Shown: piece after piece, positions 1 through 64,000 of the stretch
Position numbering within the stretch: position 1 is the first letter of the stretch
Layout of the letters: each line of letters opens with the position of its first letter
DNA from: a virus
Taxonomy: Duplodnaviria; Caudoviricetes
Virus record (IMG/VR): IMGVR_UViG_3300013121_000032
Location: 32,001 to 96,000 of that record
Direction: 5' to 3' (one strand)
Length of the DNA stretch: 64,000 nt
Notes under the pieces: generated by a model
What the model was told of the DNA's origin: nothing
Database searches by the model: none
The model's input: the letters and a program-made list of their open reading frames with translations, nothing else
Made by a program: the position numbers and the translations under genes

Positions 1-301
1 CTAATAGCTGAACATATTTAGCATCTGGATGAATTTTCTCAGTTAAAAACTGGATATTGTTTCTGCCTTTTAATCCTAAATTAGATTGATGATGGAAAAT
101 CCTGACATATTTAAACTTAAATTGAAGTGGACGACAATAAGCCTCAATAATTTTTTTAGAATCATCTGTAGATCCATCATCACTAATAAGCACTTGCATA
201 TTATCATAAGTTGAATCTAAGAGGTTATTTAAAAGCTCTTTAAGCCACTTACCATGATTATAAGAAGCTATCAATAGAGAGACTAATGGCTTATCATTCA
301 T
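1..301 (-). CDS. GT2 family glycosyltransferase (5' part; runs off window)
   Basis: Own translation, not in ORF track: MNDKPLVSLLIASYNHGKWLKELLNNLL...VLISDDGSTDDS...HQSNLG, the classic GT-A N-terminus. ATG overlaps the stop of the upstream gene (ATGA). Confidence 0.9.
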   Translation of the reverse strand, partial: MNDKPLVSLLIASYNHGKWLKELLNNLLDSTYDNMQVLISDDGSTDDSKKIIEAYCRPLQFKFKYVRIFHHQSNLGLKGRNNIQFLTEKIHPDAKYVQLL

Positions 302-1065
302 TTTAATTTTGCTTCCGATTTATAAGTATAATAATTTGGATATCCACGTTTAATCCAATCAGCTTCAGCTAGATCAGAATATCTAAAATTAGCTGTCCAT
401 CTAATGACATTAGATCTATTATCTCCTGAACGATGGACAAGGAACTGAGAAAAGATTATAATATCCCCTTCCTTGGCTGGTAGAGGAATGAAATCCTCAT
501 CTTTGTACTTCTCTACCACTCCAAAAGATTCAACCATTTTGGTGGCTATACAGCCCTCTAAATGACTTTTAGGAACAACTTCTAATGGGCCAACTGCTTT
601 CTTTGTACAATCCATAAGGGGAAGCCAAACTACAACTCCATTAGTTGATTGCTGAATAGATGCCCAATCTTGATGGGGTGGAGTTTTGTAATTAATCTCT
701 GATTTTGCTAATTTTTTATGGTGGAAAAATACAACTGGTCTGGTAGATATAGTAGGCCATTGTAATCCTAATTCTTTAAGAACTCTAAATAATTGTTTAT
801 TTAATCCAAGCTTATGTAAAGAAGGGAGATGTTGGATAGCTTTTCCACACCACATTAAAAGCTGTAGATTATTCATTAGATCAAAAATATCTGTCTCATA
901 ATAAGGAAATCGGTATGTATTTCCATATAAAAAATAATTTACTTGTGTAAACAGAATTTGTTTAGCTTCTTTACTGAGCTTAGATATCTTCTTTTCTGGA
1001 AAGAATCCAGAAAGAATAAGATATCCATTTTCTTTATAAAATGTTATTTGTTCATTGGTTAACAC
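298..1065 (-). CDS. Phytanoyl-CoA dioxygenase (PhyH) family 2OG-Fe(II) oxygenase
   Basis: MLTNEQITFYKENGYL start, HQD iron motif (PPHQDW), VWLPL, distal HRSG.N.S..IR. Confidence 0.9.
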   Translation of the reverse strand: MLTNEQITFYKENGYLILSGFFPEKKISKLSKEAKQILFTQVNYFLYGNTYRFPYYETDIFDLMNNLQLLMWCGKAIQHLPSLHKLGLNKQLFRVLKELGLQWPTISTRPVVFFHHKKLAKSEINYKTPPHQDWASIQQSTNGVVVWLPLMDCTKKAVGPLEVVPKSHLEGCIATKMVESFGVVEKYKDEDFIPLPAKEGDIIIFSQFLVHRSGDNRSNVIRWTANFRYSDLAEADWIKRGYPNYYTYKSEAKLK

Positions 1066-1948
1066 ATTTAGCTACCTGAATACGTGAAGTAAAGTGATTA
1101 TTATAAAGAAGATAGCAATCTCCATTTGACCACCATAAATAGGGATAAGCTTGCATAAAATCATCATCAGAATTTTTAATAATAAAATTCTCATCTTGAC
1201 GAATCCATATACCATCATCTGGATAATATACAGCATATCCTATTCTATAGGCTTCCATTTTTTCTTCTCTATAATATTTTTTTCCTCTATAAGAAAAAAG
1301 CATATGCTTTAATTTTTTTTGATCTGTCCAAACAAATGGTCTAGCTAATCCACCTTCATGATCTTGAGGTTCAAGAATTGAAAAGCCATTAGGCTCAGAC
1401 TGCTTTCCAGAAATAACCCACTGATTGATGGAGTAAAACGGTTCATTATCTTCCCATTTAGTGTAATTCATATAGTATAGAGAATTACTTTCCCTATATG
1501 GCATTGAAATTCCAATTGGATGAAGGGCTGATCTCTCATAGATAGGATTTTTCCTATCTTTAATCCACCCTCTTGATGTAAAAGTTGCACGACCAACAGA
1601 AGTCCTATATCTTACATTAGAGTTCTCAACCTTATTCCATCCAACATAATAAAGATGATGTTCTGGAGTAACTTGACTTATCATTACTCCACTATCATCA
1701 AAATGACCAGGTTCTCCTAAAGTTAAAATTGGATTCTCATTATGTAATGAGACGTTTAATAGTTCACCAGGTTGATTTCGATAAGAAATTTTGTATTCAA
1801 AAGGCAAAGATCTAGATTGACTATCTCGTGCTGAAAACCCAATAACAAGATAACCATTTAAATCAATATAAACACATGGAGCTTGAGATCCTTTAAACTG
1901 CCCATTATCAAAAGCTGGAAGCTCTGCAATTTTTTCAAAAACAAGCAC
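1052..1948 (-). CDS. Five-bladed beta-propeller glycosidase-like protein
   Basis: NPILTLGEPGHFDDSGV, LYYVGWN, YRIGYA, MQAYPY, LLYN motifs of propeller proteins seen in glycan clusters. Confidence 0.65.
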   Translation of the reverse strand: MLVFEKIAELPAFDNGQFKGSQAPCVYIDLNGYLVIGFSARDSQSRSLPFEYKISYRNQPGELLNVSLHNENPILTLGEPGHFDDSGVMISQVTPEHHLYYVGWNKVENSNVRYRTSVGRATFTSRGWIKDRKNPIYERSALHPIGISMPYRESNSLYYMNYTKWEDNEPFYSINQWVISGKQSEPNGFSILEPQDHEGGLARPFVWTDQKKLKHMLFSYRGKKYYREEKMEAYRIGYAVYYPDDGIWIRQDENFIIKNSDDDFMQAYPYLWWSNGDCYLLYNNHFTSRIQVAKCVNQ

Positions 1949-2469
1949 TATCTATAAGTTCCAACAAAGTAGTATTGTTTTTTCTTAGGGTAATAGAGGA
2001 ACAATTTTCCATCTCCTAATTCAAGGTCTAATCTATATATATTACCAATTTTGGCACCTTTGTCAAAGATTGACTTGGTTAATTGAATCAAAAATTGATA
2101 ATCATCAAAATTTTGAAAATATTCAGAAAGGAAATAAATTCTTTCTCTAAGCTTTCTGCGTGGAACAGGAAAAAGAAGCTTAGTTGCTTTACCATTAAAT
2201 TTTCCAGAGATTTCAAAAGCTTGATCTTTATTTTCTTTAACTGCAAGCATTAAAGACTTTTTAATATCTTTAGGCATTAAAATCAATTGTCCATTAGGTT
2301 TGGGAACTTCTTTAACAATAAACTTCTTAAAGTATTCCGACTTATGGAGGAATTGTCTGTATCGATCTGCTTCGTGTGTGAAAGTTAGGGCTGGGAGAGA
2401 TCCCAGCCCAAGTTCTTTCTGATACTCAGCAGTCTCTTTCAAGGCTTTTAAGTATTGGGAAATTCTCAT
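1948..2469 (-). CDS. hypothetical protein
   Basis: 173 aa ORF abutting both neighbours. Confidence 0.7.
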   Translation of the reverse strand: MRISQYLKALKETAEYQKELGLGSLPALTFTHEADRYRQFLHKSEYFKKFIVKEVPKPNGQLILMPKDIKKSLMLAVKENKDQAFEISGKFNGKATKLLFPVPRRKLRERIYFLSEYFQNFDDYQFLIQLTKSIFDKGAKIGNIYRLDLELGDGKLFLYYPKKKQYYFVGTYR

Positions 2470-2972
2470 ACAAGGTACTCATTAATCTTAGAGTAGTCGT
2501 CCCATTGAGCTACTTTGAACCAATGCCGATTGATCTTAACAACCAAAACCGGATCTACCAATCTTTGCTTTTCCCATTGAGGAATGAAAGCCAAATGGAA
2601 TTCTGTACCTTGATCTTTATATTGATCCATTACTCTCTTAGCAGCTTCAAGAGCAGTTCTAGGAATAATAGGTACAGAAGCTGTACAAAGATCATTACCG
2701 ACTCTAATACTGATATTGTTTAGAGGTTTATTCTCCAATTTAATGAGAGCAAATTGGGGAAGTTTATTGAAGACTTTATTTTGCATTTCAGGAAAACGAG
2801 GGAAGATCTTACGATCTGGACTCTTAATTGCCGGAAGATCAATTTTCTTTGTTTCTTCCAATTTCCTAATTTGGCGTTCAATATCATTTGCCAAATTTGT
2901 TCTTGGAAGGGTAATTACACTAGACATTTTGTTTTCTCCTTTGAAGGAAATATCTTGTTTGTTCAATTCCAT
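2466..2972 (-). CDS. hypothetical protein (probable start at MSSVITL)
   Basis: AAGGAG RBS precedes the internal ATG; C-terminal DPVLVV...W...WD. Confidence 0.7.
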   Translation of the reverse strand: MELNKQDISFKGENKMSSVITLPRTNLANDIERQIRKLEETKKIDLPAIKSPDRKIFPRFPEMQNKVFNKLPQFALIKLENKPLNNISIRVGNDLCTASVPIIPRTALEAAKRVMDQYKDQGTEFHLAFIPQWEKQRLVDPVLVVKINRHWFKVAQWDDYSKINEYLV

Positions 2973-2987
2973 TTCTTCTATGCTTTA

Positions 2988-3016
2988 ATGGTAGTATAAA
3001 ACCGGCTTTTTGTAAA
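2988..3016 (-). promoter_or_regulatory. sigma70-like promoter TTTACA-N17-TACCAT
   Basis: Near-consensus hexamers with 17-bp spacing upstream of the 2972-1 gene run. Confidence 0.55.
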
Positions 3017-3086
3017 GAGAGAAAATGGTTAATTGGATAATAGATAGGAGGAATTTTTTCTGTAATCAGTACAGAGATGTATTTAG

Positions 3087-3374
3087 TCATTGTAGTGCTC
3101 CTGTCATCATTTTTTTAAAACATTTTTCACATACCCTTTTTTTACCTTTTTGAATATTAAATGGTTCAAGGGAAGGGTAGGGAAGATGCTCAAACTCTAC
3201 TAGTGCTGGTTTTAATATTTGTGCTGCTTTTTGTCTACAAACAGCACAGACAAAAATATAACCTTCAGGTGGCTCTAATTTCTTAGATGAAAAAAGATTT
3301 CCTGGTCCTTTTATATAAAGGGCAGGTATAAGTACTATTACTAATACCAATAAAAGAAGGAAATAATAATCCAT
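3087..3374 (-). CDS. membrane-anchored Zn-finger protein
   Basis: N-terminal hydrophobic helix, CAVC...CEKC. Confidence 0.6.
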   Translation of the reverse strand: MDYYFLLLLVLVIVLIPALYIKGPGNLFSSKKLEPPEGYIFVCAVCRQKAAQILKPALVEFEHLPYPSLEPFNIQKGKKRVCEKCFKKMMTGALQ

Positions 3375-3376
3375 AA

Positions 3377-4051
3377 TTACCGCATCTCAATATCCAAAGA
3401 ATTTTTATTAATCCTGTTATTTCTTCCTTCTAAATAAACAGAGTTTGGTTCTGTATCTTTAGTAATGATAGCTCCAGAACCTACCAATGTTCCTTCTGCT
3501 AATATCACTTCAGGAGATATTACAGCATTGGCACCAATAAAGCAATTATTTTTAATAATACAACTAGAGCAAATAACTGTTCCTGTTGTAATCCAACAGA
3601 AATCTCCTATAGAAGCATTATGACCTATATGGCTACCAGCCCAAATAATGGTTCCTTGACCAATTTTAGAACCAGTTTGTATTTGACAATTTTCTTGAAT
3701 CCAAGAACCTTCACCAATATCTGTTCCATACCATATCTTGGTAGATGGATGGATTAAGGTTAAAAGCTTACCACCCCACTCTTTCCATCTATTAAATTTA
3801 AGCTCTCTTACTTTATTCATCATCCTATAAGAAATAGGTAGGAAAAGATGGGCTGGAGCTTCACCAACTCTTAAAGAGTCATTAATAAGATTAGCATTAA
3901 ATTTATGTACAATAGTTTTTCGCCATTCCGGCATAGCTATATATTCAGGATCAGCTACAAGAGAAATCTTTTGAAATTCAGCATCTTTCAAATATTCAAA
4001 AGCTACTCTAGCTAATTCTCCTTGTCCAAATAAGAAAATATCAGGTTTCAT
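3377..4051 (-). CDS. PglD/NeuD-type sugar N/O-acyltransferase (left-handed beta-helix)
   Basis: N-terminal LFGQGELA, hexapeptide repeats, catalytic HIGHN, FIGANA. Confidence 0.9.
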   Translation of the reverse strand: MKPDIFLFGQGELARVAFEYLKDAEFQKISLVADPEYIAMPEWRKTIVHKFNANLINDSLRVGEAPAHLFLPISYRMMNKVRELKFNRWKEWGGKLLTLIHPSTKIWYGTDIGEGSWIQENCQIQTGSKIGQGTIIWAGSHIGHNASIGDFCWITTGTVICSSCIIKNNCFIGANAVISPEVILAEGTLVGSGAIITKDTEPNSVYLEGRNNRINKNSLDIEMR

Positions 4052-4284
4052 TGTTTTACCTTATTCATAACTTTTTCTCTAATCTCTATAAGAGAAAGGG
4101 CTTTTGCTTTATCTTCTTTTTCTAAAGCTTGATAAAACTCCATTTCCCAATCATGAGAATCTGAAAACCAAGCTGTATCATTTCTTTCTTGATAGTCTAA
4201 AAGAAATTTAGCTGCTAGCTTTCTAAGAGAGCCTGATCCATATTTAGTATACATTTTGAACATAGTTAAGTTCCAAGCTGCCAT
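4048..4284 (-). CDS. hypothetical protein
   Basis: 78 aa ORF, ATGA-coupled to the downstream gene. Confidence 0.6.
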   Translation of the reverse strand: MAAWNLTMFKMYTKYGSGSLRKLAAKFLLDYQERNDTAWFSDSHDWEMEFYQALEKEDKAKALSLIEIREKVMNKVKQ

Positions 4285-4288
4285 TATA

Positions 4289-5191
4289 TTAAGACCTATA
4301 GAGGGGAAAATACTTAGATTCTTTATTTACATTTTTGCTTAACATATCATAAATTTCCTGATTATGGATATGTTTAATAATTTTATTTGTTTTTATAAAG
4401 CTCCCCCAACCAGATTTAAATCGGGAAAGACCACCATTATTACCAGATGTATGTTCAGCACCTAAAATTAAATACCTATAACCTAAATGCTTAAATACTG
4501 TAATAGCATGATTAATGATAAGATAGCTATTACCATTTTCATATCCTTCTAATGTACTAGCTCCTATATGAAAATAAACATCTTGATTTTGAATATAGAA
4601 AAGACCAAAACCGAGAAAATGTCTACTCATTCCGACCATATATGACCTTAATAAAAAGTTATTAAAGCATAAAGAGCCTGGAACACTGAAAAGCTTTTTA
4701 AATGTTTCTAAATCATAATTTGTAATATAGTCCTCTGGAGTAGAGTGGCGCTTCATTAATTCTTGATAGCATTGCCATTGGAGATTAGAAGGAGGCCCTA
4801 CATTAATTTCTATTTCTCCTTTAGCTTTATTTACATTCCTCTTATGTTGCTCTGAATATTTAGATATGGAGGAATCTTGGAGATCCACAATATAGTGGTC
4901 TTTGTAAGGTTGTCCATATCTAATATACTCAGAAGTTTTTATAGGATCAATTGGAGGGGTAATGATTAAAGAGCTAATAGCTCTATCATCTATCTTAGGT
5001 CTATGTGGAAAAAAGGAAAACGGATATGGGCTAATATAATCAAAATAATCTGTATTTGGAATTTTTCTTTTAATTAGACACGAACCTGTTTGAGGATCAG
5101 ATAGCACCTCACCTAAACGGGTAAAGGTGTCTAAATATTCTTGAGATAGATAACCAGTTCTCACTAATCCATACATCCATGAACAAAGCAA
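4289..5191 (-). CDS. FemAB/BioF2-like GNAT-fold acyltransferase
   Basis: YSEQHKRNVNKA, YFHIGAS...GY, LILG....GLSRFKSGWG, C-terminal YFPLYR. Confidence 0.75.
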   Translation of the reverse strand: MLCSWMYGLVRTGYLSQEYLDTFTRLGEVLSDPQTGSCLIKRKIPNTDYFDYISPYPFSFFPHRPKIDDRAISSLIITPPIDPIKTSEYIRYGQPYKDHYIVDLQDSSISKYSEQHKRNVNKAKGEIEINVGPPSNLQWQCYQELMKRHSTPEDYITNYDLETFKKLFSVPGSLCFNNFLLRSYMVGMSRHFLGFGLFYIQNQDVYFHIGASTLEGYENGNSYLIINHAITVFKHLGYRYLILGAEHTSGNNGGLSRFKSGWGSFIKTNKIIKHIHNQEIYDMLSKNVNKESKYFPLYRS

Positions 5192-5610
5192 GAATTTACA
5201 CCAGCAGAGGCTAATTTATCCCTTACAAGTTGAGCAAGTTCTTCATCCCCTTGAGCATAAGGAACAGCCATACCAGAAGATCCTCCACCAGCAAATCTTT
5301 GGAAACCCTTAACTTGAGGATAGGGATATTCTTTAAGAATATCGTTAATTTTAGTCCATACTTGTGGATCTCTAGTATCAATCATACCTGGATGTTTAGC
5401 CAAAGATTTCAAATAAAAAATAAGAGTCCTAACATCTGGACATCTATAGCCTACTACAAGATCACTATCCTTCATTTCTTTAGCAATTACTTTAGGATCT
5501 CTACCAGTAACGGCTGCAAGGGTATGAAGGGAAGTTCTACGTGGACGATGGATCTTAGGGCACATTGTTTCCATAACAAGTTGCCAATCATATTTCTTAT
5601 TATTAGGCAT
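5164..5610 (-). CDS. hypothetical protein
   Basis: 148 aa ORF in the minus-strand run. Confidence 0.65.
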   Translation of the reverse strand: MPNNKKYDWQLVMETMCPKIHRPRRTSLHTLAAVTGRDPKVIAKEMKDSDLVVGYRCPDVRTLIFYLKSLAKHPGMIDTRDPQVWTKINDILKEYPYPQVKGFQRFAGGGSSGMAVPYAQGDEELAQLVRDKLASAGVNSCFVHGCMD

Positions 5611-5803
5611 TAGTCATATTCTCCATATATTCTGAACGAGTTAATCCGATAGGTTTAAGAACGGATTTAGGATAAACAAACAAACCTTCCCTATTTAAAA
5701 GGGCAATCTTAAATGTAGTTAGAGAAATTACTTCCTTTATATATCCAGTATCATCATCAAATCCTGGCGTATGTATTAGTACTACATCATCAACTTTTAA
5801 CAT
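5603..5803 (-). CDS. small KOW/SH3-like protein
   Basis: LKVDDVVLI...TGYIKEV pattern; AAAGG RBS. Confidence 0.5.
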   Translation of the reverse strand: MLKVDDVVLIHTPGFDDDTGYIKEVISLTTFKIALLNREGLFVYPKSVLKPIGLTRSEYMENMTNA

Positions 5804-5838
5804 AGAACCTTTCCTCTAAGGAAATACTAACCCATTAA

Positions 5839-6111
5839 CTATTTTTCGTCAATTGAAAATAAAAATTTAACATCAACTCCTTGATAGGATTGATAGGAAA
5901 AACCATTTTCTATCATCTTATAGACAGCTTTAAAAACATATAGACGTTGAGGAAAAAATCTCATTATTAATTTAGCCTCATCTATACAATCTTGAAGATT
6001 ATCAAAAACGAATACAGATTTTACTCTCCTTGGCGACCTTATCTCATTTAATGCTGTTGTTATAGCATCATTCTTTATTGATGTGCGTTGGAGTATATAT
6101 TTTGAAACCAT
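5839..6111 (-). CDS. hypothetical protein
   Basis: 90 aa ORF; TTGACA upstream at 6143-6148. Confidence 0.55.
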   Translation of the reverse strand: MVSKYILQRTSIKNDAITTALNEIRSPRRVKSVFVFDNLQDCIDEAKLIMRFFPQRLYVFKAVYKMIENGFSYQSYQGVDVKFLFSIDEK

Positions 6112-6158
6112 AGATATACTTGTAACAGATTAGATTTCATTGTGTCAAGGAGTTATTA

Positions 6159-6581
6159 ATGAAACTACTTAAAAATGTTGAAGTTCCTAAGGTAGAGGGG
6201 TACTGGATTATCCATACTGGTAGACCCTTTTATAAGCTATTTGATATGACCAAGGATCGGGATACTGCGCTTTTGCTTAAAGCAAGAGAAAAAGGTGAAG
6301 AGCAGGAGCATCCATTGGCTAAACCTTTTAGAGTTAAAGATTTTCCGGCTGAGAATATTTCTTATTCTCCCAAAAGAGTTCAAGATTGTCTATATGCTGA
6401 AGCAGATGAATTTGGAGATTTCCATACAACTGATCCAATGCAAGCTAGAACAATCTGGGAAGCTATTAAAAATGATCCTCCAGTAGATACAAAGGATGGA
6501 AGAAAAGGGGTTACACCTTATTTGGATCAAATTTGTCATCCAATTCCTGAATTTAAGGACTTGACAAAGCCTACAAAATAG
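6159..6581 (+). CDS. hypothetical protein
   Basis: AAGGAG RBS, 140 aa. Confidence 0.75.
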   Translation: MKLLKNVEVPKVEGYWIIHTGRPFYKLFDMTKDRDTALLLKAREKGEEQEHPLAKPFRVKDFPAENISYSPKRVQDCLYAEADEFGDFHTTDPMQARTIWEAIKNDPPVDTKDGRKGVTPYLDQICHPIPEFKDLTKPTK

Positions 6582-6590
6582 GTCTATTAT
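6561..6590 (+). promoter_or_regulatory. sigma70-like promoter TTGACA-N18-TATTAT
   Basis: Consensus -35, near-consensus -10. Confidence 0.55.
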
Positions 6591-6616
6591 TTAAATTCCA
6601 TAAGGTTCCAGTGAGT

Positions 6617-6645
6617 GTAAAGAGGAATGATTTATTCCTCTTTAC
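6617..6645. terminator. 12-bp perfect hairpin GTAAAGAGGAAT-gattt-ATTCCTCTTTAC
   Basis: Intergenic inverted repeat. Confidence 0.55.
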
Positions 6646-6655
6646 TGTATTATAA

Positions 6656-6868
6656 ATGAAGAAAGATTATTTTATTTTTTGTGATAGAAAACGTCCATCA
6701 GGTAGTACATCCTATCTATTTAACTCATTTTACTCATTTTACTCTTTGGATGAGGCAGTTAAACATTGTAAACGACAAATTGGGTTTTATAAGTCTTTAA
6801 CATCTACAGATGTTATATGTATTTTTAAATATTCTGATTCAAAATATATTTTTATAATTAATATATAA
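6656..6868 (+). CDS. hypothetical protein
   Basis: 70 aa ORF, very AT-rich. Confidence 0.5.
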   Translation: MKKDYFIFCDRKRPSGSTSYLFNSFYSFYSLDEAVKHCKRQIGFYKSLTSTDVICIFKYSDSKYIFIINI

Positions 6869-6928
6869 AAATCAAAGACCGCTGTTAGAGCAGCGGTCCA
6901 AGATTTCAACCCGCAAGAGCGGAATTGA
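6867..6928 (-). terminator. Rho-independent terminator after the major capsid gene (tandem hairpins)
   Basis: Minus strand: TCAA-TCCGC-tctt-GCGGG-TTGA, then GACCGCTG-ctctaa-CAGCGGTC-TTTGATTTTT. Confidence 0.85.
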
Positions 6929-6944
6929 GGCCAACATGCTAAAT

Positions 6945-8069
6945 TTATGAAGCCAAGTTAGTGATAGAAACACGGCTGACTTGCAAAGGATCGTCAAGCG
7001 TGAAGATATCAAATACACAAAGCAGTTCATAAAGGGTAGGTTCAGGTCTTGCCAGAACAAACGGGCCAGTCTGACCATCCATTTTGAAACGGGCCATTCT
7101 CGGAATTTCACCACAGAAGATGAGAGCCGAGTTAGCAGGCATTTGTGTATCATATACACACGGAATAACTCCGCCTGGATATGCAACATAGGCTACTTCT
7201 GTTGCTACAGAGTAATTAACCAATTGATTACGGAAGTTCTGACCCAAGGATTGCATCCAAGTTGCAGAATTTTCACCAGGGAAACGGTTAATCATAAGAT
7301 CCCGTACTACTGGCAATTGACCAACTGTAGTCCACAGAAGGAATTGGTGCCCACCATAACCCAATTGCAGAGCAATAGTATTAACTGCATTTTGGATTAA
7401 AGTATTAGTAAGGTTTGAACCACCAGCATTAACACTATTAAGTGTTGAACGGGTAATAAAACCGCCAAGTTGAGGAACGTTACCAACTACTTCCGAAATT
7501 TGTTCGGTATTAGAAAGCAACATATTGCTCATCGTTCTACGGATTCTAACGATTTCATCATCAATCTGATCTTGAAGAACGTTGACATCGCTTTGTTGTT
7601 CAGCTATGCTGGAGAGCATAAACGAAATTTTCAGGGTATCACCAACCGTGGTCAACGTGTTATAACGTTGGTTATAAGCACTTTGAACGTTAGCTGGAAG
7701 AGCGCCATCAATATTGAACTTAGAAGCGGTATCCGTAACGATATCTCTTTCTTTAATTCTGAATTGATAGTCAGTAATAGAAGGAAAATCGCCTTTTGAT
7801 TCCAACCAGTTCAGGAATTTAGTTTCATCATTCCTACGAACTGCTACACGATCAGACAAGCTGACCAAGCGCAGAGCAGAAATATCTACTGTACCCAAGC
7901 TCTTCAGTTGTGGGAGCATAGTGCTCTTAATAACTTCATTAGCTTTTGCATAGCCACCAAACTGTTCGGCAAGAGCTTGCATAACAGGCTTGGAAGCTAG
8001 CTTATGTTGACTGGATTGGCTCTTGTTGGAAAGAACCTCAGTCATTCTTTCGGTAAACATAGGTTCCAT
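6945..8069 (-). CDS. major capsid protein (HK97 fold, inferred)
   Basis: 374 aa directly after protease/scaffold; strong AAGGAG RBS; terminator behind; PQLGGFIT...NLTNTLIQNAV pattern; distinct higher-GC codon usage. Confidence 0.8.
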   Translation of the reverse strand: MEPMFTERMTEVLSNKSQSSQHKLASKPVMQALAEQFGGYAKANEVIKSTMLPQLKSLGTVDISALRLVSLSDRVAVRRNDETKFLNWLESKGDFPSITDYQFRIKERDIVTDTASKFNIDGALPANVQSAYNQRYNTLTTVGDTLKISFMLSSIAEQQSDVNVLQDQIDDEIVRIRRTMSNMLLSNTEQISEVVGNVPQLGGFITRSTLNSVNAGGSNLTNTLIQNAVNTIALQLGYGGHQFLLWTTVGQLPVVRDLMINRFPGENSATWMQSLGQNFRNQLVNYSVATEVAYVAYPGGVIPCVYDTQMPANSALIFCGEIPRMARFKMDGQTGPFVLARPEPTLYELLCVFDIFTLDDPLQVSRVSITNLAS

Positions 8070-8071
8070 TG

Positions 8072-8452
8072 TTATTGATTCTCCTTGTTATACAGAATGG
8101 ACGCTAGATCCGCTGCCAATCCTTTAGGGGCAGCATCAGGGTTAGAGGTAATACTTGAAGCAAGGACACGTCTTGCAATTTCTTCATTAGAAACTTCAGC
8201 AGCTTTAGCCATAGCTTCAGCTTGAGCCTTACCAGTTTCTTTGATCTCTTCAATAGCTTTGGTATTAGCTTCTATAGTAGAATTAATCTTTTCAAGCATT
8301 GAAGTCAATTTAGCAACAACTTCCATCAATTCATCATTAACAGGATTAGTAATGGGTTCAGTAGGCTGTTCTTCTGTTTTGGTTACAGGAGTTTCAGAAA
8401 CTACTTCAGTAGGAGCTTCATTAGCTACTTCTTGATTCACTTGTTCGGTCAC
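8072..8452 (-). CDS. internal in-frame scaffold protein (GTG start)
   Basis: AAGGAG-N8-GTG at 8452 in frame with the protease; TGGTAAAAT extended -10 at 8487-8495. Confidence 0.65.
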   Translation of the reverse strand: MTEQVNQEVANEAPTEVVSETPVTKTEEQPTEPITNPVNDELMEVVAKLTSMLEKINSTIEANTKAIEEIKETGKAQAEAMAKAAEVSNEEIARRVLASSITSNPDAAPKGLAADLASILYNKENQ

Positions 8453-9334
8453 GAGATGATCTCCTTGATTTTGTTTCTCTTCTAAAATTTTACCATTGGC
8501 TATAGTAGATTCATCGTTTTCTAATATAGGCGTAAAAGAATTCCTTCTAATACCTGCTGCTGGTTGCATAGGAACAGCTACTAGTGAGATTTCAAAATAA
8601 TCCTTGACACCTGCAATCTTAGCTGTTACTGTGTTTCCAAGTTCATCTTTCATTCCTGGAGTATGTACACATTTAATTGAATACATAGAATGATTACAGG
8701 AATCACAAACATAATCCATAGGATCAAGAGCAAATCCTACAGATACCTTATTATAGATTCCACCTAAAATACTTTTAATAGTGTGCTGGTTTTCAGGAAG
8801 GTTCAACATATAAACTTTCTGATTAAGAAAATTTCCTTTAGCAGAAGCATCATATATTTTTCCTAATGTAGTTGATGTAGACCAATTATGATCCATTAAA
8901 AATGGTTTATCTATAGACATTTCTGCCATTTGCTTAATAGCTTTAGGAAGGAAATGCTCATAACCGCGATCAACATTTGTATCAGCAGATTTTAGAGAGA
9001 AGACATAAACATCTTCTTTAGACAGATCAATATTAGAAAGCTGATTAATTTTTGCCATATCTTCATCAGAAGGAAGATAATCAGATTCTTTAGAAGGTTT
9101 TTTACCTTTAGTTTGAATTTCCTCAAGAACATTAGGAGTTTCAAAACCAGCTAAAAGGGAATGCATTTTAATCATTCCATCTTTAGTAGGACTAGGAAGA
9201 CCTTTAGTTTTTGCAATTTCTTCAATGCTAATAGTAGACTCAGCTTCTAAAGCATCAATTTCTTCTTGAACTGATTTAAGCATTTCTTCAATTTCTTGCA
9301 ATTCAAAAAGTTTCTTAGCTAATTCTTCTTTCAC
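8072..9334 (-). CDS. prohead maturation protease fused to scaffold
   Basis: VDRGYEHF, FLMDHNW (His), VSVGF (Ser), EISLVAVP; CxxC...CxH insertion; acidic coiled-coil C-terminus. Confidence 0.85.
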   Translation of the reverse strand: MKEELAKKLFELQEIEEMLKSVQEEIDALEAESTISIEEIAKTKGLPSPTKDGMIKMHSLLAGFETPNVLEEIQTKGKKPSKESDYLPSDEDMAKINQLSNIDLSKEDVYVFSLKSADTNVDRGYEHFLPKAIKQMAEMSIDKPFLMDHNWSTSTTLGKIYDASAKGNFLNQKVYMLNLPENQHTIKSILGGIYNKVSVGFALDPMDYVCDSCNHSMYSIKCVHTPGMKDELGNTVTAKIAGVKDYFEISLVAVPMQPAAGIRRNSFTPILENDESTIANGKILEEKQNQGDHLVTEQVNQEVANEAPTEVVSETPVTKTEEQPTEPITNPVNDELMEVVAKLTSMLEKINSTIEANTKAIEEIKETGKAQAEAMAKAAEVSNEEIARRVLASSITSNPDAAPKGLAADLASILYNKENQ

Positions 9335-9375
9335 AGATTAAATCCTCTTAATAAAAGCTATTAGAATTTTATCTG

Positions 9376-9762
9376 TTACCATTTAGAAACAGCTAAGGAA
9401 TAAATATAAGCTTTCCAAGATTCAGGAAGTTCATCTTCTCCAAGACTTAAAACAGCAGAATTAGCTATATTATCTGGATCAATCTCAGGAGGAATTTGAA
9501 TACAAACTCTTTTATAGGTGTTAGGAAGCAGAGGTTTTCCTTTAGAGTCAACTGGATAAAAATCCACGGTAACATACCCATCAAGAGGATGGGTATGTAC
9601 CAGAGCAATTTTAGTATTAGTTTGAGGGGGAACAGCCGGTGGACTAGATGCTAAATGAAGCATAAGTTTTTCCGGTGTTCTTTTCTTATATTTATATAAA
9701 AGAAAAGAAACTACGCCAAGATTTAATGTAGTATTTAAGATAGATAAGAAATCTATTTGCAT
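9376..9762 (-). CDS. membrane-anchored member of tandem paralog family
   Basis: N-terminal TM; GYVTVDF..DSKGKPL motif shared with the two upstream ORFs. Confidence 0.7.
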   Translation of the reverse strand: MQIDFLSILNTTLNLGVVSFLLYKYKKRTPEKLMLHLASSPPAVPPQTNTKIALVHTHPLDGYVTVDFYPVDSKGKPLLPNTYKRVCIQIPPEIDPDNIANSAVLSLGEDELPESWKAYIYSLAVSKW

Positions 9763-9811
9763 ACTGAAATAATATCAAGATTAAAAATATTTTAATCGGA
9801 TGGTGTTTAAT

Positions 9812-10204
9812 TCAAACAATAGGAAGCGATGAAGAAGCTTCAGCAGTATTTAAAAGAAATGTATGGAAGCTATCAACAGTTTCTTGATCTGCTGTACCCA
9901 ATACAACTGCTTGAAAATCTGCCAACTTTTCTTGAGGTATTTGTGTAGAAAATGTAGGTTGAGATTCAGTTAAAATATTACCATTAGGGTCCAAAAGATC
10001 ACAAACTACAGTAGCCCAACCGGTAATGATTTGATCTACTGAATGAATTTGAGCCTTGACTGCATAATCAATATGATCAATAATAGGAAAACTTGCGAAA
10101 ACGTCTCTAGATACTGCCATTTTAAAATCCCCATAAGAACCAGCTAATAGAATTTTATCGGGGGATAGAGGATAACCCTTCTGGTGACAGGAATAAATTC
10201 TCAT
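9812..10204 (-). CDS. tandem paralog family protein (probable start ATG 10120)
   Basis: GWATVVC..DPNGNIL motif; GGGG RBS before MAVSRD. Confidence 0.7.
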   Translation of the reverse strand: MRIYSCHQKGYPLSPDKILLAGSYGDFKMAVSRDVFASFPIIDHIDYAVKAQIHSVDQIITGWATVVCDLLDPNGNILTESQPTFSTQIPQEKLADFQAVVLGTADQETVDSFHTFLLNTAEASSSLPIV

Positions 10205-10472
10205 CTAGAACGTTTTTTTGGGCTTCTGTAATAGTACCAGCAACAGCACGTCTAAATAAAAGCGCTATATTACTAAGGACTGTAGTAGTAAACCACATAT
10301 CATTTTTAAGATTATTATCATTACTATCAAAAAAAGAATATCTAACTGTAGCCTTTCCTACTTCATATTCTTGATATTCTGCAATAATACAGTAGGAAGC
10401 CTGTATTTCTGGTAAAGGGTTTCCAAATTCATCTAATGGAATTATTAAAGCAGTAGTTGGTTGTTTAAACAT
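10155..10472 (-). CDS. tandem paralog family protein
   Basis: GKATVRY..DSNDNNL motif. Confidence 0.7.
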   Translation of the reverse strand: MFKQPTTALIIPLDEFGNPLPEIQASYCIIAEYQEYEVGKATVRYSFFDSNDNNLKNDMWFTTTVLSNIALLFRRAVAGTITEAQKNVLDENLFLSPEGLSSIPR

Positions 10473-10653
10473 TTATAATTAATAACTTAGCCTTTTGTGG
10501 GGGCATTTGATGAAAAGTAATAGGAATACCCAGGTAATGATAATTACCTGTTTTTAAATTAATCCTATAGCCTCTAACAGCAGCAGTTAGTAATGGTAAT
10601 CCTAAATAATGGAAGTTTCCAGAGGTTAATCTGTTAGTATAAATTATTGCCAT
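10465..10653 (-). CDS. small protein with duplicated GN[FY]HYLG[LI]P motif
   Basis: 62 aa, abuts the upstream spike gene. Confidence 0.65.
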   Translation of the reverse strand: MAIIYTNRLTSGNFHYLGLPLLTAAVRGYRINLKTGNYHYLGIPITFHQMPPQKAKLLIINV

Positions 10654-12747
10654 TTATTGTACCAAAGCATCTAGCCAAGTCCACCAAGTATTATTTGTAG
10701 TTCCACCATAACATTCAAAGTATACCCTAATAGCTTGATATATAGCTGTACTATTTGTATATGTTATGGTTAAAGTTTCCCAGGTATTAGCAGAGGCGGC
10801 AGCGGTAGCTGTGATATCTGAAGTAAGTCCGGGAGTCTCATTAGCCCTAATTTTAATTAGGGTGGTTATACCTGTATTATCCCTTCTAACTCTAGCTAAA
10901 AAGGTAAGAGTTTTTCCTGCTTCTACTATTATAGCTCCCCGCCCTGTTAGACATTCATCTAACGGATAATCGGCAGTTCTAATAGTTGAAGTAGGAGAAA
11001 ATTTTCTTCCATGATTAGAAGGCGCTTCAAAAGTAGTAGAATCGTCCTGAATAGTTCCACCATCGGTTCTAGCTATATTAGTTCCAGATACTCCACCTTC
11101 ATAAAATGAGTTAACCCTAGAATTTCTATAGTTAGTAAAGGTTACTTTTGTAGCTTCTGATATAGAGGCATTATATAAATAACAAGGAGCATTATTAGTT
11201 CCTGATTGAATCAGTGCTGCTGTTGTATTATTTGCTGTTACTAAATTAAGTATTTCGTCGGCTGATATTGAGACTCCTTGAGCACCATTCTTCTTTGCTA
11301 CAACACTGGATAATCGTGCATTACCAGCATATAACCCAACACCTCCATTATTTGAGCACTCAACTGTAGTATTGGGATATTGATTAGTATTAGTATGGCA
11401 CTGAATACCGTTTGTAGTATTAGACAACGCTCTAACATTACCTAGTACCATGTTAGGATTGGCGCTACCTGAACCTGAAGAGGTTATTCCCGATTGGGTA
11501 TTGCTGACTATAAACACGGGTTCTATAGTCCCGACTCTTAGGGTATCAATGGCATTAGTCTGCTGGCCAATTCCAGTAGCCCCACCAATAATATGGCACC
11601 CCTCTATATTAAAGTAGGCATTAGATGCACCTACTTGCCCATGGCCTAAATTTCCAAATCTAACACAGGAGAATCCCTTATATATGATATTCCTAATACT
11701 AGCTGAGGTTAATCCCCAAGGAATGCCACTTCCCAAGCAATCAATCAAAGTGTCATCTCCACTATTTCTAGTAGACATATTAGTTCTATCCCATCCCCCA
11801 GATAGGGTTATGGCAGCTCCAGTAACAGCTCCTGTAGTAACGTTCAAGTTGTATACTACTGTATTGGTTGTGGCTGGAATAGTGGATTGAACAAAAGGCT
11901 CTTTCTTATATATAGCGCAGGTTTCCGTAGTACCGGAATATCCTCTTCCAGATCCTTGGGCTGATGCTACGTTTTGATCTAAAACTATAGTAGTTCCGTT
12001 TATGGATTTAATATTCCACCAACTGTAATCTGTAATATTATTACCACCAGTACCCGAACCATTTTTGCCTATCACAGAAGTTAGAGTTAATGAGTCAGCA
12101 GAGGAGGTAGCTTTACATGCGATAATATCATCTATAAGAATAGTTACTGTTCCTGGATCACTCAGGCAGTTCAAGGCTACGGATTTAATAGAACTTCCTA
12201 AGTTGCTTCCAGCATTAATAGTAATAGGTGCCCAGGCCCCTGATAATAAATTAACAGGAATAGTAAAACTATTTACAGGTGTCGCTCCCGCTACATCAGA
12301 GCACAAATCTATTCTCAATACATTAGCTGCCACAGCAGCATTGGGTTGAATCCAAAAACTAATTTGCTGATATCCAGATAGGTCCAGTGTTCCTGTAGCA
12401 TAGTACGCAGCTAATCCTGTAGTAAAAGCAGCAGCAATGGCTATAGAAGAACTATTAGACCCTTCTTTTCTTGTAGTTGAGGTAGTGCAAACTACGTTTG
12501 CAGATGCAGTAGTCCAAGCCCCATCTAAATAAATATTTTGAGTAACGGCTGATGTAAGGGTTACTGTTATAGATCCGTCAGTAAAAGTAGCATTTTGAGA
12601 TAGAGGAGTAGCTGTTGGAGTCCCTTTAAACCTAACTTCATCTCCAGCAGCCAAAGTAAATCCAGTAAAACTGCCTTTTCTATTAGCGAAAGAAGATCCA
12701 TCAGCCGTTCCAGCTCCACCCTCTAAATCTACATAATAGGTTGTCAT
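10654..12747 (-). CDS. putative tail spike / virion fibre with parallel beta-helix and carbohydrate-binding-like domains
   Basis: MTTYYVD..G.....DG.S start typical of beta-helix proteins; SNTxxGI/NNGGVG repeats; Thr/Ser/Gly/Asn-rich. Confidence 0.65.
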   Translation of the reverse strand: MTTYYVDLEGGAGTADGSSFANRKGSFTGFTLAAGDEVRFKGTPTATPLSQNATFTDGSITVTLTSAVTQNIYLDGAWTTASANVVCTTSTTRKEGSNSSSIAIAAAFTTGLAAYYATGTLDLSGYQQISFWIQPNAAVAANVLRIDLCSDVAGATPVNSFTIPVNLLSGAWAPITINAGSNLGSSIKSVALNCLSDPGTVTILIDDIIACKATSSADSLTLTSVIGKNGSGTGGNNITDYSWWNIKSINGTTIVLDQNVASAQGSGRGYSGTTETCAIYKKEPFVQSTIPATTNTVVYNLNVTTGAVTGAAITLSGGWDRTNMSTRNSGDDTLIDCLGSGIPWGLTSASIRNIIYKGFSCVRFGNLGHGQVGASNAYFNIEGCHIIGGATGIGQQTNAIDTLRVGTIEPVFIVSNTQSGITSSGSGSANPNMVLGNVRALSNTTNGIQCHTNTNQYPNTTVECSNNGGVGLYAGNARLSSVVAKKNGAQGVSISADEILNLVTANNTTAALIQSGTNNAPCYLYNASISEATKVTFTNYRNSRVNSFYEGGVSGTNIARTDGGTIQDDSTTFEAPSNHGRKFSPTSTIRTADYPLDECLTGRGAIIVEAGKTLTFLARVRRDNTGITTLIKIRANETPGLTSDITATAAASANTWETLTITYTNSTAIYQAIRVYFECYGGTTNNTWWTWLDALVQ

Positions 12748-12750
12748 ATT

Positions 12751-15315
12751 TTATCCAGTCCTCAATATTTTTAATGTAATTGAGGCTCTAGTAATTGTAG
12801 AAGCACTCTCTAAAACAAACTTCAAGCAATCACCATCATTTATAGTAGTTGTCCAACCACTTAATGTAGTATCTTGAGATTTTTGAGCAGAGGTAAGTGT
12901 TGGCTTTGCAGAAGCAACAATAGAAGTCATAGTTGGAAAGCTAGAATATGTAGATTTATAGATATTAAATACACAGCTACCAGTCTGATCTGCAAGAATA
13001 GTAACCGATTGAATTGTACCGTTAACAGTTGAATAGTACTCACCAACCTCTCCTGAGATTAGACTTGATGATGCTCCATCTATAACTAAAGTTGTGAAGA
13101 TATATGGTGTAATAGTTTGGTATACACTACTATTAGTTCCAACTAAGGTTTGTCCAAGTGTAGGAACAGTAGAGATTCCTGTTCCACCACTTTGAGGAGA
13201 TTCAATTCTAGGTTTAAGGTATCTCCAAGTTTTAACTCCGTCAGAAATAATCCCCCAAACTTGTAAAGTAGGAACAGTAGTTGAGGTTAAACTTCCTTCA
13301 ATAGTATCTGTACCATTAGTAGAGACTGTACAAGTATTAGAACCTGTAACTGTAATATTTTTAAACCAGAAAATTTTACCAGGCATTGATGATGCAGCAC
13401 TTAAAAGCATAGTTAGATTGCTAGATGATGCATCCATTCCAATATATGAATTAGTTGAATTAGAAAGAGTTAAATTAGAAGTAGCTGAAGCAAATCCAAC
13501 TAAACCATTTGTCCATGCAGGAACATCTGTTGCTACTGCCAAAAATTGGGAATTAGCACCAATTGGAAGATTAGCAGCAGTATTAGCTGCACTATAATAA
13601 GGAAGATCTCCTTTATTTCCAGTAGCACTATAACTAATACTAGGAGTAGTTGTAGGATTGGAGACAGAAGTATTAAACCAGGGGCTTAGATTTCCAGAAG
13701 AGACAGATATAACAGAACCGCTACCTCCACCTCCAGAAGAAACACTAGTAGGAACAATAGTTAAGGTTGTTCCATCATTTGATAGATAGCCTCCAGATAC
13801 TGTTAAATTAAGGAAATTTAATGTACCAGAAGGTGTAGATCCTAGTATTTGGTGGGCAGCAGTTGATGCTATATCAGCCACATTAGCTGTAGCATTTCCA
13901 GCAGTACCTACAACAGAATGAGCAGCACTTTGACGGAATTTACTATTGGATACTTTATTAGATCCGATTGTAGTATTTCCAGTATTGTCAATAGTAACAT
14001 CGCCTGACATAGCTACATCAGCAGCTACGTTAGAAGCATTTCCTACATATACGTGAGAATTAGTTAATGCTTTATTTGCAACAGCATTATCTGCATATGC
14101 TGTAGTAGCAATTTTAGTAGAGTTGTCTCCAGCAGCTTGAGTGGTAGTTGTGGGATTACCAGGAATAGCTGTGTTATTAGCTAAATCTATTGTGGGACTT
14201 CCTGCTATACCGTCTCCATTTGTAACTGTAATGTGTGAAGCTGTACCAGTTATGGTCCTACCTATAAAAGACGAACCATTTTGAGAGATCATTCCAGAAT
14301 TACTGGATGAAGCAATATTATTTAAGGTATTGCTGTATGCAGTAGTATAGACTTTTGAAGTAATCCCTACTGTGGGATCTCCAGATACTCCATTACCATT
14401 AGTCACAGAGATATAGTTAGTATCTCCAGATTGGAGAGTTCTACCTGTAAAAGTATCTGGTGCTGTTTGTGTTACTAAACCATTAGTATTAAATGCAGCT
14501 AATGCTGTTAGTGTAGGATCAAGAGGTTGTAGTTCAGATGCAGAAATAGTTAAACTGCTAAGTGGTCCACCATCTTGAATTCTTAATCCACCAGATACTG
14601 CAATTTTTCTAGCAGCACTTAGATCAGAGGGAAGATCAATAGTCAAAAAAGCATCTGAGTTTACTGGTGTTGAGAGATTAGTCCTAGCTCCTGAAGCTGT
14701 AGTAGATCCAGTTCCTCCATGAAGTACTGGCAAAGCTCCGGTTATTTGTCCAGCATCAATACTTTTATTTGTTAATATTTGACTTCCATCAAGAGATACT
14801 ACACTAGATGGTAGATCAGTTAAGGCTAAAAGTCTAAAAGTAGGTACAGCAGAACTTCCAGAAGCTGGACCAGCATAAATTAATCCAGAACTTTGAGAAA
14901 CTAATGTATAAGTAATGGATGGTGTAGTAGTTGGATTAGCTACATTTGTAGTAAATAATGGACTTAAATTTCCAGCAGAAACATTAGTTACTGTACCACT
15001 ACTACTTCCACCACCTGTTGCTGTAAGTAAAAGAGAATTAGTGCTATATGTAACAGCAAGACCAGTTCCTACTACTAACTTAAAACTATTAGGAAGTTGA
15101 TATGATTCATCATCTCTAGTGATATAGGTTGGTGTAGTTAATGGGGCTGGAGTAGCTGAAATAGTTACATTTCCAGAAGAAACCATAATGGTAACTCCTG
15201 GACCTGGAATCAATAATTTACCATTAATTAGATCAGCATCAGCCGCAGTAAGAACATACTGAGCGTCATCTGGAGCATAAATAGGTTCTGGCGGATAGTT
15301 TAAGTTCGCTGTCAT
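12751..15315 (-). CDS. putative virion fibre protein with internal repeats
   Basis: 854 aa Ser/Thr/Gly-rich; LPVLHGGTG, DNSTKIATTAY fibre motifs; duplicated GNLSP.F.T.V.NPTTTPSI.Y. Confidence 0.7.
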   Translation of the reverse strand: MTANLNYPPEPIYAPDDAQYVLTAADADLINGKLLIPGPGVTIMVSSGNVTISATPAPLTTPTYITRDDESYQLPNSFKLVVGTGLAVTYSTNSLLLTATGGGSSSGTVTNVSAGNLSPLFTTNVANPTTTPSITYTLVSQSSGLIYAGPASGSSAVPTFRLLALTDLPSSVVSLDGSQILTNKSIDAGQITGALPVLHGGTGSTTASGARTNLSTPVNSDAFLTIDLPSDLSAARKIAVSGGLRIQDGGPLSSLTISASELQPLDPTLTALAAFNTNGLVTQTAPDTFTGRTLQSGDTNYISVTNGNGVSGDPTVGITSKVYTTAYSNTLNNIASSSNSGMISQNGSSFIGRTITGTASHITVTNGDGIAGSPTIDLANNTAIPGNPTTTTQAAGDNSTKIATTAYADNAVANKALTNSHVYVGNASNVAADVAMSGDVTIDNTGNTTIGSNKVSNSKFRQSAAHSVVGTAGNATANVADIASTAAHQILGSTPSGTLNFLNLTVSGGYLSNDGTTLTIVPTSVSSGGGGSGSVISVSSGNLSPWFNTSVSNPTTTPSISYSATGNKGDLPYYSAANTAANLPIGANSQFLAVATDVPAWTNGLVGFASATSNLTLSNSTNSYIGMDASSSNLTMLLSAASSMPGKIFWFKNITVTGSNTCTVSTNGTDTIEGSLTSTTVPTLQVWGIISDGVKTWRYLKPRIESPQSGGTGISTVPTLGQTLVGTNSSVYQTITPYIFTTLVIDGASSSLISGEVGEYYSTVNGTIQSVTILADQTGSCVFNIYKSTYSSFPTMTSIVASAKPTLTSAQKSQDTTLSGWTTTINDGDCLKFVLESASTITRASITLKILRTG

Positions 15316-15338
15316 TTAAATCCTCCAAGGATGAGGAT

Positions 15339-15761
15339 CTAAAGATCCGCTTCTATCTTTATAGTGCAAGCATTTGTATTATCTTGATTAAAGAAAGATA
15401 GCCTTGTCCAACGGGGAACTTTATCCAAAGAATAATTAATATCAGTTCTAACTGTTTGGGGTGAAACTGCACCAGTAGTAACAGGATTGAGGGTCATAGG
15501 AGTTCCTACTGAAACATATAGTGGAACAGAAGAGCCATCTAATACCATAGGAATAGTTCCAGTAGCTGTGGGATCGGCACCGCCAAAACCATCATAAATA
15601 TTTAGTGTAACTCCAGATGATGCAGACGAAGTTAATGCATAAGTAACTTCTATAAGAACTTGGAAATTAGCTAACTCATATAAATCAATATCCAAAACTC
15701 TTGTTTGTTTCGGATTAATAGTAAATCCTGGTTGAAGAACTTGATAGTTATTTCTGGACAT
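15339..15761 (-). CDS. putative virion structural protein
   Basis: 140 aa beta-rich ORF between portal and fibre. Confidence 0.55.
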   Translation of the reverse strand: MSRNNYQVLQPGFTINPKQTRVLDIDLYELANFQVLIEVTYALTSSASSGVTLNIYDGFGGADPTATGTIPMVLDGSSVPLYVSVGTPMTLNPVTTGAVSPQTVRTDINYSLDKVPRWTRLSFFNQDNTNACTIKIEADL

Positions 15762-15867
15762 CTTCTTTCTTTACCTTTTTCTTCTTAAGGATTACTATTT
15801 GTTTTTTCTTTTTGAGTTCTTCATTAGAGAGCTTTTTTATTTCTCTTATGAAAGTATTCTCCGTCAT
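15748..15867 (-). CDS. small Lys-rich protein (39 aa, not in ORF track)
   Basis: MTENTFIREIKKLSNEELKKKKQIVILKKKKVKKKDVQK; AGGTGG RBS; bridges portal and the next gene. Confidence 0.55.
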   Translation of the reverse strand: MTENTFIREIKKLSNEELKKKKQIVILKKKKVKKEDVQK

Positions 15868-17467
15868 CTTTTCCACCTACTTTAAGCATTAACGCTTCTA
15901 TCTCTTCCAAAATTTTATCTGATTCAATTTCATTTAAATCTGGATCAGATTGTTCTGGAGCAAGAAGATCTGGAAGTTGAGTTTGACCTTCTCCAGTAGC
16001 CTTAAGAGGAGAATTATCCAAAACAATATTTCCTCTTGGATCATTAGGAGGAAGAGGTTCCCAACCTAGAATTTTTTCTCTAGCCTCATTTACAGTAATA
16101 ATTTTCCCAGTAGTAGCTAGGAAATTAATAGTTTGAGCGGCAGCAAGAGTTAAAGCGCCATATCTACCTGATGGAACAATTTTAATATCTTGAATTCCAA
16201 GTAGATTAACTAGAATTTGTTGGTTAAGAAAGCCATCTATCTTAGAGGTAAGTCGGTTAATAGTTGCATCAAATTGAGCATTAACTACGTTCTCTACAAG
16301 AGAAGGTTGATATTGGGCTGTGGTTGATCTTGGAATTCCTATCTTTTCAGATGGAACACCTAAAAGGGTAGAAACCATTTTAGCTGTATGGTCTTTTCCT
16401 TCAAGGTAATTAGCATCTAATTCTCCAGGTTTCATCATTTGATGAACATCTTTAATATTGTTCATAGCTAATACACCATGACCAGCTTTAGCACCAGCAT
16501 GGAGAAAATCAAATTGAGCTTGAACCTCTTTAACCCAATCAGAGGATCTAGCAGTAGGAATACCATCTGCATCTTTAGGGTTTTCTAAAGAAATTAACCA
16601 ACCAATAAGCCCGCCTTTTTGAAAGATGGTATTATTAAGATTCATGGCATGGAGAATAGTTTCAATTTCAGTAATTGCTGAAACTAGTGGGGGGCTGCCA
16701 ATTTTATTACTTGAGAGGGATGGTAATTTAAGATGAAGAATATCTTTAACATCATAAGTAATCTTCATCCGTCCAACAGTATATTCCCAAGCAATGATTT
16801 CTTCTGTGCTTCTATCAAAAATAGGGAGAAGCTTATTTGGAAGAAGTAGCTCTAATTTAATGATTCCTCTTGTTCTAGTTCTATGAGGAAGAATAAAAGC
16901 ATTACCATAATTCTGAAGATGGGCTATTAATTCTACTCTTAACTCATCTACCTTAAGATTTTTTAATATTTTATATACTTCAGCAAGTCTAGTCTCAGAT
17001 GTTCCTTTAATAGATTTAAGATAGAAGCCATCAGACTCTACTGCTTCTCTAATTAAATCTATTGCTCTACGAATAGCCCAATACTGCTCAGAAATATAAG
17101 CAAAAACTCCAAAAGGATTAGCAAAATAATTCCAAAGCTTAGTTCCAGAAGGACGATATCCAAACATATCAGCAGAGCCTCTAAGGATATAGCTCTTAGA
17201 GGACTCATCAGCCTGTACTACAGGAAGTTGAACATCTTTTTTGGTATTAATTGTTTCCAGAAATTGTTCAAACTCTAAACCCCTTCTGTAAAATTGGGCA
17301 GGATCTTTAACTACTTCAGTTGAGGATAGCTCAGAGAAAAAATCTTTTATAGCTCCCTGATATTCCGGTTTATAGGATTTAATGAAGTATTCTAGATAAG
17401 AACGTTGACCAGTTTTATAAAGTAAGCTATTATAAGTTTTTGAAATTGAGTGAAAAATGTTATCCAT
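15824..17467 (-). CDS. portal protein (HK97 family)
   Basis: AIRRAIDLI, HLQNYGNAFI, DILHLK...IGSPPL, STLLGVP, ITVNEARE.LG.EPLP. Confidence 0.9.
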   Translation of the reverse strand: MDNIFHSISKTYNSLLYKTGQRSYLEYFIKSYKPEYQGAIKDFFSELSSTEVVKDPAQFYRRGLEFEQFLETINTKKDVQLPVVQADESSKSYILRGSADMFGYRPSGTKLWNYFANPFGVFAYISEQYWAIRRAIDLIREAVESDGFYLKSIKGTSETRLAEVYKILKNLKVDELRVELIAHLQNYGNAFILPHRTRTRGIIKLELLLPNKLLPIFDRSTEEIIAWEYTVGRMKITYDVKDILHLKLPSLSSNKIGSPPLVSAITEIETILHAMNLNNTIFQKGGLIGWLISLENPKDADGIPTARSSDWVKEVQAQFDFLHAGAKAGHGVLAMNNIKDVHQMMKPGELDANYLEGKDHTAKMVSTLLGVPSEKIGIPRSTTAQYQPSLVENVVNAQFDATINRLTSKIDGFLNQQILVNLLGIQDIKIVPSGRYGALTLAAAQTINFLATTGKIITVNEAREKILGWEPLPPNDPRGNIVLDNSPLKATGEGQTQLPDLLAPEQSDPDLNEIESDKILEEIEALMLKVGGKDDGEYFHKRNKKAL

Positions 17468-17502
17468 TGTTAGCCCTAAAATCTCCTTTTAATTTTATCC
17501 AT

Positions 17503-18696
17503 ATGAAGAAACTAGAAGTTGGAATTCCTAATTTGCCTGGTATTGCTAAGTTTAAAGAGCAAATTGATGGAATTTTTAATCGGAGACAATTAACTAACAA
17601 TGGCCCTCTTGTTCAAGAGTTAGAAAAGGTTTGGGAAGATAAGTTTAAAGTTAAACATGCCATTGCTGTTAGTAATGCAACAATGGGATTATATTTGGCA
17701 ATGGAGGCTTTGCTACCTAAAGGTGCAAAAGTTATAGTTCCATCATTTACTTTTATTGCTTCAGCACATGCAATAACTCAAGCATCCTTAAATCCAAAAT
17801 TTATAGACTGTGGTGGACCTTCTATGATGTATCATCCATCTACATTAATACTGGATGATATGTTAAATAAAGAACCTGGCATTAAAGGAGTTTTAATTCC
17901 CAATCTTTTTGGTACAGCTTCTAATTGTGAATTTATAGGTTCTATTGCTAAACGTAGAAATGTTAAATTAATATATGATTCTGCACATGGAGTTGGAACA
18001 TCATTTAGGTCAACTTCTAATAAACCAATTCCATTAGGAGGGTTTGGTGATTGTGAGGTTTTTAGTCTTCATGCTACTAAACTTATAAATGGATTTGAGG
18101 GTGGTATTATTACAACTAATAATTCTGATTTAGCTGTTACTTTAAGAGAAATGAGAAACTTTGGTTTCCAAGAAAATGCTGGAGTTCAGGGATCTTCTGT
18201 AGGATATGGTACTAATGCTAAACTAAGTGAAATCCATGCCTTAATGGCATTATGCAATCTAGAGTATTTAGATGAGATTATTAATCATAATAAAATGATT
18301 TTTGATTTATATGTAAAACATCTGCCTATGCAAATTAATGTAATGGCTCCCATAGCTTATACATATAAATGTAATTATTCGTATGTTCCTTGTGAAGTTG
18401 GTGGATCAGAAAGCTCTATTAGAAATAGATCATTAAGAGATTTCATTCTTAAATATATTTATGAGAAGGCTAATATAAGAGCTAGGATTTATTTTAAACC
18501 TTGCCATTTAAATCCTATTTATAAGGTTTTAGAAAATAAAGTTCCAAATGCTGAGAGATTAGCAGCTACCTCTTTCTGCCTTCCTACAGGTTTAAATATT
18601 GATAAAGATGATGTTATCTATATTTGTGCAAAAATTAGAGAGAGTATAGAACAATTCAATACTCTCTCTAAATCGCAAGGGGCAGCTTGTAATTAG
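17503..18696 (+). CDS. DegT/DnrJ/EryC1/StrS PLP-dependent NDP-sugar aminotransferase (VioA-like); probable start ATG 17503
   Basis: LTNNGPLVQELE, VSNAT, PSFTF.AS, YDSAH, FSLHATK (PLP lysine), EGG, GTNAKLSE. Confidence 0.92.
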   Translation: MKKLEVGIPNLPGIAKFKEQIDGIFNRRQLTNNGPLVQELEKVWEDKFKVKHAIAVSNATMGLYLAMEALLPKGAKVIVPSFTFIASAHAITQASLNPKFIDCGGPSMMYHPSTLILDDMLNKEPGIKGVLIPNLFGTASNCEFIGSIAKRRNVKLIYDSAHGVGTSFRSTSNKPIPLGGFGDCEVFSLHATKLINGFEGGIITTNNSDLAVTLREMRNFGFQENAGVQGSSVGYGTNAKLSEIHALMALCNLEYLDEIINHNKMIFDLYVKHLPMQINVMAPIAYTYKCNYSYVPCEVGGSESSIRNRSLRDFILKYIYEKANIRARIYFKPCHLNPIYKVLENKVPNAERLAATSFCLPTGLNIDKDDVIYICAKIRESIEQFNTLSKSQGAACN

Positions 18697-19202
18697 ACGT
18701 TAATTGTCGTTACGTTAGCAACTACACCACTTCCGGTAGCAGCAACTGCACCAGATGTACCAGCAATCGTGGAACCAAAAGCATTAACTGCGGAACCAAA
18801 ATCGGGCCATCCTTGCAGAGAGTTTACTGCACCAAGACAGTATACACCAAATGCTGAGAATTGAGCACCTGAGGCACCTGCTGTTAATTTAAGACCGGCT
18901 TGGAGTTTGCTTGAAGTAGTATTAACAAAATATCCACCAAGGGCAGTATTGTTAATAGTAATTGTTGCATCAGGAGAACCAAAGTTGGGAGTACCAGCAT
19001 GGACTGAGGCATCAATAGTTACAGCACCACTAACAAGCTTACAAAGAACCAAGAAAGCTTCCGGTGAGGGGGTTGTAATATTAGTAGATGTTTGAGTAGC
19101 ATTATTACCCATAGGCGACTGCACTGCCAGGGTAAAACCCAAATCAGTACTATTATCAAGCTTATGGCAAACTACGTTAGCTCGTTGCGTGGGAATAGCC
19201 AT
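18693..19202 (-). CDS. putative abundant virion (decoration-type) protein
   Basis: Ala/Gly/Thr-rich, own AAGGAG RBS and -10, MCP-like codon usage. Confidence 0.55.
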   Translation of the reverse strand: MAIPTQRANVVCHKLDNSTDLGFTLAVQSPMGNNATQTSTNITTPSPEAFLVLCKLVSGAVTIDASVHAGTPNFGSPDATITINNTALGGYFVNTTSSKLQAGLKLTAGASGAQFSAFGVYCLGAVNSLQGWPDFGSAVNAFGSTIAGTSGAVAATGSGVVANVTTINV

Positions 19203-19251
19203 TTATTGTAATCTCCTTAAAAGATTATTAAACTTTACAATAGAACTATAC

Positions 19252-22197
19252 CTAATCACCTAGAGATCCTTGATTTTGTTGGGTTTTCAGCTTTTCATAT
19301 AAGAGGCGATCATGGGCCTCCCGTTCTTTTTTTTCTTTTTCTAATCTCTCCTCAAGAATAGACCTATCAAAGAAGGCTCCTATAGATTGTAGTAAAGGTT
19401 TAGGAACCAGACTTTGTTCATGTTCTTTAATCAACTCTTCTGTTTTAGTTTGAGGAGCCTCTTTTAATGTATGAGTAATTTCTGATTCAATTTCTCTAAT
19501 AGATTCTTTTTCTGTTTCTATAACTTGGACTGGAGGGCTTAATTTAATAATAGGAAAAAGTTTAGATATAGCATATCCAAATGCACAAGAAGGATGAGTC
19601 ATAATAGGAGTAATTGATCCTTTCTTAAAGCTCTCCTTAGCTACCTCATCAATCTTTTTATCTTCTTCTTTTCCAAACTTATCCCAATTAACAGAGGCAA
19701 GAGAATTAATTAAGGCAGCACATTTAGGATGAATTTGAGTTCTAATTTCACCTTTAGCATTTTTTAGGATAGCATTAACATTATTAATCCTATCCCTAAT
19801 GGAGATCTTAGTAGCTCCTTCAATTTTTGTAGTTCCAATTTCTACATTAAAACCATGATCTTTTAAATAGTCATAAAGAATTTTAAAAGATGTTCGTTTA
19901 GTTTCTCTTTTAGCAGCACCATATAAACCAGCAGGATCACCATAAATATAGACTGTTCCTTTAAATCCTAAATACCTACTTACAAACTCTTTAGCTACTT
20001 GTTCTTCATTGGAATTCCAAAGAACAATTTCATCAAATACCTCTACTCCACTATCAGTAATATGGAAAAGAGAAGAACACATAGGATCTTGATTAAAATC
20101 GTGTGTCCAATAAATATCCTTAAAAGGATTAAAAGAAACATCAGTAGAAACATTATCATTTGAAAAAGATTTATAGATTTTCCCCTCTCTTAGTTGTACA
20201 ATTTGACCAAGAACAAAAACCTTATAGTCCTGTTCAGAATAAATATCTTTCATGTTCTGAACAAAGTCTGAGGGAAGGTGCGGATTATCAAATGATGCAG
20301 ACTGGATAACTCGATAATATGATTGATTTCCAGGACACTTATTTTCTTTATGCTGTGGCTTACCGAATACAGAAATAGAATGGCAATAAGGATTAGGACA
20401 AACCCCTCCTTCCCAAGACCATTCAGTTTTTTCACCACCTATCCATTCAAACTGCCCTAGATTTCTATCTAAGCAACTAAAGCAATATTGGCATTTACAA
20501 AGATCTCCTATTTGAATTGGTGGACCTTCATAACCAGGAGCAAATTGTTCTAATGCAAATTTGTAATAAACCCAATCTCTTTCTCCTGTAGGGTTCATGG
20601 TAAGAATAAATTGTCTTAAATCAAGATTCCTACCTCTGCTTCTCCTAAGCATTTCATCAAAGCTTCCACCTTTCATCAGGTTTAATTCTTCAATCATTAC
20701 AAGATCGGCAGTAAAACCTCTAGCTACTTCATACTTATCAAGATTAAGAAATTTTAATTCACTTCCATTTTGAAGCCTAAGAAGAGCATCCTGTTTTAAA
20801 TAGGATTTTACAAAAGGGTGATTCCATTCATTTCCATCATTTAAAGAGAACCGTTGAGCAAACTCATCAATAACATTACGTTTAAGGAGAGGAAAGTTTT
20901 TACCACCTACGACAGCTCTAACATTGGAAAAGCCTGCTATCACTTCAGTTACAGCAGCAATAGCGCACGCACTATTATGAACTACAGTAAAATCACCTAA
21001 AAGAAATAGTTTATCTTTATCAAGAACTACTCCATAATAATCATCCTCCTCTAACCTTTCTAATTTAAATCCAGTAGTTAAAACATCTTTTTTCTGTTGT
21101 CTGGACTTAGCTTGTTTTCTTAAAAGCCTAGTAGGGATAATAGAAAGATCTCCAGAGATACAGACTCTCCAGTATTCTCCAGTAAATTTGCCTTTAGAGG
21201 TTAAGCAAGATTTTTTACATTTAGTTACATAGGCTGCTAAACCCAAACTTCTAGCAATAAAAGCTATATCTTCAGAAATACTTTGATTTTTTTGAGTAAA
21301 ATCTATAACTCCTCTACTAAGATTACCATCCGTATCAATAAGACCAGCAAGAAGTTTAAGTCTAGTTTCAATAGATCCTGTTTTATATACTTTAGGAATG
21401 TGCTTATTATTTAATAAATTTAATACTTTTAAAGTGGGAATCATTTCTAAAACATTAATTCTATGGATTGGAGTTTTAGATTTATTATCAACATAAGCAG
21501 AAACTGTTTTTTTAGCTTTATCTCCAAAATCAAAAAGTGCTTGTTTAATTTCTCCATCAATTGTAGTAAATTGGAAAGAATCTGAGTCTCCATCCCCTAA
21601 CCACAATCCTAAAATATAGGGATCAATTGGAAGGGGTTTAGATTGATTTGGAAAATTAATTAATCCAGATCTATAAAGTTTATAGGCAGTTTGTTTTCTT
21701 TTGCTCCAGGTTAAATACTCCTTAACAGAAACATTAACTATTTTCTGTCCTCCATATCTAGGAGGTTTAATATAAAGGCTTCCAGACTTATTAACTCTAG
21801 TCTCTGTTCCTTGATTAGTAAGTTTAAGAGAAAGAATATGAGATTCATTGCAATAGAAGGAATCGCCTTTAATTGGAGTAACTTTATAAAAAGTTTCCCT
21901 TCCCCTACCCAATTCCAATACTTTCCTTGGAGTAGAATCAGGCCCCATAAGAAGATCTCCTACTTTAATATCTTCTATTTTTAAAATAGATCCATCAAAA
22001 CCTAGTACTGGCGTTCCTTTTAGAAAACTCTTGCCTGATCCTGCGCCTCCGATCATTAAACAAATGTCTAAAGGATGATTATGTGGACGCTCTTCTGGAC
22101 GCATATGATGGAGGAAAAGCTGCTCTTGCATCTTTGTAGCACCATATGGATATCCAGGCTTTGGTTGAGGAAATGGGTATAACGGAGGTAACTTCAT
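19252..22197 (-). CDS. terL: terminase large subunit, intein-interrupted
   Basis: Walker A GGAGSGK|S split by intein, Walker B VMIEE, TMNP, SFDNPHL, nuclease HDFN..P, YGDPAG. Confidence 0.95.
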   Translation of the reverse strand: MKLPPLYPFPQPKPGYPYGATKMQEQLFLHHMRPEERPHNHPLDICLMIGGAGSGKSFLKGTPVLGFDGSILKIEDIKVGDLLMGPDSTPRKVLELGRGRETFYKVTPIKGDSFYCNESHILSLKLTNQGTETRVNKSGSLYIKPPRYGGQKIVNVSVKEYLTWSKRKQTAYKLYRSGLINFPNQSKPLPIDPYILGLWLGDGDSDSFQFTTIDGEIKQALFDFGDKAKKTVSAYVDNKSKTPIHRINVLEMIPTLKVLNLLNNKHIPKVYKTGSIETRLKLLAGLIDTDGNLSRGVIDFTQKNQSISEDIAFIARSLGLAAYVTKCKKSCLTSKGKFTGEYWRVCISGDLSIIPTRLLRKQAKSRQQKKDVLTTGFKLERLEEDDYYGVVLDKDKLFLLGDFTVVHNSACAIAAVTEVIAGFSNVRAVVGGKNFPLLKRNVIDEFAQRFSLNDGNEWNHPFVKSYLKQDALLRLQNGSELKFLNLDKYEVARGFTADLVMIEELNLMKGGSFDEMLRRSRGRNLDLRQFILTMNPTGERDWVYYKFALEQFAPGYEGPPIQIGDLCKCQYCFSCLDRNLGQFEWIGGEKTEWSWEGGVCPNPYCHSISVFGKPQHKENKCPGNQSYYRVIQSASFDNPHLPSDFVQNMKDIYSEQDYKVFVLGQIVQLREGKIYKSFSNDNVSTDVSFNPFKDIYWTHDFNQDPMCSSLFHITDSGVEVFDEIVLWNSNEEQVAKEFVSRYLGFKGTVYIYGDPAGLYGAAKRETKRTSFKILYDYLKDHGFNVEIGTTKIEGATKISIRDRINNVNAILKNAKGEIRTQIHPKCAALINSLASVNWDKFGKEEDKKIDEVAKESFKKGSITPIMTHPSCAFGYAISKLFPIIKLSPPVQVIETEKESIREIESEITHTLKEAPQTKTEELIKEHEQSLVPKPLLQSIGAFFDRSILEERLEKEKKEREAHDRLLYEKLKTQQNQGSLGD
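20974..22029 (-). mobile_element. LAGLIDADG intein in the TerL Walker A motif (352 aa)
   Basis: Starts SFLKGT, ends VVHN before Ser+1; NESHIL block B; YILGLWLGDG and LAGLIDTDG motifs. Confidence 0.95.
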
Positions 22198-22691
22198 TGT
22201 TTATGGACAATAGAAACTTCATATTTAGGAGGTCCAGAAATTTCTGGATCATCTTCTGTACTAGAAGCTCTAGTAGAATCAGCTTTTAATTCTCTTACTT
22301 TAACTTGATTGACTATTTTGGCAGCAACCTCAATACATTTTAAAGCTGTATTGAAGTCTACTTTAGTTATAGGAACACCATCTTTTCCTATAGCCACTTC
22401 TCGTGGAATAAGGCATTCATCAAAAAGGGTATCTAAAAGTTTTAATTGATTACGCTCATTAGCAATTCGGATATCATCAAAATTAACTTCATATTTAGCA
22501 ATTAATTCTTTAATTTCTTTTTGATGCTGAACTCCTACTTGGAGTATTAAACCTCCATCTATATTATGTCCTGTAAAGAATTTATTAAAATTAGATTTAA
22601 CCAAATCTAATTGTTTATCCTTAGCTAAACTATTTATAATAAAAGATATTTGAGCTTCAGTTAAAGAGCTATATTTTTGTAATTGAGGCAT
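22194..22691 (-). CDS. putative terminase small subunit
   Basis: Helical 165 aa ORF ATGA-coupled directly upstream of terL. Confidence 0.6.
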   Translation of the reverse strand: MPQLQKYSSLTEAQISFIINSLAKDKQLDLVKSNFNKFFTGHNIDGGLILQVGVQHQKEIKELIAKYEVNFDDIRIANERNQLKLLDTLFDECLIPREVAIGKDGVPITKVDFNTALKCIEVAAKIVNQVKVRELKADSTRASSTEDDPEISGPPKYEVSIVHKQ

Positions 22692-22720
22692 TTGTTTTTA
22701 CTCCTGTTTTAACTTTACCA

Positions 22721-23086
22721 ATGCTAAGACCAGAAATTATTGAGAGATATAAACAAATTGTTACAGAATCTGCTAAGCTAGAAAAACAACAAAAGGAGCT
22801 TAGAGAGGAAGTTATTAAACTTATAGATGAATCTGGAGGATGGGATGATTGTTTTCTCCAAATTGATGAGAAGGCTATCTATCATGAAGATTTAATTTAT
22901 GAATGGGTTTGTTCTACCTATCCTGAATTTAAAGAAGAGGTTAGGAGGGAAACATTAAATTGGGAAAAGTTTAAATCCCTTTTAAATCTAGGCAAGATTG
23001 ATATTACATTAATTCCTAATACCCATATCCAATTTGTTCCTATAAAAAAGGTTATAACTAACAGAAGGAGAAAACGTAGTGGCTAA
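22721..23086 (+). CDS. hypothetical coiled-coil protein
   Basis: First gene of the plus-strand arm. Confidence 0.7.
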   Translation: MLRPEIIERYKQIVTESAKLEKQQKELREEVIKLIDESGGWDDCFLQIDEKAIYHEDLIYEWVCSTYPEFKEEVRRETLNWEKFKSLLNLGKIDITLIPNTHIQFVPIKKVITNRRRKRSG

Positions 23087-23270
23087 AAGATTTAAGAAAG
23101 AGATAGGACTTACTTTACAAACTAGTCCTTTTCATTCTATTTATATATTCTCTTCTATTGAAGGGGATAATTTAGAGGAAGTAACTAAAGAAGCTTTAGA
23201 AGATATTAAAAAAACTAAAAAGATTATTGAAGAGACTTGGCAAGCAGAAGATTTTAAATTGAATGGATAA
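23079..23270 (+). CDS. hypothetical protein
   Basis: AGGAG RBS, overlaps both neighbours. Confidence 0.6.
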   Translation: MAKRFKKEIGLTLQTSPFHSIYIFSSIEGDNLEEVTKEALEDIKKTKKIIEETWQAEDFKLNG

Positions 23271-26040
23271 GGCAAAGTTTTTACAACTTCTGCCTGCATT
23301 TAAAGAAAAATTTTTATATAAGCAAGCTGAGTTTTCTATTCAGCGCTTTACTAAACAAACTAATTCTCTTGATTATCATAAACAAAAACGATACTTAAAA
23401 GACCAAGATCTTTTTCTTCATTTTACTCAAAAACCCTATGAGAATGATTATTTTATTTCATGCTCATATGCAATTTTTGGTAGATTTCAAGATGATCTTG
23501 TTAAATGGGTAGCTTTTGATGCTGATAGTCCAGAAGATTCAGATGTTGTAATCAATAAATTAATTCCATATTTTGAAAAGAAAGGTATTGATTATCTTTT
23601 AGAGGAGTCTAGAGATAAGAGGTATCATCTTTGGATTCTATGTAAAGACATTAACCATCAGTTAATGGCAGACTATCTTGAGCAAATATTTGATGAGGTT
23701 GGTGGGAGAACTGAGGAAGTTTATCCTTTTTTTGGTAGAGAAAAGGCTTGTATTAGAATTCCTGGTGGGTTCCATTTTAAATCTAAACAAGCTCATGATT
23801 TAATCTATAAAAATAAGGCTTCCAGCTCTCCTGAATTTATTTTAGAAAGCTTTATAAAAGCAGAACCAATTACTGAAGATTTTATTAAGGCTAATTTAAA
23901 GGCAAAGCCTACAATCATTTCTAATACACCTAGAAAGGTCTATAAGCCATTTTCTTATTTAGATAGGTGTCTTCCCCAACCTATGGAAGATCTTCCGCCT
24001 ACCATTAATAAAATGGCCTCTAATTGTCAAGCTATTAATAAGCTTATTAGGGGTGTAGTAAATGAAGAGCAGCTTATTGAGAAACAAGGGATTGTTTATC
24101 ATAAAACTGGATTATATTTAAGTGGATTAGCCGCATATAATGATGCAATTAAAAACTCTTCTGAAGGATCTGAATGGTTTGAATCCTTAAAAGAGAATTT
24201 TAGAGGTAGAGATGCTACTTCTCACCATTGGAATAATGCTAAGAAAGAAGAGAATCCTAACAAGTATGTTCCTAATTGCTCAACATTTCAAACAAATTTT
24301 GCTGGTATATGTGATGGTTGTCCATTTAAGAATAGAAGTAATTTTTGGAATCCTAGACAATTTATTTTTGGAAAGCAATTGAGGAGAACTAAAGTTAGTA
24401 ATACTAACTTAGTAACTGCTGATGAGATTAGAGCTACTACTTTTCCATTAGTTAGAAATAAAATTCTCGCTTATTTAGAAGAAAGGATTAAAAAGGATAT
24501 TCTTATTGCCTCTCCTCCAGGCTCCGGTAAATCTCTTCTTTCAGATCGTCTAACTGTTGAACTAGCTAATAAGGGGAAAAATGTCCTTCTTGCTGTTCCT
24601 ACTGCCAAATTAGCTTTAGAGCATAAAGAACGTATAGAGGAAAGAGGTCAAAAAGCTCACCTTTTAATGAGCCATAAAAATACATTTGAGTACCAAGGAT
24701 TAACTTTTGATTGTCCTGAATATGACAATATCCAGTACTATGTAGGATTAGGGGCCGATTCTCAATTCTATAAAAAACGATATTGCAGTAAGTGCCCTCT
24801 TCGTTCTACATGCCCCTATCCTTCTCAATACAAGGAAGCTGTAAAGCCTGAGAATAGAATAGTTATTATTCAGCATACACATTTCCAATGTCCTGAAGTT
24901 TTATATCAATTGTTTAGTCAGAAACAATTTGATGTTTTAATAATTGATGAAAGTTTTTTAGACAATTTAGTCTCTAATATCAGGCCATTACCTATTGAAT
25001 ATGAGATTCTTTTAAATTCAGAATATATTTGGGCTAGGAATTTAGGTAGATGGTTAAAGGAAGGAGGGTATCCTGTTGGAAAGGTTTATCCAAGTATTGC
25101 TCAATTAGAAGAGTTAAAACTTAAATTTGAAGAGGCTGGCATTCCGTGGAGATTAAAAATCTTTATAGATGCTTATAATGTTAATCAGTACTTAAGTAGA
25201 ATATCTGGCTTAGATTTATTCTTTCCACTTCCTAATATTCCTATACGTCTTTTAACTGATGCTACTCCACCTATTGAAGAACTTCAAATAGCCTTAAACA
25301 ATCAAAATATAGAAGTGATTGGAGATGGAGAGGTTTTAGATTACACACAATATCATCCTGAGAATAAAATCTATCAAGTATTAGATTCAAGTCTTTCCAA
25401 AACCTCATTATCTAAGAATGAAAAATTCTATGACATTCTAAACTTCATTGGTGAGAAATGTTTAAAGGATTTTAAACATGATAAGGTTCTTATTACTGTT
25501 TATAAATCCCATGTAGAAGAAACTAAAAACTATATGAAGGAGAAGTTTCCTTCTCTTACTGATTTAACTATTAGTACTATGCAAGTAGGAGTAAATACCT
25601 TTGCAGATCATACTGTCCAATTTATTCTTGCTTCTGTATATATGAATGGAAATCAACTAGCTGAAGCTGCATATAAAATCAAGTTCATTAAAAACTTCTG
25701 GAGAAGAAGAGAAGGTTTAGCAGAGATTCCTAATCGGTTTCCAGTTGAAATTTATGAAGGTAAAGTAATTGGATCTACTGTAGTTAGTACACCAGTTAGA
25801 AAAATTGAATTGGACGGAATTTTTGAATATCCAGATTTCCAATCATTTATTCCTGAATCTGATTTTGAAAACTATATTCATCAACATAATATTGGAAAGT
25901 CTCAACAATCCATGAGACTTAGATTTAAGATTAATGATCCTGTTAGAAAGATTGTTTATATATTTGGGAACTACAATTTCAAGTCATTACTAATTACTGA
26001 TGTAGTTACTTTCGATTCATTAATAGAATCTTTAAATTAA
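23263..26040 (+). CDS. AEP primase - Cys-cluster domain - SF2 helicase fusion
   Basis: WVAFDAD (DxD), ES...YHLW, IRIPGG.H; CQAI/CSTF/CDGC; Walker A SPPGSGKS; CPEY..CSKCPLRSTCPY; Walker B IIDES. Confidence 0.8.
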   Translation: MDKAKFLQLLPAFKEKFLYKQAEFSIQRFTKQTNSLDYHKQKRYLKDQDLFLHFTQKPYENDYFISCSYAIFGRFQDDLVKWVAFDADSPEDSDVVINKLIPYFEKKGIDYLLEESRDKRYHLWILCKDINHQLMADYLEQIFDEVGGRTEEVYPFFGREKACIRIPGGFHFKSKQAHDLIYKNKASSSPEFILESFIKAEPITEDFIKANLKAKPTIISNTPRKVYKPFSYLDRCLPQPMEDLPPTINKMASNCQAINKLIRGVVNEEQLIEKQGIVYHKTGLYLSGLAAYNDAIKNSSEGSEWFESLKENFRGRDATSHHWNNAKKEENPNKYVPNCSTFQTNFAGICDGCPFKNRSNFWNPRQFIFGKQLRRTKVSNTNLVTADEIRATTFPLVRNKILAYLEERIKKDILIASPPGSGKSLLSDRLTVELANKGKNVLLAVPTAKLALEHKERIEERGQKAHLLMSHKNTFEYQGLTFDCPEYDNIQYYVGLGADSQFYKKRYCSKCPLRSTCPYPSQYKEAVKPENRIVIIQHTHFQCPEVLYQLFSQKQFDVLIIDESFLDNLVSNIRPLPIEYEILLNSEYIWARNLGRWLKEGGYPVGKVYPSIAQLEELKLKFEEAGIPWRLKIFIDAYNVNQYLSRISGLDLFFPLPNIPIRLLTDATPPIEELQIALNNQNIEVIGDGEVLDYTQYHPENKIYQVLDSSLSKTSLSKNEKFYDILNFIGEKCLKDFKHDKVLITVYKSHVEETKNYMKEKFPSLTDLTISTMQVGVNTFADHTVQFILASVYMNGNQLAEAAYKIKFIKNFWRRREGLAEIPNRFPVEIYEGKVIGSTVVSTPVRKIELDGIFEYPDFQSFIPESDFENYIHQHNIGKSQQSMRLRFKINDPVRKIVYIFGNYNFKSLLITDVVTFDSLIESLN

Positions 26041-26404
26041 TTAATGTTCAAAAGACTTGATTTTCAAATATTAAATGTGAGCATAATAGAAGCAGCCCTA
26101 ACTATCCCTAACTATTAATAATCTATATATGTAATTTTTTTAGTAGATTTTTTAAAAATTACTTAAGTCCAAAGAATTATTAAAAGAATTTAAGGTATAG
26201 GCAATTTTGCGGAAGTCCTTTAGAAATTTTAATACCGGCTATCTTTATTGCCTAAGTAGTATTTATTGTAATAAATAGGTGAAACCCTTCGTTTAGAAAA
26301 GGGTACTATAATAGATAGTATAAAATATGTGTAGAAATATAAACAAACCATACAAATTTATGCTATAAAAGTATTAAGTAATGTTGTTTACTTGAAGGAG
26401 ATAT
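26041..26404. other. AT-rich non-coding region, candidate replication origin
   Basis: 364 bp ORF-free stretch between primase-helicase and SSB. Confidence 0.35.
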
Positions 26405-27193
26405 ATGATTAATAAAATTCAAAAAGAATGGGCTAAAAAGTTATTTGAACAAAAACAAGAAGCCAGAAAAGAACAGGAAGAAAATAGAGAAAAAGGAAAA
26501 TTACTAAAGGATAATCCCCGTAGATTTTTCCTAGTAAAAGACAAGCCATTTTATCTAAGTTTTCTACATCCGTATGAAGACTCATTAGATTTGCTTGTCC
26601 ATATTTTCTATACAAGGGATAAAGAGGGCAAACTTAGAACTAAACATATTCTTTGTGAAAATAACTATATGCCACATGACCCAGTATATAAAAATTGCCC
26701 ATATTGTCAAGAACCCGATGATTGGGGTGGAAAAAATAAACCACATACATTCAAGTGTATGATTGCCTATGTCCACAATTTTGAGGGTGAAACCTTTAAT
26801 AATAATCCTATCAATCCTGTAAGGATTGTAGAACTTAGATTTGGTAAAGGTGCAGCAAACATTAACTCATTGGTTGATGATGATAGAAAAGGTAAATTCC
26901 AAAAAGCTATCTTTATTCAGAAGAGAACTGGTGAAGGTAAAGATACTGTCTATGAGCCTTTGAAAGCTATTCCTAGAGATAGAGAATGGACTGGAGAGCA
27001 ATTTGATCCAGAAGTTCCTAGAGAGATATTGGAACAATATGGAGCTTATACTAGTGAACAAATAGCTACAGAAATCTTACTTAACTATGAAAATGTTAAA
27101 TGGGATTTGTGGGGTATACCAGATCCTTCTATAGAAGATAGTGCTCCAGCAGTACCTATTGGAAAAAGCAAAGCTAAAGAAGTTTTGAAATGA
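26405..27193 (+). CDS. gp32-like single-stranded DNA-binding protein
   Basis: H...C...CPYC zinc motif, KRTGEGKDTVY, position before DNA polymerase. Confidence 0.7.
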   Translation: MINKIQKEWAKKLFEQKQEARKEQEENREKGKLLKDNPRRFFLVKDKPFYLSFLHPYEDSLDLLVHIFYTRDKEGKLRTKHILCENNYMPHDPVYKNCPYCQEPDDWGGKNKPHTFKCMIAYVHNFEGETFNNNPINPVRIVELRFGKGAANINSLVDDDRKGKFQKAIFIQKRTGEGKDTVYEPLKAIPRDREWTGEQFDPEVPREILEQYGAYTSEQIATEILLNYENVKWDLWGIPDPSIEDSAPAVPIGKSKAKEVLK

Positions 27194-27453
27194 AAAAGAA
27201 ATTCTCTACCTTAAGAAAGGAATTTAAAACTCTTCTTTCTAAGTTAGAGCTTACACCAGAAGAAAGAGAAGAACTAAAAGAGTACGTTGATAAAGATGGT
27301 ATTCCATTTACCATTCTCCTCTTCTGGTGTACCGATAGGATTGGACCGGATTTACTTAAACAATTGGATAAGATCATTGATAATTACCCAACAAGACGTA
27401 GAAAAAACTTACAAATACATACACGACAAACAAGATCTCGAAGAAGCAATTGA
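27190..27453 (+). CDS. hypothetical protein
   Basis: ATGA-coupled to SSB; overlaps the polymerase start. Confidence 0.55.
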   Translation: MKKKFSTLRKEFKTLLSKLELTPEEREELKEYVDKDGIPFTILLFWCTDRIGPDLLKQLDKIIDNYPTRRRKNLQIHTRQTRSRRSN

Positions 27454-29524
27454 TTTTTTGACAGACTTTATTAGTAAGTCTCCTTTTATAGCTTTAGATT
27501 TAGAAACCTTTAATTACACAAACTCCTCTAATGTTCCCAGACCTATTAAGTTTAATGGGATGTTTGAAGGAGGAATTAAAACAATTCAAATTGGCTTTCC
27601 TTTAGATGTCTGTAATCTTCAATTCATTATTGATATTGAAGAGCTATTAGCTAAAGGACTAACTCTTCAATATCTAGGAAGTAAGCTTAAGGTTTTAGAA
27701 AAGGCAACAATTCTTGGACAAAATCTAAAATATGAATTTCAATTTTTGTCTGTTTACTTTCATATTAGATTAAGAAAATTTAGAGATGTCATGTTGATGT
27801 CTCAAGTACTTTTAGCTGGAGATAAGATTAAACATAACTTAGCTAGTTTATATAATGAGTATATAAGCCAATCTGAGTTTAAAGCCTTAACGGGAAAAGA
27901 CTTTGCTGAATATGCTGAATTTAAGGCTACTCTCCAGAAGTCAAGATGGAGAGGTACTTTAACAGCAGATCAGCTTCAGTATGCGGCTGATGATGTTAAA
28001 TTAGTTTTTCCTCTTTATGATAACATTTGTGAAAGATTAGATGAGTTTGTAGAAAAATATGAGCAAAGAGTTCGTTTAAATCAGACTATCTATAATGCTA
28101 TTAAGTTAGAGTGTGACTTGATTCCTACGTATGCAATGATGGAATTAAGGGGTATAGGATATGATAAAACTTATCACCAAACTATTGTTATTCCTTTCTT
28201 AGAAGAAAAAAGAAAAGAAGCAGAAGATCAGGTTGCTAAATACTTTGTTAGAGAAGTTATAAAATCTAATGGTTTAAGAGGAAAGGCTAGAGTTGTCTGG
28301 ACAGATAAAGAAGTAATTAACTTATCATCTCCAATTCAAATTAAAACCGCTTTAAATGGTGCTGGAGTATCTGTATCTGATTCAAGAGAAGAAACACTTA
28401 AAAAACATATTTCAGATCATCCAGCTTTACCTTGGATTCTTCAATATAAAAAAGCTGATTCTCTATTAGATAAGTTTGGAGAGAAGATGCTAAACCTCTG
28501 CTCAAGAGATAGCATTATTCATGCTAACTGGTATCAAATAGGATCTGATGAAGGATCAATTGATACAGGTAGAAGCTCATGTCAAGGACCAAATTTACAA
28601 CAAACTCCAGCAAGAGAAAATATTTTTGGTAAATCAGCAAGAGAGTTATTTAGAAAATCTTTTAAAGCTAGACCGGGATATATCTTTATTGATGTTGATT
28701 ATAAACAAGTAGAGCCTAGAGTTACAGCTCAAATTTGTAATGAAAAAGCTATGCTTGAAGCATTTAATAAGGATATAGATCTTTATTCTGCTGTTGCTAA
28801 GAAATGGCTAAACCTCGATTATTTACCAGAACGAGGAGATTATAAACGGGATTTTATAGGAAAGACTGGATATTTAGCTTTATCTTATAAAGCTGGTCCA
28901 ATGAAGTTAAGAGATTTCGTAGCTGAAGAATCTAAAGGAGAAATTGTTTGGACTGATTTAGAAGCAAAAGAATACTGGAATTCTTTCTTTGCAAGTTTTC
29001 CTGGAATTGCTAGAAAGCAAAATGAGATAGACCAGTTTATTAGAAAAAAGCCAGAAGGATTTTCTTCTCTTGCACCATTTAAAGGTAGGAAACCCATTAC
29101 TATTCTTTTTACTGAGCTTGGTCGTCCACGTCGATGGTGCTTAAAACCAGAACAAGAAAGAATGCTAGATGAAGATCTCCATAAGTTTGGAGAGAATCAA
29201 AGATGGAATACCTATCAGAAAAGATTAAATGAAATCTCTAGGGAAGGCTATAACTTTATTATTCAAGGAACTGCCGCAGATATTTTAAAAGTATCACTAA
29301 AATTAATTCAAGATAGATTTGAAGCTGCTGGCTTTGATTTTGAAACTGAAGGAGTAATTGCAGTTGTACATGATGAACTTCTAATTGAGGTTAAAGAAGA
29401 GCACCAAGAAGAAGCTTCAAAAATTGTAGAGGCTTGTATGATAGAGGCTGGACAACGATTTATAGATAGACTTCCAGTTGGAATAGATTTGAAGATTGGA
29501 CATAATTGGGCAGAAGTACATTAA
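27287..29524 (+). CDS. polA: family A DNA polymerase with 3'-5' exonuclease (true start possibly TTG 27377)
   Basis: ALDLET, GQNLKYE, YAADD exo motifs; TGRSSC..PNLQQ; DYKQVEPR; KTGYLALSY; NFIIQGTAAD; VHDEL. Confidence 0.97.
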   Translation: MIKMVFHLPFSSSGVPIGLDRIYLNNWIRSLIITQQDVEKTYKYIHDKQDLEEAIDFLTDFISKSPFIALDLETFNYTNSSNVPRPIKFNGMFEGGIKTIQIGFPLDVCNLQFIIDIEELLAKGLTLQYLGSKLKVLEKATILGQNLKYEFQFLSVYFHIRLRKFRDVMLMSQVLLAGDKIKHNLASLYNEYISQSEFKALTGKDFAEYAEFKATLQKSRWRGTLTADQLQYAADDVKLVFPLYDNICERLDEFVEKYEQRVRLNQTIYNAIKLECDLIPTYAMMELRGIGYDKTYHQTIVIPFLEEKRKEAEDQVAKYFVREVIKSNGLRGKARVVWTDKEVINLSSPIQIKTALNGAGVSVSDSREETLKKHISDHPALPWILQYKKADSLLDKFGEKMLNLCSRDSIIHANWYQIGSDEGSIDTGRSSCQGPNLQQTPARENIFGKSARELFRKSFKARPGYIFIDVDYKQVEPRVTAQICNEKAMLEAFNKDIDLYSAVAKKWLNLDYLPERGDYKRDFIGKTGYLALSYKAGPMKLRDFVAEESKGEIVWTDLEAKEYWNSFFASFPGIARKQNEIDQFIRKKPEGFSSLAPFKGRKPITILFTELGRPRRWCLKPEQERMLDEDLHKFGENQRWNTYQKRLNEISREGYNFIIQGTAADILKVSLKLIQDRFEAAGFDFETEGVIAVVHDELLIEVKEEHQEEASKIVEACMIEAGQRFIDRLPVGIDLKIGHNWAEVH

Positions 29525-29592
29525 AAAATGTATATTATAGAAAATTTATGTTATACAATATGTAACAGTTTGTTTATAAAAGGAATTTATAA

Positions 29593-31104
29593 ATGTCTTT
29601 AATTGACGAAGTAAAGGAACTAGTAAAAAAAGGGTATGGAAGAGTTATCATTGCTCGTGAATTAGGGATTAGTAGTCAGAAAGCTACAGCTTTAATTAGA
29701 CAAGCTAGATTAGATGATACTTCTCTTCCTGGTCCTAATACTAACCCATTAAAAGATCTTGCGCATCAAAATAGGCAAACAGGTAAATCTCCAAAGAAGA
29801 TTAAGTTTCCTAATTCTTATACTAATGAAGATAAGATTAGATACTATGCAGATTTAGGTTATGGCAGCAGGAAGATTTCAAATATTTTAGGTCTATCTGA
29901 ATATTTTGTAGATTCTAAATTAAGGAAGCTAAGAGGAAAACCTAAACGGATTACAAAACTAGAGCAACTTAAAACTAAGTTAGAGTCTGGTTTAGATAGA
30001 TATGACTTGGCAAAAGACCTATGTACTACTCCTACTGGTTTGGATTTAATGATTCAAAAGTCAGAAGGAGAATATAGTCCAGTTAAAACTTGGATTAAAA
30101 AGAATGCTAGAACTGGAATTAAGCTATCTAAATTTAAAGAAGCTTTTAAAATTTCTACAAAAGCGCGAGCACTAGAGATTTTAAAGGAAAATTTTCCTGA
30201 ACATTTTATTTGTGAAACAAATATTCCAAATGATTTAATCTTAACTCCTATATTAGATAATAGTAAAAACTATGAATGGCTTGGGGGTGGTAGACCAAAC
30301 CGTAGATTTAAATATTTTGTATCTGAAGAGGGTAATTATATGTCAATTATGTTTGATGATGATTTACCAGATAATAAGATTAAGATTTATAATCTAACTG
30401 ATATCCATGTAGGTTCTAAAGCATTTAGAGGAGAACTGTTTAGGAAGCAGATTGAAAGAATTAAAAATGAACCAAATTCTTTTGCTACTATTGGTGGAGA
30501 TTTAATTGAAGGTATTACTAAGGTATCTGTAGGCGATCCTATGGAACAATACTGTTCAATTAATGAGCAGGTAGTAGAGGCTGTTAAAACTTTACTTCCA
30601 ATTGCACATAAAATTATTGCAGTTGAATGGGGAAACCATTGTGGAGGTAGAACAGAGAAAGCAGCACAGTTTGATTTAGCTAGAACAATGGCACAGATGC
30701 TTCAAGTACCTTATTTTAGAGTTAGGGTAGTAATAGATTTGAATTTTAGAGGAGTACAAAAACGGTTATCATTAACCCATAAATATGGAAAGGCATTAAA
30801 AATGCCTCAAATTATTATGGCAGTTAAAGCTTTATCATCTCAATCTTTATATCCTACTCATTGCTGGTTTAGTGGACATAATCATGAATCTTTTGTAATC
30901 CCTATGGAGACAACAGAACTTATACCAGGTAAAGGTTTTGAGATAGTAAGATTTCATATTGCTAATGGTGGTAGTTTTGTTAGGTATACAGGAACGTATG
31001 CAGAGCAAGAACTATATGGCCATGCTCCGCAGGATATGGTATATTTTGAGTTTGATGAAAATGGAAACCATTTAAGTGGATCAGTTCCAATAAATTCATT
31101 GTGA
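29593..31104 (+). CDS. calcineurin-like metallophosphoesterase with N-terminal HTH repeats
   Basis: TDIHVG, GGDLIE, GNH, TH, GHNH; two GYG...I...LG.S HTH-like units. Confidence 0.85.
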   Translation: MSLIDEVKELVKKGYGRVIIARELGISSQKATALIRQARLDDTSLPGPNTNPLKDLAHQNRQTGKSPKKIKFPNSYTNEDKIRYYADLGYGSRKISNILGLSEYFVDSKLRKLRGKPKRITKLEQLKTKLESGLDRYDLAKDLCTTPTGLDLMIQKSEGEYSPVKTWIKKNARTGIKLSKFKEAFKISTKARALEILKENFPEHFICETNIPNDLILTPILDNSKNYEWLGGGRPNRRFKYFVSEEGNYMSIMFDDDLPDNKIKIYNLTDIHVGSKAFRGELFRKQIERIKNEPNSFATIGGDLIEGITKVSVGDPMEQYCSINEQVVEAVKTLLPIAHKIIAVEWGNHCGGRTEKAAQFDLARTMAQMLQVPYFRVRVVIDLNFRGVQKRLSLTHKYGKALKMPQIIMAVKALSSQSLYPTHCWFSGHNHESFVIPMETTELIPGKGFEIVRFHIANGGSFVRYTGTYAEQELYGHAPQDMVYFEFDENGNHLSGSVPINSL

Positions 31105-31481
31105 GGTTAAATATGGATTTTGTTTTACTAAAAAATCAATTACGAGTAGTGGCTGGAGATATTCCAGGTGGAAAATATTCTATTAATAATAATGGATTAC
31201 TTTCTTTAAATGATCAAATTATTGATCTTCCTAAATCTTTAGTAAGTGTAGAAGAACAATCCTCTACACAAGCTAAAAATTGGTTGCTTGGAGCGGCTGC
31301 TTTACCTTTTATACTGGTAGCTCCTTTATTGGCTATTATAGCTGGATTATTAGCAGTACATATAGGAACTACTCAGAATGTATGTGCTCTATATACTTTG
31401 AAAGATGGAAAGAAATTCATTGGAATTTCTACATTAGAAACTTTTAATACTTTAAAAGCAATCAGTGGATTGACAGCTTAA
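31101..31481 (+). CDS. membrane protein
   Basis: Central hydrophobic hairpin. Confidence 0.65.
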   Translation: MRLNMDFVLLKNQLRVVAGDIPGGKYSINNNGLLSLNDQIIDLPKSLVSVEEQSSTQAKNWLLGAAALPFILVAPLLAIIAGLLAVHIGTTQNVCALYTLKDGKKFIGISTLETFNTLKAISGLTA

Positions 31482-31498
31482 TTTAAAAGCAGTAATCT
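31470..31498 (+). promoter_or_regulatory. sigma70-like promoter TTGACA-N17-TAATCT for Ro60
   Basis: Consensus -35 with 17-bp spacer, 32 nt before the ATG. Confidence 0.55.
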
Positions 31499-31530
31499 AA
31501 ATTATCTGGTCGTTGTGAGGCAGTATTAAA

Positions 31531-33162
31531 ATGAATACCTATACAGAATTCTCTACATTAAAAACTCCTCAATCTCAGCCTATTCTTGGTGAGAGTATGG
31601 AGCAAAATAATGCTGGAGGATTCTCGTATACGGTAGATAAATGGCAATTACTTAAACGTTTCCTAATTCTAGGCACAGATCAAGGAACTTTCTATGCTAG
31701 ACCCCAACCATTAACAATTGAGGCTGCTAAAAATATTCTTGATTGTATTAAAGAAGATGGTAAAAGGACTGTAAATGAAATTGTTTCTATTTCGGAAAGC
31801 TATAAGGCGGCTACGAATGATCCTGCTATTTTCGCCCTTGCCCTTTGCACGTCACCTAAATATGCTTCTGAAGAAACTAGAAAATTAGCATTTTCTAAGT
31901 TGATGAAAGTATGTAGAATTCCTACTCATCTATTTAAGTTTGTAATGATTGCAGAGCAACATAGAGGTTGGGGAAGTGGTCTTAAACATGCTGTTGCTAA
32001 TTGGTATAAATTAACACCTCCTAATAAATTGGTTTATTTTCTGACAAAGTATAAGAGAAGGGGTGGCAAACAAGCTGGTTTCTCCCATAGAGATCTTTTA
32101 AAGCTTTCCCATCCTAAAAATGTCTCAACTGAAAAGAATACAATTTTTCGGTGGGCAGTTGGAAAGTTAGAATCTCTTGACAAAGCAGGAGAAACCCCTT
32201 CTCTTAATTATTTGAGGGCTGTAGAGGATGCTGCTACTGCTCCAACTGGACACTTGGTTAATTTAATTAATACATATAAGCTACCATTGGAAGTAATTCC
32301 TAGTGAGAAACATAACCATGAAATTTATGGAGCAATCCTTAAACATGCTGGTATTGAATTTATTCTAAGAAACTTGGGAGTAATGACGGCTAACAATACT
32401 CTAATTCATGGATTGGGAAATGTTAGTTTTGTTTATGATAAATTCCATACCAAAGAATTTCTGGAAAAACTTCACCCCATAAAGATTTTGGCAGCTTTAT
32501 TAGTATATAAAGCTGGTAGTAGTTATTCTGGAACTAAATTTAAAAAAGAGAAGGCTATTGTATGGAAGCCAATTACAGCAATTATTGATGCTTTAAATGA
32601 TGCATTTAGATTGTCATTTGAAACTGTAGAGCCATCAGGAAAGAGAATTCTTCTAGCAATAGATACTTCTGGAAGTATGAATCATGCTGTAGCTACGGAT
32701 ATTAGTTTTATGAATGCTTATACAGCAGCAGGAGCTATTGCTTTAATTACAGCAGCAACTGAAAAAGACCCTTTTATTATGCATTTTAATACTAAAGCAT
32801 CTCCAGTTAATATTTCTGCTAAACAAAGGCTTGATGATGTTATTGCTACATTAAAGGGTCTTGGAGGAGGAGGTACTAATTGTGCATCTCCAATTACTTA
32901 TGCAACAGAGCATAAGATACCTATTGATATCTTTGTAATCTATACAGATTCAGAAACTTGGCAAGGAGACATTCATCCTACTCAAGCTTTAGATCAATAT
33001 AGAAAGGTAATGGGAATTGATGCTAAGCTTGCTGTAGTAGCAATGGCTTATAATAGATTTAGTGTAGGATCTTCTGAGAATGATCCTAGAGTTCTCCAAT
33101 GTGTAGGTTTATCAACAGATACTCCAGCAATCATATCTATGTTTGCTAGAGGTGAAGTTTAA
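31531..33162 (+). CDS. rsr: Ro60/Rsr TROVE-domain RNA-binding protein with vWA domain
   Basis: NNAGGF, L.RFLILGT..GTFY, CRIPTHLF, RGWG, KY.RR, SHRDLLKLSHP, LRNLG.M, HP..IL.A...Y, DTSGSM, GGTNC, YTDSETW. Confidence 0.95.
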   Translation: MNTYTEFSTLKTPQSQPILGESMEQNNAGGFSYTVDKWQLLKRFLILGTDQGTFYARPQPLTIEAAKNILDCIKEDGKRTVNEIVSISESYKAATNDPAIFALALCTSPKYASEETRKLAFSKLMKVCRIPTHLFKFVMIAEQHRGWGSGLKHAVANWYKLTPPNKLVYFLTKYKRRGGKQAGFSHRDLLKLSHPKNVSTEKNTIFRWAVGKLESLDKAGETPSLNYLRAVEDAATAPTGHLVNLINTYKLPLEVIPSEKHNHEIYGAILKHAGIEFILRNLGVMTANNTLIHGLGNVSFVYDKFHTKEFLEKLHPIKILAALLVYKAGSSYSGTKFKKEKAIVWKPITAIIDALNDAFRLSFETVEPSGKRILLAIDTSGSMNHAVATDISFMNAYTAAGAIALITAATEKDPFIMHFNTKASPVNISAKQRLDDVIATLKGLGGGGTNCASPITYATEHKIPIDIFVIYTDSETWQGDIHPTQALDQYRKVMGIDAKLAVVAMAYNRFSVGSSENDPRVLQCVGLSTDTPAIISMFARGEV

Positions 33163-33168
33163 AAAGTT

Positions 33169-33256
33169 TGCAGGCATAGAGAAACGGAAGTCTCAATGGG
33201 TTCATATCCCTTTGCTTAATAGCCTTGGTAGGTTCAACTCCTACTGCCTGCGCCCA
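33169..33256 (+). tRNA. non-canonical tRNA-Met(CAU)-like RNA with long variable arm
   Basis: Acceptor GCAGGCA/TGCCTGC; D-arm GAGA-AACGGAAG-TCTC; anticodon arm GGG-TTCATAT-CCC; 15-nt variable region with GCT-TAAT-AGC; T-arm GTAGG-TTCAACT-CCTAC; CCA at 33254-33256. Confidence 0.85.
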
Positions 33257-33276
33257 ATTCTAAAAAGGACAATAGT

Positions 33277-33438
33277 ATGACAGATTCGTTACTTTGTTTA
33301 TTCTCATCCTTGTTTTTAATCTATTGTTCTGTTATGTTTTTTGTATCACCAGATTCTAATGCCCATATAGCGGGATTTATATTAGGATTTGTAGCATTAG
33401 GTTATGCAATTGCCTCAATTAAATTGAGTAAACAATAA
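33277..33438 (+). CDS. small 2-TM membrane protein (53 aa, not in ORF track)
   Basis: AAAGGA RBS; MTDSLLCLFSSLFLIYCSVMFFVSPDSNAHIAGFILGFVALGYAIASIKLSKQ. Confidence 0.6.
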   Translation: MTDSLLCLFSSLFLIYCSVMFFVSPDSNAHIAGFILGFVALGYAIASIKLSKQ

Positions 33439-33512
33439 AGAAATTATTCAAATAATTGAAGTTCAAGAAAAGTAGACTAAAATAAAGTCATCAGTTAACG
33501 AGGGATTTAATA

Positions 33513-34874
33513 ATGGATAATCAAGTTGCAGAAGCACCGGCAGTAGAAGAAAAGAAAGAGATTGATTACAGAGGTGTAGTCAAGAAACTTGATGAACTTA
33601 AAGATGGTGCTGTTGTTCAACGTATTGCAAATCCGCCTAATGTTAAAATACCTAAATTTTTTATCCTTGACAAGCTTAAAAATAGCTATCAAAAAGGTGT
33701 TAAAGAAGTTGCTTTGTTTGATACTAAGAGTTTTAATAGGCGCTCTTTGTATATTCCTGAGGGTACCGAAGTAAAAGAGCTTACTGGTCGCCAAGGAAAA
33801 GAATTCTTGGCAAGATTTTTGAACCATCAACGTTCTCAAATTTTTACAAACCTCCAATCAGTGTTTATGACAATTGGATCTGATCCTGAAATCTTTATAG
33901 AGGATGCTGGTGGAAATATTATTCCAGCTTTTACATTCCTTAAGAGCAAAGCTGATGCTGATAAATCTCCAAAAAATGAATTGGGTGGAGATATGAAAGT
34001 TTATTGGGATGGTTTTCAAGCTGAATTTGAAACAACTGCTCCTTTGTGTCATGCCCATCTTGCTGATTCCATTAGAACAAGTTTGAAAAATCTTTTGAGC
34101 TTGGCTAAAAAAGCTAATCCTACAGCTAGACTTTCCTCAAGAACTGTAGTTCAAATTCCAGATGCTGAATTGGATCGAGCTTCTGAAGAACATGTAACAT
34201 TTGGTTGTGCCCCTTCGATGAATGTCTATGAGATTGAAGGAAAACGAGAAGATGGTAGAGTAGTTCCTTATAGGTTTGCTGGTGGACATATCCATTTGGG
34301 AATTGGAAAACGTTCTCAAAAGGAAGTAGATGAGATTGTAAAGACTTTGGATGCCATTGTAGGTCTTGCTTCTGTATCTCTTTTTGCCAATCAAGATGAT
34401 CCTATTAGAAGGGAATATTATGGATTGCCTGGAGAGTATAGACTTCCTCCACATGGTATTGAGTATAGAACTCTTTCTAACGCTTGGATGTTCCATCCAG
34501 TTATGATGAATTTGATCTTTGCTCTAACACGTAGAACAGTTGCATTTGCAGTAGCTGGTCATAGAAGGCATATTCTGGCAACAGAACAAGAAATTGTTGA
34601 AACTATTAGAAGCTCTAATGTAGAACAAGCTAGAAAAATTATTGAGCGTAATAAGGATATCTTCTTGGGTCTACTTAAGACAGCTTTTAAGGTTGACAAA
34701 GCTGCTGAAGTTGCTTATAATGTAATCATGAAAGGAATGGAGGAAGCAGTAGAAAATCCTAATGACATAGCTAAAAATTGGAAATTGGATTCTGATTGGT
34801 TGCAACATTCTTCATCTGAAGGGTGTAATTGGAAATCAGTTTACGAGAAAGTAGCTAAAGGTGAAAAGGTCTAG
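33513..34874 (+). CDS. phiEco32-like COOH.NH2 ligase type 2
   Basis: TIGSDPEIF, DGFQAEF, FGCAP, RFAGGHIHLG, RREYYG..GEYR, GIEYRTLSN.W. Confidence 0.9.
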   Translation: MDNQVAEAPAVEEKKEIDYRGVVKKLDELKDGAVVQRIANPPNVKIPKFFILDKLKNSYQKGVKEVALFDTKSFNRRSLYIPEGTEVKELTGRQGKEFLARFLNHQRSQIFTNLQSVFMTIGSDPEIFIEDAGGNIIPAFTFLKSKADADKSPKNELGGDMKVYWDGFQAEFETTAPLCHAHLADSIRTSLKNLLSLAKKANPTARLSSRTVVQIPDAELDRASEEHVTFGCAPSMNVYEIEGKREDGRVVPYRFAGGHIHLGIGKRSQKEVDEIVKTLDAIVGLASVSLFANQDDPIRREYYGLPGEYRLPPHGIEYRTLSNAWMFHPVMMNLIFALTRRTVAFAVAGHRRHILATEQEIVETIRSSNVEQARKIIERNKDIFLGLLKTAFKVDKAAEVAYNVIMKGMEEAVENPNDIAKNWKLDSDWLQHSSSEGCNWKSVYEKVAKGEKV

Positions 34875-35122
34875 AGGTGGTCCATCTCCAAAAGACCTAA
34901 TCAAAAAGGTAGCTTAGAGCCGGTTATAGATGTTTATCAGCTTTTATGAAAAATACATTTATAGATTTTTGTTCCAAGCTATTTATTAAGAAAATTAATT
35001 GGAAATAGAATAATCAATAATAATTCCAGCTAAATCTAAAAGACACGTCCCCTCAGTCTTAAACAGATCGAAGCTATAATAACAAGGTTCTAGACTAGAA
35101 GATTAATTTTCTTAAAACAAAT

Positions 35123-35151
35123 AAAAGTCCCTGGAAAAAACAGGGACTTTT
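35123..35151. terminator. bidirectional intrinsic terminator
   Basis: AAAAGTCCCTG-gaaaaaa-CAGGGACTTTT. Confidence 0.85.
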
Positions 35152-35260
35152 ACATTTTGTAATGATAGACTTTTACTATGAGAAATTTAAAAGTTTGCTA
35201 ACTTTTTAGGTATAACTTTCTGGTCTTCAGAAGATACCTAGTTTGTAGTTTTATATATTT

Positions 35261-38200
35261 TTGGAGAAGCATATGTATTCAATTACTGATGCTAGTTTTT
35301 TGTCTGAAGAATTCTTAAATCAATATCAAGGTAAAAGACCACTACATGCTGGAGTACTATTTGATGTAGTGTATCTTAGAACTTACTCTAGATGGAGGGA
35401 TGATATTCAAAGAAGGGAAACTTGGTTAGAAACAGTACAGCGGGTAGTTGAATATTCATTTAGTCTCTATACAGGGCATTATAGTAGTGATGCTTTAATT
35501 ATTGAAGCTCAAAATTTATTTGATGATATCTTTAATCTAAGAGTTTTGCCAGCAGGAAGAACTCTTTGGATTGGTGGAACTCCATCATCATATAAATTTG
35601 GTGAAAGTAATTTTAATTGCTCATTCGCAGTAATTAATTCCATTGAATCTTTTACAGATCTATTTCATTTACTATTGTGTGGTTGTGGTGTTGGTTTTAG
35701 AATTTTGGAATCTGATATTAAAACTCTTCCAAAGTTTGGTAAGGTTTCTATCAAGCATAAAGATTATTTTCCTGTTCATGAGAAGCTTAGATTTGATAGA
35801 ACAACAATTGATTATGAAGATAACCAACATATCATTGAAATTGGAGATTCAAGAGAAGGTTGGGTAGATGCTTTAAGATGTTTTTTAAATATTAGTGCCT
35901 CTAATGCAGAAGCAAAAATAGTTTTAAACTATAACAGAATTCGCCCTGAAGGATCAAGGATCAAAACATTTGGTGGAAAGGCTCCTGGTCCAAATGGGCT
36001 TAGAGAAATGTTTTCTAATATTGGAGAAATTATTAATTCATCTACTGGAACTTTAACTCCAGTAAATGTAATGGATATTTGTAACTTCATTGGCAAGAAT
36101 GTAATTATTGGAGGTACTAGGAGATCTTCTCAGATTGCATTAGGCTCTCCTGATGATAGTGAATTTCTAAATGCTAAATTAGATCTTTGGAAAACAAAAA
36201 CTAATCTCCAAAGAACAATGTCAAATAACTCAGTTGTTTTTACTAGTAAGCCAAATAAAGAAATAATTGAAACAATTTTTAAAAATATTAAAAATAATGG
36301 AGAGCCAGGCTTTTTTAATTTAGGGGCAGCTAGAAAAAGAAGACCTAATGTACATGGTCTAAATCCTTGCAAACCATTAAAATCATTAATTTTAACAGAC
36401 CAAGGATATATAACTTTTGAACAAGCATTAAAAATGGAATCTTTGAAAGTAGTTTTAAAAGATGGTTCTATAGTTAATGCATCAAAACCATTTAAAACAG
36501 GGACAAATAGACCTGTTCATAGATTTTTACTTTCTAATGGAGCATATATTTATGCTACAGGAAATCATCTCCATAGAGCTGCTAATGGAGAATGGTTGGA
36601 AGCAGATAAATTCTATCCAGGATTAGAATTAGATTATGGTATTCCTAAAGTTTTAGCATATGGACCTATTACAAATGAAGAGGATTATAAACAAGGAATT
36701 CTTTCTGGATGGATTCATGGAGATGGAAGCCTTTCAGAAAGAAAAGATACTAAAGGATATACTACTCAACTTTGTTTTGGCTATCATGAATTAGATGTAA
36801 CTAATATATTTGAGAATATGTTTAATAAGTCATCGGTTCCCCATTTCCAAAACCCTGATACTTGTAAAGTTATAACCTCTCATAAAGTAGACATAATTAA
36901 AAAGCTAATAGATAAAGGAATGTCTCTTAATAAAGAAGATCTTTCTTGGTTGTATCTACAAAGTAGAGATTTTAAATTAGGTTTTATTAAGGCACTTTTT
37001 ACAGCAGATGGATTAGTTAGAAAAAATGGATTAGTAGAGCTTTACTCATCAAGAAGAATGGCTTTAGATGTTGTTGCTAATATCTTAAGAGAATTCGGAG
37101 TTTATTGTAATATTACAACCCATAATAAGGCAAAAACATATATTGCTAAAGATGGAAAAATTAGAAACAATAGTACCTCCTTCAAGATTACTATATATGG
37201 TGGACAGTTTAAACAAATCGGTTTTATATCTGAATTAAAACAAGAGCTTTTAAATAGGCATGAATTTAAAGCTCCATATAGGCCATATAAACTAAAGATT
37301 AAAGAGATAGATTGGAATTATTCTATAGAGGATGTTTATGATATTACAGTTGATCATCCTGATCATTATTTTATAGATGCATCATCTATAGCACATAATT
37401 GCGCAGAGATACTTTTAGACTCTCAGGGATTCTGTAATTTATGTACTATTAATTTACATTCCTTTGTTAAAGGAACCTCTGATTTTAAACGAAAAAAATT
37501 AGCTGGAGCTATTAAAAGAGCAGTTAGGCTTGGATTAAGAGCTACTAATATTACTGTTTCCCTTCCTGAATGGGATAAGAAACAAAAACGGGATAGGCTT
37601 TTAGGTGTTTCGTTAACTGGTGTAATGGATGCTTTTGATCATCTAGGATGGTCATATAATTCCTCAGAAGCTATCCAATTACTATGCTGGATGAGGGATA
37701 TTGCTAATAAAGAAGCAAATAGGTATGCACATGAAATGCGTGTTCCGTGTCCTTTATTAGTAACTTGTGTGAAACCTGAAGGATGTTGGACAAAGGAGTA
37801 TACAAGAACCTTTGATCAAGGAATCCTATTCTTAGATGAAATTTATAATGATATTGAGAAGCACGATGGTTTTCATAATCTTCATGTTAGAAAATTAGCT
37901 ACTAGATATTCATCAAATGGTTATGGTGTTACCAAGACTTATACTAATCATATTAAACCAATTAAAAAAATAACATTAAGGAATGGAAGAGTTCTTAAAA
38001 TTACAGAAGAACATCCAATGTTTATTAGAAATATTAAAAATATAAATGGCTTTGGGTCTTGGGTTAAAGCCAAAGATTTAAAGCCTGGTATGGAAATAGA
38101 TAGTAGTCTTGGAAGCTATACCCGTATAATTGAAGATAGATTATTAAATAGTTCTTTAGATGGACTTAGGGCTGATACAAAAGACTATCCAACACCTAAG

Positions 38201-39469
38201 GCACTTTCCCCAAATTTAGCATGGCTTATTGGCTTATATTGGGGAGATGGATGCTTCACCTCAAATAATAGAATTAAATTAATTGGGGCAGAATTAGATA
38301 TTCATCTAAAAGCTCAAAAGATTTGGAAAGAGCTATTTAATGTGGAGACTACTATTAAACAATGTACAGATAGGAAGGGTTGGACTCAAGATTTTCAATC
38401 AGCTAAATTAAGGAGATGGTTCTTTGAAAATGGTTTAGATAAAGAAAGTCATACTGACTTAACAAAATTGCCAGAAAGAGTAAGAAGAAGTAGTAAAGAA
38501 TCCATTATTGCTTTTATTGCAGGTTTATCAGATGCAGATGGCTGTTTTGCAAATAAAAGTTTTTGCATAGATAATAAAAGTGAATTTTTTATGAGACACC
38601 TACAAGAAGTAGGTGAAGCTGTGGGATTGTGTTTTGGATTATCTATTAATAAACAAAGATTAAATTCACATAGTAAAAAGCCTATATATAAATTACATCT
38701 TTCTAGGACTGGATCTATTAAAGAATCTATGGATTTAATCAATAAACATTCCATTAAAGGTAATTCTAAACCTATAGAATTTTCTCAAAACTCTAATAAA
38801 ACATTCTACCCTTACTCTATTAAGAGTATAGAAGAGGGAGAACAAGAACAGACTTTTGATATAGAGGTTTCTGGTGTCCATTGGTACTATCAGGGTGGAT
38901 TGAAAAGTCATAATACTTTATCTCAGCTTCCTACAGTAAGTAGTGGATTACATAGGGCATATGCTCCTTATTATATAAGACGAATTAGAATCTCTGCTAT
39001 GGACCCTGTAGCTAAAGCCCTTCAAAAGCTTGGATTATCATTTGAGTATGACCATGGAAAAAAAGAACGGTTGGTTTTTTCATTCCCTATTAAGACTGAT
39101 GCTAAATTAGCAGCAAACAATGAGTCTGCTATAGACCAATTTAATAGATATCTAACCTTCCAAAAGTTTTATACAGATCATAACTCTTCATGTACTTTAA
39201 CTATTGGTGAAAACGAATGGGAAAGTATTGTTAATTCTGTTTATTCTAATTGGAATGATGTTATTGCTTGTGCATTCCTACCTAAATATACAGATGCCTA
39301 TCCTCAAATGCCTTATGAAGAAATCTCTAAAGAGAAATATGAGGAAATGGTAGAAAAATTTCCTAATTTAAAGAATCTTGAAGATTTGGTTAATGAAATT
39401 GAAATTCAAGAGTATGAAGATGTAGAATTAGATTCTGACTGTTCTTCTGGTGTATGCCCTATTAGATGA
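35261..39469 (+). CDS. nrdJ: class II (adenosylcobalamin-dependent, monomeric type) ribonucleotide reductase with two inteins
   Basis: VYLRTYSR, PAGRTLW, NFNC, GCGVGF, GGTRRSS, SNNS, GEPG, NP|CAEI, FCNL, KPEG|TLSQL, TDHNSS, C-terminal CSSGVCP; spliced length about 680 aa. Confidence 0.95.
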   Translation: MEKHMYSITDASFLSEEFLNQYQGKRPLHAGVLFDVVYLRTYSRWRDDIQRRETWLETVQRVVEYSFSLYTGHYSSDALIIEAQNLFDDIFNLRVLPAGRTLWIGGTPSSYKFGESNFNCSFAVINSIESFTDLFHLLLCGCGVGFRILESDIKTLPKFGKVSIKHKDYFPVHEKLRFDRTTIDYEDNQHIIEIGDSREGWVDALRCFLNISASNAEAKIVLNYNRIRPEGSRIKTFGGKAPGPNGLREMFSNIGEIINSSTGTLTPVNVMDICNFIGKNVIIGGTRRSSQIALGSPDDSEFLNAKLDLWKTKTNLQRTMSNNSVVFTSKPNKEIIETIFKNIKNNGEPGFFNLGAARKRRPNVHGLNPCKPLKSLILTDQGYITFEQALKMESLKVVLKDGSIVNASKPFKTGTNRPVHRFLLSNGAYIYATGNHLHRAANGEWLEADKFYPGLELDYGIPKVLAYGPITNEEDYKQGILSGWIHGDGSLSERKDTKGYTTQLCFGYHELDVTNIFENMFNKSSVPHFQNPDTCKVITSHKVDIIKKLIDKGMSLNKEDLSWLYLQSRDFKLGFIKALFTADGLVRKNGLVELYSSRRMALDVVANILREFGVYCNITTHNKAKTYIAKDGKIRNNSTSFKITIYGGQFKQIGFISELKQELLNRHEFKAPYRPYKLKIKEIDWNYSIEDVYDITVDHPDHYFIDASSIAHNCAEILLDSQGFCNLCTINLHSFVKGTSDFKRKKLAGAIKRAVRLGLRATNITVSLPEWDKKQKRDRLLGVSLTGVMDAFDHLGWSYNSSEAIQLLCWMRDIANKEANRYAHEMRVPCPLLVTCVKPEGCWTKEYTRTFDQGILFLDEIYNDIEKHDGFHNLHVRKLATRYSSNGYGVTKTYTNHIKPIKKITLRNGRVLKITEEHPMFIRNIKNINGFGSWVKAKDLKPGMEIDSSLGSYTRIIEDRLLNSSLDGLRADTKDYPTPKALSPNLAWLIGLYWGDGCFTSNNRIKLIGAELDIHLKAQKIWKELFNVETTIKQCTDRKGWTQDFQSAKLRRWFFENGLDKESHTDLTKLPERVRRSSKESIIAFIAGLSDADGCFANKSFCIDNKSEFFMRHLQEVGEAVGLCFGLSINKQRLNSHSKKPIYKLHLSRTGSIKESMDLINKHSIKGNSKPIEFSQNSNKTFYPYSIKSIEEGEQEQTFDIEVSGVHWYYQGGLKSHNTLSQLPTVSSGLHRAYAPYYIRRIRISAMDPVAKALQKLGLSFEYDHGKKERLVFSFPIKTDAKLAANNESAIDQFNRYLTFQKFYTDHNSSCTLTIGENEWESIVNSVYSNWNDVIACAFLPKYTDAYPQMPYEEISKEKYEEMVEKFPNLKNLEDLVNEIEIQEYEDVELDSDCSSGVCPIR
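36368..37399 (+). mobile_element. LAGLIDADG intein 1 in NrdJ (344 aa), at the catalytic NP/CAE cysteine
   Basis: Starts CKPLKS, ends IAHN before Cys+1; TGNH; GWIHGDG and KALFTADG. Confidence 0.95.
37784..38914 (+). mobile_element. LAGLIDADG intein 2 in NrdJ (377 aa), at KPEG/T
   Basis: Starts CWTKEY, ends KSHN before Thr+1; TEEHP; GLYWGDG and AGLSDADG. Confidence 0.95.
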
Positions 39470-39801
39470 GTAAATTAAAGAACATTTTGAGAAATCGCTT
39501 GGACAAATTAAGATATAGAGTTAATATACTTACTTGTGATGATTTTTTGATACTTAGACCTATGTACTCTTATGGAGCATGTTGTTTAAAATGCCATGCT
39601 GTTGATGAGGTATATCCATTTAGTCCTCAAGAAATACATTATCCTGGAAAAAGAAATCTAGCATTTAAATTATGTTTCTGTTTTGCAGACTGTCTCCGTA
39701 AACAAAAAAAATATACATTGACAAGAGATACATGGGCAACTATACTTAGAGGTGCTAGAAAGCATCAACAAAAGCTTAAAAGACAATGGCAAGGAGTTTA
39801 A
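39466..39801 (+). CDS. Cys-rich hypothetical protein
   Basis: CCLKC...CFC..C. Confidence 0.55.
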   Translation: MSKLKNILRNRLDKLRYRVNILTCDDFLILRPMYSYGACCLKCHAVDEVYPFSPQEIHYPGKRNLAFKLCFCFADCLRKQKKYTLTRDTWATILRGARKHQQKLKRQWQGV

Positions 39802-40898
39802 AAATGGTTAATGAACCAAATACTACTGTTCAAGAAACTACTACAGATAATTCAGTAGTTATTGATTCTTCAGAAAAGAAAAAGAAAAATTTGGAAATGA
39901 CCTGGTATAAGATTAAGAATCTTAATGAGACATATTATACTCCTTTCTCTAGCACTGTTAAAACTCATTTTAAAGTGATTGGTGATGGAATTAATCCTCC
40001 AACACCTAAAGAATTGGCAGAATATTTTAACACTCCTGGTAATCTTGGAGCTTATAATAAGGATTACGGACTTGTTATTGAAAATAAAAAAATGGAACCA
40101 GTTAATCCTCCGATTAAGCTTCCAGCAGGATGCTATACCTATGCAAAGAATTGTTTGTTCCCTCTGAAACTTAGGTCAGATGCAGTATTAGAATTGTCAT
40201 CTTCATATAGTCTTTTGAAGAAAGATATAGAAGATTTTCTTGAGAATGAGGATGTATACTCTAATAATAAGCTTATACATAAGCTTGGCATTCTTTTGTA
40301 TGGACATCCTGGTAATGGAAAAACTTCTAGTATCAGGGCAGTACTTAGAAATATAAAAGATGAATTAGAGCCTGTTGCTATTTTTGTAGGATCTCAATTT
40401 CCAACAGATGCCTTCATTAGAAAGATTAATTCCTCTCTTAAAAATCGTCTTAAATTCTTCATCTTTGAAGAATTAACAGAAGCCTTAAGAGAAAGTCAAG
40501 GATTCATCGGACAAATGCTTGATTTTTTAGATGGTGAAAGAAGCCCATCAAAATGTATTGTTCTTGCAACAACTAACTTTCCTCATGTATTGCCAAAATC
40601 TATTGTAGATAGACCAAGTAGATTTGATAAACTCTATGAGTTTAAAGAGCCTGATGATGAAGAAAGAAAAGTAATCTTGAATTATTTTCTTCATAAAGAT
40701 ATCACTCAAGCAGAAATTAGTCTAACTAAAGGTTTAAGCATTGCTGCATTAAAAGAAGCTTGTTTGTCTGTAACAGTTGGAAAGCATACATTAGAAGAAG
40801 CTGTTAAAGCTCTTAAACATAGAACTGAGCTTTGTGAACGTGTGTTCCAAAAAGCTAAGGAATCTCATGTTGGTTTTGGATTAACTGGTAAGTCTTGA
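39786..40898 (+). CDS. AAA+ ATPase (classical clade)
   Basis: GILLYGHPGNGKT, FIFEE, LATTN, DRPSRFD second region of homology. Confidence 0.9.
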   Translation: MARSLKMVNEPNTTVQETTTDNSVVIDSSEKKKKNLEMTWYKIKNLNETYYTPFSSTVKTHFKVIGDGINPPTPKELAEYFNTPGNLGAYNKDYGLVIENKKMEPVNPPIKLPAGCYTYAKNCLFPLKLRSDAVLELSSSYSLLKKDIEDFLENEDVYSNNKLIHKLGILLYGHPGNGKTSSIRAVLRNIKDELEPVAIFVGSQFPTDAFIRKINSSLKNRLKFFIFEELTEALRESQGFIGQMLDFLDGERSPSKCIVLATTNFPHVLPKSIVDRPSRFDKLYEFKEPDDEERKVILNYFLHKDITQAEISLTKGLSIAALKEACLSVTVGKHTLEEAVKALKHRTELCERVFQKAKESHVGFGLTGKS

Positions 40899-40924
40899 CA
40901 AAACTAAATTAGCTAGTCTATAAT
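40895..40924 (+). promoter_or_regulatory. consensus sigma70 promoter TTGACA-N18-TATAAT
   Basis: Both hexamers are perfect. Confidence 0.75.
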
Positions 40925-40953
40925 ATAAATTGGTGTTGGTAGGGAGAAAATAA

Positions 40954-41283
40954 ATGAATAAGACACTTAAGGGAGTAGCTATTGGTATAGCAATTTCTGT
41001 GATTACTTTTGGTACTGGACTTTGTGCTAAAAATATGACAGACTTTCCTCCATTGGAAGCATTTAATGATACTGAAACTTCTGATACAGGAATGGCAAAA
41101 CTTAATAATATGGTAGTTCATATGAATGAACTTGAAAGAAAGATTGATGGACATACAGCAGCTATTAATAAGCTTTTCTCAGCAGTCAATAGTGTTGGTT
41201 CTGGACTTGTAGAAACATCTGATAAATTGGACGCTCTGATTCAAGTTCTTGCTTCTAATGCTGAAAAAGAAGGTAATAAATAA
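40954..41283 (+). CDS. exported/membrane coiled-coil protein
   Basis: Signal-peptide-like N-terminus; GGGAG RBS. Confidence 0.7.
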   Translation: MNKTLKGVAIGIAISVITFGTGLCAKNMTDFPPLEAFNDTETSDTGMAKLNNMVVHMNELERKIDGHTAAINKLFSAVNSVGSGLVETSDKLDALIQVLASNAEKEGNK

Positions 41284-42044
41284 TGGTAATTGATAGTAAA
41301 TTTAGACCAAGACCTCCATTTATTAACCCCCCTAAGCCACCGGAAAATCCTCCTGTAGCTGAAAAGAAACCAGTAAATTCAAAAACTAGTAAAGAATATT
41401 TGAATTTTCTAGCCTTGGTTCTAGATGAGTCTGGTTCAATGAAACGTGTACAAGACCAAATGATTTCTGGTTTTAATGAATACATTGATGAGAGAAGGAA
41501 AGAGGTTGAAGAAGGAAATAGAATTAATTTCTGGTTTACTAAATTTAGTACAAATGTACGAATTGTCCATGAAGGTTTGAACCCCAAAGAAATTCCTGAT
41601 CTTGATTTGGAGCATTACAAACCATTAGGTAATACATCTCTATATGATGCAGTAGGCCATACTATTTTGTCTATGGATAAGGCTCTTAAAGAAGCATCTC
41701 ATGCATGTGATAAATGCAAAGCTCCAGTTAAACCTAGAGTATTTGTAGTTATCATGACAGACGGTGAAGAAAATTCTTCCTCTGATTTTACCTGTAATCA
41801 AATTAAACAAATGATTTCAGAAAGAGAAGCAGAAGGAAATTGGACATTCTTATATATTGGAGCAAATCAGGATGTCTGGAGAGCTTCACGAGCTATGGGT
41901 ATAGGTGGATCTAATGCTATATCATATGCAGCTGCTGCACCTAAGGGAGCTATGAGTGCTTTAAATAGAGTGCAAGCTAATATGATTCAAAGTGAGAGCT
42001 TACAATCATTAGACACCTTTAAAGGAAAGGAGAAATTGAACTAA
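41283..42044 (+). CDS. von Willebrand factor A domain protein
   Basis: VLDESGSM MIDAS, G.TSLYDAVG, IMTDGEENSS, FLYIGANQD. Confidence 0.92.
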   Translation: MVIDSKFRPRPPFINPPKPPENPPVAEKKPVNSKTSKEYLNFLALVLDESGSMKRVQDQMISGFNEYIDERRKEVEEGNRINFWFTKFSTNVRIVHEGLNPKEIPDLDLEHYKPLGNTSLYDAVGHTILSMDKALKEASHACDKCKAPVKPRVFVVIMTDGEENSSSDFTCNQIKQMISEREAEGNWTFLYIGANQDVWRASRAMGIGGSNAISYAAAAPKGAMSALNRVQANMIQSESLQSLDTFKGKEKLN

Positions 42045-42047
42045 GTT

Positions 42048-42131
42048 TTTGCAGCTAGAATAACCCCTCCGATCAAAAGCGCTGCAAACTACATCCCTTC
42101 CGGCAGAGAAATCTTACGGAGGGGATTGTAG
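42048..42131 (+). ncRNA. structured intergenic RNA with two alternative folds
   Basis: TTTGCAGC/GCTGCAAA stem, then 14-bp CTACATCCCTTCCG/CGGAGGGGATTGTAG stem capped by AGA-GAAA-TCT; competing CCCCTCCG in the first loop. Confidence 0.5.
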
Positions 42132-42143
42132 TAAAATTAAATT

Positions 42144-42383
42144 GTGGCAAAAGGCATTACACCCATATCTAAACGTCCCTGGAACACTTGGGATGATGTA
42201 TTAATTAATGGTCAGTTCTTAAAAAGAATCCGAGTAAAAGCTACTAAGGAATTCTGTGATTCATGCTTACAACAAAAAGGATCTACACATAAATGGGGAT
42301 GTCCAGAGGAATTAAGCCCTTGCAAGAAGTGCAAGTTTATGATAGACTGCCTCTGTCCAATCAGAGAGGGAGAGGAAGTTTGA
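42144..42383 (+). CDS. Cys-rich Zn-binding protein
   Basis: CDSC......H.WGC..E..PC..C....C.C. Confidence 0.65.
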   Translation: MAKGITPISKRPWNTWDDVLINGQFLKRIRVKATKEFCDSCLQQKGSTHKWGCPEELSPCKKCKFMIDCLCPIREGEEV

Positions 42384-42826
42384 ATACATTATCAGATCAA
42401 GACACACAGAAATTCTTCCCATATGATTTTAGCTGGAAGGAATTTGATAAGCATTGGAAAGAATTAGTAAAAGATCCAGTTAGAAGTAAACAATTAACTG
42501 TAACCCACCATATGCTCGCTCAAATGATTAGGGGAAGAGATTGGAGAAAAGGATTAACACCCCCATCAAGTCGTTCTAAAATAGCTAATGGTTATATTTG
42601 GAAGCCTATTCTTGGTCTTGCAGAAATACGGGCCAGTGCTATTTCAATCACTGAGAAAAATCCTAATATTGAATTCATGATTAAAGTATTAGGCCCATTT
42701 GAAGAAGTACTACATCCTCATGCTCTACAGGAATTAGCAGCTTATTTGCCATTTATGGCAGATATAGAAGCTCTACAAAATAAATGTTATGCCTATATTA
42801 AAGTGGATGAATACGATGATGATTAA
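42293..42826 (+). CDS. hypothetical protein (true start probably near 42380)
   Basis: HHMLAQMIRGRD; GAGG RBS before TTG. Confidence 0.6.
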   Translation: MGMSRGIKPLQEVQVYDRLPLSNQRGRGSLNTLSDQDTQKFFPYDFSWKEFDKHWKELVKDPVRSKQLTVTHHMLAQMIRGRDWRKGLTPPSSRSKIANGYIWKPILGLAEIRASAISITEKNPNIEFMIKVLGPFEEVLHPHALQELAAYLPFMADIEALQNKCYAYIKVDEYDDD

Positions 42827-43223
42827 ATTTACTGAAGAAGCAAATGTTAAATATGTATATATCATTGTTAGAAATGATTTACCTACTTTAACAGATCAGG
42901 CATATCATGCTATTAAAGTAGGTATGATGGCTGCTAGGGCTTATAAGGATATTGATAATAACACTCCTGTAGTTTTCTTGGAATTTACTGAGAAGGAAAT
43001 GTGGAACAAAGCTCTATTTACATTAAAGGAATTAAATATTGACTACCAAATGATTTTTGATCGCGGAGTTGCTAAGAAAAGCCATGGCTTTGGATATACT
43101 TGTATTGCTACTGAACCTGTAGCATGGATTAAAGATTTTGAACAATATAGGTATTGGAACAGTGGCGAACACAAAAAAGAAACAGCAGCAAAAGAAAAAA
43201 GTACAACAAAAGCAGCAAGCTAA
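42789..43223 (+). CDS. Pth2-like peptidyl-tRNA hydrolase fold protein
   Basis: YVYIIVRNDL, QAYHA, VVFL, TCIATEP. Confidence 0.65.
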   Translation: MPILKWMNTMMIKFTEEANVKYVYIIVRNDLPTLTDQAYHAIKVGMMAARAYKDIDNNTPVVFLEFTEKEMWNKALFTLKELNIDYQMIFDRGVAKKSHGFGYTCIATEPVAWIKDFEQYRYWNSGEHKKETAAKEKSTTKAAS

Positions 43224-43266
43224 AGTTGATAAGTATGTTGATCAAAAGAAAAGGAAAGTAAAATGA
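43162..43266 (+). CDS. small Lys/Gln-rich peptide (34 aa, not in ORF track)
   Basis: GTG start, MANTKKKQQQKKKVQQKQQAKVDKYVDQKKRKVK; stop is ATGA-coupled to the next ORF. Confidence 0.5.
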   Translation: MANTKKKQQQKKKVQQKQQAKVDKYVDQKKRKVK

Positions 43267-43439
43267 AAGAGCAATTGATTGCATTAGGTACATTAATGAT
43301 GCTTCATTCTACTACTGGTAAAGTTGAGGCTATGCCTTCTTTAAAAGAAGTTGGTCAAGGCTTGGTTAAAGTAGTAAAAAAGGTAGTATCTGTACCTGGT
43401 AAGCTTGTTAAAAAAGTATTACCAAAGAATAATAAGTAG
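43263..43439 (+). CDS. small exported cationic amphipathic peptide (58 aa, not in ORF track)
   Basis: AAGGA RBS; MKEQLIALGTLMMLHSTTGKVEA|MPSLKEVGQGLVKVVKKVVSVPGKLVKKVLPKNNK. Confidence 0.65.
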   Translation: MKEQLIALGTLMMLHSTTGKVEAMPSLKEVGQGLVKVVKKVVSVPGKLVKKVLPKNNK

Positions 43440-43472
43440 AGTCCGGGCTTCAAAACCAGAAGGAGATAGACC

Positions 43473-44246
43473 ATGATTAGCTTTATATTATGGTCTATCT
43501 TTTTGTATTTATTTCATGGTATTGGAATTACGCTTGGATATCATAGAAGACTTGCCCATAAATCATTTAAAATGGCTAAATGGGTAGAGTATATATTTGT
43601 TATAGGTGGATATTTGGCAATGATGGGAGCACCTATAAGCTGGGTAGCAATCCATAGAAGACATCATCAGGTTACAGATATAGAGGGAAAAGATCCCCAT
43701 ACTCCAAGAGATGGGTTTTTTCATTCTTTAGTTGCATGGATGTTCTATGTAGATAAATATCAAACAACTCCTCAAGCACGTCTTTTAGTTCCTGATTTAA
43801 TGAAGGATAAGTTTTATAGACTATTAGGAGATACAGCATTACCTTCTAAACGATGGCTTAATTTTGGAAGCTGCATTTTATTTAGATACTTAATATTGAT
43901 TTTGTTTGGTAAGGAAGCTTTTTATGCTAGTCTTATAACATGGTGGGTTGTATTTTGGAGTCCTCAATTAGTAAACTCTCTTTGCCATATACCAGCCCTT
44001 GGATATAGGAATTTTTCTACAGATGATGATAGTACTAATGTTCCTTGGTTATTTGCTTTTGGAGAGAATTGGCATAATACTCATCACTATATTCCAAAAT
44101 CAGCAAGACATGGTATTTTTGCTAATGAGTTTGATATTACTTGGGAAACAATTAAGCTTTTAGAAAAGCTAGGCTTGGTGTGGGAGATTAAAGATGGGAC
44201 AAGTTCTCGTAGATTGGCAAATAGAGAAGGAAATAGTTCAAGGTAA
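43473..44246 (+). CDS. membrane delta-9-type fatty acid (acyl-CoA/acyl-lipid) desaturase
   Basis: GITLGYHRRLAHKSF, W...HRRHH, DPHTP, GENWHNTHH histidine boxes. Confidence 0.95.
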   Translation: MISFILWSIFLYLFHGIGITLGYHRRLAHKSFKMAKWVEYIFVIGGYLAMMGAPISWVAIHRRHHQVTDIEGKDPHTPRDGFFHSLVAWMFYVDKYQTTPQARLLVPDLMKDKFYRLLGDTALPSKRWLNFGSCILFRYLILILFGKEAFYASLITWWVVFWSPQLVNSLCHIPALGYRNFSTDDDSTNVPWLFAFGENWHNTHHYIPKSARHGIFANEFDITWETIKLLEKLGLVWEIKDGTSSRRLANREGNSSR

Positions 44247-44763
44247 TATAAAAGTTTCTCCATTTGATTCCAAATTAATTAATCCTAATTCTTTAGATGT
44301 AAGATTAGGTGGAAAATTTGGAATTGTTCTAGCTTATGGGGATGATTTTGGTAAACCTAATCCAAAATCCATTGGTAAATATGTTAATCCTTTAGATAGT
44401 ACATCCTTTAAGACGGTTTATATGGAAGAAGATACTTATCTATTAAGACCAGGTGAGTTTATTTTAGCCCATCTTCTAGAAGATATTACTCTTCCTGATA
44501 ATATTTGTGGCAAAATTATGGGTAAGTCTAGTCTTGGAAGATTAGGACTTTCTAATTCTCATGTGGCTGGTTGGGTAGATGCAGGCTGGTCTGGAGTTTT
44601 AACATTGGAGCTTTTTAATCAATCCTCCAATAAAATTCTTCTATCTAAAGGAATGAAAATCGGGCAGATGGTATTTTATTTGACAGAAAGGGCAGCTAGA
44701 CCTTATAATCAAACAGGTAGGTATAGCAATCAAGTACCAGCTACCGGTTCATTAGGAGTTTAA
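44194..44763 (+). CDS. dcd: dCTP deaminase
   Basis: NPNSLDVRLG, PGEFIL, GKSSLGRLGL, AGWVDAGWSG.LTLELFN, IGQMVF. Confidence 0.93.
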   Translation: MGQVLVDWQIEKEIVQGNIKVSPFDSKLINPNSLDVRLGGKFGIVLAYGDDFGKPNPKSIGKYVNPLDSTSFKTVYMEEDTYLLRPGEFILAHLLEDITLPDNICGKIMGKSSLGRLGLSNSHVAGWVDAGWSGVLTLELFNQSSNKILLSKGMKIGQMVFYLTERAARPYNQTGRYSNQVPATGSLGV

Positions 44764-44765
44764 TC

Positions 44766-45059
44766 ATGCTCAAACCTGAAGAATTTTTGAAACAAGTTGG
44801 TCCAAAAAGGGCAGCCCGTATAAAGCAATTGGAAACATCTATTGATCAGCAATTGTTAACTTTTGGTGCCCAATCCTCTACAGAAGGTGAGTTCCTAATG
44901 CCAGCACAAAATTTCTATTGCTCTTCTAAGGGAGAATTAGAAATGATGCTAGCTCATTATAATACTATTGGATGGGCAATGAGCTATCTACCTGCTGCTG
45001 GTTATGAAGAATCTCCAGTAATTTGTGGTCAAATCCATGTGAAAATTCTTGAGGATTGA
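44766..45059 (+). CDS. hypothetical protein
   Basis: AGGAG RBS, 97 aa. Confidence 0.65.
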   Translation: MLKPEEFLKQVGPKRAARIKQLETSIDQQLLTFGAQSSTEGEFLMPAQNFYCSSKGELEMMLAHYNTIGWAMSYLPAAGYEESPVICGQIHVKILED

Positions 45060-45078
45060 TTTTTTAATCTTAAGGCAA

Positions 45079-45107
45079 TTGACAAATTAGAAAAAAAATC
45101 TTAAGAT
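45079..45107 (+). promoter_or_regulatory. sigma70-like promoter TTGACA-N17-TAAGAT
   Basis: Upstream of the HTH gene. Confidence 0.6.
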
Positions 45108-45151
45108 GAAAGAATGAAAAACCAAAGAGGAATTCCTCAAGGAGAAACTAA

Positions 45152-45358
45152 ATGACAGTAAGTGAAATGATTAGAAGCACTAGACTTGATAGAAACTTTA
45201 CTCAAAAGGAACTAGCAGCTAGGGCAGAAGTCTCTAAGCGTACCATTGAGGGTTTGGAAAATGATAGTCCTGTAAGCAATAGGACACTCTATAATGTATG
45301 TACAGCTTTGGGTATTAATCTTTACTCAGTAATCAATAGCAAATCTTTCCGCAAATAA
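45152..45358 (+). CDS. XRE-family HTH regulator
   Basis: IRSTRLDRNFTQKELAARAEVSKRTIEGLEN. Confidence 0.9.
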   Translation: MTVSEMIRSTRLDRNFTQKELAARAEVSKRTIEGLENDSPVSNRTLYNVCTALGINLYSVINSKSFRK

Positions 45359-45391
45359 GTGTTCTTCAGGTGAGTTGGATTCAGTGCGGTG

Positions 45392-45419
45392 CAAAAATAG
45401 GGAGAAATCCCTATTTTTG
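45392..45419. terminator. bidirectional terminator, 12-bp stem with GAAA loop
   Basis: CAAAAATAGGGA-gaaa-TCCCTATTTTTG. Confidence 0.85.
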
Positions 45420-45455
45420 TTTATATAATAACTATAGAATATAGGAGATATTTTT

Positions 45456-45926
45456 ATGGATCTAACAGCAATTCCTTTTATAGCCTCTCCAAATAAATCA
45501 GCCCGTGGTGGAATTAAGCCACAATATATTGTCATTCATTGTCAAGAAGGTAGCCAAGATGGATCTATAGCTTGGTTTAAAAACCCTAAAAGTCAAGTAT
45601 CTGCCCATTATTTAATAAGTAAAAAAGGCGATATAGTATGTATGGTTAAAACAGAAGATAAGGCTTGGCACGCTATGAATTTTAATCCCATGTCAATAGG
45701 ACTTGAGTTAGAAGGAAAAGATTGTACAAAAGCAGCATGGACTACTGAAATACAATTAGAGAAAGTTGCAGAACTGACAGCAGCTTTGATGAAGAAGTAT
45801 GTTATTCCACTAAATCATATAGTAGGGCATAATGATCCACTGCTAAAGAAATATGGAAATAATCATTTTGATCCTGGCATTTTTCCATGGGATCATTTTA
45901 AGGAGTTAATTAAAAAATATCTATGA
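45456..45926 (+). CDS. N-acetylmuramoyl-L-alanine amidase (Amidase_2), probable endolysin
   Basis: SPN, IVIH, SAHYLI, AWHA, SIGLELE, VGH, DPG..FPW. Confidence 0.93.
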   Translation: MDLTAIPFIASPNKSARGGIKPQYIVIHCQEGSQDGSIAWFKNPKSQVSAHYLISKKGDIVCMVKTEDKAWHAMNFNPMSIGLELEGKDCTKAAWTTEIQLEKVAELTAALMKKYVIPLNHIVGHNDPLLKKYGNNHFDPGIFPWDHFKELIKKYL

Positions 45927-46138
45927 TGAAGTTTCTTTTAATGTTTTTATTTTCTACTTTATCGGTTTTAAGTTTAGTAGCAATTTTAGGATCAATTTGG
46001 TTTAGTACTGCATTTGATGGTTACTCATTTATAAATGAATTGGAAACAGCTATGACTAGTATAGAGTTTTATGTGGCTTTATTAGTTCCTATAGCATTAG
46101 CTGTTTTAGCTTTCTGTTGTGAAAAATATCTAAAGTGA
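45923..46138 (+). CDS. 2-TM membrane protein (possible holin)
   Basis: Two hydrophobic helices, coupled to the amidase. Confidence 0.45.
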   Translation: MMKFLLMFLFSTLSVLSLVAILGSIWFSTAFDGYSFINELETAMTSIEFYVALLVPIALAVLAFCCEKYLK

Positions 46139-46151
46139 GGATATAAAAATT

Positions 46152-46421
46152 ATGAGTTGGGAAGAAGATCTGCTTAAATTTGCAGCAGATAATAATGCTT
46201 TTCTTTTATTAACAGATCTTTGTTTAGGATGTTACTCAGCAGATAAACCACTTACTCGGGCTATTTCTGTTAAATTAAGAATGAAGATTAAGGATAAGGA
46301 GTATCCGGCTGTTTGTATTTTATTGTGTGATGATTGCGCTAAAGCAAAAGATTTAAATAGACTAAAAAAGAATATGCAATATTTAATCTTGGAAGGAGAG
46401 ATAGATTATATAAATGCCTAA
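46152..46421 (+). CDS. Zn-finger hypothetical protein
   Basis: CLGC...LCDDC. Confidence 0.6.
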   Translation: MSWEEDLLKFAADNNAFLLLTDLCLGCYSADKPLTRAISVKLRMKIKDKEYPAVCILLCDDCAKAKDLNRLKKNMQYLILEGEIDYINA

Positions 46422-47022
46422 GCTATCAATAATTGCTGTAACTTATGGACATACACAAGCTCAAATAGATTCATTTATTAACTCATTCCTTAGCCAGATT
46501 AATGAAGATTGGGAAATGCTAATCTGTCATGATGGGCCTAATGAAGAATTAAAAAATAAGATAGCTAATTATAAGGATGGGAGAATTAAGTGGATTGAAT
46601 TCCCTATTAGGAGGGGATTTTGGGGCCATCCAATGAGAAAAGATGCTCTTAATCTTGTAACTAGTCCTTGGATTCATTGGACTAATATGGACAATACATA
46701 TTGTCCCAGATTTGTAGATATTATGCTATCAGAAGCCGAAAATAATTTGGTAGATATTCAAGGATGTTGGATAGCACATAATTATGGATGCCAATCTCCA
46801 GAATCTGGAGAGCCAATGGTTCCATATTCTATTTTGAGAACTAAGTTCCATTTGAATAGAATAGATTGGTGTGGATTTATAATGAAAACAGATTTGGCTA
46901 AGAAAGTAGGATTAAATCATATTGAATTTTCTGGTCAAGATGGTATGCTAGTACAAGAAGCAGTCCAATGGGAAAACGCAAAAACAAATACATACCCTGG
47001 AATTTTAGTTATACATAATTGA
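46414..47022 (+). CDS. GT2 family glycosyltransferase
   Basis: PKLSIIAVTY, FLSQ..DWEMLICHDGP, WGHPMR, TNMDN. Confidence 0.85.
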   Translation: MPKLSIIAVTYGHTQAQIDSFINSFLSQINEDWEMLICHDGPNEELKNKIANYKDGRIKWIEFPIRRGFWGHPMRKDALNLVTSPWIHWTNMDNTYCPRFVDIMLSEAENNLVDIQGCWIAHNYGCQSPESGEPMVPYSILRTKFHLNRIDWCGFIMKTDLAKKVGLNHIEFSGQDGMLVQEAVQWENAKTNTYPGILVIHN

Positions 47023-47327
47023 TGAAAAATATGAAAATATTAGCCTTATTAGTATCCCTTTTAATTACAATTACTGGAGCTTTTGCAGATATTCCAACAG
47101 TTAAAAGCTATATGGAAACAAAGCGTTCTTATGAGCAATTAAAAGAGAGGGTAGAAGAAGCTATCAGTAGTGAATCTTTCAGTGTATTTGATATATCACG
47201 ATTTCCAGAATCGTCTCAAATGAAAATCCTGGATGAGCTTAGGAAAAAGGGATGGGATGCTGAAATAATTCATTATATGGATGGTGAAGAATTGAAAATT
47301 TCAATTCCTTATTCAGAGCTTATTTAA
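47019..47327 (+). CDS. exported hypothetical protein
   Basis: Signal peptide ending AFA. Confidence 0.6.
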   Translation: MMKNMKILALLVSLLITITGAFADIPTVKSYMETKRSYEQLKERVEEAISSESFSVFDISRFPESSQMKILDELRKKGWDAEIIHYMDGEELKISIPYSELI

Positions 47328-47827
47328 AGTGGCTGATACAGATCTTATTTATCAGTATTTCTTTGAAAGTTGCATGTGTAGTGCAACAATAGCAATGATT
47401 TGGATCTTTGCAATAGCTTTATTTAATAAATTTAATGATTAAGATTAAAGTTCATTTTTATAATGGATCAAATACTTGTTATGTTGAGGACTTTGCTGAA
47501 CTAAATTCAGTTGGTTTATATGAATACAATGGATACTTGCATTTAAGATCGATGAAGATTAAAATGAAAGATGTAATTCACAAAGAGGTAGAATGGATTG
47601 ATGAGTGATTTTTTACATTATCCAGGAGAAATTGTTAAAGTTTTTGGAGTAGATTCTTCTTATCATGGTATTGCAGAAATAATAGATACTGATAGAGTTT
47701 CAATTAGAACTGGAAGGGCTATAGTTCTTTCTTATCTTATTAGGTTTGTAGATCCAGCTACAGATAATGCAAGAAATTGGAATAATGGAACTATGAGTGG
47801 AAGTTGGATTGGATTCTTTGAGAAAGC

Positions 47828-48022
47828 TTGTTAATGAATAAATATTGTATAGCTAAAGATGAGGCTTTTTCTGGTTATACTTGGTGTGGTAAAAACCTTG
47901 ATCAGGTTGATTGGGTACGTGGATTATATTGGGCTGATCAGTCTGATGAAGATGCTAGAATATGTAAATTATGTTTACTAGGAATGTTAAAAGTAATGAA
48001 TGAGTGGAATAAACGGACATAA
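47828..48022 (+). CDS. small Zn-binding protein (C..WCGK..CxxC family)
   Basis: YCI...TWCGK...ICKLC. Confidence 0.55.
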   Translation: MLMNKYCIAKDEAFSGYTWCGKNLDQVDWVRGLYWADQSDEDARICKLCLLGMLKVMNEWNKRT

Positions 48023-48275
48023 GATGGTAGTTAGTAATTCCTTAAGGTGTATAAATAGAAGTCTTTATGATGATCTATCCTGGTGTGGGAAATCTACCTT
48101 TTGTAAATGTCCATATACATCTATAGAATCATTGATGGATTTCAGAGAAGATTATAGAGCTTGTCCATATTGTTTAGATGTTATTCAAAAAGCCCTATTT
48201 AAACGCCATCCTAAATATGATAAAGATAAAAAGAAATTGATTAATTCTAGACTAGAACATGGTATTTATACATGA
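48000..48275 (+). CDS. small Zn-binding protein (paralog of upstream gene)
   Basis: RCI...SWCGK...ACPYC. Confidence 0.55.
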   Translation: MSGINGHKMVVSNSLRCINRSLYDDLSWCGKSTFCKCPYTSIESLMDFREDYRACPYCLDVIQKALFKRHPKYDKDKKKLINSRLEHGIYT

Positions 48276-48912
48276 AGGAGGGGTAATGTTTGATTATCAG
48301 AAGCTTAAACAGAAATGGAGAACTAAAGGAACCTTAAGTAGAGAAGAATCAGAATTTTTTAAAAAAGAGCAGGATACTGTTTTAGAAAATTCTCCAACTT
48401 TAATTAAGAAATTATGGAATTTTAATCTTACTGATTTCTATGCTATCTGTAGCCACTATCAAATTGAAACAGTAATAAATTTATTAAGGAGGTACGGATT
48501 GAATGTATCCTTAAATTGGAGAAAATGCGGAAATGAGTATACAACCTTTTCTTTTGCTTTTCATGGAGGAATGTGCTTTCCTATTGAAGATGTAACAGCT
48601 TTCTTAATGGAGCTAAGATCATTAGATAGTAAATTACACTTTAAATTTGGAAATACTGGAACTTATTTATCAGAAACTTTGGAATTGGTAGATGGGTGGG
48701 AGCTTGATGATGGAATGTGTTAATGAGAAAACATAAGGTAATTTATCATCGTGGTCCCTATGCTGGACTCTCTGGTCCTTGGGTAGCATCTTTAATGGGA
48801 TGCTCATATTATATTTTTAAGAAAAAAATAAAACAGAAATTGATAGAATTGAACCGAGAACTAATAGACTTGTCTCAGGATGAGCAAGAAAATTTAATCG
48901 GACAATTAATCT

Positions 48913-49275
48913 GTGAATATAGATTTAAAAAACAGGACTCTAATATTTCTGACTTCCTTACTATTATGTCACGGATGTAGTAAGAATTTAGATTGGGTTA
49001 CATTCTCAGATACTATATATGATCATAGCTATACTAAAGATTATGGTATCGCTACTGGTCTTGATGGCTATTATATTATGTATGGTACTTATAAAGTTTT
49101 TGGTGAGAAACTTTATGGTGGGGAGTGTTTATTAACCAACCCTCAGGGCCATTTTAGATTTAAGATTAAAGATGCAGTTAATAGGAATCCAGAATTAAAA
49201 GATCCTCAAGTAGATCAGGCAATAGCTAAACAAGAAAAGGAGTTTAAATTAGATGCCAACACCTCGCCTATGTAA
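48913..49275 (+). CDS. putative lipoprotein
   Basis: Hydrophobic stretch followed by LLLCHGC lipobox-like motif. Confidence 0.5.
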   Translation: MNIDLKNRTLIFLTSLLLCHGCSKNLDWVTFSDTIYDHSYTKDYGIATGLDGYYIMYGTYKVFGEKLYGGECLLTNPQGHFRFKIKDAVNRNPELKDPQVDQAIAKQEKEFKLDANTSPM

Positions 49276-49477
49276 AGAATTAATGAATATTCCTTGGGTA
49301 GTTGAAAAGCTTCAAACAATGACTCAAACAGAACTAGCTAAAGAATTAAATTGCACACAAAGCTCCGTTAGATGGGTAATTGAACGATATTTTACAGAAG
49401 AACAGAAAGCCCTTGTATCTTATGGAAGACGTAGTAAGAAAAGATCTTCCGGTAGAATTTTAGTAAAGGAAAAATAA
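49253..49477 (+). CDS. HTH DNA-binding protein
   Basis: MTQTELAKELNCTQSSVRW. Confidence 0.7.
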   Translation: MPTPRLCKELMNIPWVVEKLQTMTQTELAKELNCTQSSVRWVIERYFTEEQKALVSYGRRSKKRSSGRILVKEK

Positions 49478-49481
49478 TTTT

Positions 49482-49820
49482 ATGAATGAACTTTTACAAC
49501 AGCTACTCCATCAGCTTATGACTAATACAGCTCTCCAAGGAGCTACATTAGCCCTTATTGTTAAGATTCTTACTACTATGGCAGAAAAAGTAGATAAGAT
49601 GCCTAAAGATGCACAAGCAATTAAACTTATCCATACAGTTTTGCTTGCCCTTTCAGCCCTTATGACTTTAGGAACTGATTATATTAATGGAACTCTTTCT
49701 TCTATTAATATAGCAGCAGCTATTCAATTTATCCAAGTCTATCTGACTAGTCTTGGTACACATACAGCTATTAAAGCCTTTCATGTGATTAGAACTGATG
49801 ACAAGCTCAGGAAACAATAG
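49482..49820 (+). CDS. 3-TM holin-like protein
   Basis: Three hydrophobic helices and a charged C-terminus. Confidence 0.5.
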   Translation: MNELLQQLLHQLMTNTALQGATLALIVKILTTMAEKVDKMPKDAQAIKLIHTVLLALSALMTLGTDYINGTLSSINIAAAIQFIQVYLTSLGTHTAIKAFHVIRTDDKLRKQ

Positions 49821-50046
49821 AGAATTCTTGGAAGAGCTTTTCCAAGATCAAAATAAAAGACTTGAAAGCTTATCTGATAAGTTAGAAGAATACCATATTG
49901 AGCATATGAGAGAGCTTCATGATATTAAAATTCAGGTAGCCTCCCATGAAAAAACTTTTAGTATGTTTAAATGGATAGCTGGATCTGGTGGAGCATTGTC
50001 TCTTTTTTCATTTATGAAAGATTGGCAGTCTTGGTTTAAACAGTAG
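49798..50046 (+). CDS. coiled-coil plus C-terminal TM protein (XhlA-like architecture)
   Basis: Charged coiled coil then WIAGSGGALSLFSF. Confidence 0.45.
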   Translation: MTSSGNNREFLEELFQDQNKRLESLSDKLEEYHIEHMRELHDIKIQVASHEKTFSMFKWIAGSGGALSLFSFMKDWQSWFKQ

Positions 50047-50511
50047 ATGGTTTGGAAACTTCCTGGATTAATTCTAGCTACTTTATTATGTGGTGAAGTT
50101 AGCTATTTAGAACCTATTGGTGTAATTGGAATTTACAGGAAAGATAAAATAGAACATCATAAAGATTATGATCTTTCTTCTAAGAATCCTACTGTTAAAA
50201 AAGTATTTCCAGGCTCTCCAGCAGAAAGGGCAGGGATTCTGGAAGGAGATTATATAGAGAATGCAGAGGATGAGCGTCATTTAACTACTAATATTGATGG
50301 AGAATCATATACAGTAGTTACATTAACTATTAAACGGAAAATTTGTAAAGTAACAAATGAGCCAGCTTCTAGTTGCCATGGTCGTTATGGTTTACCACAT
50401 ATGAAACAGAATGAGATAGATGGACATTTAGTTTTTAAAATTAAACGTGAACCTGGAGTTTGTGTCTTTTATCCCGATAGCCAATCCTATTTAGAAAAAG
50501 GCTGGGAATGA
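50047..50511 (+). CDS. exported PDZ-domain protein
   Basis: GVIGI...VKKVFPGSPAERAGILEGDYI. Confidence 0.85.
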   Translation: MVWKLPGLILATLLCGEVSYLEPIGVIGIYRKDKIEHHKDYDLSSKNPTVKKVFPGSPAERAGILEGDYIENAEDERHLTTNIDGESYTVVTLTIKRKICKVTNEPASSCHGRYGLPHMKQNEIDGHLVFKIKREPGVCVFYPDSQSYLEKGWE

Positions 50512-50553
50512 TAAAATCCTTTTGATTGGTCTTTTATTAAAAGGATTTAAAGA

Positions 50554-51303
50554 ATGAAAAGGAAATATGGACTACTTCCTCAAAAAGAGGATGTAAGAGA
50601 TCGGGTTTTTAAAGCTTCTGGTCCAGTTCCAGCTAATTTAGAAATAGATTTAAGACCTTTCTGTCCACCTGTTTATGACCAAAAAGATCTTGGAAGTTGT
50701 ACTGCCAATGCTTGGGCAGGAATATATGAATTTCTTTTAATGAAAGAAAACCATTTTGTATTTAGACCCTCTAGACTTTATATTTATTATTATGAAAGAG
50801 TTTTGAATAATTCTGTTGATCAGGACTCTGGTGCAGCATTAAGAGATGGAATTAAAGTTCTCTCACAAAGAGGAACTTGTTCTGAAAAAGCATGGCCATA
50901 TCTAACTAAAGCTTTTAAGATTAAACCACCTTTCTGGTGTGATAAATCAGCAGATACACATAAAGCATTACAGTATGAATATGTTCCTCAAACGGAAAAT
51001 AGCATTAAAGCTGCACTTCTTAAAGGAATTCCAGTAGCAATTGGTATTAGTATTTTTGAATCATTTGAATCAAAAGAAGTAGCCATGGCTGGACAAGTTC
51101 CAATGCCTAAGGTTAGGAAAGAAGAGTTTCTTGGTGGTCATGCAGTAATGTTAGTAGGATGCTCTGATTCTAAAAAAGAATGGATTGTTAGGAATAGTTG
51201 GGGTCCAGAATGGGGTGATAAAGGTTATTTTTATCTTCCATATGAGTACCTTTTAGATAGGCAATTAGCAAGTGATTTCTGGGCAGCAGATTTTGTCCAA
51301 TAA
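50554..51303 (+). CDS. papain-like C1 family cysteine peptidase
   Basis: IDLR, YDQ..LGSCTANA, GGHAVMLVG, IVRNSWG..WGDKGYF. Confidence 0.95.
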   Translation: MKRKYGLLPQKEDVRDRVFKASGPVPANLEIDLRPFCPPVYDQKDLGSCTANAWAGIYEFLLMKENHFVFRPSRLYIYYYERVLNNSVDQDSGAALRDGIKVLSQRGTCSEKAWPYLTKAFKIKPPFWCDKSADTHKALQYEYVPQTENSIKAALLKGIPVAIGISIFESFESKEVAMAGQVPMPKVRKEEFLGGHAVMLVGCSDSKKEWIVRNSWGPEWGDKGYFYLPYEYLLDRQLASDFWAADFVQ

Positions 51304-51832
51304 TAGGACAGCAGTGATTGATTTAGTTAAATATAACAGAAATAGTTTAACCAAGCATCAAAAAGAATTTTTGGAAAAGCTTATTCCTTGGGCTAGGTTT
51401 ATTCAAGAACAAACTCGGATTAAGGCTAACGTTTTTAAGAAGATTAAATCTCCTCATGGAATTTTTGCTGGTCTAGTAATTGCTGATATTATTTACTACT
51501 CTAATTGGGGAGAACACCCATTAGCTCAGGAAAAATATAGGAATAAGCTATCAAATAATCTAGCTTTATTAGAAGCTAATGATTATTGGTCTGGAAAATC
51601 TATTAAATATGAGAATCAGGATTATAAGCTTTTTAATGATTGGGAAAACTTTTCAATACATTATAGTGATTTAATAGTATTCTCAGGATGGTATTCAGAA
51701 CTTTTAAAGTGTTCAAGATTTGATGAACAAATTTTTATATTAAGCTTGATTAAGCCAAACCCAGTATATTATAATGAAACTGTTAAGAAGTTAATAGAAT
51801 CATTTAATCTGGGAGAGTTTAATGGCACTTAA
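51272..51832 (+). CDS. GH73 glucosaminidase-fold protein, catalytic Glu apparently lost
   Basis: FLEKLIPWA, LVIADIIYYSNWG (canonical AQAILESGWG), SNNL, YKLF..WE. Confidence 0.55.
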   Translation: MISGQQILSNNRTAVIDLVKYNRNSLTKHQKEFLEKLIPWARFIQEQTRIKANVFKKIKSPHGIFAGLVIADIIYYSNWGEHPLAQEKYRNKLSNNLALLEANDYWSGKSIKYENQDYKLFNDWENFSIHYSDLIVFSGWYSELLKCSRFDEQIFILSLIKPNPVYYNETVKKLIESFNLGEFNGT

Positions 51833-52934
51833 TTTACCAAATGCACTTGACTTATTAGAAGAAGAAAACAATTTAAGAACATTTTCAACAGGATCATTCT
51901 GGTTAGACCTTGCAATAGGTAAGATTGATCCAATTACAGGCTTACCAGGTATTCCTGAAAAGGCCATCTGTGAATTTTTTGGGCCTAATCAAACATTTAA
52001 AACTGGAACTGTAGAGCAATTAATGAAATCTGTTTTATTTGCAGATTCCTCTAATAAGGTTCTTCTTATTGGAGCAGAGGAGCCTATCTTTTCTAGAATG
52101 GAAAGAGTATTAGGTAAAGAGAATTTAAAAAGAGTATCAACCTGGACTTTCCATGGTGAAGATGAAGATGATGAAGAAGCAGTTAGGCTTGCTGAAGAGG
52201 CTTTAGGAATTGCTCAAGATGTTGTGTATAAAGATAAGAACTATAAGCTTGTAATTATTGATTCTATTAAAGCATTAGTTTCCTCTAAGCAGATGTATGA
52301 TAAAAAAAATTTTAGAGATATTAATGATCAGGTTATAGCACAAAGAGCAAACTTGATGAATGATTTTGTACCTAAATTTATAGCTTGTAATAAAAGCAAA
52401 GCAATTTTATTTATGACTAATCAGATTTCAGAATCTATAGGCCCATCCTTTTTAACTGGAGAGAATATTAAATTAAAAACTTCTGGAGGAAGAGGTAAAG
52501 AACACTTTGCTACTTTAAGGGTAGATTGTGCTTCTGTCAAGATAGAAACAGAAGAACATAAATTAATGAATATTAAACAATCAATTGGGTTAAAGATTTT
52601 TTATACAATAATCAAGAATAAATATGCTAATATATCTGGATACCGTAGAGCTATAAGTGAGTTTTCTTTTGAAGAGAATAGATTTTTAAGAGAGCGTGAA
52701 GTCCTCTCAATGGCAGAATATTTAGGCTTAGTTGAAACAGCTAGAGGTGGATGGTATACAATTGATGGACAGAAATTTCATGGTCAAGATGTAGCTGAGA
52801 GATATTTATATGAGCACGAAATCACAAGACAAAATCTTGAAAAAGAAATTATTAAACAAAGCGATGATTTCTTTGTTAAAACCAAAGCAAATAAAACCAA
52901 AGCCAAGGACGAACTCTCTGAAATTGTCTTATAA
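51822..52934 (+). CDS. RecA/UvsX-like recombinase
   Basis: STGSFWLDLAIG, EFFGPNQTFKT, VIIDSI, FMTNQ, TSGGR, IKNK, GGWY. Confidence 0.9.
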   Translation: MALNLPNALDLLEEENNLRTFSTGSFWLDLAIGKIDPITGLPGIPEKAICEFFGPNQTFKTGTVEQLMKSVLFADSSNKVLLIGAEEPIFSRMERVLGKENLKRVSTWTFHGEDEDDEEAVRLAEEALGIAQDVVYKDKNYKLVIIDSIKALVSSKQMYDKKNFRDINDQVIAQRANLMNDFVPKFIACNKSKAILFMTNQISESIGPSFLTGENIKLKTSGGRGKEHFATLRVDCASVKIETEEHKLMNIKQSIGLKIFYTIIKNKYANISGYRRAISEFSFEENRFLREREVLSMAEYLGLVETARGGWYTIDGQKFHGQDVAERYLYEHEITRQNLEKEIIKQSDDFFVKTKANKTKAKDELSEIVL

Positions 52935-53190
52935 AACAAAGGGAGATAAAGTTATTCTTTATAGAAATAGTATTGAAGAATTAATCCTTCATACTAAAAA
53001 CACTAAAGTACTTACTTCCTGGTTAAAGGATACAATGAGGAAAGATTACTTTGAATACTTAAAGTTTTATGGTATAAAAGAACCAGTTCATTTATATACT
53101 TGGTTTATGAATGTAATCAAATTAGATTTATCTATTAAATCCTTAATATCAAAAATAGAGATTGCAGATAATGAATTTTCAAGAAGCTGA
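52810..53190 (+). CDS. hypothetical protein (true start probably near 52924)
   Basis: Fills the gap after recA. Confidence 0.5.
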   Translation: MSTKSQDKILKKKLLNKAMISLLKPKQIKPKPRTNSLKLSYKTKGDKVILYRNSIEELILHTKNTKVLTSWLKDTMRKDYFEYLKFYGIKEPVHLYTWFMNVIKLDLSIKSLISKIEIADNEFSRS

Positions 53191-53552
53191 AAAACAAGTT
53201 TTAAAACTTTTGGATGATCTAGATTCTAGACCATTAGGTACTTCTACTGAGATAGGATCAAGATACCTATAGACAAGCTATTAGATTTAGATTTTCTGAT
53301 GGAACCTATAGAGATTTTGAAATTGAGCAATCAGGACATAGATCTGCATATCAATATTCAAATCCTGCTGGAGTTGAAAGATATTATAGTCCAACAGTAG
53401 CTAGACATTTTAGAACTAGGGCAGGTATTTTTCATGCAATTAGAGCATTTATAGCTAATGACTATAGAAGAATTGGATTAAATAATACTTATCCATCTTC
53501 AGTATATGAAGATGGAATTGATTTTAAAGTTAAAAGGCATTGGAAGAAATGA
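53171..53552 (+). pseudogene. gene split by a +1 frameshift (programmed, mutated or assembly error)
   Basis: 33-codon ORF from ATG 53171 stops at TAG 53270-72. The +1 frame is open from 53256 to TGA 53550-52 (98 codons, no ATG/GTG/TTG) and is ATGA-coupled to the next gene. Confidence 0.7.
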
Positions 53553-53851
53553 CTAAGGATTTTGGAAGGGAATATGAGCGGCGAATAGCAGAGGAGGATG
53601 GAGAAAAACTTCAACCTCTTTCTGGTGCAGGAGTACAAAAAGAAGATTCAATTGGAAAGATTTGGTTAACACAGTGTAAAAAAACAAGAAATAGTTCCTA
53701 TAAACTTAATCTTAAAGACTTGATTAATCTGGAACTAAATGCATTACAATTAAACAAATTGCCCAAGTTTAATATATGCTTTGAGCAATCAAATAAAGAA
53801 TATGAATATGTAATTATTACGAGAAAACTATGGAAAAAGTTGAATCCTTAG
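53549..53851 (+). CDS. PD-(D/E)xK Holliday-junction-resolvase-like nuclease
   Basis: GREYERRIA, PLSGAG.QKED, LTQCK.T...SY.L. Confidence 0.65.
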   Translation: MTKDFGREYERRIAEEDGEKLQPLSGAGVQKEDSIGKIWLTQCKKTRNSSYKLNLKDLINLELNALQLNKLPKFNICFEQSNKEYEYVIITRKLWKKLNP

Positions 53852-54141
53852 AAAAAGAAATCTTAGATCATTTAAATTTTTTAGATACACTTGATATCTC
53901 AACATTGCCTACTTTTCTGTCATCAGGAAGAAAAGAATTTTGTAAAGGACTAATCTCTATAGCCAGAGGAAGTAAAGCCCTATCTACTAATGATAAGATT
54001 GTGTATGTCCTAACTTTTAATTTATCAAGAACTGCCTATGCAAATATGACCCACTATCACTCCTCCAAACAGAAGCTATTTGCTGAGATTAGAGAGTTTG
54101 TATCTGGATGCAGGAGAGTAGTTAGTGAGTTTGATGAATAA
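53830..54141 (+). CDS. hypothetical protein
   Basis: 103 aa, overlaps neighbours. Confidence 0.55.
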   Translation: MEKVESLEKEILDHLNFLDTLDISTLPTFLSSGRKEFCKGLISIARGSKALSTNDKIVYVLTFNLSRTAYANMTHYHSSKQKLFAEIREFVSGCRRVVSEFDE

Positions 54142-54637
54142 AAATACTTTAAAAGTTCTTACTAGCTCAGTTAAACAGGACTGGGAAACACCTCAGGATC
54201 TATTTGAAAAGTTAAATCAAGAGTTCCATTTTACTTTAGATGTATGTGCTTCTACTACAAATTTTAAGTGCTCCTCCTACTATACTGAACAGGAGGATGG
54301 ATTAAAGCAAAATTGGGGAAAAGAAGCTTGTTGGATGAATCCTCCATATGGTAGAGAGATTGGGAAATGGATGAAAAAAGCATATGAAAGTTGGCAAGCA
54401 GGAGCTACAGTAGTATGTCTAGTTCCATCTAGAACTGGAGCTAAATGGTTCCAAGATTATGCATTAAAAGGATGTTTAAGGTTTTTACCTGGACGAATTA
54501 GGTTTGTAGGAGCTAAGCATTCAGCACCTTTTGATTCTATATTAGTTATCTTCCATCATTTAAAAGCCGGAGATGGAAGAACTTATTATTGTACAGATAC
54601 ACCAAGTTCTTTGTGTGCATCTTTGGAGTTAGTTTGA
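54125..54637 (+). CDS. phage Dam-family N6-adenine DNA methyltransferase
   Basis: DWETPQDLF, FTLDVCA, DGLKQNW, WMNPPYG, LVPSRT..WF, GRIRF. Confidence 0.92.
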   Translation: MSLMNKNTLKVLTSSVKQDWETPQDLFEKLNQEFHFTLDVCASTTNFKCSSYYTEQEDGLKQNWGKEACWMNPPYGREIGKWMKKAYESWQAGATVVCLVPSRTGAKWFQDYALKGCLRFLPGRIRFVGAKHSAPFDSILVIFHHLKAGDGRTYYCTDTPSSLCASLELV

Positions 54638-55404
54638 TAGATAGTTTTTATAAAGGATTACTTAAAAATAAAGAAACTCCTAATTATTTCTTTTCAGCTA
54701 TTCAAAAGGAAAGGTTTAAACAGGATGAAGAAAGAAAACTGTCCTATAAATGGACAGGTAGATTAGCACCATCATCCCTATCCTTTTCTATGTGCCCCTA
54801 TAAATTTATTAGAGAAGAGGTGCATAAAAGAGAAGTTGCAACATCTGAGAATAGACAGAAGATGGAACTTGGAAAAGCTTTACACGCATTATTTTCTGAG
54901 GAGGCTAAAAGAATTGAAAATTTATTATATGCCCCAAACTTACCACTAGATGCATTGACCAAATCAGAAGGACGATATCCAGAATTTGCTGTAGTTCATA
55001 GTGCATGGAAGATTTCTGGATACGTAGATCTTTGTTTAAATATAAAAGGTAAGCCGGTAATAGCTGATATGAAATTCCCACAAAAATCTGAGGAGCTGTG
55101 GGAAGCATTTTTACGAAATATTGACAAAGAAATAGAGCAGCATCTAACACAAGTTTGTATATATGCAGAGGTATGTAATGATTTAAAGTATTTTGATCAG
55201 CCTATTGAGACAGTAGCTATTTTATATAACAATCCTCTTGTCTCTAAGAACAATATCAAAGAAGTTTATAGACCATATACAAAAGAATTGCAAGAAAAAA
55301 CACTATTATTATTACAACATTTATTACAGGAGCGTGAGAAATTCTTTGCTACAATTGATAGTACTTGTAAATATCCTTTATGTCATAAGCATGGTAAACA
55401 ATAG
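54589..55404 (+). CDS. Cas4/RecB-like PD-(D/E)xK exonuclease
   Basis: PSSL..MCP, G.ALH, E, SGYVD, IADMK, Q..IY, terminal CKYPLC. Confidence 0.8.
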   Translation: MYRYTKFFVCIFGVSLIDSFYKGLLKNKETPNYFFSAIQKERFKQDEERKLSYKWTGRLAPSSLSFSMCPYKFIREEVHKREVATSENRQKMELGKALHALFSEEAKRIENLLYAPNLPLDALTKSEGRYPEFAVVHSAWKISGYVDLCLNIKGKPVIADMKFPQKSEELWEAFLRNIDKEIEQHLTQVCIYAEVCNDLKYFDQPIETVAILYNNPLVSKNNIKEVYRPYTKELQEKTLLLLQHLLQEREKFFATIDSTCKYPLCHKHGKQ

Positions 55405-55959
55405 ATGGGTGTAATTCTAGGATTAGCTGGAAAACGAGCATCTGGAAAGACAGTGCTTGCTGATATGATCATTGATCTAAATGTTAATTTTAGAAAAATT
55501 TCTTTTGCTGATGCTCTTAAGGAAATGTACTCTAAAGAAAATGGCATTGTATTATCTGAATTTCAGGATAGGAAAATAAAAGAGAAGCATCGGAAAGGGC
55601 TAATTAAATTGGCTTCCGAAATGAGGGAAAAGAATCCTTATATTTTTGTCAATTATGTTTTTGATCAAATCCATGATGATGATTTTATAGTAATAGATGA
55701 TTTAAGAACTATTGAAGAGCTTGCTGGGCTATTAAAAAGGAATGGAAAACCAATTAAAATTCAAGCAGATAACTTTGTAAGGATTAAACGTGGTTGGAAG
55801 TATGATTATGATATTGATAGCTCATATCTTGAAACTGAATTAGCTGATTGTTGTGCAGATACTTTTAGAATTTTAGGTGGTACAACAGTATATAATAATG
55901 AGAATGAGCTAACTGCTTTAAAGAAAGAAGCATGGAAGATTTTAGCTGAGTTTTGCTAG
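55405..55959 (+). CDS. P-loop NMP-kinase-fold protein (dNMP kinase / phosphomevalonate-kinase-like)
   Basis: GLAGKRASGKT, SFADALKE, VIDDLR..EE, R.KRGW. Confidence 0.8.
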   Translation: MGVILGLAGKRASGKTVLADMIIDLNVNFRKISFADALKEMYSKENGIVLSEFQDRKIKEKHRKGLIKLASEMREKNPYIFVNYVFDQIHDDDFIVIDDLRTIEELAGLLKRNGKPIKIQADNFVRIKRGWKYDYDIDSSYLETELADCCADTFRILGGTTVYNNENELTALKKEAWKILAEFC

Positions 55960-55976
55960 CTTGATACAGTTTTCTT

Positions 55977-56696
55977 ATGATAAGAAAACTGTTGTTATCT
56001 TTGGCTTTGGTGGTAGGACTATGTAGTCCAACTGATGCTAAAAATGTTATAGCTGTCTTTGCTGATCCTGGTCTTGCAAGAGGATGGACTGAGCAAGACA
56101 AAAGCTATGTAGATGTTTTTTATGTAGCTCAAAAATGGGATAATTTTGATTCATTCCTTAAAATGACACAAGCAATAGTAAAGCCTGGAGATGGACTCAT
56201 AATTGAATTGAATGTCCATGGTGGTCAGGATTGTTTATATTTAGATTATTATATGTCTAAGAAGTTTAAGTACTCTTCAAGAGCATCAGAGGGGTTTATT
56301 GTCAATCATATTGAGAAAGTTTTTCTAAAGCAAGAAAAGTTAATAATCCTTCAAGACTCTTGTTTTGCTGGAAATGTTTATAAGGATTCTATTAGAAACT
56401 GTCCTAAAGAATTACCTGGTGATGAAAGAATAATCAGCATGAGACAAGATGATAGGATAGAAGATTGTGATCACATACCATTCTTTCCTATTTTTGGATC
56501 AGGTAGTGGAACATATACTTGGTCACATATGATTTTTAAACAATTTTTACTAGGTTTATTATATTATTGGGAAGATCTTAGAAGCTATGAGGTAAAAATC
56601 CCGTTTATGAGGGATTGGAATGATAGCTCTCCATTAAATATGGCAGTTTATTTTTTTAGTGAATTCTTAAATCAAAAGCTATTGACAAAAGCTTAA
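55977..56696 (+). CDS. exported protein with caspase-like His/Cys motifs
   Basis: Signal peptide; LNVHGG and LQDSCFAG resemble the clan CD HG...D.C dyad. Confidence 0.45.
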   Translation: MIRKLLLSLALVVGLCSPTDAKNVIAVFADPGLARGWTEQDKSYVDVFYVAQKWDNFDSFLKMTQAIVKPGDGLIIELNVHGGQDCLYLDYYMSKKFKYSSRASEGFIVNHIEKVFLKQEKLIILQDSCFAGNVYKDSIRNCPKELPGDERIISMRQDDRIEDCDHIPFFPIFGSGSGTYTWSHMIFKQFLLGLLYYWEDLRSYEVKIPFMRDWNDSSPLNMAVYFFSEFLNQKLLTKA

Positions 56697-56710
56697 ATAT
56701 ATTTTATATT
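56682..56710 (+). promoter_or_regulatory. sigma70-like promoter TTGACA-N17-TATATT (leaderless geometry)
   Basis: -10 ends 7 nt before ATG 56718; no RBS. Confidence 0.6.
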
Positions 56711-56717
56711 AAGATTT

Positions 56718-57902
56718 ATGAAACGAATAAATGCCCTTACTATTTGTTCTGATCTTGGTGGCTGTTTACAGTTCAGAACTACAGCACCATTTGAGGAACT
56801 AAAACGGTTTAATGTACACAATATTGTATATGCTTATCTTCCAACAGAGCCTGGAAGATCTTTGGAAGATTTACTTATTGATCTAATTGAACCACATGAT
56901 TTAATTATTGTTCAGAGATGCTATAAATATCCTTTAGTTAAACTAGTTAAAAAAATCTGTGATATTGTAGGAAAGAAGATGGTCTTTGAAACTGATGATG
57001 ACTATCTTAATCTTCCTATTTATAATCCTTGTTCTGAAGAGCTTAAGCATCCTGAAGTTAAAGCTGGATTCATAGAAATCTTAAAGATGGCAGATCTTGT
57101 TACTGTTTCTACCCAGGAACTGAAGAATGTATATGCCTTATACTCTAAAAATATTGAAGTTCTTCCTAATAATGTCAGGAATGTTTATTATGCTAAAGAT
57201 TCTGCTGTTGCAGAGCCTGATAAAGATGGAAAAGTAAACCCATATTGTGTTTTTGGTTTCCTAAATGTACCAAAGTATATTAAATTAGGGAATCAATATG
57301 TTAGAAACATCAGGATTGGATACACTGCAACTCCTACCCATTTAGTAGATTTTAATCAGATTAAATATCATCTTTTTAAAGTCTTAAAAAGATATAAGAA
57401 AAATGTAACAATGATTTATATAGGAGATAGGCGGTTTAAAGATATCCATATGCAAGAAATGACAGGTGAATATTATAATATGATTCATCTGGATAATCAA
57501 CCATATGATTTATATAACTTCAATATTAGAAACTTTGATATTGGCCTTGCTCCCTTAGTTCCTGATATCTTTAATATGAGTAAGTCTCCATTAAAGTTAT
57601 TGGAATATGGCTCATGGGGAATTCCAGCAGTAGCTCCAGAATTTATTACATATAATAGAGAATTTACTAATGGAGTCAATTATCTTAGTTATTATAATCC
57701 AAAAGAGTTTGCAGATCAACTATGTGAATTGATTGAGAAGGAAGAGTTAAGAGAAAGATTAGGAAATGCAGCAAGAGAGCATGTAAAAGAAAATAGATTG
57801 GAATGGCAACATGCAGAGCATAGATTTAATATCTATATGGATTTAATTAATAGTCAGCCAGGATTGAGGAGATTTAAACCAATTGATAAAGCCCTTACAT
57901 AA
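56718..57902 (+). CDS. GT4 (GT-B) glycosyltransferase
   Basis: FETDD, ADLVTVST..L, LPN, DIGLAPL....FN..KSPLKLLEY...GIP. Confidence 0.92.
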   Translation: MKRINALTICSDLGGCLQFRTTAPFEELKRFNVHNIVYAYLPTEPGRSLEDLLIDLIEPHDLIIVQRCYKYPLVKLVKKICDIVGKKMVFETDDDYLNLPIYNPCSEELKHPEVKAGFIEILKMADLVTVSTQELKNVYALYSKNIEVLPNNVRNVYYAKDSAVAEPDKDGKVNPYCVFGFLNVPKYIKLGNQYVRNIRIGYTATPTHLVDFNQIKYHLFKVLKRYKKNVTMIYIGDRRFKDIHMQEMTGEYYNMIHLDNQPYDLYNFNIRNFDIGLAPLVPDIFNMSKSPLKLLEYGSWGIPAVAPEFITYNREFTNGVNYLSYYNPKEFADQLCELIEKEELRERLGNAAREHVKENRLEWQHAEHRFNIYMDLINSQPGLRRFKPIDKALT

Positions 57903-58164
57903 TTGGGTAGTTGTGCGTAGGCGGCAACCAGCAGAGTACTCAAGTTTAATTATTTTACCAGATGAAAAGATAGAAAAAAGCCCATGGGTAGATGTTATAG
58001 CTGTTAATAGGAAAAACAAATATAATATTAACCCTGGTGATTGCTGCTATTTGAGACAATATAGTGGTAGCTCTATCGGTGGATTAAAAGATCCTAATCT
58101 TATTATTGTTCAAGAAGAATTGCTAGAAGCAAGACTTGAAGGAGATCATAAAAATGTACGATGA
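57883..58164 (+). CDS. groES: GroES-like co-chaperonin
   Basis: IKPLHNWVVV, IILPD, VIAV, PGD, YSG, IIV.EE.LEA. Confidence 0.75.
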   Translation: MIKPLHNWVVVRRRQPAEYSSLIILPDEKIEKSPWVDVIAVNRKNKYNINPGDCCYLRQYSGSSIGGLKDPNLIIVQEELLEARLEGDHKNVR

Positions 58165-58382
58165 TTATGTAGAACATATGTATGTTATTAATAATGATGT
58201 TCCTGAGGTGTTTGATTTAACTCCTTATGAAATTAATAACATGAACTTAACTTTGGTAAAAACTAGTGAAAATGAAGCTCCAATTATAGTATTAGGCCAG
58301 GGGTATAGGGGAGAAATTTGTCAACCTTATTCTCATCTTACTATAAAGTATAGTGGAACTGAATGGATTGAGATTATGAAAG

Positions 58383-58745
58383 ATGAGTAGTGCTAATTGG
58401 AAAAATGCAGAACGTAAGCTTGCAGAAGAGTTACAAAAAGAAGGAATACCAGCATATAGAGTATCACGGGCTGGAGATTTTGGCAAGTCGGATACTGATG
58501 TAAAGATTGAAGGTGCTGAATTCCTACAACTTGATAGTAAATATACAGAAGCTAAGCCATTTAGACATCATGGATTACTTAGAGTAATTAAAGATAAGTA
58601 TTGTAAAAAACCAGAGGATGTTCCTATTCTCTTCACTAAGAATTATAAAGAGCATTCTGGCTGTATTACTGTGGAAGCAAAATTTTTTGCCAAACTTCTC
58701 CAAGCCTATCTGTTATTACAAAAAAGAGATAATAAAAATGAGTGA
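58383..58745 (+). CDS. Hjc-like PD-(D/E)xK resolvase
   Basis: WKNAERKLAEEL, RVSRAG, DTDV, LDSK. Confidence 0.65.
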   Translation: MSSANWKNAERKLAEELQKEGIPAYRVSRAGDFGKSDTDVKIEGAEFLQLDSKYTEAKPFRHHGLLRVIKDKYCKKPEDVPILFTKNYKEHSGCITVEAKFFAKLLQAYLLLQKRDNKNE

Positions 58746-59817
58746 GATGGAATCCATTACTAGAGATCTAGTAATTGCCTCAACATATAGAGTTCTTACT
58801 AAAAAAGAAGAGGGGGATTTAATTAGAAGTGCTCAAGCTGGTGATCAAAAAGCTCTAACACTTTTAATCAAACATAACCTCAGGCTTGTTATTTCTATTG
58901 CTAGGAGATTTCAAGGAAGGGGTGTTCCTTTAGAAGATCTAGTACAGGAAGGAAAGCTCGGATTAATGCGAGCTATTAGAGGTTTTGAATTAGATAGGAA
59001 TTTAAAATTATCAACCTATGCTACACAATGGATTCGCCAATTTGTAAACAGAAGTATTGAAAATAAAGGAAAGTTAATCAGGATTCCTATTCATATGCTT
59101 TCTAAAATTACTGAAATTAAGCGGATATTTAGAAAATATACAGAAGATAACCTTGGTGTAACTCCTTCCTCTGAGGAAATAGCTGCTCTTTATAATATGA
59201 ATTTGGGGAATAAAAGAAATTTTAAACCTATTACATATGAAGAAGCTGAAGAGCTGGGCAGATTTATGCAAGACCTTTACTCTTTAGATGATTCTACATC
59301 TGAAGACGATCATTTAACTATAATGCATTATATTGGTTCAGAGAATTCTGATGCAACTGAAGCCACACTAGATAAGGAATATCTTAAATCATTATTGACA
59401 ATACTACCTGAAGAGGATAGAATCTTTCTTGAGATAAAATATGGATTTCTGGACTGGGAAAATAAATCAGATCACCAGATGGCTGAGTTATTTCAAACAA
59501 CAGTTAAAGAAATCAAGAAGAAAGAGGAGGAAATTCTTATGGTCCTCAGAGAAGCAGCAGAAAGAAATAAAGTTAATATGGAAAAAGGGATTACAACTGA
59601 AAAGTTTAATCTTGTACTTGAGAGTACATCTAATAAGCCCCTTCAAGTAAGTGAAATTCTTTATAAAGATTATAGATTTTCTAATAGTCAAATTGCCGCA
59701 GCATTAAAGTTTTTGCCTATGGTAGTAGCTTCTAATCTGTCTTATGATGAGGCAGCAGAGGGATATAAGAAATTTAAATTGCTTGGTGCTAAAGCATCTA
59801 TTATTCCAAGTAAATAG
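58738..59817 (+). CDS. RpoD/RpoS-like sigma-70 factor with C-terminal bL12-CTD-like domain (start ATG 58738)
   Basis: LT..EE..L, LIKHNLRLVISIARRF.GRG, DLVQEG.LGLMRA, KLSTYATQWIRQ, IRIPIH; extra domain of about 70 aa. Confidence 0.92.
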   Translation: MSEMESITRDLVIASTYRVLTKKEEGDLIRSAQAGDQKALTLLIKHNLRLVISIARRFQGRGVPLEDLVQEGKLGLMRAIRGFELDRNLKLSTYATQWIRQFVNRSIENKGKLIRIPIHMLSKITEIKRIFRKYTEDNLGVTPSSEEIAALYNMNLGNKRNFKPITYEEAEELGRFMQDLYSLDDSTSEDDHLTIMHYIGSENSDATEATLDKEYLKSLLTILPEEDRIFLEIKYGFLDWENKSDHQMAELFQTTVKEIKKKEEEILMVLREAAERNKVNMEKGITTEKFNLVLESTSNKPLQVSEILYKDYRFSNSQIAAALKFLPMVVASNLSYDEAAEGYKKFKLLGAKASIIPSK

Positions 59818-59819
59818 AT

Positions 59820-60344
59820 ATGCTTTATCTGCCAGATAAAAGTAACTTCTACTTTTTATGTAAGAAGTGTGATACAACTTATATCCCAAGGAGTTTGATT
59901 AATCCTGGATTTTGTCGGAAAAAATACTGTGTATTTGATCATAAACCCTGTATCTTATGTGGAAGCTTAACCTGTAGACGGGTTGTTCTTGATTATTTTG
60001 AGTATGATGTAACCAATTGGGTTAGTAATTGGAGTCCGCCTTCTTCACCTATAGATAAGGCTGTTATTACTTATACCACTATTAAGGATAGATATTTTTT
60101 TATAGATGATCCAGATGAAGGAGCAGTCTTTAAGCAAGTTATTTACAGTAGATATTTAATTTATATTTATAATACTGATGGTTGGATAGTAGGATTTTAT
60201 GAAAATAGTACTATGCAAGGAGCATTAGAATATGCTAATCACTTACTAGAGGGAGGAAGAATTGAATTTGATTCTAATCCTGATCAGGCGAGACATCCAC
60301 AGTTTCAGAAGCAATTAAACCACGAGCAATCCCCTCTTTTCTAA
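59820..60344 (+). CDS. Cys-rich hypothetical protein
   Basis: CKKC, C...C, CILC. Confidence 0.55.
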   Translation: MLYLPDKSNFYFLCKKCDTTYIPRSLINPGFCRKKYCVFDHKPCILCGSLTCRRVVLDYFEYDVTNWVSNWSPPSSPIDKAVITYTTIKDRYFFIDDPDEGAVFKQVIYSRYLIYIYNTDGWIVGFYENSTMQGALEYANHLLEGGRIEFDSNPDQARHPQFQKQLNHEQSPLF

Positions 60345-60624
60345 GGGCTTCCCGTTGCTTAATTAATCTAAGCTCTTCTTCTGGAGTTAGTTCAATTTTT
60401 CTATAGATAATTTCTCCATTCATATCTTTATCTACATGCCAAAAATTAGCCATATAATCAGTAAAATCGAAGGCAGTTTGATCAATTTGATATGAAAGAT
60501 TATTGTACTTATTGACAATTTCAATAATCATATGTTCTAATTCTTGAATTCTTACCATTAACCCATGAATGAAGTGGTAAAGAATACCAGCCATTAAAGC
60601 ACCTGAGAGAACTTCTAATATCAT
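60274..60624 (-). CDS. membrane-anchored coiled-coil protein
   Basis: N-terminal TM; coupled to 60621..60878. Confidence 0.6.
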   Translation of the reverse strand: MILEVLSGALMAGILYHFIHGLMVRIQELEHMIIEIVNKYNNLSYQIDQTAFDFTDYMANFWHVDKDMNGEIIYRKIELTPEEELRLIKQREALRKEGIARGLIASETVDVSPDQD

Positions 60625-60878
60625 TTTTCAAACCTACCTACAAATAGCTTAGCTGTTTTAGTTTCTGGATCATAATCTTCACCATCACTTCTCTCTTGAA
60701 AAGTAACATGAAGATCATTTAATTTAATATCATCAAAAGTTCTGGAAGTAGGATCATTGATATCTTTATAATAATCAATATGCCAATGCCATCCAGAGGG
60801 GGAACACAAAGGATAAAGAGAAATTATGGTAAACAGACATAAGTTTTTAAGAATTAAACCTTTCAATTTCTCACTCAA
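60621..60878 (-). CDS. exported hypothetical protein
   Basis: Signal-like N-terminus. Confidence 0.55.
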   Translation of the reverse strand: MSEKLKGLILKNLCLFTIISLYPLCSPSGWHWHIDYYKDINDPTSRTFDDIKLNDLHVTFQERSDGEDYDPETKTAKLFVGRFEK

Positions 60879-60920
60879 TCTTCTATAATAGGATTATATA
60901 TTAAATGTAAAGGAAATGTA

Positions 60921-61184
60921 ATGATTTTAAAGGATATTTTTCATTATCTCTCTGTTAAAGCTATCATTAAAGCTGCTAAAGAAAAAACTGGAATGGCTGC
61001 TCAAACCTTTCCTATTGTATCTGATGAAGATCAAAGAAGGATAGCAAAAGAGTTTGCTCCTTCAGAGGAACTTAAGAAAAAGGTAGAGATTGAAGCTATG
61101 AGGAAAACCCTTATGCAGAAAATGTATGATGATCCTAGAAAATTCTGGGAAGATATGAATAGATGGAGAAAAGGAAATGAGTAA
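60921..61184 (+). CDS. hypothetical protein
   Basis: AAAGGA RBS. Confidence 0.6.
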   Translation: MILKDIFHYLSVKAIIKAAKEKTGMAAQTFPIVSDEDQRRIAKEFAPSEELKKKVEIEAMRKTLMQKMYDDPRKFWEDMNRWRKGNE

Positions 61185-61357
61185 GCTTACCTTTCATAAA
61201 AATGAAGTTGTTATTTTTAAAGGGACTAATCATGCTCCTGTACAAAAGGTTGTAATTTTAGAAACATTAGATTCTTTCCATCTTCCATATCTTATTGAGT
61301 CTACATGGCTTGATGGAAAAGTCCATAGGCACTGGGTTGAGGCAGCTATGTTAGAAC

Positions 61358-63130
61358 GTGGTTCTAAAATTGCTTCTAGTTGATTTTGTTGGACAAAATA
61401 TAAAAGTTAAGATAATTCCTGGACCTTTGTTTAATGAGGAAAGGGATAAGATTAAAACTATTCCAGGTAAAAAGCCTATATATGGGTTGGAAAATGGAAT
61501 AGATAAGTTCCTATATTGGGAGATTCCACAGTCCTCTTTAGGATCATTTTGTGAAAAGTTTAATAAAGAAGATCTAATTCTGCAATCAAAAAAGGTAGAA
61601 GCTCTTTTTTCAGGACTTAATCTACTACTTAAGACAGTAGAAGAGCTACCAAAAATTCAAGAAGAAGTCAAGTGGATACGCCCACCCAGATTTCCTTGCC
61701 AAGAGGATTACATTAGAATCTCTAGAGAGAAGAATAAACTACTTTGTGCCCTATCTCCAGGATTAGGGAAGAGCTATATTAGTCTTTCTAGGGCTAATAT
61801 TCTTGGATTTTCTAAACTACTTATTGTTGGACTTAAAAGTACTCTAACCAATACTTGGAAATCTGAAATTTATAAGACTTTAAATAAAGATTGTTTAATT
61901 TATCATGGAACCATAAAACAAAGAGAAAAACTAAGAACACAATTTCCTCAATATGATATTGTTGTAACTACATACTCTATGGTTGGAGAGTTACAGAAAT
62001 CTGGTCAGATTTTTGATCAGATTATTATAGATGAGGCACACCTTCTTGCCCATTCAGATACTAAAATATATAAAAATGTTGAAGGATTATTTAGAAATAA
62101 TCCTAATGCTGGTATTCAGCTATTATCTGGAACTCCAGTTCTGCATAAACCTTCAGACTTATGGGGGCTTGTACATCTTTTATATCCTCAGTTGGCTGGA
62201 GATTTTTATTCTTGGAAATTTAGATATGAAGAAGTTCTTAAATCTATTAATGTTAGAGGAAAATCTGGAAGATTAATTAAAATTCCTATTAAGACTAAAA
62301 TTAGGAATTTGGATGATCTCCATAAGCGTATTAAACCTTTTACAGTTAGAGTAAAAAGGGATGAGCTAGTTTCTTTTGAAGAATCAGTTGAAATTGAATA
62401 TGTAGATTTAGTAGGAAAGCAAAAATCTCTTTATAATCAACTTAAAACAGATCTCATAATTCAATTAGAAAATAAAGAGATTTCTGTACAAAACTCTCTA
62501 GCTCAACTAACCAGACTCCTCCAGGTTGCTGAAGGGGCATTTAATCTTGAAGAAAGTTGGTTAGACTCAGGAAAATTGGATTATTTAGAGGAAATATTAA
62601 AATCCTCTAATGAAAAAATTGTTGTATGGTCACGTTTTAAACCAATCATAAAAATTTTGGGGGAGAGGTTTAAAAAACGATCTGTTTTATTTAATGGTGA
62701 TATTTCTTTAAATCAGAAAACCTTAGGAGTTTGGGCTTTTCAAGGTGTTGATTCTATTGCTGATGAAAAAGAATATTATAGGTTAGCTAAATTAGGCAAT
62801 TGGAAACTAGAACCAGGAGAAGCACAGTATTTTTTTGGTACTATAGACCGTGGTACATCTGCTGGATTAAATTTACATGCCTCATATCGGCAATATTTTA
62901 CAAGCTTTCACTGGAATGGAAATATAAATGAGCAAGCAGCTTCAAGATTAAAAAGAATAGATCAAGATGCTGATGTAGTATATACTACATTTATTGTTTC
63001 TCAACAAACTATAGAGGACTACGCATTAAAGCTAATCTTTAATAATTTGAAGAACTGCCTTCATATTATAGATGGTGGAAATGATATATCTCTTCATCAA
63101 ATTACAGACATTATAAGGAGTCTAAAATGA
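61358..63130 (+). CDS. SNF2-family helicase/translocase
   Basis: PGLGKS, W..EI, IIIDEAH, LSGTP, LTRLLQ, SGK, GLNL, EQA.SRL.RI.Q. Confidence 0.92.
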   Translation: MVLKLLLVDFVGQNIKVKIIPGPLFNEERDKIKTIPGKKPIYGLENGIDKFLYWEIPQSSLGSFCEKFNKEDLILQSKKVEALFSGLNLLLKTVEELPKIQEEVKWIRPPRFPCQEDYIRISREKNKLLCALSPGLGKSYISLSRANILGFSKLLIVGLKSTLTNTWKSEIYKTLNKDCLIYHGTIKQREKLRTQFPQYDIVVTTYSMVGELQKSGQIFDQIIIDEAHLLAHSDTKIYKNVEGLFRNNPNAGIQLLSGTPVLHKPSDLWGLVHLLYPQLAGDFYSWKFRYEEVLKSINVRGKSGRLIKIPIKTKIRNLDDLHKRIKPFTVRVKRDELVSFEESVEIEYVDLVGKQKSLYNQLKTDLIIQLENKEISVQNSLAQLTRLLQVAEGAFNLEESWLDSGKLDYLEEILKSSNEKIVVWSRFKPIIKILGERFKKRSVLFNGDISLNQKTLGVWAFQGVDSIADEKEYYRLAKLGNWKLEPGEAQYFFGTIDRGTSAGLNLHASYRQYFTSFHWNGNINEQAASRLKRIDQDADVVYTTFIVSQQTIEDYALKLIFNNLKNCLHIIDGGNDISLHQITDIIRSLK

Positions 63131-63729
63131 CAATATGTGCGGCAGTTAAACGTGATGGAAAGGTTTTTGTAGGTGCAGATAGTCTAGTAGTAGCTGGTGG
63201 AGATACTAAAAGCTATACAACTAAAATAACTAAATTAGGTTATAACATAATCCTTTATTCTGGTCTAGCTTTGGTTAAGAATATTCTTGATGAAATGGTT
63301 GATAATAAGCAGTATAAAAATCTTAATATTAACTCAGTAGCGGAAGCTAGAGATTTTGGGAAAACTGTTTTTTCAAGCTTAAAAGCAGAATTAGAAGATT
63401 CTCCATGGGGTCCACATTATACAGAAATGTCCAAGGATATTGGAGATCTTCTTATATGTACTCCTACTAAGATTTTTCAAGTTGATCCAGCTTTTAATTG
63501 TGCAGAAATCCATAATTTTATAGCTATTGGATCTGGTGCTCCGTATGCTACAGCAGTTCTAGAGTTTGGACTTAGAAATGAATATGAAGATTTGAAAGAA
63601 CTTTTACATGAAGCAATTGACATTACATCTAAATATAGTTTAGGATGTTCTTTACCAGCAGAAATTTTGGAAGTTGGAAGCAAGCCAATTAAGGTTTCTA
63701 GGAAACAAAAAAGAATACATATAAAATGA
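63127..63729 (+). CDS. Ntn-hydrolase (HslV/proteasome-beta-like peptidase)
   Basis: N-terminal M-T, VFVGADS, TKI, AIGSG..YA. Confidence 0.85.
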   Translation: MTICAAVKRDGKVFVGADSLVVAGGDTKSYTTKITKLGYNIILYSGLALVKNILDEMVDNKQYKNLNINSVAEARDFGKTVFSSLKAELEDSPWGPHYTEMSKDIGDLLICTPTKIFQVDPAFNCAEIHNFIAIGSGAPYATAVLEFGLRNEYEDLKELLHEAIDITSKYSLGCSLPAEILEVGSKPIKVSRKQKRIHIK

Positions 63730-63740
63730 TGTAGGTTTGA

Positions 63741-64000
63741 ATGAAAACAAATATAATCATTCCGGTAGCAAATACTAATGATAAATGTACTTCTTATCTA
63801 TTAGGATTGATGCGATCCCTTTCATATGGTCTTTATTTTGATAAGTCTACAGAGTGGAGTGTAACCTGTTGTTTTGATAGTTGTGATGAGGAATATATCT
63901 TCTTTTTTCAAAAAAACTATCCAGATTTTAAGATATTAGTCAATTCTAAAAATAGGATTGGATTTACAGCTAATGTTAATCGTGGTTTAAGATATGCATT
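63741..64000 (+). CDS. GT2 family glycosyltransferase (5' part; runs off window)
   Basis: Own translation: MKTNIIIPV...CCFD...N.KNRIGFTANVNRGLRYA. Confidence 0.8.
   Translation, partial: MKTNIIIPVANTNDKCTSYLLGLMRSLSYGLYFDKSTEWSVTCCFDSCDEEYIFFFQKNYPDFKILVNSKNRIGFTANVNRGLRYA

Follow-up and report, generated by a model that had tools for sequence, protein, structure and literature searches.

A putative phage initiator tRNA with a long variable arm, encoded beside Ro60, and its relatives in phage genomes

The tRNA(CAU) gene at positions 33169-33256 (+ strand) of the 64,000-nucleotide stretch of phage DNA analysed here (the window) combines an initiator-type body and an encoded CCA with a long variable arm. 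Judged from its sequence, the gene belongs to a widespread phage family rather than being the one-off chimera of initiator, class II and tRNA-Sec-like features described in the original prediction, and it is somewhat probable that it encodes a working phage initiator tRNA(CAU), probably a spare for a host initiator targeted by defence nucleases. In textbooks, long variable arms are confined to Leu, Ser, Tyr (in bacteria) and Sec tRNAs, while initiator tRNAs are, to our knowledge, presented there as being among the most uniform RNAs known. No description of a long-arm initiator-type phage tRNA family was found in the literature searched.

The tRNA gene and its predicted fold

ARAGORN called the gene as tRNA-Met(cat), and Rfam model RF00005 matched it with a score of 41.7 bits (cut-off 29; E 3.9e-7 in the local search and 8.7e-9 in the search of the whole phage). 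It is the sole tRNA of this IMG/VR phage record (by Rfam, and by ARAGORN on the full genome), which is 121,235 bp long and 100% complete by CheckV. The ViennaRNA minimum-energy fold of 33169-33256 is a cloverleaf that includes the variable hairpin (z = -2.9).

All elements lie on the + strand. N1 (U33169) stands opposite N72 (G33252) as a weak U.G pair, the acceptor 5' strand GCAGGC (positions 2-7) and an extra A33176 occupy 33170-33176, and U8 and A9 connect this strand to the D arm (GAGA / AACGGAAG / UCUC, 33179-33194, with A11:U24 and G18 G19). A26 separates the D arm from the anticodon arm (AUGGG / UUCAUAU / CCCUU, 33196-33212), in which the anticodon CAU lies at 33203-05 and is flanked in the loop by U32 and U38. 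The variable region of 15 nt (33213-33227) is made up of a U, the strand GCU (33214-16), a UAAU loop, the strand AGC (33221-23) and the tail CUUG, and is followed by the T arm (GUAGG / UUCAACU / CCUAC, 33228-33244), by an extra U33245, a nucleotide found in no other family member, and by the acceptor 3' strand GCCUGC with N72, the discriminator C33253 and CCA 33254-56 (33246-33256). The assignment of U33169 as N1, G33252 as N72 and C33253 as discriminator is based on family homology and on the encoded CCA right after N73; with the alternative 5' end at G33170, 1:72 becomes a full G:C pair and the discriminator G73. The elements named in the original prediction are all borne out by direct reading, including the GGG/CCC pairs of the anticodon stem and A11:U24, the 15-nt variable region with its GCU/UAAU/AGC hairpin, and the encoded CCA behind discriminator C33253 and an acceptor of U33169.G33252 plus 7 bp.

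Compared with bacterial tRNA-fMet (E. coli metZWV/metY type), the phage tRNA has the same CAU anticodon, the same three G:C pairs closing the anticodon stem (29:41, 30:40 and 31:39; GGG 33198-200 / CCC 33208-10), A11:U24, G2:C71 and C3:G70 (in the register with N1 = U33169), and canonical D and T loops; in that register 1:72 would also be weak, a U.G wobble pair. U8, A14, G18G19, U33, A37 and U54-U55-C56 are kept. However, it is without the standard A73, 7/5 stack and short variable loop of tRNA-fMet, having instead C73 (or G73), 13 rather than 12 acceptor/T layers, and a 15-nt base-paired variable arm where tRNA-fMet has a 5-nt loop. It also has U.G rather than CxA at 1:72, the loop UUCAUAU rather than CUCAUAA, and a U28xU42 mismatch in the anticodon stem. 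The base-paired long variable arm is class II-like, but the tRNA has no class II anticodon or identity set.

The acceptor/T stack can be drawn in two ways. GCAGGCA (33170-76) and UGCCUGC (33245-51) form 7 Watson-Crick pairs, with U33169.G33252 as a possible eighth layer, as in the 8/5 geometry that had been proposed. U33245 may nevertheless pair with either A33176 (8-layer acceptor, 5-bp T stem) or G33227 (7-layer acceptor, 6-bp T stem). Both registers give 13 acceptor/T layers as against the usual 12, and to this extent the proposal holds, but 8/5 is only one register of the two and ViennaRNA favours 7/6, with G33227.U33245 paired and A33176 unpaired. The 7/6 register restores an A15:U48 Levitt pair (15:48 is G:C or A:U in 32 of 54 family members among the matches listed) as well as the 3-nt variable-arm tail typical of the family, and an equivalent of A33176 is present, unpaired, in the family subgroup L028/L051/L109. 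Six paired nucleotides lead from G2 to the T stem in 56 of the 57 scorable members among the matches listed, and seven only in the present tRNA.

A likeness to bacterial tRNA-Sec (8/5) had likewise been suggested, and the 13 acceptor/T layers and the long variable arm are indeed shared. Sec identity, however, lies in a UCA anticodon and a 6-bp D stem, whereas the phage tRNA has CAU, a 4-bp D stem and a variable stem of 3 bp, and its extra layer may be a sixth T-stem pair; the likeness is superficial.

Long-arm initiator-type tRNAs in phage genomes

An initial search of IMG/VR combined GGGTTCATATCCC with a 15-30 nt gap and the T-loop motif and returned six loci with tRNA(CAU) genes of 82-89 nt within phage tRNA arrays. 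A relaxed scan of IMG/VR, in which only TCATANCCC (UCAUAN-CCC), the 15-30 nt gap and the T loop were fixed, returned at least 119 loci, in which ARAGORN identified at least 81 long (at least 80 nt) tRNA(CAU) genes, ~64 of them distinct and with a GGG/CCC anticodon stem. Base pairs across these sequences were counted on a structure-anchored parse. N1 and N72, which flank a conserved GCGGGG-type six-pair helix, are mismatched in 45 of 64 members among the matches listed (Watson-Crick in 16 and G.U in 3), compared with a 1:72 mismatch in 9 of 604 (1.5%) non-CAU tRNAs from the same loci, which served as a control. Other positions not forced by the search pattern are similarly uniform among the matches listed, with G2:C71 in 56/63 and C3:G70 in 56/63 (89%), A73 in 49/64 (77%) and A11:U24 in 38/62, and 22 of the 64 members listed encode CCA directly after N73. 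The 1x72 mismatch, G2:C71, C3:G70, A73 and A11:U24 are the hallmarks of bacterial initiator tRNAs.

The variable region of the family is 11-22 nt long. Within the class of 12-16 nt, 25 of 36 members among the matches listed fit a layout in which a single nucleotide is followed by a 3-bp hairpin with a loop of 3-5 nt, and the hairpin by a tail of 2-5 nt, a layout that arose in 12.5% of trials with shuffled sequences. A hairpin test without fixed position was barely above shuffles when applied to the variable regions of the family, while the position-fixed test was clearly above them. The helix covaries across the family, with 15 different stem combinations (e.g. GUC/GAC, ACC/GGU, AUC/GAU, GCC/GGC and GCU/AGC), and its frequent loops include GAAA, GUAA and GCAA, the tetraloop often being GNRA. 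Because the positioned layout exceeds shuffles and fifteen stem combinations occur, the variable arm is a maintained helix. The present tRNA shares the family design down to the variable arm, in which 1 nt precedes a 3-bp stem that is closed by a 4-nt loop and followed by a tail of 3-4 nt; its U-GCU-UAAU-AGC-CUUG fits the layout, and the family member L021 has C-GCU-UAAC-AGC-CUC. Of the two features that the original prediction had proposed to follow in an alignment of homologs, the long arm is therefore conserved across the phage family, whereas none of the other scorable members has the extra base pair.

The subtype with a UUCAUAU loop was found at 6 loci in IMG/VR and 20 in metagenomes, compared with a single locus among 185,579 prokaryote species (one genome each), where it consists of repeated tRNA 3' fragments. 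The long-arm initiator-type design is phage-enriched. Generic tRNA scores of the family range from 32 to 54 bits, and several members fall under the threshold.

Related designs and neighbours were also encountered. A second initiator-like phage tRNA design of 80-82 nt (L018, L086, L095, L102, L104:8109-8188 and L121) has a normal-looking AGGUC variable loop and, on the 5' side of its T stem, a bulge of ~7 extra nt (e.g. CAUAAAC or CUCAAAC). On a Bacteroidetes MAG contig (L229:1040-1200), a long-arm initiator-like tRNA is represented by two tandem repeats of its 3' two-thirds, each following the same terminator hairpin and with a normal tRNA-Met upstream, which looks like an attachment-site duplication. 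In a phage with a family member, a GOLLD RNA (RF02032, 159 bits) lies inside the tRNA array (L024:4235-4691).

Within this family, the present tRNA is an outlier in several respects. Among the matches listed, the combination U1.G72 occurs in no other member, C73 is shared by 2 of 63 others, position 28:42, which is UxU here, is paired in 63 of 63 others, and the loop UUCAUAU is found in 5 of 64 members including this one, compared with CUCAUAA in 46. Its nearest relative among the matches listed is L109, at 70% identity, and an 'A-U-A' connector and an AACGG D loop are common to it and the subgroup L028/L051/L109. Most family members sit in tRNA arrays, whereas this one is the lone tRNA of its phage, beside Ro60. 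No close relatives were found by blastn against GenBank phages, by a Ro60 protein search in IMG/VR, by an exact T-arm/acceptor pattern search, or in a search of 5.8 billion proteins (best match 45% identity); a metagenome scan for the exact subtype gave 0 matches, and wider metagenome and genome scans returned family members but no near copy.

These departures bear on whether the gene still functions. A decaying or neutral copy, i.e. a gene that once belonged to the long-arm initiator family but has been damaged and no longer works in translation, is an unlikely explanation. The U28xU42 mismatch, the inserted nucleotide in the acceptor/T stack and G21, each unique among ~63 relatives, together with the rare C73, would be expected of such a copy, and there are no close homologs to show constraint. 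However, all five helices are otherwise intact, the conserved nucleotides from U8 to C56 listed above are kept, the extra U33245 is base-paired in either register and so is not disruptive, the encoded CCA is in register, the G+C content of the tRNA is 48% in a genome of 33.6%, and its generic tRNA score of 41.7 bits is mid-range for the family. By these measures it does not seem more degraded than its relatives, although U28xU42, the extra layer, C73 and the U.G pair at 1:72 may impair charging, formylation or P-site use.

The Ro60 neighbourhood

A full-length Ro60 ortholog (TROVE + vWA_Ro60) is encoded at 31531-33162 (+), its stop codon 7 nt before the tRNA, and the two are probably co-transcribed. 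Pfam models match the gene at 3.5e-49 (vWA_Ro60) and 1.4e-19 (TROVE); it falls into phrog_850 and is ~36% identical to actinophage 'Ro-like RNA binding proteins'. In 254 bacteria and 22 phages, the YrlA partners of Ro60, which are tRNA mimics, are encoded on its strand and within 4 kb of it (PMC4201824), and Ro60 of the Thermus phage phiLo binds two upstream Y-like RNAs (PMC12135203). The phage tRNA could therefore be a ligand or tether of the phage Ro60 in place of a YrlA or Y RNA, perhaps besides decoding, as it has the adjacency, strand and tRNA-like domain of the bacterial and phage Y RNAs (PMC4201824); this reading is nonetheless considered improbable.

The make-up of other phage Ro60 loci lends this reading part of its appeal. 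In a set of 83 (80 IMG/VR phage Ro60 loci and 3 from the TROVE co-occurrence check), a perfect T arm that does not belong to a tRNA was found within 800 nt upstream and on the same strand in 32 of 72 loci, compared with 2 of 80 downstream. In the examples that were folded, a T arm is followed by a closed acceptor hairpin and then by a D arm, which is the permuted order of YrlA, and actinophage loci carry the same YrlA-like T-arm elements just upstream of Ro60. The present phage has none, i.e. a T-arm scan found no permuted YrlA-like RNA in the 121-kb genome, the sole perfect T arm of which is that of the tRNA, and the gaps around Ro60 contained no Y-RNA-like or further structured element. Rfam gave no YrlA-type match even at the actinophage Ro60 loci that bear YrlA-like elements in the T-arm scan. 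Two stretches considered as Y-RNA-like elements were set aside: the ORF at 31113-31481 looks like a real small membrane protein, and the gap at 34875-35260 holds a bidirectional terminator alone. RtcB, an Rnl2-type ligase and a CCA-adding enzyme were searched for and none was found in the phage, so that its Ro60 is unaccompanied by these enzymes, which also speaks for an RNA partner of this kind.

The structure of the tRNA itself points the other way. YrlA and Y RNAs (Chen et al. 2014, PMC4201824; phiLo Yrl1/2, PMC12135203) share with it the place and strand next to Ro60 and the D, T and variable arms, but YrlA is circularly permuted, with a hairpin-closed acceptor that lies between the T and D arms and a Ro-binding stem made by the 5'/3' ends. 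In contrast, the tRNA at 33169-33256 has the normal topology, its anticodon loop is of the decoding kind and its CCA end is encoded; folding of its flanks revealed no extended 5'/3' terminal stem, and there is no CGAA-type bulged helix as in Yrl1/2 of phiLo (PMC12135203). The wider family also argues against a Ro60 role. Among the matches listed, 49 phage records carry a family tRNA, and a TROVE protein is encoded in 2 of them but in 0 of the 14 that are complete; in the two records with TROVE, Ro60 lies near the tRNA arrays without adjoining them. Across the family, there is no link to Ro60.

Adjacency, moreover, is found where a YrlA-like partner is available. In two unrelated IMG/VR phages, a tRNA(CAU) lies 32 nt (L158:4074-4146) and 14 nt (L168:4104-4178) past the Ro60 stop codon; both tRNAs are elongator-like and of normal length, and both coexist with upstream YrlA-like T arms, so that a tRNA adjoining Ro60 need not be its partner. 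Ro60 adjacency alone does not make the present tRNA the Ro60 ligand. It is unlikely that the adjacency is pure chance, and it fits a general habit in which phage Ro60 genes sit among tRNA and tRNA-like genes: tRNAs lie within 2.5 kb of Ro60 in 20 of the 83 phage loci, and some Ro60 genes are embedded in arrays. The link between Ro60 and the tRNA may be functional, though reading the tRNA as an initiator needs no such link. That the phage has swapped a permuted YrlA for a complete, CCA-ended initiator-type tRNA as the predicted RNA partner of Ro60 is more doubtful still. If true, this would make for a Ro60 RNP of a new type, with Ro60 either chaperoning or protecting a private, structurally odd initiator tRNA or using that tRNA as a tether, and Ro60 would be tied directly to the control of translation initiation during infection.

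Several further observations were made around these genes. Of the five tRNAs that directly follow a phage Ro60 gene, the present one included, three read AUG. Phage Ro60 lies within or is flanked by tRNA arrays in L136, L168, L197, L200, L184 and L207; L184 also has a tRNA-Pyl(cta) and a tRNA of 98 nt whose anticodon, 'taaa', has four bases, and L168 a 76-nt tRNA(tca). Downstream of the tRNA in the window, a 53-aa hydrophobic ORF (33277-33438) precedes a phiEco32-like COOH-NH2 ligase gene two genes past the tRNA (33513-34874, +; PF14395, phrog_3815), the 3' end of which contains a perfect sigma-70 consensus (TTGACA-17-TATAAT, 34693-34721, +). After this consensus comes an AT-rich gap of 386 nt that has no Rfam match and ends in a strong bidirectional terminator (35122-35152), and beyond it a 1402-aa B12-type ribonucleotide reductase (35261-39469, +) that is interrupted by an intein/homing endonuclease (LAGLIDADG_3, Intein_splicing, Hom_end).

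Predicted role in translation initiation

As a phage initiator, the tRNA would follow established tRNA-fMet biology. Host MetRS would charge it through the CAU anticodon, the host formyltransferase would accept it because of the weak 1:72 pair (U.G) together with G2:C71 and C3:G70, and the three G:C pairs would direct it to the ribosomal P site. The phage would gain an initiator tRNA when host tRNA-fMet is limiting or cleaved by defence nucleases. A peptide deformylase (PF01327, 136 bits) is encoded just outside the window (G000:C1:28761-29192(-)) and no formyltransferase was found in the phage, a combination compatible with use of the host formyl-Met pathway. A link between peptide deformylase and the tRNA family is unsupported, as the two co-occur in 3 of 49 records among the matches listed.

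Charging with an amino acid other than methionine, or a role outside the ribosome, is highly unlikely. This would comprise charging by SerRS, LeuRS or TyrRS, a lysidine-modified tRNA-Ile2, or service as an aminoacyl donor for the 300-aa, FemAB-like GNAT encoded at 4289-5191 (-), the last of these and a mis-acylated AUG reader having been put forward in the original prediction. The long arm is a class II hallmark, and a discriminator G73 would result if the 5' end were G33170; Ser identity consists of a long arm and G73. However, SerRS needs a longer variable-arm helix than the 3 bp present here, and LeuRS and TyrRS use A73, whereas the discriminator is C or G. The initiator marks of the family (1x72 mismatch, three G:C pairs, G2:C71 and C3:G70) are also foreign to Ile2, Ser and Leu tRNAs, and nothing was found in favour of a mis-acylated AUG reader.

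The donor role fares no better and is without specific support. The ORF at 4289-5191 (-) resembles Acetyltransf_6/FemAB-like GNATs in the ESM Atlas (feature score 0.98, TM 0.87), but had no sequence match in Pfam, NCBIfam, PHROGs or PDB, and the FemAB Pfam model matched nothing in the phage genome. It lies 28 kb from the tRNA on the opposite strand and is probably a sugar-modifying enzyme, as suggested by the adjoining hexapeptide acyltransferase gene (3377-4051, -). Some clusters of its Atlas look-alikes are fused to PglD-type hexapeptide or formyltransferase domains.

Among the three functions originally offered, a nuclease-resistant initiator would fit best. The purpose of a phage initiator is a matter of speculation, the likeliest being a spare that escapes host nucleases such as tRNA-fMet-cleaving VapC. 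VapC toxins of hosts cleave initiator tRNA (PMC10264068), and changes in the anticodon loops of phage tRNAs are predicted to protect them from host nucleases, although genes for tRNA-fMet are reported to be generally avoided by phages (van den Berg et al. 2023, PMC10264068). Like those nuclease-evading tRNAs, the present one is of a kind targeted by VapC and has a loop changed at 32 and 38 from the usual CUCAUAA; structural additions such as an extra arm are not described in that study (PMC10264068). Together, the changed loop positions U32 and U38, the added arm and the 13 stacked layers may make the present tRNA a poor nuclease substrate.

A large, phage-enriched family of initiator-type tRNAs with a covarying added arm breaks the textbook rule on long arms, and suggests that phages rebuild a tRNA needed by every protein, possibly to escape tRNA-fMet-cleaving toxins or to mark their own initiation. 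The copy described here adds two testable oddities, namely its 13-layer stack and its place behind Ro60, the known partners of which are tRNA mimics. If nuclease resistance or orthogonality to host factors did stem from the arm or the extra layer, this would explain why the phage keeps a single tRNA, and engineered initiator tRNAs would have a natural scaffold to build on.
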